A DNA stretch of 63,771 bases, the filler included, from Collodictyon triciliatum (lineage: Eukaryota): the NCBI GenBank assembly GCA_043381765.1. It is 5 parts of 5 records of this genome, joined end to end, with 100 filler letters (N's around TTAATTAATTAA, not from the genome) between each part and the next. Parts side by side here need not be neighbours in the genome. Positions count along the whole stretch, not along the records: positions 13,973 to 44,858 come from JBHJMP010000475.1; 4 more parts are not named here. One strand, written 5' to 3'. Both the position numbers and the translations under genes were made by a program. The notes under the pieces are model-generated. The model saw nothing but the letters and a program-made list of their open reading frames with translations. It did not search any database and was not told the DNA's origin. Position 1 is the stretch's first letter. Each line of letters begins with the position of its first letter. Positions 1 through 63,771 of this stretch are shown piece after piece.

Positions 1-158
1 AAAAAAAAAAAAAAAAAAAAAAAGAAAAAAATAAAAAAAAAAAAATAAAAAATTTTTTTTTTTTTTAAAAAAAAAAAAAAAAGAGAGCGAGATAGAGAGA
101 GGAGGCATTGAGAGGGGAAAAGAAACCGGGATATAACGCTGATAAAAGCCAAAGAAGA

Positions 159-3100
159 ATGGGCGATTCTGCCGACGCACTCGACTCGCTCCAGCGGCGG
201 ATCGCACAGCATCGCGAGACTCTTCAGCAGCTCGAATCGCGACTCAACGAGCCCATCCACGAGTCCCAAAGCACAAGTGCCTCTGCTCAAAGCCAACTGC
301 TCGACAAAGCTGCCCACTCTCCTCACACGCTCACTCATGGGATTCCAACCTACCTCGAAAGTGGCTGCAAAAACTCGCCCGTCACATCAGACTCGCTCGA
401 TCCCGCTGCTTTGCAGACTCCACGTTCGGAGCGGCTTCTTCCGCGCTACGACTTTGAGGCTGCCGCGATATGGCCCGCCCTTGCAGACGGCATCGACCTG
501 CCAATCAATCGCCGGGCAACGCCCAGCAAAGCGCATTATATGGCTACAAACGCAGCCGAAACGCCAAGAAAGTCTGCCGCGCCGAAACAACACCCGGCCT
601 CGAAGCCCAATACCAATACGCATGCAGACCAGAACGGACGGTCGGCCGGTGTTGGAGTGGAAAGATACCGAGTCGCGCGCGGCAAGGGTGGTACAAAGGG
701 TCGTGTGCCTATGCATGACTCGTTGAGTGAAGAGAGCTCTGGAGAGAACTGGGTCAAGCATATCACGGATGAATATGATGGTTTCATCCATCGCCCATGC
801 AGGCGGGAGTCTCCGGTTCAAACTTTGGTGATTGAATGGGCTCTTGTTCTAAGTTTTGCACTGAGCTTTCCCTTGATTGATTGATTGATTGATTGATTGA
901 TCGATTAGTTGATAGCTTGTTCTTTTTTAGATTGTTACTGTGAAAAAAATATTATATCTGTTGATAATATTATTGATGAGATTATTATTCTTTCTTCTTA
1001 TTTTTTTTTATCTTTTGATCACAGAAAGCACGGCCTAAGCATCTAATTAGCAGCATGGATATAACCGCAAAAATGGTTTGTTTGTTTGTTTGTTTTTGAA
1101 GTAGGGAATTTCTCTGTATCACAAAGAGCATTAAATGAATAAGAACATCCTTGTAAAATGTTTCTCGTCCTGTTGTTTAAATGCTTCATTAAATGGACGT
1201 ACCGAAAAAAATACCAATTGAATATAATGATTTGTCAACAAATTACACTATGAATAAATATCCCACGATCGAAGCGGTCAATGTGGGACGAAGATAAAAA
1301 GAAGATTAAAAAACTGGAGGCTAAATGCAAATCATATGCTTTGAGATTGAAAGCACAGTCCAATTTTATCAAGGTAAATGTTAACCTTTCTGCATTATGG
1401 GAAAATTATTCATTTTTTGTTCGATTTTTTTTTTTTGTCATTTATGAGTATATAAGACCTATTTTCATGGTGCAAGAGTGAAACATTTCATAACCACATT
1501 TAGTATCTTTCATTTCTCATCGGCATATAAAAGTAATTACCAAAGGTATTTATGTATTCATAATTACAGGCCCTCCAAAACCAAATAAGGCTAAAAGACG
1601 ATGTACATGCCCAACTTCAAGAGAAAATCGAATCAAAAACACGATTTATCAAAGCAAAGAAACAAACCGATAAACTGGCAAAATCTGCACACAAAGCCAA
1701 GTTCAAAGGTGAAATATGCACAATGACATAACAAACGGGATAGCCAACTTATGAAGAGAATTTCATCTTCTTATGGTCAATATACTGAATATCCAAATTC
1801 GTGATACAAATAACTAAAGAATCATGTGTTATTTTGTGCATTTGGGGATGATAATTATTCATTAAATAATTGTGAAATTAACAGTCGACAAAGAAATTGT
1901 CCAGCTCCGACAGGAAAACCAACGACTCCAGCAAAAATTCATCGACGTTGGTGACGAAATAAATTTTTTGAGGTGTCATGAGCAAAGACTAAAGGACTCT
2001 TGTCAGCAAGCTGTCGATGTTTGACTCCTTTCTATGTTTATTTTTAATTCGATGAACCCGAATATATCATAACCGCTGTTTTCTGAGAATTTGATTTAAG
2101 CTTTAGTTATAAATAAACTAAAAGTATTCCGATTTCTTTTTTAAGTATGCATATCAAGCAGTAATTCTCAGTTGGGAATTTTACCCTTTCCTTTCAATGT
2201 AGTTGTCATATTATATTTGAAAAAAAAATCATTTAAATAGCCCTTTTTATTCATCCTAGGCTGCGAATAGCATGGAATCATTTTATCGGCAGGCATTGAA
2301 GCATGCAAAGGACATGGAATCGAAAGTGGTAGATTTAAAAAACCAACTATCGACCCACCAAGAGAAGTCAACCGAGTTGAACTCTAGGATGGAAGAAGTA
2401 TTCCACGAGAATCACACTTGCTTTCGCAATATTATATTATTCATTCTAATCGCTCTCCAGTCATTGATTTCCTCAACAAAGGATTCGGAAGATAATTAAA
2501 CCCATGACCCTTTTTTTTCTAAAAAAAAAATAATTAATTAACATTGGATACAGCTTATGGTCGAAAATGGGCGATTAAAAGGCGAGATTCACTTGAAAGA
2601 ACAGCATTCTCGGGGTTTAGAGGCTATGGCGTCTAACTTACGGGTATGTGTATGAGATATATGTACATATCAAAACATTTGGTATGAATCTCATGATCGA
2701 TATTTCTGTCATATTCGTTTGAGGCTATGAGAAAGATAAATAAATAGCAGCTATGTAAACATTTTTTTTCGGCTCAACATGACAATATCAAGATTACACC
2801 TTACCATGGTAAAACTGCTATGCTAATTCAAAAATATATCATAGCACGAAATTAACCTTCGTGATGGAGAGTCAGATGAATTGAAGCGCAAACTCTTTGA
2901 TATTACGAAACAAGCTGCCGCATTAGACCGACAACACCAAGAGAAACACAAAGGAAATCCACGCTCTATTGACCCTGGGATTTTGTCACCCCCGCCTGAA
3001 ATTGATGATGCCGTAAATATTGAAGACTCCACATCCAGTGTAGACCTTAGCTCCTCTCTTTTATCGAGCCATCGCCTATATTCTGTTGCAGGTTGGGTAA

Positions 3101-3403
3101 AGCGGATAGACCCTCCTATTAAACAATCTATAATTTTTACTTCAGCACAAAGTATTTTTGTGATGATTCTTACTTTTACAAATCGATGACAAATTTTTAA
3201 CGAATTGGTTTATAAATACTGTAGTCTGTCATTATTTTAATATGATTTCGTGATTTTTGTTTTTTGTAGTTTTTTGTAGTTTTTTGTAGTTTTTTTGTTT
3301 TCCCAACTAAAATTAGCCAATAATTTGTCCAGCAAGAAAACGAAGGGATGATTCTGTGTCAACCTCGTTGTCGTCATTGAAAGACAGCCTCGGGACTAAG
3401 TAA
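159..3403 (+). CDS. Multi-exon (about 9 exons) hypothetical coiled-coil protein
   Basis: Splicing at GT-AG sites gives one continuous frame: MGDSADALDSLQRRIAQH...ESP|KARPKHLISSMDITAKM|RSMWDEDKKKIKKLEAKCKSYALRLKAQSNFIK|ALQNQIRLKDDV...|DKEIVQLRQENQRLQQK...|...|HEINLRDGESDELKRKL...|RKRRDDSVSTSLSSLKDSLGTK* (TAA 3401-3403). Heptad-rich; no family recognised. Confidence 0.75.
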
Positions 3404-3520
3404 CATTTATTTCAAAGTTTCATCCCCATTTCGTTTTCCATGCAGTGCTATTTTCAACTGGGCTGGTTCGTCTACTTTCTTCTTTTTACATTTCCTTTTT
3501 GCAATTTTTATTTATTTTTA

Positions 3521-3622
3521 TTTGTTTTGTTTTGTTTTGTTTTGTTTTGTTTTGTTTTGTTTTGTTTTGTTTTGTTTTGTTTTGTTTTGTTTTGTTTTGT
3601 TTTGTTTTGTTTTGTTTTGTTT
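3521..3622. repeat. (TTTTG)n microsatellite
   Basis: Perfect pentamer array read directly from the sequence. Confidence 0.95.
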
Positions 3623-4069
3623 CGACGTTTTGTGCCTTCGTTTGAAATAAGAGCGTTTTCTCCAGCGATAATACCACGAAACGTGACTAAGCGAAGGAAG
3701 AAGAGCTATATGATTAAGAAATCTCATCTCCATTGCGCAGGAGGGACCTACAAAAGCTGCAGGAACGAATGAATCGCGTGTACGGAACTTCCCGTATCTC
3801 GACAGACTTTGGCCCTAATGGTCGGATTCGCAAAGACTCTGAATCCTAAACTCAATCTTGAGACAGCCTGATGCTTGTAGAATGAAACGATGGAAAATGA
3901 AGAAGGAATCATAAACTGTTCTATCAAAACAGAGTATTTTTTGAGTTGAATCCCAGCTGAGTACACCAGCATTTTCTTTCATAGAATTCGACTTGGATTG
4001 CAACCTGTTGTATTTGTTTATTGGACAACAGTGGATGGAAGGTTTTATTAGTGTGACTTTATTTTTTTA

Positions 4070-4665
4070 TCAGGGTTGATGGTTCTTTTTGCGTATTGTT
4101 AATACGTTCTTGCCAACGCGATTGACAACAAAAGGCCTTAAAGTCTTGGCAGCAACAGTCCTTCATTTGGAATCTCCTTGGGAAGCGGCCTTGTGTTTAG
4201 CTACAACGCGGTTCATTTCTTCATCGTCAACCCCGACCTTTTGGAGGGTAGAGAAACTGCTTAGTGGGCAACTTTTTGCTAATGAGCAATGTATAGTAAT
4301 GAAGAGGGGACGAGCGCCTTCGACGGGTTAGATACTGGAATGGCGACGGGGTAGGTGACGAGATACCATACTTTGAAACGGTTAATGACGCTCTGATATG
4401 TTCCAAACACAAACGCAGAAAGGATGCCGAGCGTGATGATGTTGCGAACCCTATTGAGGACAAGCAGGACTCATTGAGGCGTTTTGAGCCAGGATGGTTT
4501 TTTGTCTAGCGCAGACTTAAGTCCTGTAAGGATAACTCGCATCTAGTGTCCGCCTTTGGGATTCGCTTTTGTGAAGGGAATAATGAGGAGCAAACCTGGG
4601 TATGGGGCGGGGAGTTGTAGCTGGAGTCGCGTTGGGGGTGGGTTTCGGTTGATCAGACATCGGTG
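4070..4665 (-). pseudogene. Degenerate intronless ORF remnant, possibly the N-terminal domain of a tyrosine recombinase (DIRS/Crypton-like element relic)
   Basis: Higher GC than the flanking DNA. The minus frame reads ...ILSAFVFGTYQSVINRFKVWYLVTYPVAIPVSNPSKALVPSSLLYIAH*... with several internal stops and a frameshift. The TY-x5-RF-x2-W...LLYIAH pattern loosely resembles integrase SAM-like domains. Runs into a gap. Confidence 0.3.
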
Positions 4666-5122
4666 NNNNNNNNNNNNNNNNNNNNNNNNNNNNNNNNNNN
4701 NNNNNNNNNNNNNNNNNNNNNNNNNNNNNNNNNNNNNNNNNNNNNNNNNNNNNNNNNNNNNNNNNNNNNNNNNNNNNNNNNNNNNNNNNNNNNNNNNNNN
4801 NNNNNNNNNNNNNNNNNNNNNNNNNNNNNNNNNNNNNNNNNNNNNNNNNNNNNNNNNNNNNNNNNNNNNNNNNNNNNNNNNNNNNNNNNNNNNNNNNNNN
4901 NNNNNNNNNNNNNNNNNNNNNNNNNNNNNNNNNNNNNNNNNNNNNNNNNNNNNNNNNNNNNNNNNNNNNNNNNNNNNNNNNNNNNNNNNNNNNNNNNNNN
5001 NNNNNNNNNNNNNNNNNNNNNNNNNNNNNNNNNNNNNNNNNNNNNNNNNNNNNNNNNNNNNNNNNNNNNNNNNNNNNNNNNNNNNNNNNNNNNNNNNNNN
5101 NNNNNNNNNNNNNNNNNNNNNN

Positions 5123-7747
5123 TGCAGCTCGATGCGAATTCCGGGCTTCAGGTAGTTACTGGCCAGTGTCGGCATACCGATTCCTAGATTCACATACCTG
5201 CATATAATAGTTCTCTTTAAGCGTGTCAGCAATTCTTTACATATGGTTGCATAAGTAGGACACATTTGATGCCGATGCAGTATGTTTGTTGAAAAGCAAC
5301 TCACATCCCATCCTGCAGAAGTAGATCAAATCAGTGGCAGAGTATGCATTTCATATGTGTAAATATTCGCGGCAATTATGAATGCTTAATTAGCATATCA
5401 TTCGTGATGACCTATATGACAATAAATCAGAAGACATGAAAGTCACTTGGAACTCCTGTGCTGCTCTCTTCACTATCCTTTCTCGCATGCCATCAACTTG
5501 GGACTCTTTGCTTTTTTCGCCCAAGTCGACTGTCAGTCTCTAATTTGGAAATATGACCATAATGAATATGACGACATGAGAAAATAATGTGGTACCAATC
5601 GCTGGTAAGGTTCGTAATCATAAAACATGTAGATGAGAATTAGTCCCCCATTCACGTTTTCCTTGAGGGTCATTATCTCGATCTATTTGTTCGCATTAAT
5701 GGTGTTATAAAGGTGACTTTTTTTTCTTACTTCGATCCTCTTCTCAAATGACCCCTTGACAAGGCGGTGGACATAGATTCCGGGCAGGTGGATCTGATCC
5801 GCTGGGAGCTCTCCAGGTTCGACAATCTCCTCCACCTGTGGCAACATTTTGCATTATTAGCAAAGTAGAGAATGGTTGATTACATGTCTTCACAAGACTG
5901 AAACGTCATCAGGTTTCTGTTTTATTTGATGGTTTTGGAAGCCCTTCTACTTTAATGCTCATAGGAAGCATAAGAATGTAGATGCTATATTTACTTTATC
6001 ATTATGTGCACTCAAATTCACTAGTCTTTTTATTCACTACACGAGGCTATACAGAGAACTAAACTAAAAAAATGCATGAAAAATAGATATTTGCCATCAT
6101 CATTACCTCTGCGATAGTAATGTCCGCTGCCTTTGCGACATCGGGGTTGAAGTTGCGAGCGGTTCCTCTAATTATTATATCACCAACCATCACAATTAGA
6201 CTGCCTTGTGATACATATTATCAAAAGGTTCTTTATTTTTTCCCGAATCGCATACTATGTATGAGGAATTTAAATCTACTGATTAAGCTTTCTCACCGGA
6301 ATATGATATTTCCTCGAGTGTCTGCTTTCCAGCCTTTTATGAATGCATACTGACCACGGATAGACTCTTCCATAATGTACGTCCGACCATTGAACTGTCG
6401 AGCCTGTGTTAATGAGTGATTTTATTTCTTGAGTGAGGCAGTTTACTTGATTCCACAGTTTAAAAATTCGCGGAAGCCTCGTAATGGCTACATCAACATC
6501 AACGGCGATGAAGAAAAAAAAAAGAAGAAAAAGAACTGTTCAATATGTTCTTTGAGTTGAAATGAAGTCGAATAAATCAAAAGAGTATCAATATATATAT
6601 ATATAAGAAAAAGGGAGGCTGTATACCTCGCGCGGGGAGCTTTTAATCGCAACAGATTTATCAGTGTTGTATTTTATTGGGAATCCACCCTCGTGAACCA
6701 AAGTGCCTACTGCTGTCGGTGTGAAGAAGGCAGGAATCCCTGCGCCTCCTGCTCTCATTTTTTCCGCAAGTGTGCCCTGTTAGATTAAAGCAAAACTGTA
6801 AATAACATTGCTTTTCTGTGAGATTACTTTTTAAACCCTGAAAATATTAGTTAGGTGCTGTGGAGATGCTATATTTCTTTGTTTTTCTCCCTCATAAACA
6901 TAATTCCAGTTCAAATTAACGATTTCCAGAGTTTATTGTATGAAGACAGATGAAAATAAGATTATGCTCTTCTATACCTGAGGTGTTAATTCTAATTCAA
7001 GCTCTCCTGTTAAATATTGCCTTTCAAAAAGTGGATTTTCACCCACATATGATGATATCATCCTTTTTATCTTTTAAAGTAATGCATTAGGAAAAGGAGT
7101 ATATTATGATTGGCTTCAAAAAAAAAGAGGAAAAAGGGTATGCTATAAAATGGCTTGCATTAACAGCTCGGATAAATGGTTCACTATTTCTATATGCTAT
7201 ATTAAATGAAAGTTAAAATAGGCATTGTATCCAGATAGATGTAAACCTGTCGCGTCTGAAGAAGCAAACCAAGTCCCCAATCTTGCAACCCAGCATTATT
7301 GCTGACGACAGTCAGATTCTTTGCTCCTTGGTCGCGCAGCGCAATGATTAGATTCTCGGGTATTCCACAGACTCCAAAACCACCAGCGAGCAGCGTGATG
7401 TTGTCTGGAATATCTGCCACGGCTGTCTTTGCATCTGGGTAGACCTAGGGTAGTTTTTTTTTTTTTTTTGAAATCCAAAATAGATGTCAAAAGCAAAAGC
7501 AAAAAGTACACTCTTTCAAGAGGGAAAAAGGAGAATGTAAAACCTTGTTCACTTTTCGAGTCAGTGTAGACATCGCTCGAGCCTGTTACGGTGTGTGCGT
7601 CCCGAGTGTATTAGATTATTGTGATTTATTATTATTTTTTTTTAAAAAAAAAAGGTAGGGAGAATGTTTTTTTCTTATGAAAAAGGAAAAAGAACAAGCC
7701 TGTTGGCTGGCAGTGGCCGAGAAGTGCTTCATTGTTTGCAATGCCAT
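5123..7747 (-). CDS. OXCT1: Succinyl-CoA:3-oxoacid CoA-transferase (SCOT), mitochondrial; 3' part lost in or after the gap
   Basis: Exons encode [93 protein letters not shown] and [15 protein letters not shown]. The N-terminus looks like a mitochondrial presequence. Confidence 0.95.
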
Positions 7748-8577
7748 TCTTCGATTTTGCACCCTATGTGACCTCTTGTTTCTTTTCTTTCTTTTTTTTC
7801 TTTTCTTTTTGGACAAGTAGGAGAGGGCGGAGAGAGAAAAGATGAGTGAATTTCAGTCTGCTTAGGCGAAAGATCATTCTTTGAGACTGGGCCCTCAAGA
7901 AACCAACGACCACTCGAGGAAAATAAGAAACAAGAAATAAACACTCTTAAAACTTTGTTGTAGAAGAAACACTCCAGGCGGGCGGACGGACATGAGAAGC
8001 CATGGAACAAAAGTTTTAAAAACTAAAGTTATGAACTTCAGAACGAAACAAAAAAAAGATTAAAAACGAAAGAACGAAAAACCATTTAAAAATAAAATAA
8101 AATAAAACGAAACAAAACAAAACAAAACAAAACAAAACAAAAACAAAATAAAATAAAACAAAAGTAACAAATGCTTTGAGCGAATTATGCCCGAAGGATA
8201 CAGAGCAGACTGAGTTATTTATTTCCCACCAACCACTAATATTATTTTGATTCCTGCGGTGCGGACTGAGACGCGAATAGCGATGAGGCGAAGGGACGCG
8301 CCGTGTGCAAATGATCCAAGCAAAGCCCCAGGAAAAGCAAATGTCACGGATACGCAAGGCTTTGAGATATATATCTACCGGTGAGTTCCAAACATATCTC
8401 CAAATAAAGACTATTTCACATTAAATCCTGTTAAAATTTCCCTAATTGTCAAGAGCCACGGAAGCCTGCATCAAATGTTCTCTTCTAATCCTGGAATTTA
8501 TTTTTCTCAAGGGCGCTGCTTCGGGTGCAGGCAAAAAGAAAAAAATGCAAGCGGTGATGGTTTGCCACATCATGTTT

Positions 8578-11500
8578 CTAGGCAGCCGGCTGCAAAGGTA
8601 TATCGCCGAGTTGGTACGGCGAGTCTGGAACGGTGTAGAGCAGCACGCGCCCTGTGTTGTCGCCCGAGGCTATCATATCGCCCGAGGGATTGACAGACAA
8701 GCAGCTGAGCGAGCTGGATGGCCGCTGAGACCCAGGCGGGAGAATCTGGGAGTATGGAGTGTGGGTGAGCGACATGAAGCGCCAAGATGGGATGCGTTTG
8801 TGGCCAGCAAAGTGTCTTTGCCTGGTTGCTTGCTTACAGATTCTCCGCTGCGGTTTGCGTCCCATATCTGAATAAGTCCGTCCTCTGCCGCGGTGACAAG
8901 GTAGTTTGAGTCAGGCCACCAGCAGACACCCGCAACCCCTGATGGGTTTGGTGAGAGGTTGACTCTTTCGTGGTGTGCCACAAATAAGGGGCCGCCTTTT
9001 AATGGGTTGGAGTAGCCGTCATTATGGATTTCTTTTTTTTTCTTTTTTCTTTATTTGTATTATGTGTGATAATGTAATTGGTATGGTTATTAAAATATGT
9101 AGGTTTGTTTTGTCTTGCTTTCTTTTCTTTTCTTTTCTTTTCTTTTCTTTTCTTTTCTTTTCTTTTCTTTTCTTTTCTTTTCTTTTAGAAAATGTGAATA
9201 GTACTGTTTTTGCGAATGTCTGAAACTAGAAGCGAGCAATCGTACATTCCTTGGGCAATATAAAAATTGTTCTGATGAAAGGCCATACTCGCTGTCTCTG
9301 CGTTTAGCGTTCTTATGCTGAGATTCTATACCATGGGTTGGGTTGTGGTGGTAGTGATGAGCTTATGACTTTAGAAAGCGGGAGAGGCAATGAAAGGTAA
9401 TAGTAAGTAGAAAAAAAGTGTGCTGAAGCGCGTTTGTATGGAACTACAGGAAATAGTTTGTTATGTTTATGCTCTTCATATTAATATGTAATCACAAACA
9501 AAAATGGCGTCGAAAGAATTTTACGAACCATTTTTGAGGTTCTGCAGTCAAATAGGCTGACTCTACCCAACATGGCACACGCCAATAATTTCTCATCTGG
9601 CGATAACTCCATCACATCAATCGTCTTTGCACTTTTTACTTGAGTGGTTCGATTCATGTGCTCGAGGTTCCATATCTCTATGATGGACTAAAATAAAAGA
9701 ATCAATGGTGTGTGGTTCTTAAACTAAACTAAACAACTATTTTCACTTGAGTTGGAGATTGCCTTTCATAAGGAATTAAAAAAAAAAAGTGTAGTAGACA
9801 TATAAAGTACCATATGTACATAGTATGAAATTACATACAAGAAAGGCTGAAAAATAATAAGATTAGAATATTAATAAACAGAGTTACATTAAGATTGATG
9901 AAGGAAAACCAATCATCAAAAGAAAGAAAAGGTGAGCTGTTTTATAAACCCGTAACACAGCTTACACTGCAAGAAGAGTCATCAATTTCAGGATTTTTCC
10001 CGTCCAAAGAGTACAGTGTCCCCATATTTATGGTGTTCCCTATGATAATTTCCTCTCGTTTGTATGAAGCCAGGTTCTTTGGAACTTGGTGACTTCTCAG
10101 AGCGTCAGTTTCTGTGTTGTATTTCCAATAGAAAAGTAAATCATCATCTCCAATAGACGCAAAAGAAAGGCTCGAAGTGTCAGGATTCATAGCTATCCTA
10201 GTTACCTTGATTTTTGTGTATCACGATAAAATAGTAATTCTTAGTAAACAATCAACCTTGCATATAAAACACATACAAAAATGGCACTCGTAAGTTGTGA
10301 GCATTAGGCCGATGATGGATCTAATCTGAAACTTTTGTCATTTACTTTCTTTGTATGATTATCCAATGATTTGTGCATAAATCCGCTTGATGAATTCCAT
10401 ATTTTAATCGTCTTATCTAGCGAAGCTGTAACCAAATAGTCGCCGAAAGGTGAATACCGGGAATCTAGAACGCCGTCTGTGTGCCCCGTAAGCACATGCT
10501 TTTCCGCTAATGAATGTCGACCCACAGATATTACATTGGTTAGTGAGGGAAAAAAATAAAGATGGGAATGTCGACTGGACATTCCTGATTCTTGTATTAA
10601 TCAGAATAGTTCAAGAGACAGAGACAGAGATAGAGACAGAGACAGAGACAGAGACAGAGACAGAGACAGAGACAGAGACAGAGACAGAGACAGAGACAGA
10701 GACAGAGACAGANNNNNNNNNNNNNNNNNNNNNNNNNNNNNNNNNNNNNNNNNNNNNNNNNNNNNNNNNNNNNNNNNNNNNNNNNNNNNNNNNNNNNNNN
10801 NNNNNNNNNNNNACAGAGACAGAGACAGAGACAGAGACAGAGACAGAGACAGAGACAGAGACAGAGACAGAGACAGAGACAGAGACAGAGACAGAGACAG
10901 AGACAGAGACAGAGACAGAGACAGAGACAGAGACAGAGACAGAGACAGAGACAGAGACAGAGAGAATGTGTGTTTGAGAAGGGGGAAAAAAGAAGAAAAA
11001 GGAAGGCTTCAAAATGTGAAACGAGGAAAGTAATGCAGATAAAATCTATTTTCTTTTTATGAAAAATATCCCTCATTTGTGATGATGCTTTCATAGTATT
11101 TATGAAATAAAAATGAACTTTCGATTAGGTTATAAATTAAATGAATGCCTGGTTTTCCAGCTCTGAAATTATACAATAAAACTTCGTTAGGCGTTCCCAT
11201 CGATACGACACACATTTGCCTACAATGAAGCCAGGATGTCAATATTATTTCCCTTGAACTGAATAAAGGAGGAAAAATCAGGATGTCCAGTTTTTCTTCC
11301 TTTTCCTTTTGGAAGATGTGATGAAATGCATTTTGTATATGTATATTCAGCCCTTTTTCTTTATTCCCTGAATAGATAGATATTAACACACAACGAATTC
11401 GATTCAAATTAAGTGCCCAAACATCTCACCGTATATCTTTGTTAGGATGAAAATGAACATCGTTCACAGAACCTAACGGGTCACAGGCTGCCGAAGTCAC

Positions 11501-13709
11501 TCTGATGGATGATACAACATTTCCTCGATATTGCTCTCCGAAGGATTTTCGTGCAACTTTCCCTAACTGTCGTTGGCATAAAAGCGGGAAAAGCTTTGAG
11601 TGGACGACCCTAACAATAAAGAATTTCAAGGCCGGTTGGAGGTTATGAATACAACTTTAAAATGAAGTATTTTAAATTTGACTTTCATCAAAACTATCAA
11701 ATACTAACATCATATAGGACATTTAGAATTCAACACAAAAACTTGAAGCAAATGAAACTTACTTTTTTGAGGATTGGTAGTATATTGCTTTCTCCGAAAA
11801 AGATAGATGCTTTCCTTTAGGGGAAATATTTAAATCGATTAAAAAAGAACAAGATATTTAAATCCGACAAAATAAATTCACTTAATAGGTATTACATGCT
11901 CATTCACGCCTTCTTGTTTTATGGGAGAATTTTATTGGAAAAAAAATTTGGTATAATAAATACCCTTGTCTTGTTTGAGTAGCTGTAAGTCTTGGAAATA
12001 TCGGAAACAATCAGACCCTGTACGCCCTGGAAGATATCTACTTAGTTGGATGAAATTATCTCTCGAGGCATCGTGCATGGCGATGAAGGATTCCGATATC
12101 TGCCTCTCAGTTGATGTAAATGGCATGTGTAATATATCTCCAGGTTGCAAGAACTCGACAGGCAGATGGACCTAATCAAAGGCTTATATTTAGACTGAAT
12201 ACTTATAAAGGTGCACCATGCAGACCCCATAACGGGATGCTCATTGGTTGATTGATTGGCTTTTCTGAAATAAAGCTCCAATAATTTTGAGAAATTTCAG
12301 TCAATTTGCTGTTTATTTTTATTCCTCTTTTCTGTATGGGACATAAACTTATAGTTTGAATTTGCTATACGTGTCCCTTTTTCAACCGATCTATTGTTCT
12401 TATGCGAAGGTAGGGCTTCATCACGCTATCGAATGGATCTGAGAAGTAAAATCCTTTTCTGTTTTCGATTTTTTATATTCAGATATCCGAAAACATCGAA
12501 AATGTTAAAAAAAAAATCATTTCTTAACCAAATGCATGAAAATATTATGTGTATTGCACTGCAGTCATTTATGATATATTCATTAAAAAAAAAACAATGA
12601 TTCCTTTCTGTGTTGACGTATGTAAAGAGTATAGTTCGGGTATGTATAGCAAGTGTATTAATAAATTACAAGTCTTACGGGATAAGGCCATCTTCTGATG
12701 AAGATTTGACATGACCCAAAGAAAATAACTCACTCCCACGAATACCAGCCAACTTGATGATACTTTCGTGTTGTATTGGGTATCGGTGGAATCTCTTGTA
12801 CGATATATCTTCTTGTATATTGTGTACAGCTTTTGGGTCTTCGCAGTCCAATAGATATGACATAACATGGTTGCATGTTGCAAGCTGTGTGTTGATTTTT
12901 TTATTATCTTTAACTGTGGGTTTCTTGTTACAAAGAAATATGAAAGGACATATGCTTTTTAGTCATTGAAGTCCCAACACAGATTGCTATGAATTTAATT
13001 CCCACACATATGAATGTATTTCTTTTGTTGCTCAGTTTGTAGGGAAATGCTGTGAATCAAAGCTTCACCTGATCAATGAGCATTTCTTTTGTTTCGCACA
13101 GCTCGTCATCCAAGTGCGGATACAATTTTGAAATGGGGCTGAAGGAATGGGTTTTCATTCTTTGGAACTGATTCATGTCAGATTCCTTCAATAGTTGTGG
13201 ATAGTCTCGAATTCCTTCCATTCTCGCATCAAAGTGAGTATCATCCCCGCTGCTACGTCCGTTGTCGTCGGCATATTTTTCAGATCTGGACTCAGATTCT
13301 TGTGTTGTGGAAGCATAAACGAATGGATGACATAACATGATTATGAATTAGAGTTTCTGTTGGTCATTAAACAAATTGCATAAGATAAAAAAACTACATA
13401 TGTATTGTGGTTGCATAGGAGGTAAAATAGTGGTATATATCAAATGTGAAGAGAAATTTTTTTTCCTTTATTCGATTCAAAGTAAATGTGAAGAGAAATT
13501 AAATGATACATGAGTCTGGTCAGAAATTGTAAATGATTTGGAAAAGATAGCAGAAAAGGAAGAAAAAAAGTTGAAATGAATTGAAATGAAATCATATGAA
13601 ATCATATGAAATCATAGTATTTGTGAATGAGCGCTCTATGTCGAACACCTTTTCTTTGAAGAATAAATATCTCTGTGAGAGTATCCACAGCCTCCAGAAT
13701 CCTGTACTT
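8578..13709 (-). CDS. WD40-repeat protein with an N-terminal SANT/Myb-like segment; DCAF-like (Raf1/Dos1/DIM-9-like); probably 5' partial
   Basis: Spliced exons give KPYLRIRTIDRL...ILHMPFTSTERQI...LPGRTGSDCFRYF, then WD repeats (LTGHTDGVLDSRYSPFGDYLVTASLDKTIKIWN; VSLFDCR; LLVSDIR; GVAGVCWWPDSNYLVTAAEDGLIQIWD; LSVNPSGDMIASGDNTGRVLLY). Stop at 8578-8580. Confidence 0.8.
10615..10961. repeat. (GAGACA)n intronic microsatellite spanning a 100-N gap
   Basis: Perfect hexamer array on both sides of the gap. Confidence 0.95.
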
Positions 13710-13758
13710 AGGAAAAGCATTCGTGAATGAGAATAATAATAATAAAATAAAAATAAAA

Positions 13759-13872
13759 ATAATGATAATGATAATGATAATGATAATGATAATGATAATG
13801 ATAATGATAATGATAATGATAATGATAATGATAATGATAATGATAATGATAATGATAATGATAATGATAATG
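13759..13872. repeat. (ATAATG)n microsatellite at a scaffold end
   Basis: Read directly from the sequence. Confidence 0.95.
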
Positions 13873-13972
13873 NNNNNNNNNNNNNNNNNNNNNNNNNNNN
13901 NNNNNNNNNNNNNNNNTTAATTAATTAANNNNNNNNNNNNNNNNNNNNNNNNNNNNNNNNNNNNNNNNNNNN
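13873..13972. other. Artificial scaffold-joining spacer N44-TTAATTAATTAA-N44
   Basis: Six-frame stop linker flanked symmetrically by Ns; the same structure recurs four times in the window. Confidence 0.95.
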
Positions 13973-14060
13973 AAAGAAAAAGAAAAAAGAAAAAGAAAAA
14001 AGAAAAAGAAAAAAGAAAAAGAAAAAAGAAAAAGAAAAAAGAAAAAGAAAAAAGAAAAAG

Positions 14061-14093
<33 letters not shown>

Positions 14094-14393
14094 GAAAAAA
14101 GAAAAAAAGAAAAAAGAAAAGAAAAGAAAAAAAGAGAAGAAAAGGAAACTGTGCAGCCAGTTTACCATTTGGATTGGCAAGCCACTTACTTTCTCGGCGA
14201 TCCTCCATCCGACACTTGTGCAGGTCTTTGCAGTCAGACAGAATCCGTGTTTCCTTCGAGGAGTGCATGGAAATGATTCACAACACTTCACACATACACA
14301 TTCCTGGCCTTCTTATCTCGCTTTCTCTCATGCTCGCTTCGCCTTGTCCGTTCAGCCCCAAACAACCCGCACACAAGAGCCTTCGAGCAGGAA

Positions 14394-15802
<1,409 letters not shown>

Positions 15803-16231
15803 GAGACATTTTATACCATCATTAGATTTGATTCCCAGGCGCAACCAACTTACATCCACTATTTCTGGCTTGGTTCTAAACGAGAAAGTCCAACTGTGGT
15901 TATGAGGTGCTTAGTTCTTTACCACAGAGCATCCAGAATACTGCCTCAAGTTTATGGGAATTGCTGAGTAATCCGTCAGAATAAATACAGGCGTTTTTTT
16001 TTCTCTCACTCAACAGCTTTTATTTATCCTGGTTTCGTAGATTTTCTCTTCTTTTTTATTTTTTTTATTTCTTATTCGATTTTTTTTAATTTTGAACCCA
16101 AGGAGACTGATATGTTGATGGTTGAATATTTGTGGACTTGGTTTCAATTATTGAAAGGTCTGCATCATATGAAAAGAATATGTAAGCTTTTTTTTTTTTT
16201 TAAAAAAAAAGAAGTTTGGGCTGGTGTTGTG

Positions 16232-39159
<22,928 letters not shown>

Positions 39160-39505
39160 TGCCGTAAGCCTCCGTGTTTTGCCCTGCTCATCAAAGACAA
39201 AGGTTGTCAGCAAACGAACAAGGCAGGCAGATAGAATGATAACAAGAAGAGAATAACATGGATAAGCTGAGGCAGTCGTGGACCCATAGCCAATCAATTT
39301 ACTTTTTATTTTATTTTATTCTATTTTTTTTTACTTTATTTTTGCTGTTTTTGTTTGTTTGTTTGTTGTGTTCTTTGCTTCGATACGCTTGTTTGATTCT
39401 CGCTCAAGAAAAAAAATATGCACAAAGAAAGAGCGGAGAAGAGAACAAACGAAAAGAAACTAGATTACACACCGCAGGCACAATGTTCTTCCCTGCTTTG
39501 GCTGT

Positions 39506-41278
39506 ATGAGTGGTAAAGTTGAGCAAGATAAGAAAAGAAAGCAATAAAATAGGTTGGAGTGCGAATGATGCTGAGGAGCAGAAGCAGAAGTTGTGAGTCT
39601 CTGGGGCTTTTTCATGTCGCTGCCACAGCTAATATTCTTTTCCCTGCCTTTCTAAACCGAATTGCCAAGATATATACTTGTCATCGGCCAGCATAAACAT
39701 ACTCCTTCTTAGATGCAGCGACTCTTGTGCGGTGCATTCAACTCGTCGAGTGAGTTTCTGACATACAAACAAACACTTGCGAGCAGCACAGGAAGCCCCG
39801 ATTCGCAAACTAGATAACCACGATGCTTTGCTCAGAACAACATATGTGTATCACATACGTCCAAGTTTCCACAGCTGTTCATCGAGCTTGTTTGTATCGC
39901 AGGTTTGGTTCCCCTGGTCAGAGTTTTAGGAAGTCATTACATGCTGCTTGGATTAGAGTATCGCAAGAATGAAAAGAAATTCAGTCTCAACTTCTTTGGT
40001 GGCAAGAAGGCAAACCATGAAAAGTGAGCTTTTGAATCATAATCACATCACATCATATCATATCATACTATATCATATCATATCATATCATATCATATCA
40101 TATCATATCATATCATATCATATCATATCATATCATATCATATCATATCATATCATATCATATCATATCATATCATATCATATCATATCATATCATATCA
40201 TATCATATCATATCATATCATATCATATCATATCATATCATATCATATCATATCATATCATATCATATCATACTTAAACTTAAACTCGCAATGATTTATG
40301 TAGGAATCCTGGAGAGACAGCTTTGAGAGAATTCGAGGAAGAGATCGGAACGAATGCCCAAACACCAATTGTATGCTTGACATATGTGACATTTGCAGAA
40401 AGAATCAAAATAATAATACTCTTCGGGGCATTGGAATCATGCTACTCTCAGTTTTAGAGAATCGGACTCAGCCACCCCTCTTCACACATTTAGGTCAGAG
40501 CCATAAAATATGCATTAGAATCATCGAAAGGATTTCAGCTCGAAATAGCGAGAGACAAGCACATATACAACTTCGTCGAAATCGCTCCCCAGCACTGCAA
40601 AGAATTCTTATCCCTCCCAGCAGACTACGACAACACGGGCACTCGCATGCGATGTTTGTACTGGATGAAAATCATTGATTTGAAAGAGATGGAGGGCATT
40701 ATGCTTAGCGAGAGATATCTCCATTCCGATTTGAGCATCATAGGGGATGCGATGCAAGGTAATTATCTTTTATTTCACACATCTATAAAATGTATTCGAC
40801 ATGATAGTGCATTTTTTTTTGTTTTTGTTTTTGCAGTGATAAAACATGTGTGTGTATTCTATGCCTCGTTTTTTAAGTGTGCAAATATTCATTCTAGAAA
40901 TTATGCTCGCACAAAACATTAACTGTCGTCCACATATTGCAATTAACCTTCTTTTTTTTTCCACTGATTGAAGCAATTCTAGACATTTCTTCTTGTGCTT
41001 GTCTCTATGTGTGTCAGATTTAGAAACCTTTCATACTGAACCAACAACCCTGCACTATCTTCCAATCAGGTACAAGAATAAGAAAACAGCCACAAACTCC
41101 TTCATCAGATGAGGCTTTATCTCCTGATGATGTAACTGCCAGTCTTTCTCATGAACCGAAAAAGCGGAGAGTGGGATACTTGGTTCGGAGATTGCTTCGG
41201 TGCCACGAGTTCTGGTCAAAGTTCCATGGCCTTATGGGTAGAGAACGCACAACAAACCTACGCAGGTTGTGTCCTTGA
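39506..41278 (+). CDS. Nudix hydrolase (start and end approximate)
   Basis: Splicing 39903-40023 to 40304 gives FGSLVRVLGSHYMLLGLEYRKNEKKFSLNFFGGKKANHEKNPGETALREFEEEIG, a Nudix box (G-x5-E-x8-REFEEEIG, one residue longer than consensus). Downstream exons at about 40494-40758 and 41019-41278 stay in frame (...RMRCLYWMKI...). Confidence 0.8.
40051..40272. repeat. (ATCAT)n microsatellite in the intron that splits the Nudix box
   Basis: Read directly from the sequence. Confidence 0.95.
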
Positions 41279-41926
41279 CAGCGTCCCTGACTCACTGCTT
41301 CTGTGCAAAATCATCGCTGTCTTCGTCACAATAATATTTAACATGAACGCAAAAATCTCAAGCACTCTGTCAATCTAAAAGCTACGGGCTTTTTCCACCT
41401 GCAGCTGCTCTTTGGTTCGAGTTCTTGCGTTTTTCATCGTGTTTGGGTTGTTGTCGAATGGATAGGAAGCTAGTTGTTGCGTGAAGCTGTATTTTTTTCT
41501 CTGGTTTTAATGTGGGTGAAATCATAATGTGTGAATGGATGAATGAATGAATGAATGAATGAATGAAACAAAGCTGGATTTTCATCGGTTTCCACATGTG
41601 TTTTGTTTTTGTAAAGGATCGATGCGAGGATAGTAGTAGAATGATGGCAGAGAAAAAAATGTTCATCACTTCAGAGCTCAAACGAAGCGTGGGATGTGAA
41701 GAATATTAAGATTATGTTGGGTGACTATGTTGGTGCTCTGACTTGGATGGTGTTTGATTGATGTTTGCTCGCATATCATAATGAGAATAATTCGAAAGAC
41801 AATAACATGTTCCCACTTCATTTTCCCACTGTTTTGCAGAGTGGGGATACTGAGAATGATGTGGTGATTGGTGATGGTTTCCTTGTCTTGAAGACGTTTC
41901 GCCAAAGAGTGTGTAAACGCTGTGGT

Positions 41927-44673
41927 TTACTTTTCAGACCTTTTCAAGAAATGAAGTTCGTTGGTTGCGCCTGTCAGGTCGGTGTATGTCATCGTATTGA
42001 AATCAACCTGGAGGTGGGATATCGCAGCGGGTAGACAGAGTATTAGAGATGGGGATGAGAAAATTGATTGCCAAAGATATAGATTTTGGAAAATGACTAA
42101 ACGATTCAATTTGACTGGACTTTGGGCCATATCACTGACGTGCGATTAGTTCGTAGCAATATTCACTCACACTCACACTCGCACTCACACTCACACTCAC
42201 ACTCACACTCACACTCACACTCACACTCACACTCACACTCACACTCACACTCACACTCACACTCACACTCACACTCACACTCACACACTAACTCAAATAA
42301 AAGAGATGAAGAAAGAAACAGAGAAAAAAAGAGCAATAAGATGTCTCCTATTCGATGCAAATTATATGAAGCTAAATGTACCGAACAGTGCACACTCCCC
42401 ATTTTGATAGTTACACCTCCATCCAAAGGAGCCTTCATCCACGCCTGCGAATTGGGTACAATTATATATAGTCGAGGTAATGGAATTTAGTTGCAAAAAG
42501 GGCGAGTTTAGTTGCTGTAAAGATGAACAAACTTTAAAGGCTGCATCACACAGAGATGAGACGAGAGGACTCAAGACTTTCCATGTTGGTCTTGTGGAGT
42601 TTCCTGAGTCTATGGTGCAGATTCTCCACACCTGGGTAATGACCAGCTAGGTAAGTATCATTCCTACTTCAAGTTGGTAGAATTGTGCTAACTTTAAATC
42701 TAAAAGTTCAAGGAGTGAACGAATCTGCCGCAAGATTACCCTCAGTCATAGTGCAAAGGGAATGTGACAAGTTTTTGTTCATTTAATTTCAATCAGATAT
42801 ATATTTTGAACATACACCATCTGACTGAAGGCTTTTCCTGAATTTCACCGCCATATCTTTGCTTCCGAGATTTCCATGAGGCTCCCATGTATTGTGACTC
42901 TCGGGATAATATTTCCACTTGATAAAGTAATGGTGCGATGACTGTATTGATTTATTTTTTTTTATTGTAAGATTGGTAAATTTAAATGGTCATTAAAAAG
43001 AAAGGGGCGGGTTATTCTATTTCCATTGTTGTGAAGTAGTGCAGGTAATCCTAAAATATCCGCGATGATATTTAATAAGGATTTCACCTTGACTAGCTTA
43101 GCGCCTCGAATCTCCTCGACTTCAAACTCGTCACCCACAGGCGAACCCTTCTGGACATCGGAATAGTTCAATAATGGGGTATTCAATTAGTCTTGTTTGT
43201 TTGTTTGTTTGTTTGTTTGTTTGTTTGTTTGTTTGTTTGTTTGTTTGTTTGTTTGTTTGTTTGTTTGTTTTATTGCTTCTTCACTTCATCTAATGAATTA
43301 GTGTGCTCTAAAAGAAAATGAACAAACAGTGGATGGTACAGATTTTGGGGCCTTCTTTTTTCCAGCAGATTCCGGGGCCTTCTTTTTTCCAGCAACTACT
43401 TCCTTGGGGGGATTCTTTGGCTTGGGAGTCTTCTGTACTTTAGCTGCAGACACTTTAGACCTCCTGCATATCACAAATGAATTAAGCATCACAAAGTAAT
43501 AGAGAACTAACGGATTGAATCCCGTCCACTTAGTAAATCCGGAAATCAACCTCCAAATGAAGATACCATTTTTTGAAGAAAAAAAAGTTGAAGGCAACAC
43601 TTTTCTGAATATGAATAGAATAGAGCCATTGCAACGGTGATATCACAAACGCACGAAAAATATATGAGCGATAGTAGATGGGAAAAATGTATAATTGAGG
43701 ATATCCGCATTCACGTGAGACTCACGAGCGCAAAGAGGAAGATGGGGGACCGAGAGCCTCCGTAGCGAGTTCGGCGATTCTGGATGAGGAGCGAGACGGT
43801 GTGGCCGGTGTAGTTGGAGTAGCCGGGGTCGGAGTCGTCTGGGGCTGTGATGGAGTAGCAGGAATGCGTGGTGTGGCCGGAGCCTTTGTCGGTGTTGACG
43901 GCACTGAGTTTGGCTGACTGGACGCAGCTCTCTTTGGCTGGACACGAGGTTGTGATGTTGGTTGTGATGTTGGTTGTGATGTTGGTTGTGATGTTGGTTG
44001 TGATGTTGGTTGTGATGACGATTGTGATTGCGTTTGTTTCTGATATGATGGTTACGATTTGATCAGCGTTGTGTCGTTAATTACACGTATATATGTATAT
44101 GTATATGTATCATAGCCATTTGATGTTGAATGATAATAAATCATCTTGGAGTTTAAGAAAGGCTCGACTGTCAAGCAGTTGCTATGTGAACGTACGGGTT
44201 TGCGGGAGCGAGCGTGTTGACGCTTTTAAGGAGGCACATAAATGAGATGATTAAATTATATTTTATTATTTTAGGCAGAAGTCATGAGGGAGGGACATTC
44301 GTTTGAGATTATATAGATCATATGAGAAAGTGTAAAATGTTTTGTCAGTGAGATTATAATGAGAAAGGATTAAAATAAACCATTTTTGCAGCCATTAATG
44401 CTTGTTTATTTTGGGGTGTGCTTTGCTCTAGAACAGAAAAAAAAAGCTCTGTTGAATTAATAATATATAAGAGTGGCTGTTCGATCATGATTCGGAGGGA
44501 CCACATGTTCGATCCAAGAGGCGAAAGGCAGGGGTTTTTGAAGGCAGCATGAAAAAGAGAGAAAGATCGTGAGAGATTTCTTGGCGTCTCCAGAGCGCAA
44601 CAATTGTTTTGGGAGTGACACCAAGTTTTGTTTTACACAAAAACATTCGGCACCGCGTTTGGGACTCTGTCAT
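41927..44673 (-). CDS. SQ/TP-rich N-terminus + chromodomain + C-terminal WWE-like domain protein (5' end uncertain)
   Basis: Phase-0 exons 43088-43150, 42816-42941, 42533-42646, 42382-42444 and 41927-42007 give [40 protein letters not shown] (chromodomain), then VWRIC...[53 protein letters not shown] (WWE-like). Confidence 0.75.
42163..42289. repeat. (CACACT)n intronic microsatellite
   Basis: Read directly from the sequence. Confidence 0.95.
43193..43270. repeat. (GTTT)n intronic microsatellite
   Basis: Read directly from the sequence. Confidence 0.95.
43948..44017 (-). repeat. Coding 12-nt repeat encoding (TSQP) about 6 times
   Basis: ACATCACAACCA tandem on the minus strand, in frame with the chromo-WWE gene exon. 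Confidence 0.8.
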
Positions 44674-44858
44674 TTGGCTGATCACGAAATCAACACAAAG
44701 TCTCGTGGAAACAGCAGCGAGTGTTTTTGTATTTTTTTTTTGTTTTTTTTGTTTTTTTGTTTTTTTGTTTTTTTGTTTTTTTGTTTTTTTGTTTTTTTGT
44801 TTTTTTGTTTTTTTGTTTTTTTGTTTTTTTGTTTTTTGTTTTTGTTTTTTTGTTTTTG

Positions 44859-44958
44859 NNNNNNNNNNNNNNNNNNNNNNNNNNNNNNNNNNNNNNNNNN
44901 NNTTAATTAATTAANNNNNNNNNNNNNNNNNNNNNNNNNNNNNNNNNNNNNNNNNNNN
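44859..44958. other. Artificial scaffold-joining spacer
   Basis: N44-TTAATTAATTAA-N44. Confidence 0.95.
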
Positions 44959-45068
44959 AAAAAAAAAAAAAAAAAAAATATTAAAAAAAAGAAAAAAAAA
45001 AAAAAAAAAAAATTTTGTGAACAAGGGGAAAAAAAAAAAAAAAAAAAAAAAGGATAATCATAATTGTA

Positions 45069-46270
45069 TCAGAGGTTTGGGAAGAAGTCAGCCCCTGCTG
45101 CAAACCTGACGGCTAAGTCACCAATTGGAAAGATATCTAGCCTGCAGAGCGTAAACATAAGAAACATGTGAACCTGAAATGATTTTTCAGTACATATTAG
45201 AAAACGAACATAAAAAAATGTGTAAAAATTCGAATCATGACCTGGTTCATATATAGAAAACAATCATTATCGATTATTATGAGAGATGAAAGCGTCCATA
45301 CACTCCAAACCCCTATACCCTTCACTCTTGTCAAAACGCTAATTATATCTTCGTCAGACATATCAGCAAAAGCTGCCTGGTCCGGGGGTATTGTCCCATT
45401 TGTGCAATTTTCCGCGAGACTTTTCATGTAGGACGTCTGTGGTGTTGTAAAAAAAAAAATGTAGAAGTAATACACTTTTTTTCAATAATAGTTATATCTA
45501 CCATCCAGGCATCAATATTTATCAGATTTCATTTCTATGCAATTTTCTTTTGCCGATAAAAAAAAACCTTCTGACTAGACAGCCCGCACGAACGTAGCGC
45601 TGATTCAGGTGCAGTTAAAACAAAGCTTGGGTCGGGAAACTGGACAAAGATCAAGTTTTTTTAATGAAGGATTTTTCAAAAAATATATGTAAAAAAAAAA
45701 ACAGAGAAATATGCAGCATGATTAGGAGTGCAATGGAGCTAAATGGCTGAAAACCACATCGTGTCCCTCTTGCAGTTGCGCAAAACGGCCGAGTATAGTC
45801 CTGCACCCAGTAGGTAGAGTGAGGATAAACGAGCTGAAGATTAACTGCACTGCAAAAGTAAAATAGAATATCTTGAGGAATCGGGGCTCGCAAACATTTC
45901 TGCTTTTGCGCTCACATTGTTATAGTTCTCGCACTTCCACCTCAAATGCAGTGGGTTGGCAGTCATTAAAAGAAGAGCAAACAAATAGATGGATGGATGG
46001 AATTGGCGAAATCGACTTGGTGACCAACCTTGCCGCCTTCACTGCCAGCTGCTGATATATTATCGACTTTGCCATGCAACCGAATACACTTCTTTGCGCA
46101 GGATGGACACTTTCATCAGGTGACTCTTGTGCAGAACGCGCAAACGGCGGCTCCCCAAACTCATCTCGCAGGGCAGAGAACCGCGAGTCCAGAGCCACGA
46201 GCCGCTCGGTTGGCGACATTACAGGCGTTTTTATGGAGGGCGAATGTTTTGCATCTTCCTTCCCGCTCAT
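45069..46270 (-). CDS. DNA-3-methyladenine glycosylase, AlkA/Mag1 (HhH-GPD) family; probably 3' partial
   Basis: FGCMAKSIIYQQLAVKAAR|TILGRF...|FPDPSFVL...LRSCGLSSQK|TSYMKSLA...LTRVKGIGVWS|VHMFLMFTLCRLDIFPIGDLAVR, containing the HhH motif and catalytic Asp. Confidence 0.92.
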
Positions 46271-46793
46271 TTGCGTGCGTGCTCCTTGAGTGTGACTGTG
46301 GGAGAATTCGCTGTTCTTAAGTTATGCTTTTTCTTTTTCTTCTCTTTGTTTATGTTTATGTTTTATTTTTTTAATGCGTGTTGCTTGGCGATGACAGCCG
46401 GTCTTATCCGGTTATATATACGCTTTTCCATGTGGAACGGAGTAAGAATTACAAAACTGGAAGACGTGGTTCCATGTTTATGTTCCTCGGTTGTTTGTTT
46501 TTTCCTATGTTTTTTTTCCATTGGTTATTCTTTGGTGTTTATGTTTTTTTATTCGTTCTGTTATTCGGTGTGGTTTCTGCTGGGATTCGGCTCCGGGGTT
46601 GAGTGGGATTGTCGGAGTCCGAGTGCGGGTTCACCATGCTTCGCAGTTGCTTAACTGGATTTTGCCTCGCTATGGTGTTCAGGTTGAGTCAGAAGGGCGC
46701 ACTTTTGAGAAATCGCGATATTTAAACACGAGGCGTTATGTCAGAAGCTGTTTGGATGCGAAAGAGATTGCCATCGAGCGTTTGGGGTTGATA

Positions 46794-49700
46794 TCATGAA
46801 GCATACCGCCGAGTGCTAGCGAGCTGGCGTTCGAGCTTGAGGAGGCGCTTCTTCGTTTCGATTTCGCGGATTTGTGTATCAGCAAAGGATGTTGTCTGTG
46901 ATAGATTATTGAAGTAAGAAAAAAATAAAGATAAAGAAAAGGTCTAGTGAACGTTGTGTCTGGTTTATACATATCATGAAGCAGCAATATCTCTTTTGCA
47001 ATGCACACGTAATAGTATCGCTCCTTTATTTGCTTCGCGAAAACATACAAATAATGTAGGTGGCTTTGTGTGGCGTGTGTATAAGGAGTAGCAAAAGATC
47101 AAAAGCGTAGAGTTAATTTGATTCATTCGCCATACCAGGTAAACGGAGTTGCGGAACGACCCGCCGCTGTTTTGCTCGGCAGATTGCTGGGCTGTTCGGA
47201 CGAGTAGGCCGGTTGATTGGGTGATGTGGCGCGCCGCAGATTGCAGACGCTCAAAGTTGCGGCTGGCTGTGTTTGGACATTGTTGAGTGTGTGTGTGTGT
47301 TTGTGTGTTTGTGTGTTTGTGTGTTTGTGTGTTTGTGTGTTTGTGTGTTTGTGTGTTTGTGTGTTTGTGTGTTTGTGTGTTTGTGTGTTTGTGTGTTTGT
47401 GTGTAAATCTGTGATAGTAACCATTTGATTAGTTCATTTGCGTTAAAACCCATACTTTCATGTCCGCCGTATTTTGAAGATGACATAAACTGTGTCGTTG
47501 CAGTTGCGACGGACTGGGAGGCAAGGATTATCTTGTTTTCCTTGCCGTATCCCTGAGAGAATTCCGATGTAGTCTCAACCAGTTGGCTGCAGAATAGAGT
47601 TTTTGATTTATTCATTCATATATATACAAAATAGTTTCTTTTTTTTCTAACAAGGCAAAACCAAAGGGCTAATGCTTTCAATTTCAATAAAGAGAAAAGA
47701 ATATGTCAGCAATTGTAACCTGAAGCATGCCACGATGTTTTTAATGGCAGTGGAATAAGCCTCGTCGCCTTGCGGGTTGGCTTGGTATGTGGCATTTCCG
47801 GGTTGCGCGGTGCGAACCTCGACGATTTCGCGCTGAATGGCTCGGGCAAAAACCAAAAGGCGTACACAACTGGCATACACAACACGCGTCGATTCGAGCA
47901 AAGAATCTGAGACCTACAAGAAAAGATAACGAATGAATTGGAAGATTATATTTGAGTAGGAGCAAAATTCTCTGATTCCATAGCATATATGTATATTGCA
48001 GTGTATAAAAAAAATATGCTGCAGTTTCGCAGAAGGAAAAGAATAAATAGTGCAAATGCATTTGTATGTATTGTCTTTTGAACATCTCACCTCATAGATT
48101 TTGCGAGAAACACCGGCTTCGGCATATGGTTTCAGTGTTTGAATGCGATTGTTGAGAGCTTCCAGAGCCTTGGTGGAATTTACAATCTCCTGTTCCACAG
48201 AATCTCCCATCGTTTCAGTCTGATTAAAATGGTATTAACATTTGTATATTATTATTAATAATAATGAATACGTATGTAAATATGCGTCATATTGGTGAAC
48301 TGGAATAAGTATGTACTTATGCAAGATGAGAATGCAAATGTGGTTGGTGTGAAGCTTTAATTTTCAAAGTCTAGGTACCTTTGGAACGAGAGTGCAGGCA
48401 GTGCGGCCACTGTTGATACTCTTTTGGGTCAACGAAACAAGGTTGTTAGCTGCTGCCATGACCTTTTGGAAGATCTCTTGCTCGCTGGCTGTCGAGCGTG
48501 ATGCGTTCAAGGCATCCCAGGCTGTGTCGTTGATATCCTGGGCGATGTCAAACAGCTCTCCTTGGACATACTCTACAGGTGTCAGTGCAGCCAAGTTGCG
48601 TAGCGCAGCAGCAAACTTGCTGGAAACAACTGACATTGATTTGACCACGGGAAGCATCTAAGGACCAGCAGGATGGCGGCATAATAAAAATGACAGAAGA
48701 ATAAAATTCGTGAATCTGTGAAAATGATTGTCTATTATCATATTCATTAGTATTTTATTTTTTTTAAAGAGCGTGTGTATATTTCCGGTGGGTGTATGAT
48801 TAAAATGGTTTGCTAAGAGAAGACGCTAAATGTTAAAGAAAAATTAATTACATCGTCCTTGTTGGAGATTTTGGAAATGAGGTCGACAATGTGTGCAACA
48901 ACAGGCTTGGCTGTGGCCACGATTGTGTCGCTGTGAGTGTCGACTGAGGCAAACTCTGCAGTTTGGACGACAGATGTGGTTGCTGCCTTCAGAGAGCGTC
49001 CAGCACGCTCCACATTAGCGGCTGCATCTGGATTCGTGAGACGAGCACGAGCAGCAGAAATCAACTGCGTTGTTCCGTCATTGACGCTCTTTGCTGCATC
49101 CAGAAGTTGTTGCTGCAGAATGGAGTCCTGGATAGTGGCTGCACCCTCCTTTGCAGATGTGGTCAATGCAGAAGACTTTGCAGCGAGGGCCTTTCATGAA
49201 CAAAGAATGCGTTTAGACACAAAGTTGTTTGAGAAGTAGAACGAGAGAGGATGAAAAGAGAAAACTATGTTTTCATCCGATTTTACAGAATATATCAGGG
49301 ACTACGATGGGTGCATTCATTCTGGTACATGAGAAGGACTGGAATAGAAGAAAAAAAAGTTCGAAATTCCTATCAAGGACAATGAAAAGTTTATCATTAT
49401 TTTTTAAAAGAAAAAAAGCGAGTACCTTGGCGGATGTCACAAGGTCGACCTGATTAGCTGCTTGTACGACCTTGGTGAATATGAATGAGAAAAAATAATC
49501 AGTGGCATAACATAAATTTTAAAAAAAAATATTTATGAGTGTAGCAGAAAGTCGGTCGGTATATTGTATGTTGCTGCTGTCGTTGGTGTATAATGCGTGC
49601 GCTCCTTGGTGTAATAATTGTTTTCTCTGCTATAGAATAGAGTTTACCTTATCAATGGCTTGCAGCAACTCAACCGAGGTATCATCAATCTTTGATTTCC

Positions 49701-49795
49701 ATGGGGGGCATGGAGAGATAATTGATTGTAAACTTTCTTCAAGGGGAGCGATTGCTGAGGCAATTTTCGTGGTTGTCATAACCTATAATATTTTC

Positions 49796-49880
<85 letters not shown>

Positions 49881-52800
49881 GACCATACATTTAGCCATCA
49901 CTTTTCTATCCATCCTTTTTTTTTTTTTTTTGTAATTATAAAAGTGGACAGAGAAAATACTTAAAACTTAGTGGCTATTTATATTCATCAACCAAATCAT
50001 CATAATGAGCGAGAAGGCGTCTTATTTCAGAATATTTATATTCGGGTTTAAATATTAGAAGGCTATGACTTACATTCTGAGTAAATGTGGCGACATCTTT
50101 GCAGGCGGCTGCGACTTGCTGCTTTGAAAAGTTATCTGTGTTTTGAGATTTTGCTTTGTTGACGAGATTAGACGTGGCCTTGGAAACTGCCTTTGCTGCC
50201 AACTTGAGTTGGTTTCGGAGAGCCTCGGATTTAATCTTGTCAATTTGGGAGGTAGCGGCCTGGACGACTCTTCTTGTGCTGGAATTGAGCTCCTCGATGG
50301 CGTGGTCGACCTGCAATGCAGGAGATGGAATCCGGCGTGGAGAACAATATCAACAAATAATAAAACATGTATAAAGTGTGATAATCCACCATCAGGTAAA
50401 CTCTGGAAATCGTTTACTCGGTAGCTTGGATGATAAAGGAGACAAATATAATTTTCTCGCAAAAGGAAGTAATCAGCCTCAGTCGCACAAAAAGAAAAGA
50501 AAAGAAAAGAAAAGAAAAGAAAAGGGAATATTTCTAGAGTATCTATGTGCAAGTACGGAGAGAGAAAAGCAAAAAGATGGATGATAAAAGAAAAAGAAAA
50601 AGAAAAAGAAAAAGCAAAAAGATGGATGATAAAAAAAAAAGAAGCTAGTGAAACCTTTTCTGGGCTCTCATTGAGAGAGACCAGGACGCGGGAAGTAGCC
50701 GAAGCGAGACTTCCAGAGGCGTTTGCCACAGATGTTGTTGCAACGGCGAGGGACTTTGAGACGGATCGAGAATGGGTGCGGCCCCCCTCGGGGACTTCGT
50801 CAGTGTAGCCAGCAGCGACCAAAGCTGCGCCTTCAGCGAGAGCACTTGCGACGGGGTCATCGGGGACGAGTTCCTCCTCGACTTTAGCCAAGGGGACTGT
50901 GGAGCAGAGCTCTGCAGCGGCGATGACTGCGTTGTGCGAGGTGAGGACGTTGCGAGAGGGAGTTGCATGGCTGAATGTGGACTGAGCAGCGGAGACGAGG
51001 TTCTTTACGGAGGAGCAAACGGCGCTTGCGGCGGAGGAGAGCTTGATGCGAGAGTCGTGGTCGATGCCGTTCTTGAGGACGGACTTTGCGGCGGGGACGA
51101 GCTGGGAGGTGGCGGAGGCGATGGACTTTGCGGCAAGGGTGAGATGCTCGGCAAGCTCCGGGTTTGTGATGGAGGAGACCTTCTCGTTGACGAGGACAAC
51201 CATTTCATTTGCAGAGAGGGCCAGCTTCTTTGCGGCCTCCATCATGCTGGGCTCGTCGCCCTCGACGGCGTTGAGGAGCTGGGTCATGCTTGCGGCGACA
51301 GCATCGGTCTGGACAATGAGCTCGTCCATGTCCTTCTGGTCGCTGCCAGCAGCACGGTAGGTGGCGACGAGCTTGGAGGTTGTCTCGTTCGCGGCGGCAA
51401 TGAGGGAGGCGAGCTTCTGGGAGACGGCGGGGGTGTTGCAGGTGGCCATGATGGAGCGGGCGTTCTCGATGAGACTGGAGACGGCGACGCTGGCGGAGCG
51501 GGCCGTGTGGACGAGGCTGGCGGTGTAAGCGTTCTGAGGCTCGGTGGTCTTGAGCCGAGCAGCATGCAAAGAGGCGACGGCCTCGTTTGCGGCGCGCAAA
51601 GAAGCGGTGAATGCGTGCTGGACAGTGGGCGGGGCCAGAACGACCGCCTCCTGGGCAAAGGCCTGCAGCCCGCCGACAGAGGACTCGAACTTTGCCGAGG
51701 ACTCGACAAGATCCTCCTTGAGCTGGACCTCGAGCAGGACGGAGCCGAGCTCGGTGACCTCCCGGATGACATCCTTGATGCGGTCCTGGCTCTGCTCGCT
51801 GTCCTGCAGGGCGCCGACGTCCTGGCCCAGGCCGATGACGGAGGCAATGAGGTCGTTGACGCGCTCGGCGGTCTGCTGCAGCTGGGCTCGCTTGGCCTCG
51901 TCGGTGGTGCGGACGGCGGCGGAGCGCGCGGCAGAGACAAGCTTTGCGGACGAGGCGGCGACGCTGTTGACGGAGGCCATGGTTGCGGTTGCGGAGGTCT
52001 GGCTGATGATGGAGGTCATGAGGCCGTTGGAGGCGTCGTCGATGTCCTTGAGCGCGCCCTGCAGCTCCTCGCGCACAATGTGTGTGGGGATGGACATCAT
52101 GGCGCTCTTGGAGGTGGAGACGAAGCCGGCTATGGAGTCGGCCACGGCCTTTGTGGCAAAGGCGACGAGCTGCTGCTGCGCAGGGTCGATGCGGGCGCCG
52201 GGCGTGGCGGCGGCGGCGGCGTGCGTGGCGCCCACCAGGACGGCAACGCTGGAGCCCAGGGTCTTTGCGGCGGCAACGAGGCCGGCCTCCACAGCCGGGT
52301 CGTAGACGGCAACGGTGATGCGGTCGGCAGCCACCTTGGCCTGGTTGGACAGCTCGAGCAGGGCCACAGACGCAGCCTTGGCCGCCTGGACCACGCGCTC
52401 GGCAAGGACCGGGTCGCTGGTCTGGGCCGTGGACTTGGACGAGGCCAGCAGGCGGGCGCAGCAGTCGGAGACGGTCTTTGCGGCGCCGACAACGGCCTGC
52501 GAGTGCTTTGCGCCCGGCGAGACGACGGCCAGCGCGGCGCCCTGCTGCACAAGCGTGGCCTGCCGCACCTCGCCTGCAGACAGCATCATGGACGTGGCTG
52601 CGGCGATGTTCTTTGCGGCCGCCACGCGCGCAGGCTGGTCGTTGCGGCCGTGCGCCGCCGCAAGCTGCGAGGATGCCGTGGCCATCAGCTGGACCGCCTC
52701 AATCAGCTTGTGGTTGGTCGCCCCGCCCGTGCCCTGCAGCACGCACGCCGCACGCGCCGCTGACATCATCCCCGCGCACGAGGTCAGGATGCTGCGGGTG

Positions 52801-55800
52801 GACAGGATGGCCTGCGATGCATCCCGTGTGCTCACAAGAACCGCCGTCTCCGACGCAAGCGTCTCGCCTGCCTGTGCAAGCTCCAGCGGTGCGTCCTCCG
52901 GCTCCACAATCCGCACTGCCGGCAGCTCCACCTTCTTGCCGTGCACCTCCGCCACAGACGCCGTCACGGTGCTCAGTGCCGCCTGCATCATGCTCTCCGT
53001 CGCGTTGTACTCGGTCAGCACAGAAGACTTGCTCGACACCTCCTGGTAGATCACGTCCATCTCGCTCAGGATTGTGGCGCACTGCGCGACCGTCCCTTCC
53101 GTGCTCACAGACCCCACCGCTCCGGCCACGCTCATCTGCTGCCCAAATGCGGCGCTCCCTTGTCGGGGCGAAAGCGGGCCTCCGATTCCGCTCGCCTGCT
53201 GCTGTGTGCTCAGCGCCCCGCTCATCGCCGTGATGGCCTGTGCGCGCACTGCTCCCACAACTTCCTCTGTTGCAATCATCTCTTCCTCCTGCAGGTGTCG
53301 CACGGGGGCGTTGCCCTCTGGATTTTGGTGTGATTGTGTGATTGTGTGATTGTGTGATTGTGTGATTGTGTGATTGTGTGATTGTGTGATTGTGTGATTG
53401 TGTGATTGTGTGATTGTGTGATTGTGTGATTGTGTGATTGTGTNNNNNNNNNNNNNNNNNNNNNNNNNNNNNNNNNNNNNNNNNNNNNNNNNNNNNNNNN
53501 NNNNNNNNNNNNNNNNNNNNNNNNNNNNNNNNNNNNNNNNNNNTATGTGTGTGTGATTATGTGTGTGTGATTATGTGTGTGTGATTATGTGTGTGTGATT
53601 ATGTGTGTGATTATGTGTGTGTGATTATGTGTGTGTGATTATGTGTGTGTGATTATGTGTGTGTGATTATGTGTGTGTGATTATGTGTGTCATTGTGTGT
53701 GTGATTATGTGTGTCATTGTGTGATCGTTTGTTTTTTAACGAAGGAGATGCACGCACATACATATGCATACACAGAATACGAAAGAAAGTGTAATTCTAT
53801 GGAAAGATATTATGCTCTTTCCTCTCTCTTATTTTCTCTGACATGCTTGCTCCCAATATTTTGTCAAACCTCGTCTCTTTTGCAAGATAATATCGATGTA
53901 TCCAGCAATAAGCTGGGAAATGGCATCTCCTTCTGTTGTTTGGACAACTACATATTCGTCTTCGTAGTCTCCAAAGTCCATTGTGAATGTTCCGGGATTT
54001 GCGGCCCATCGACGGAGATGGGTCAATGGATAGTGAGAAATGACAGTCTTTGAGGAGCAAAAGAAATGAAAACGATCGTGGGAAAATGAGTAGCGGTTCA
54101 ATTTTAGTGGGTAGCAAATCTCCTGCCTAATTATTTTTAAGATGTATGCTATTTTCGCGCATATACTTTTCAAAGAGTAGGATTTTACCCGTGTTTCACC
54201 ATCGAGTCTGATGATAGAGTCTCGAGTAATACCCAACAGGCGATTCATTATTTTCTTGTCTTTCTTTGTCTTTTCCTGAAACAATTAAAATATTAATGAT
54301 GAAATTTTGACATTCGCATTCATTAAAATTAGCAAAAGAAATAGAAAATGATTTGCTCTTTTTTCGATCTAAAGGAGGGTATCATCAAAAAAAAAAAATA
54401 AGAGTGATGTTTGTTCCTTTTTTTCAATACATCTATTAGGAAGAGGAATATGGAGAGATAGAGATAGAGATAGAGATAGAGATAGAGATAGAGATAGAGA
54501 TAGAGATAGAGATAGAGATAGAGATAGAGATAGAGATAGAGATAGAGATAGAGATAGAGATAGAGATAAAGAAAGGAAGAAAATATAAGTGATCAATTTG
54601 CGTTATTTTTACACGGACCTTAATATTGAAGAACGTGATACCATAAGTTTTGATTTGGCGACAATTTTGCACATAGCGATACTTTGCATGAACATCAGAG
54701 ACACCGCTCAATTTTCGGTGTTCGGCAAATATCTCCTTATCGATGTTTCGCGCCTTTCGGAAGGTCATGGGTAGAATCTCTTCTATTCTATATTGTGATA
54801 TTTAGCCATGGCAATAGACTGATGTCCTCCAATTTTTTAAAAGTCCTTTTTATCTTTACATGGGCTTGTGTTTTACAAATGCATATAATATTTCCATATG
54901 ACAATTCTTTTTCATTTTCTACCACTTTTTTTCCCGATCATTTTCTTCTGTTAGATATAACATAGGAAAGAGGTTATCTTACTTGATGGTCCCAATTTTG
55001 TGCTTGTTTGGGTTGTGATTTCCATATGTGACTTGAAGCTGTAAGCCAGCCAATTTGATCGCCTCTTCCATACTGCATCGAAGCTCTTCTTGCAGAATTT
55101 GTTTGGTAGCCTGGTGATGTGATTTTCACTTCATGATTTGTGTTCGTCAAGGATACAAGTTTATGCATCTCACAGTTGTCATTCAAGACGTGCAAGACAT
55201 ATACATAAATAGATGTGGCGGAGTAGGTATAGGGTGCTCCAGAACCTGGACGTAGAGGAGATGCAACTCAAGAGGATCACTGGCATCGATGTTTGCGTCG
55301 CTGAAAAAGAATTTCTTCTTCATCAACAATACTGACTCAGCAGGGATTCCCTGTTCGTGTAGAGAAGTGGTGGGCTTGAGCCAGTCAGCTGTATCGCCAT
55401 AGTCATGTTAGATTACTGAAGACAACGCATACGAGAAAGGGGAGGAAAACAAAACGATTAAGCAGAGAAAAAGAAGAACTGCTTTATAGAATTATTGACG
55501 TCTCATGATTAATTTCATAAAGTGTGAAGCAAAACTTGTGGGAAAAATTAAAAAAATTAATCATTTCCTCAAAAAAAAAAAAAAGGAAAGGGATGTGTTT
55601 TAACCTGTTTAATTCTTTTATATGTGATTATTTTTCAGTATACTTGAACACGGAAGTGCTAGGAAAGAGGGTGCTTATGAGTGACTAACCGTCCTTTCTT
55701 TCTTCGATGAGGGAGAACTCGTCGGGGTTTCCAAGGCCGATCTTTTTAGCAATTTGTCGCACGACATCGACTACAGGCTGGCTTTCATCAACAATGACTG

Positions 55801-56066
55801 TCTTGATGGACTCGTCGAGGAGCTGTCACAAAGACGACAACAAATTATATGAGAAAACTGCTTTAAAAATATGCTTGCAGGACAAAACGCTTCCTGGATA
55901 CGACGTCTCTGTCATTCCTTTCTGCAGAGATAATATAGATACACGGAGAAAGCAATGTAAAGGCCAATGCTTGAACAACAACAAACAAACATAAAAAATT
56001 ACAACAAAAACTCGATTATACCTTGATCTTCAGTGGTCGCTGCTTGCGTCGGAACTCAACCATATC
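46794..56066 (-). CDS. TLN: Talin (FERM F1-F3, rod, C-terminal I/LWEQ); F0 subdomain missing at the scaffold edge
   Basis: RKQRPLKIKLLDESIKTVIVD, KKKFFFSDANIDASDPLELHLLYVQ, KYRYVQNCRQIKTYGITFF, RLLGITRDSIIRLD, YPLTHLRRWAA, FTMDFGDYEDEY and TTEGDAISQLIAGYIDIIL; Ala-rich helical rod; ends IREIETKKRLLKLERQLASTRR. Confidence 0.95.
47286..47404. repeat. (GTGTTTGT)n intronic microsatellite
   Basis: Read directly from the sequence. Confidence 0.95.
49796..49877. repeat. (AAT)n intronic microsatellite
   Basis: Read directly from the sequence. Confidence 0.95.
53328..53725. repeat. (GTGTGATT)n - gap - (GTGTGTGTGATTAT)n intronic repeat just upstream of the large talin exon
   Basis: Read directly from the sequence. 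Confidence 0.9.
54455..54568. repeat. (GAGATA)n intronic microsatellite
   Basis: Read directly from the sequence. Confidence 0.95.
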
Positions 56067-56301
56067 CTGCGTTATGATGAATCAGTTAGCATAAATCAGA
56101 GGGGGAAACAGAGGAATCGACTATTCTAGTGTTGATATTATTGGCCTAAAAAGATTCTTATTATAGAGGTGGTCTGGCAATACATAAGCCGTATCAAAAG
56201 ACATGCTATGAAAGGAGGGAGAGCGCAAGAAGCCACCTTCCCAAAAAATGGGAAAAAAAAAAGGAAAAAACGAAATGAAAACAAAACAAAAGAAAATGAA
56301 A

Positions 56302-56401
56302 NNNNNNNNNNNNNNNNNNNNNNNNNNNNNNNNNNNNNNNNNNNNTTAATTAATTAANNNNNNNNNNNNNNNNNNNNNNNNNNNNNNNNNNNNNNNNNNN
56401 N
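56302..56401. other. Artificial scaffold-joining spacer
   Basis: N44-TTAATTAATTAA-N44. Confidence 0.95.
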
Positions 56402-56455
56402 AAATAACAAAAAAAAAAAAAAAAAAAAAAACGAAAAGAAAAGAAAAAAGTCGTA

Positions 56456-59400
56456 CTTGAGACCAATCATTTCTTTTATTTTTTTTATCTTCAGTTCGAA
56501 AATAATTATTTTGCAAAAAATGATTAATTATATCACAAACCCTTGCTTTTTGAATCAAGCGACTCAAAAGATCCCCTAAAGGTGTTGATGGAATATCTTG
56601 TGTTTGTAGAGCATCTTTTCCGGAAATCTTAAAATTGTTAAAAACGATCACAATTCATATTCATGAGGCAATATTCGCGTCCTAATATTAAACTAAGCTA
56701 GAAAGTAAAAGAAAGAAGAATATATCATATTTAGTTTAGTTTATTTGCGAAAACTTTGCCCAATACCTGGTGGAGGCAACAAACTTTTCTCAATTTGAGG
56801 TAAGGGTCAAAAAACTTTGGTGCTATATTCCTATGAGAATGTAATCCATGTGTGTGGTAAATAAAATGATATGAAAATTAAAGCCTGGAGAACGAAATAA
56901 CAACGCATGATGCATCACTATAACTCCTTGTGGATTATGCATATAAAAGTGACAATAACTACATGGCCTACCTATCAATTACTGTTTCAGGTCTTTTATA
57001 CTTTTCAAAAAGTCTGAAGGCCTCAGCGGCACAAACCTATGTATTATTAAAAATATAGAATCCCTTAACATATATCTAAATCATTTCCTTATTTTTTCAT
57101 GGAAGCTGTGAGGTTGGACACTTACTGTCAACATCTTTCGGTAGTTAAACATTTCGGGAGCTGAAAACTTTACCATATGTACCTTATTCTCCTATATATA
57201 AATTGAAGGATAAAGCAAGAAATATTGTTATCAAAGTTTAGAAACTATTTTTCATTAAAAAAAAAAAAGCAAAGTCTTCATCATGGTGTGTAGTGTTCAT
57301 GCCAAACCGCCGATGCATATTCGAGCTGCTCGCTCACCATCTCCTAAAATATATTTATTTTTATTAAGAAAACAGCGAGCAAATGTAAAACGAAATAGTA
57401 ATGATAATCAATAAATTGGCAATCAGCTGGTCGACATAAAATTAAAGATGAGTTGGCTGAAAAAAAAATAATAAATTGAACAAAATCAAATGCAGCTAAC
57501 AGGGAGCAAACCTTGCTTGTTCTCCATAAAACACTTCTCAAGTATTGTAAATAAACCGACTGAGTGAGATGGCAACCTTAAATAGACAAGTGTTGATAAT
57601 GGTATTTTATGGTGAATTAAAAAGGAAATAATAATTTTAGTGGAATCTAAGAAATAAAAAATGGCAGAAATGCTGATTATCAAAATATTTCATGATATTC
57701 GAAACACTGATAATAAAAAAAAAAAAGCGGTACGTTGTTCGAAAGGGTCTTGAATAAATCTCTTCCAGTCTGATGAGGAACTGAATCGCCCGGGATCAAT
57801 AATTGATGTGAAAGCTGCAATTTTTTTTAAATAATATGTCACAATTTGAAGAGGATTCTGGTACCAAAAAAAATGAATAGAAATACTCAATAACCTGGTA
57901 TTGAAAAGCATTTTCCAGAATAAATTTTCGCTCAATATTGTAACGAATAGTTTTCATTTATTTATTTATTTGAACATATTAAAACTATGGTATGAATATC
58001 ACTGTGCAGGTCCATGAAGTTTTTTCGAATTGGAGTTCCCGTGATGCACCATACATATCTTGAAGTGAGCTGCGATATGATGAAAAATATTGTTGAATAG
58101 TGTCCTGCGTATCCCCCAATCATCAATTAGATAAAATTTTCTTTTTTTATTTTATTTATTATCACGCATATTTTTAGTGTTTTTCTCTTGAATCCGTAAA
58201 GATTAGAACCTACGGAATCTTTATGAATTCACTAACCTGTTGCGTCATTTGAAACAACTTTAAGCTCCCGTCGACCAATTGAGATTCGTCATAGATGACT
58301 CTCCACCATTTTATGAACGGAAGCAACGTAAGCGGTTCTAAATATTTCTTCTCCTTTCTTGGGCTCTTTCTCTTAAAACAAAAGTATGCCAAAACGGAAA
58401 TGACAAAGTGAGATGAAGATGCAACACATGCCTTTTTGTTGTTGTTTTTTAAAAGAAGGAAATACCGCGTTTTTTTTTTAATATTAATGATTACACATAT
58501 CTCGGTGAAAGGCAAATCGCTGCGAAGGACGTTGTATGTGGTAATTATAATATCGTATTTGCATATTTCATCCACATTCAACATCGACTTTGGTTTTTTT
58601 ATGCCGTCATAGAATAAACAGGAAAAGCTTTCACAGTTGATATGCTTTGTTATTTCACTTCTCCACTAGATAGAGTTGTGTTTTATTATATGTATGCTTT
58701 AAAGTGAAATTTCAAGATGGCTGATATATTTTAAATATTATTCATCTTTTAAAAAATGTATGTATGTAAAGTACTTGAACTGATATGGACTCTGGAGTTA
58801 CGATTAGGGTAGTTTTAACTGCAATTATTGGGTGACATGCCTTGCAGTAGAATCTTTCAAGTACAAGACATCAGTTACACACATATATAAATATTTAGAA
58901 AGGAAGAAGTGATTATAGCTTGAAAGAAATGTAAAGGAAACTTAAGTGGCCAGTAACTATGGCATAATCATTATATAAAGGAATGACCTCAACGATATAG
59001 AATGGTTTTAAAATGTCCTATATAAGAATTATATTTGGCTTACTTGTTACGTATTACAACGCCGTGGGCTGAAGCGCAACTATCATGATACTTATGACGA
59101 CAATTCTCACAAAATCTTACATCAGCGGATTCTTTTTCACTCGTGTTTCCACAACAAATATAGATATGCCCATCTAAAGGTAATATTAAGAGAAAAATTA
59201 ATATTCCGACATTAGAACGCAATCAGATACTCTTTAGCATCGTCTAATCGGTTGCAACAACGATGATATAAAAAAAAACTAATGGTATAAAAAGACAACT
59301 CAAACCAACATCGGAGTAAAATAAAAAGAAAAGAAATAAGCGGACCAGATAGATGGTTCGACTCTGCGCTGTGAATAACTTTACATCGAACATCAACAGT

Positions 59401-60978
59401 TTCTGAGCACTCCTCCATTTTGTTGGCGAGGATGCATGTCAAAGCCTCTAGGGTCTTTCCTAATCCCATTTCATCGCAAAGGATTCCTCCTAGTATCTAT
59501 ATCATTACCAAATCAAAATAGAACTGATAAAACCTAGCAAGACCTTTGATGACTTGATTGGATACTTATAATACATAAAAATTCTGCGTATGCTTTGTAT
59601 GTATAAGAAATCAAAAATAGAGGGAGATTGAATGAACAGCACTCAAGGAAACAGTAGAGATTGCATTAAATAGGAATTTAATACTGGATGGGTTGGAGGC
59701 GGTTCGTGCATTTGGATGTCGCAAGTGAGTTTGTTTACATAGACAGCCTGTCCGTGAACAGAAAAACTGATCCATTCGTCGAATAATCTATGCCTCGGGA
59801 GTGTAAAGTCATGTTTCCCTTCTCTGCTGAGCATCCACGAAACGCTCCTTCTCTGAAAAGGTAGCAGTCTAGAATTCAACTGCGGAAAATCTGAAATCTC
59901 TGGGTAAATATCCTCTGCCATGGGTGCCACTGCATCATAAACCATGTGGACAACCTCTGACTGCGTCATACGCACTAGTTGCTCCTACAACACAAGTGAC
60001 AGGAGAATAACATACCCGAAAGATATTATCAAGATGCCCATGTAATACTAACCAAATCACTTAAAAATGCAAAGAAATGATAATTTATTGGTTTCATAAG
60101 TAGTTTAATACACTATCCCATCACAAATATTCTTTAAAAAAAAATACAGAATGAGGGTGCAAGATATCATGTCACTATAATTTTGCCTCAGTGATGGGTC
60201 TCTAAGCCAACATCTGCATAGTTGTTTTTTATTTTTTTATTTTTTTGTTTTTTTATTTTTTTATTTTTTTATTTTTTTTATTTTTTTTATTTTTTTATTT
60301 TTTGAATTTGTTTTTGTTTTTTGTTTTTTGTTTTTTGTTTTTTGTTTTTTGTTTTTTGTTTTTGTTTTTTGTTTTTTTTGTTTTTTNNNNNNNNNNNNNN
60401 NNNNNNNNNNNNNNNNNNNNNNNNNNNNNNNNNNNNNNNNNNNNNNNNNNNNNNNNNNNNNNNNNNNNNNNNNNNNNNNNNNNNNNTTTCACTTATCGTG
60501 CTCGTACATCTGAGGCTGATGAATCCAGGCCTTGCAAGTGCTGCATCCAAAGCCGAGCCCAGATGCATCGGGCAGACTTGGACCACCCTTTCTTTAGTAC
60601 GAACACGGTCATCAATAAAGTCTCATCAAGTTGGCTACAGCGCAGATGCCACCATCCATCACGCAGGCCGTCTGCAATCCACGCCGGACGAATGCTTCGC
60701 ACAGAACCGACGATATATCGCTCGAGCCGCACGACCTTGCAGATGACTGTCGCATCATCCGGGGTGATTTCAAAGCGGATATCGGCGTCCTCTTGGGCTG
60801 CGTGCGACTCAGCCGGGCAAGTCTCGTCCATCGTGTCGATCTCAACCGCAGCCGTGACCCAATCCTCGGGCAGTTGATCGGCACACGCAGCATCGGCTTC
60901 TGATGAAAAGCGCCGCTTCTTTGCGGCTTTGCTTTGTGCATGCGTGCCTGTTCCGAAGACTATGTGCGCAGAGTTCAT
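56456..60978 (-). CDS. SHPRH: SHPRH-like SNF2 helicase / E3 ligase with an inserted PHD finger; 3' partial
   Basis: LLPFQRRSVSWMLSRE, GGILCDEMGLGKTLEALTCIL (motif I), PHD-like YICC...CENCRHKYHDSC...FYCKAC, TTLIVTP, YDIIITTYNVL, WWRVIYDESQLV (motif II), WCITGTPI (motif III) and LKLRKVCC. Confidence 0.9.
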
Positions 60979-61570
60979 CCAGGGCTTTGCTATATGCGTG
61001 TGTATGTGTGGTTCTATGAATATATTTATATCTATCTACAATTATGTTTGTTTGTGTGTTTGTTTGTTTGTGCATAACGATGAGCAAGCTTGGCCATGCT
61101 TTGCGGGAAAGATCGCTACTGCTGTGGTTTTAACCATAATAATGGATGTTTTCTTTCGCCTTTTTTTTTCTTCCTTTTCGTTCGCTGACTTTGCTTCGTG
61201 GGGTGGGGTGAGTCTTATATGCGGTTTAGTGCGAGACCTCGGGTCCCACTCAAAAACAAAAATAATATAAAACAAAAAAAAAAAAAAAAAAACAATAAAA
61301 ATTATAAAAAAAAAAAAGATTTAAAAAAAAAAAAAAAAAATAAAAAAAAAAAAAAAAAAAAAAAAAACAATAATAATCATTCGTGATATCATGGTTTTGA
61401 ATAGACTATCAGACAGCCGGTTCCTGACAACACTGCCAATAAAATCAATAATTACACGACAATATAAGAGAAATAATTAAAAAAAAAAAAAAAAAAAAAA
61501 GGGGGTATTTTTAAATTTTTTTTTTTTTTTTTTGGGGTTGGGGTTTTTTTTTTTTTTTTTTTTTTTTTTT

Positions 61571-61670
61571 NNNNNNNNNNNNNNNNNNNNNNNNNNNNNN
61601 NNNNNNNNNNNNNNTTAATTAATTAANNNNNNNNNNNNNNNNNNNNNNNNNNNNNNNNNNNNNNNNNNNN
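61571..61670. other. Artificial scaffold-joining spacer
   Basis: N44-TTAATTAATTAA-N44. Confidence 0.95.
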
Positions 61671-61870
61671 GTTTTTATGTTTTTATGTTTTTATGTTTTT
61701 ATGTTTTTATCTTTTTATGTTTTTATGTTTTTATCTTTTTATGTTTTTATCTTTTTATGTTTTTATGTTTTTATGTTTTTATGTTTTTATGTTTTTATGT
61801 TTTTATGTTTTTATGTTTTTATGTTTTTATGTTTTTATGTTTTTATGTTTTTATGTTTTTATGTTTTTAT
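61671..61870. repeat. (TTTTTATG)n microsatellite
   Basis: Read directly from the sequence. Confidence 0.9.
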
Positions 61871-62098
61871 GATGTTTTTTTATTGCAGCAGAACTCGAAG
61901 AACAATCCAAGAACACTGGATCTAGAATAGCGCCTTTGCTGGCCCCCATCGCTGATAACGCCGAGCACTAAAGCACACTATTGAGATTCGCTCCAACGCT
62001 CGGCCTCTTAATCAAAGGCAGATCACTAGAATCCAGCGCAAAAAGACAAGCAAGAAAAGACAAAAAGCACAGACCAGCAACGGGCTCACGCGAGGAAA

Positions 62099-63559
62099 AT
62101 GATCGAAGTAGGATGGATCATATACGCAATTGTTGCTATCGTAAGTGCCTTTTCTTAACTAATGAAGATCGATTTATACCGCATCCCGCCAGGTTTTGAC
62201 AAGTGGGTGGTCTTTCCTTCTGTATTGTTTACTTTGTTCTTGCATTTATTTTTGTTGCGGTGGCAAAAATGATGTAGGTTGTCGTGTTTGTCTCGTATCA
62301 GTGGGTTTCCGTGTTTTCATACCCACGGGAGTTGGAATGGTTGACCGGGTTTGCGTGTTTCTCCGGAGTAGCGCTAGTATTGCTGTGCACAGGACTCATC
62401 CCAGTAGACATATACTTGTAAATATACTTTTATTTTATTCTGTTTTTATTCTGTTTTTATTCTGTTTTTATTCTGTTTTTATTCTGTTTTTATTCTGTTT
62501 TTATTCTGTTTTTATTCTGTTTTTATTCTGTTTTTATTCTGTTTNNNNNNNNNNNNNNNNNNNNNNNNNNNNNNNNNNNNNNNNNNNNNNNNNNNNNNNN
62601 NNNNNNNNNNNNNNNNNNNNNNNNNNNNNNNNNNNNNNNNNNNNTCTGTTTTATTCTGTTTTATTCTGTTTTATTCTGTTTTATTCTGTTTTATTCTGTT
62701 TTATTCTGTTTTATTCTGTTTTATTCTGTTTTATTCTGTTTTATTTTATTTTATTTTATTTTATTTTTATAAATATATACTTAACTCTCGTAGGGTCTCT
62801 ATACTTCACAATAATTCCGGAGAAATAGTCTTCAGTCTGGATGAGATCAATCAGATTCAATTTGCAGTTAGAGTTGTATACTATGGTATGATGATATCAA
62901 ACATCCAATTTTAATGTGTGTTATATCATGTGTGTATTATAAGATTTACAATATCAGCTTATATAGACCGTTTTTGAAGGGAATTCATCTAGCCTAAAAT
63001 TATAATATCATAGTCATATACAGCTGTATATTGTTTGTCGCTTTTTTTCTTCTGCCACTGGCTTACTTCTACCACGAAGAGGAAGACATTGGAGTTTCCA
63101 ATGCAGATAGACTGAAATCTGCTCTGAAGTACACACTGCTTCTATTGGTAAAGTTGAGCCTTATCTTCACTCTTTTCTTTTCTCATTTTGTGGAATCGGT
63201 CATTCGGACACTCATTAATTAGCTGGAGTTTATTCTGAAATACTACTCGAAACCGAATTTGACACATTCGCCGACGACTAGATGATTTTAGTTGTCTTGC
63301 TAGTTCTTGGTGTCGTTATTCAAATCAAGCAAAATCCACCGACAAGTGAGCATTCCTGGATGAAAGACATTTTCAAATCAGAAAAAGGTGCCCTTTTTGA
63401 CGTATATTTAAGCAACATACTCGTTTTGCGGCACCACATCTTATTTCGATAAAGTAATACCCCATTAAGAAGGCTTAAATTTTAGTGGTTGATGGGGCGT
63501 TAAACTTTTCGATTGCTGTTTTTGCTGCTTTGGGATTTCTCTGCTTCATATCATACACA
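62099..63559 (+). CDS. LMBRD1: LMBR1-domain protein, LMBRD1-like (lysosomal cobalamin export escort); 3' partial
   Basis: MIEVGWIIYAIVAI..., LIPVDI, FFLLPLAYFYHEEEDIGVSNADRLKSALKYT and ALNFSIAVFAALGFLCFISYT match LMBRD1-type motifs (PFVYFYYEE...ALKYT). Confidence 0.85.
62432..62765. repeat. (TTTTTATTCTG)n / (TTTTATTCTG)n intronic repeat around a gap
   Basis: Read directly from the sequence. Confidence 0.9.
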
Positions 63560-63675
63560 GTAATGAGATACTCAAATATGTACTGTTTGTCTATTTATTC
63601 AACATCAATGGAATTTGATTAATTTTCAACCTTGATTGTGTCTATCATGATGATTACTGCGCAAGCACGTTGTAT

Positions 63676-63771
63676 TGTGTTGTGTTGTGTTGTGTTGTGT
63701 TGTGTTGTGTTGTGTTGTGTTGTGTTGTGTTGTGTTGTGTTGTGTTGTGTTGTGTTGTGTTGTGTTGTGTT
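63676..63771. repeat. (TGTGT)n microsatellite at the window end
   Basis: Read directly from the sequence. Confidence 0.95.

Follow-up and report, generated by a model that had tools for sequence, protein, structure and literature searches.

A hidden, transcribed gene of Collodictyon triciliatum encoding a small HP1-type chromodomain protein with an orphan C-terminal module

The locus and its gene model

The window, a stretch of 63,771 nucleotides from the genome assembly of the protist Collodictyon triciliatum (GCA_043381765.1), harbours a spliced gene that had been predicted from the sequence and that the open reading frame track misses. This hidden gene is a real, transcribed, intron-rich nuclear gene encoding a small HP1-type chromatin reader (Table 1). 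It lies on the minus strand, to which each of the five peptide strings of the original prediction maps. Five exons were found with AG directly before and GT directly after them, and the final exon closes with TAA. Each of the introns downstream of the lysine-rich exon is in phase 0, and the frame of the chromodomain therefore continues into a tail of 80 residues, split over exons of 33, 21 and 26 residues, and then into the stop codon. With the candidate TSQP exon included, the model comprises 7 exons, 882 nt and 293 residues with the frame intact. The GC content of the exons is 0.41-0.55, compared to 0.29-0.41 for the introns.

Of the five consecutive phase-0 GT-AG exons that were first proposed, those of 63, 126, 63 and 81 nt held; the third, however, measures 99 nt in the RNA contigs and not 114 nt. 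The acceptor used in RNA is at 42631, in frame and 15 nt downstream of the acceptor at 42646, and the exon begins with VWRIC, which makes the string LVITQ intronic. Both acceptors, 15 nt apart and in the same frame, could be usable, and the RNA contigs show 42631 only.

The window is AT-rich, with a GC content of about 0.29-0.44 outside one block of 0.55, and contains many microsatellites. The spacer N44-TTAATTAATTAA-N44 is present four times in the window, which is an artificial join of contigs. No Rfam match was found in the window. A talin gene, with IRS-type PTB, I/LWEQ and talin IBS2B domains, lies on the same strand at a distance of 6-10 kb, across N gaps. The closest database relative of this talin gene is a EukProt transcript, with 68% identity, and the host is thus one of the talin-bearing eukaryotes. 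The open frames that were listed, and those sampled for Pfam, include no reverse transcriptase or integrase near the chromodomain gene, which makes a chromovirus origin unlikely.

Table 1 Features of the chromodomain gene and its surroundings (positions along the window)
Feature	Position	Strand	Remarks
TSQP exon, candidate	43726..44039	-	314 nt; open frame and splice sites; putative link to the gene
Lysine-rich basic exon	43328..43463	-	136 nt; 3' border given by RNA contig X3
First chromodomain strand exon	43088..43150	-	63 nt; joint 42941/43088 in X3
Chromodomain core and C-terminal helix exon	42816..42941	-	126 nt; Pfam PF00385; RNA joints on both sides
First third of C-terminal module	42533..42631	-	99 nt; joints in X4, X1, X2
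Middle of C-terminal module	42382..42444	-	63 nt; RNA joints
Last coding exon	41927..42007	-	78 nt + TAA; loose ends of X1 and X2 match 41976-42005
(CACTCA) microsatellite	42164..42286	.	20.5 copies; inside last intron
(TTGT) microsatellite	43193..43270	.	19.5 copies; intron between lysine-rich and 63-nt exons
Spacer N44-TTAATTAATTAA-N44	44859..44958	.	contig join, 820 nt upstream of TSQP exon

Transcript evidence

Six public sequencing runs, all with small shares, came up in a word search, and four of them (X1-X4, from 3 studies) were compared with the repeat-free stretch 42300-43190. A single assembled RNA contig, 151-285 nt long and with a depth of 2.5-6, was obtained from each of the four runs, and it is these contigs, not raw reads, that were compared. 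X1 and X3 are at least 99% identical to the genomic stretch, while X2 and X4 are 95-99% identical; the RNA nature of the run X2 is a guess only. The joints observed directly are 42444/42533 (X1, X2), 42631/42816 (X4) and 42941/43088 (X3), all reading CT..AC on the plus strand and thus GT..AG on the minus strand. Furthermore, X1 and X2 have loose ends at 42380 that match the last coding exon (Table 1), which gives the joint 42007/42382, and the loose end of X3 at 43150 matches 43328-43357, which gives the joint 43150/43328. RNA contigs consequently support each junction between the lysine-rich exon and the stop codon (5 joints, 4 runs, 3 studies). The coverage is piecemeal, the whole coding region being spanned by no single contig. 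Introns and the ends of 42300-43190 had no contig cover, and this was not taken as evidence.

The contigs show the chromodomain exon spliced to the C-terminal exons, as originally predicted, and rule out that the two parts are not joined. Only one variant was seen in the first exon of the tail, namely 42563 G>A in X2, which is synonymous (CTC to CTT, Leu). Transcripts of the gene occur in freshwater and aquatic metatranscriptomes.

The chromodomain

The presence of a chromodomain was borne out by profile searches. The 126-nt exon alone (42 residues) matched Pfam PF00385 (Chromo) with 37.3 bits and an E-value of 2.5e-9, above the gathering cut-off of 25.1. The same exon had 23 sequence matches in the PDB at E<=1e-3, without exception to chromodomains. 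The top matches are structures of Drosophila HP1 (6mha, E 2.3e-8; 1kna, E 3.6e-8), followed by CBX5, SUV39H1, CBX1/3, LHP1, CHD1 and CBX2. A sub-threshold Pfam match of the first chromodomain exon to NfeD was regarded as due to chance.

An aromatic cage that is apparently intact had been read from the exons, and the alignments agree with this. The segment KWKYY aligns to KWKGY of HP1 (6mha, 1kna) and NTWEP to NTWEP, with the Trp and Tyr of the cage aligned. The first strand, DEFEVEEI in the 63-nt exon, carries Phe at the first cage position; it aligns to DIFEVEKI in the metagenome loci L001-L005 and to YIVEDI in L007, the first cage position thus being F or Y in these relatives. The Phe, Trp and Tyr positions are those that we take, from HP1 structures, to form the methyl-lysine cage. 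Family membership alone suggests that the chromodomain would read methyl-lysine on histone H3, of the K9me2/3 type.

A homologue search among longer proteins with the chromodomain exon gave one match, P0003, which is 42% identical. It was rejected as a full relative, P0003 being a triple-chromodomain protein without the tail.

The N-terminal part

The lysine-rich exon, whose 5' border was placed at an acceptor CAG, encodes 45 residues with 14 K+R versus 2 D+E (pI 10.7), and holds a 27-nt duplication encoding AGKKKAP. Upstream of it, the TSQP exon has an open frame without an ATG and a GC content of 0.55. Its acceptor CAG/AAA is at 44039 and its donor CTC/GTGAGT at 43726, and the frame is kept into the lysine-rich exon. 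The exon is rich in Ser, Thr, Gln and Pro, and the only Pfam match on it was the PT (disordered) repeat, at 29.6 bits. The TSQP repeats that had been reported upstream are present, at five copies when counted rather than about six. Their source is a 12-nt unit repeated 6.8 times in tandem at 43948-44028.

SQ/TQ cluster domains, which are targets of ATM and ATR, hold at least 3 SQ/TQ motifs within 100 residues. The candidate TSQP exon, with 5 TSQP, 8 SQP and 10 SQ/TQ in its 105 residues, is such a cluster. Judged by phase and splice sites, a fusion of this candidate SQ cluster to the chromodomain is plausible. A role of the gene product in ADP-ribose or damage signalling is speculation, because the link of the SQ cluster to the protein is drawn from these features only.

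No start codon was found, and the upper bound of 44673 first given for the gene is therefore without support. Several candidate mini-exons of the type ATG...GT were found upstream, for example one encoding MAAKM at 44395-44381, none of them supported. The first exon could lie beyond the spacer at the contig join. An in-frame ATG is also found at 43489, inside the intron preceding the lysine-rich exon, and its use as start could give a protein of ~196 residues without the SQ cluster.

The C-terminal tail

Searches with the tail were performed exon by exon with queries of 26-40 residues, a length at which remote homology is not detectable and negatives are weak. With the three tail exons scanned singly, WWE (PF02825) gave no match at E<=10, in scans where the HMMER filters drop weak partial matches. 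The chromoshadow domain (PF01393) gave no match at E<=10 either, in scans of the single C-terminal exons that have limited sensitivity. A phmmer search of the PDB with the first and last tail exons likewise returned no match at E<=10. The last tail exon had a sub-threshold Pfam match to DUF2790, which was put down to chance. In the ESM Atlas, nothing usable was obtained with the 33-residue exon, and a hypothetical protein and a lipocalin-like cluster found with the last exon scored 0.76-0.81, under the threshold for a lead.

A 40-residue query spanning the 99-nt exon gave 2 candidates in an index of 5.8 billion clusters (longer proteins), none at E<=1. In a library of 1.84 billion representative proteins no true relative of the 33-residue exon was found. 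Three library matches at E<=1e-3, a protein of the SEA-domain mucin type and two repeat arrays, are tandem-repeat proteins, none with a WWE domain; they were rejected because their scores were summed over repeats or came from a single repeat unit. A pattern derived from the tail had 590 matches in JGI metagenomes, 0 of which were confirmed. Conservation evidence for a folded tail is absent, as no relative was found; the host has at best a moderately distant sequenced relative, however, and missing orthologues are therefore uninformative.

The WWE-like strings quoted in the original prediction were indeed seen in the tail exons. Compared by eye with the WWE consensus, the order of motifs is W...W...acidic-A-A-F helix...VTI...VDFxxM...TG...basic strand. 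The spliced tail has W2 and W17, and in this by-eye register Asp29 stands at the expected Glu. The adenine-binding Gln would correspond to Tyr and the equivalent of Arg163 of RNF146 to Asn; taken together, the places of the adenine-binding Gln and the phosphate-binding Tyr and Arg of WWE domains hold Tyr, Cys or His, and Asn in this register. The hydrophobic moment of the tail is helix-like amphipathic at residues ~15-38 and shows strand-like alternation at 1-3, 39-47 and 52-58, a weak profile that is compatible with a beta-beta-alpha-beta layout. In composition the tail resembles a globular segment: hydrophobic residues alternate, and low-complexity runs are few.

Solved WWE domains are described as a half-barrel of six strands with a single helix as its cap, and the solved constructs comprise 79-90 residues (PMC11269756, Table S1). 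In RNF146, Gln153 and Arg163 are adenine- and phosphate-binding contacts that are called highly conserved (PMC11269756, PMC10877565). WWE domains occur in Amoebozoa and choanoflagellates, and are combined with PARP, U-box, macro and RRM modules, Amoebozoa included (PMC4245714). Among the full-text literature matches listed, no title or abstract start indicated a chromo-WWE architecture.

Proposed explanation and alternatives

We consider it likely, with a probability of about 0.75, that the locus is an expressed multi-exon nuclear gene for a small basic protein in which an HP1-type chromodomain reader is combined with an 80-residue C-terminal module in the place of the chromoshadow domain. The protein would start with a possible disordered segment rich in Ser/Thr-Gln/Pro, followed by a lysine-rich linker that resembles a DNA-binding or nuclear-localisation segment and may add unspecific affinity for DNA or RNA. 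The HP1-type chromodomain, with its cage of Phe, Trp and Tyr, would then read methylated H3. The 80-residue module follows right after the chromodomain, at the position of the hinge and chromoshadow domain of HP1, and may serve as the effector or partner-binding end.

The identity of the module is the point at which the possible explanations diverge. It could be a highly diverged WWE fold directly fused to the HP1-type chromodomain, a tentative assignment to which we give somewhat less than an even chance. If so, it would probably not bind ADP-ribose in the canonical way, and the tail is altogether unlikely to be a canonical binder. A rival reading, along the lines of the original prediction, is a dual reader whose true, ligand-competent WWE domain would bind poly- or iso-ADP-ribose while its chromodomain binds methylated histone, so that heterochromatin marks would be coupled to PARP or damage signalling. 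The motif order read by eye and the length of 80 residues suit a WWE domain (PMC11269756), the domain is known from Amoebozoa and choanoflagellates (PMC4245714), and the candidate N-terminal exon carries its 10 SQ/TQ motifs. However, a WWE match is absent in all exon-level searches, and in the comparison by eye with the consensus Gln is replaced by Tyr, Arg163 by Asn and the name-giving Glu by Asp. The SQ cluster, moreover, stems from a microsatellite-like repeat with a 12-nt unit, of a kind that abounds in this genome, and its link to the gene is putative. We regard the dual reader as unlikely.

Alternatively, the tail may be a lineage-specific orphan domain unrelated to WWE, acting in dimerisation or partner docking as an analogue of the HP1 chromoshadow domain. 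This is quite possible, falling a little short of an even chance. The tail adjoins the chromodomain helix, where HP1-family proteins have their effector end; the first tail exon found no relative in the 1.84 billion representatives, nor did the 40-residue query in the 5.8-billion-cluster index; and a short motif resemblance over 80 residues can be produced by chance. Empty results with query pieces of 26-40 residues weigh little, however, as such pieces miss remote homology, the order W/W/acidic helix/VDFxxM/TG is fairly specific, and a chromoshadow match is absent too. A tail without function, either a fast-evolving or disordered extension or part of a decaying gene copy, such as a derivative of a chromovirus chromodomain, appears very unlikely. 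No orthologue is at hand and purifying selection is hence without evidence, the surrounding genome is rich in repeats, and the nearest environmental chromodomains (L001-L005, 54-55% identity) are uncharacterised and could be transposon-borne. This reading is, however, at odds with transcription and correct splicing in 3 independent studies, with a frame that is intact across 7 exons, with best matches of HP1 type and not integrase type, and with a globular-type composition with alternating hydrophobic residues. Furthermore, no frame of at least 130 residues adjoins the gene, and no transposon family was found in the frames sampled for Pfam.

The gene product is best filed among the HP1-type readers, its C-terminal module being an orphan; the link to WWE and ADP-ribose is a by-eye resemblance. 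HP1-type readers normally work through dimers of the chromoshadow domain. In this transcribed protist gene the reader is retained and an unrelated 80-residue module takes the place of the effector end, which would point to an alternative wiring of methyl-lysine reading to a downstream function. Should the WWE fold prove true, this would be the first chromo-WWE architecture, as far as the literature matches listed show. A nucleotide- or ADP-ribose-type ligand pocket, possibly retuned to another ligand, would then replace the chromoshadow domain on a heterochromatin reader, and the protein would give direct access to the crosstalk of heterochromatin marks with ADP-ribose-type signals. Without a WWE fold, the tail would be of local interest only, as an orphan domain from a single, poorly sampled lineage.

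Comparison with known systems

The nearest environmental sequences are the loci L001-L005 and L007 on JGI and ENA metagenome contigs, whose chromodomains are 50-55% identical to that of the gene over ~49 residues. Locus L006 aligns more weakly, with 33% identity over 103 columns. The C-terminal module after the chromodomain is absent in all seven loci, L001-L007, and L007 differs further from the gene in the position of its intron.

The 80-residue tail is similar in length to WWE domains such as those of RNF146 (3V3L) and HUWE1 (6MIW), which have ~80-90 residues. By eye it also shows two Trp residues, a central amphipathic helix that carries an acidic residue, and then a VDFxxM...TG...basic-strand pattern. 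Unlike these domains it has, in the same by-eye comparison, Asp for Glu, Tyr for the adenine-binding Gln and Asn for the phosphate-binding Arg. Known partners of WWE domains are PARP, RING, HECT or DDHD modules (PMC11269756, PMC4245714); chromodomains are not known among them.

SUV39H1 (3MTS) and CHD1 (2B2U) are matched by the chromodomain with E-values of 1.1e-6 and 7.6e-5, respectively, but the exons scanned for Pfam contain neither a SET nor a helicase domain. The best solved matches are those to HP1 and CBX1, 3 and 5 (1KNA, 1KNE, 6MHA; human CBX5 3FDT), with E-values of 2.3e-8 to 9.4e-7. Unlike in HP1, a chromoshadow domain was not detected, with the exons scanned singly, and no relative could be detected for the C-terminal 80 residues. 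Also, the basic lysine-rich segment of the C. triciliatum protein precedes the chromodomain, whereas the hinge of HP1 follows it. The core YxxKWKxYxxxxNTWEP is nevertheless common to both, and the protein is, like HP1, small, basic and non-catalytic.

Repeats in and beside the chromodomain gene

The lysine-rich exon that precedes the chromodomain carries a tandem duplication of 27 nt, the product of which is AGKKKAPES / AGKKKAPKS. Together with the 12-nt TSQP repeat of the candidate upstream exon, this duplication shows that repeat expansion enlarges the N-terminal half of the chromodomain protein. The T-rich array between this gene and the contig end may have caused the break in the assembly.

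Features in and around the chromodomain gene and elsewhere in the window
Feature	Position	Strand	Basis or remark
27-nt tandem duplication in lysine-rich exon	43339-43394	-	tandem-repeat detection
(T7G)n array, T-rich, ~15.6 copies	44724-44857		reaches contig end, just upstream of chromodomain gene
Spacer N44-TTAATTAATTAA-N44, 4 occurrences	13873-13972, 44859-44958, 56302-56401, 61571-61670		
Talin gene	50070-54284	-	open frame and domain matches
IRS-type PTB exon of talin gene	53829-54284	-	Pfam
Class I SAM-dependent methyltransferase frame	15104-15802	+	Methyltransf_11, E 2.9e-11
SNF2-related helicase domain fragment	58210-58665	-	E 9.5e-7
Two open frames just past contig spacer	45197-45481 and 45920-46321	-	motifs by eye

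Structure of the window

The repeated presence of the spacer N44-TTAATTAATTAA-N44 indicates that the window is a chain of contigs, the order of which need not reflect adjacency in the genome. All six reading frames are closed by a stop inside this spacer. Plain runs of N, 100 to ~460 bases each, were found at seven other sites.

Other protein-coding frames

Besides the methyltransferase frame, the window harbours an SNF2-related fragment which is probably a single exon of a chromatin remodeller. In the two open frames beyond the spacer a putative helix-hairpin-helix glycosylase-like motif, VKGIGVWS, was seen by eye, as well as 'IIYQQL'; a Pfam search of both frames gave no match at E<=0.01.

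The talin gene includes one open frame of ~3.5 kb, and I/LWEQ and talin IBS2B domains were found in the gene (Pfam). The GC content of this frame is 0.55 vs 0.29-0.44 for the flanking DNA, and the step in GC between the long talin exon and its surroundings is sharp. The closest database relative, EukProt transcript P0007, shares 68% identity with this talin.

Related chromodomains in environmental DNA

Five metagenome contigs (L001-L005) were found to encode near-identical chromodomains without an intron, at ~2230-3130 in locus coordinates, sharing 54-55% identity with the chromodomain of the window's gene.
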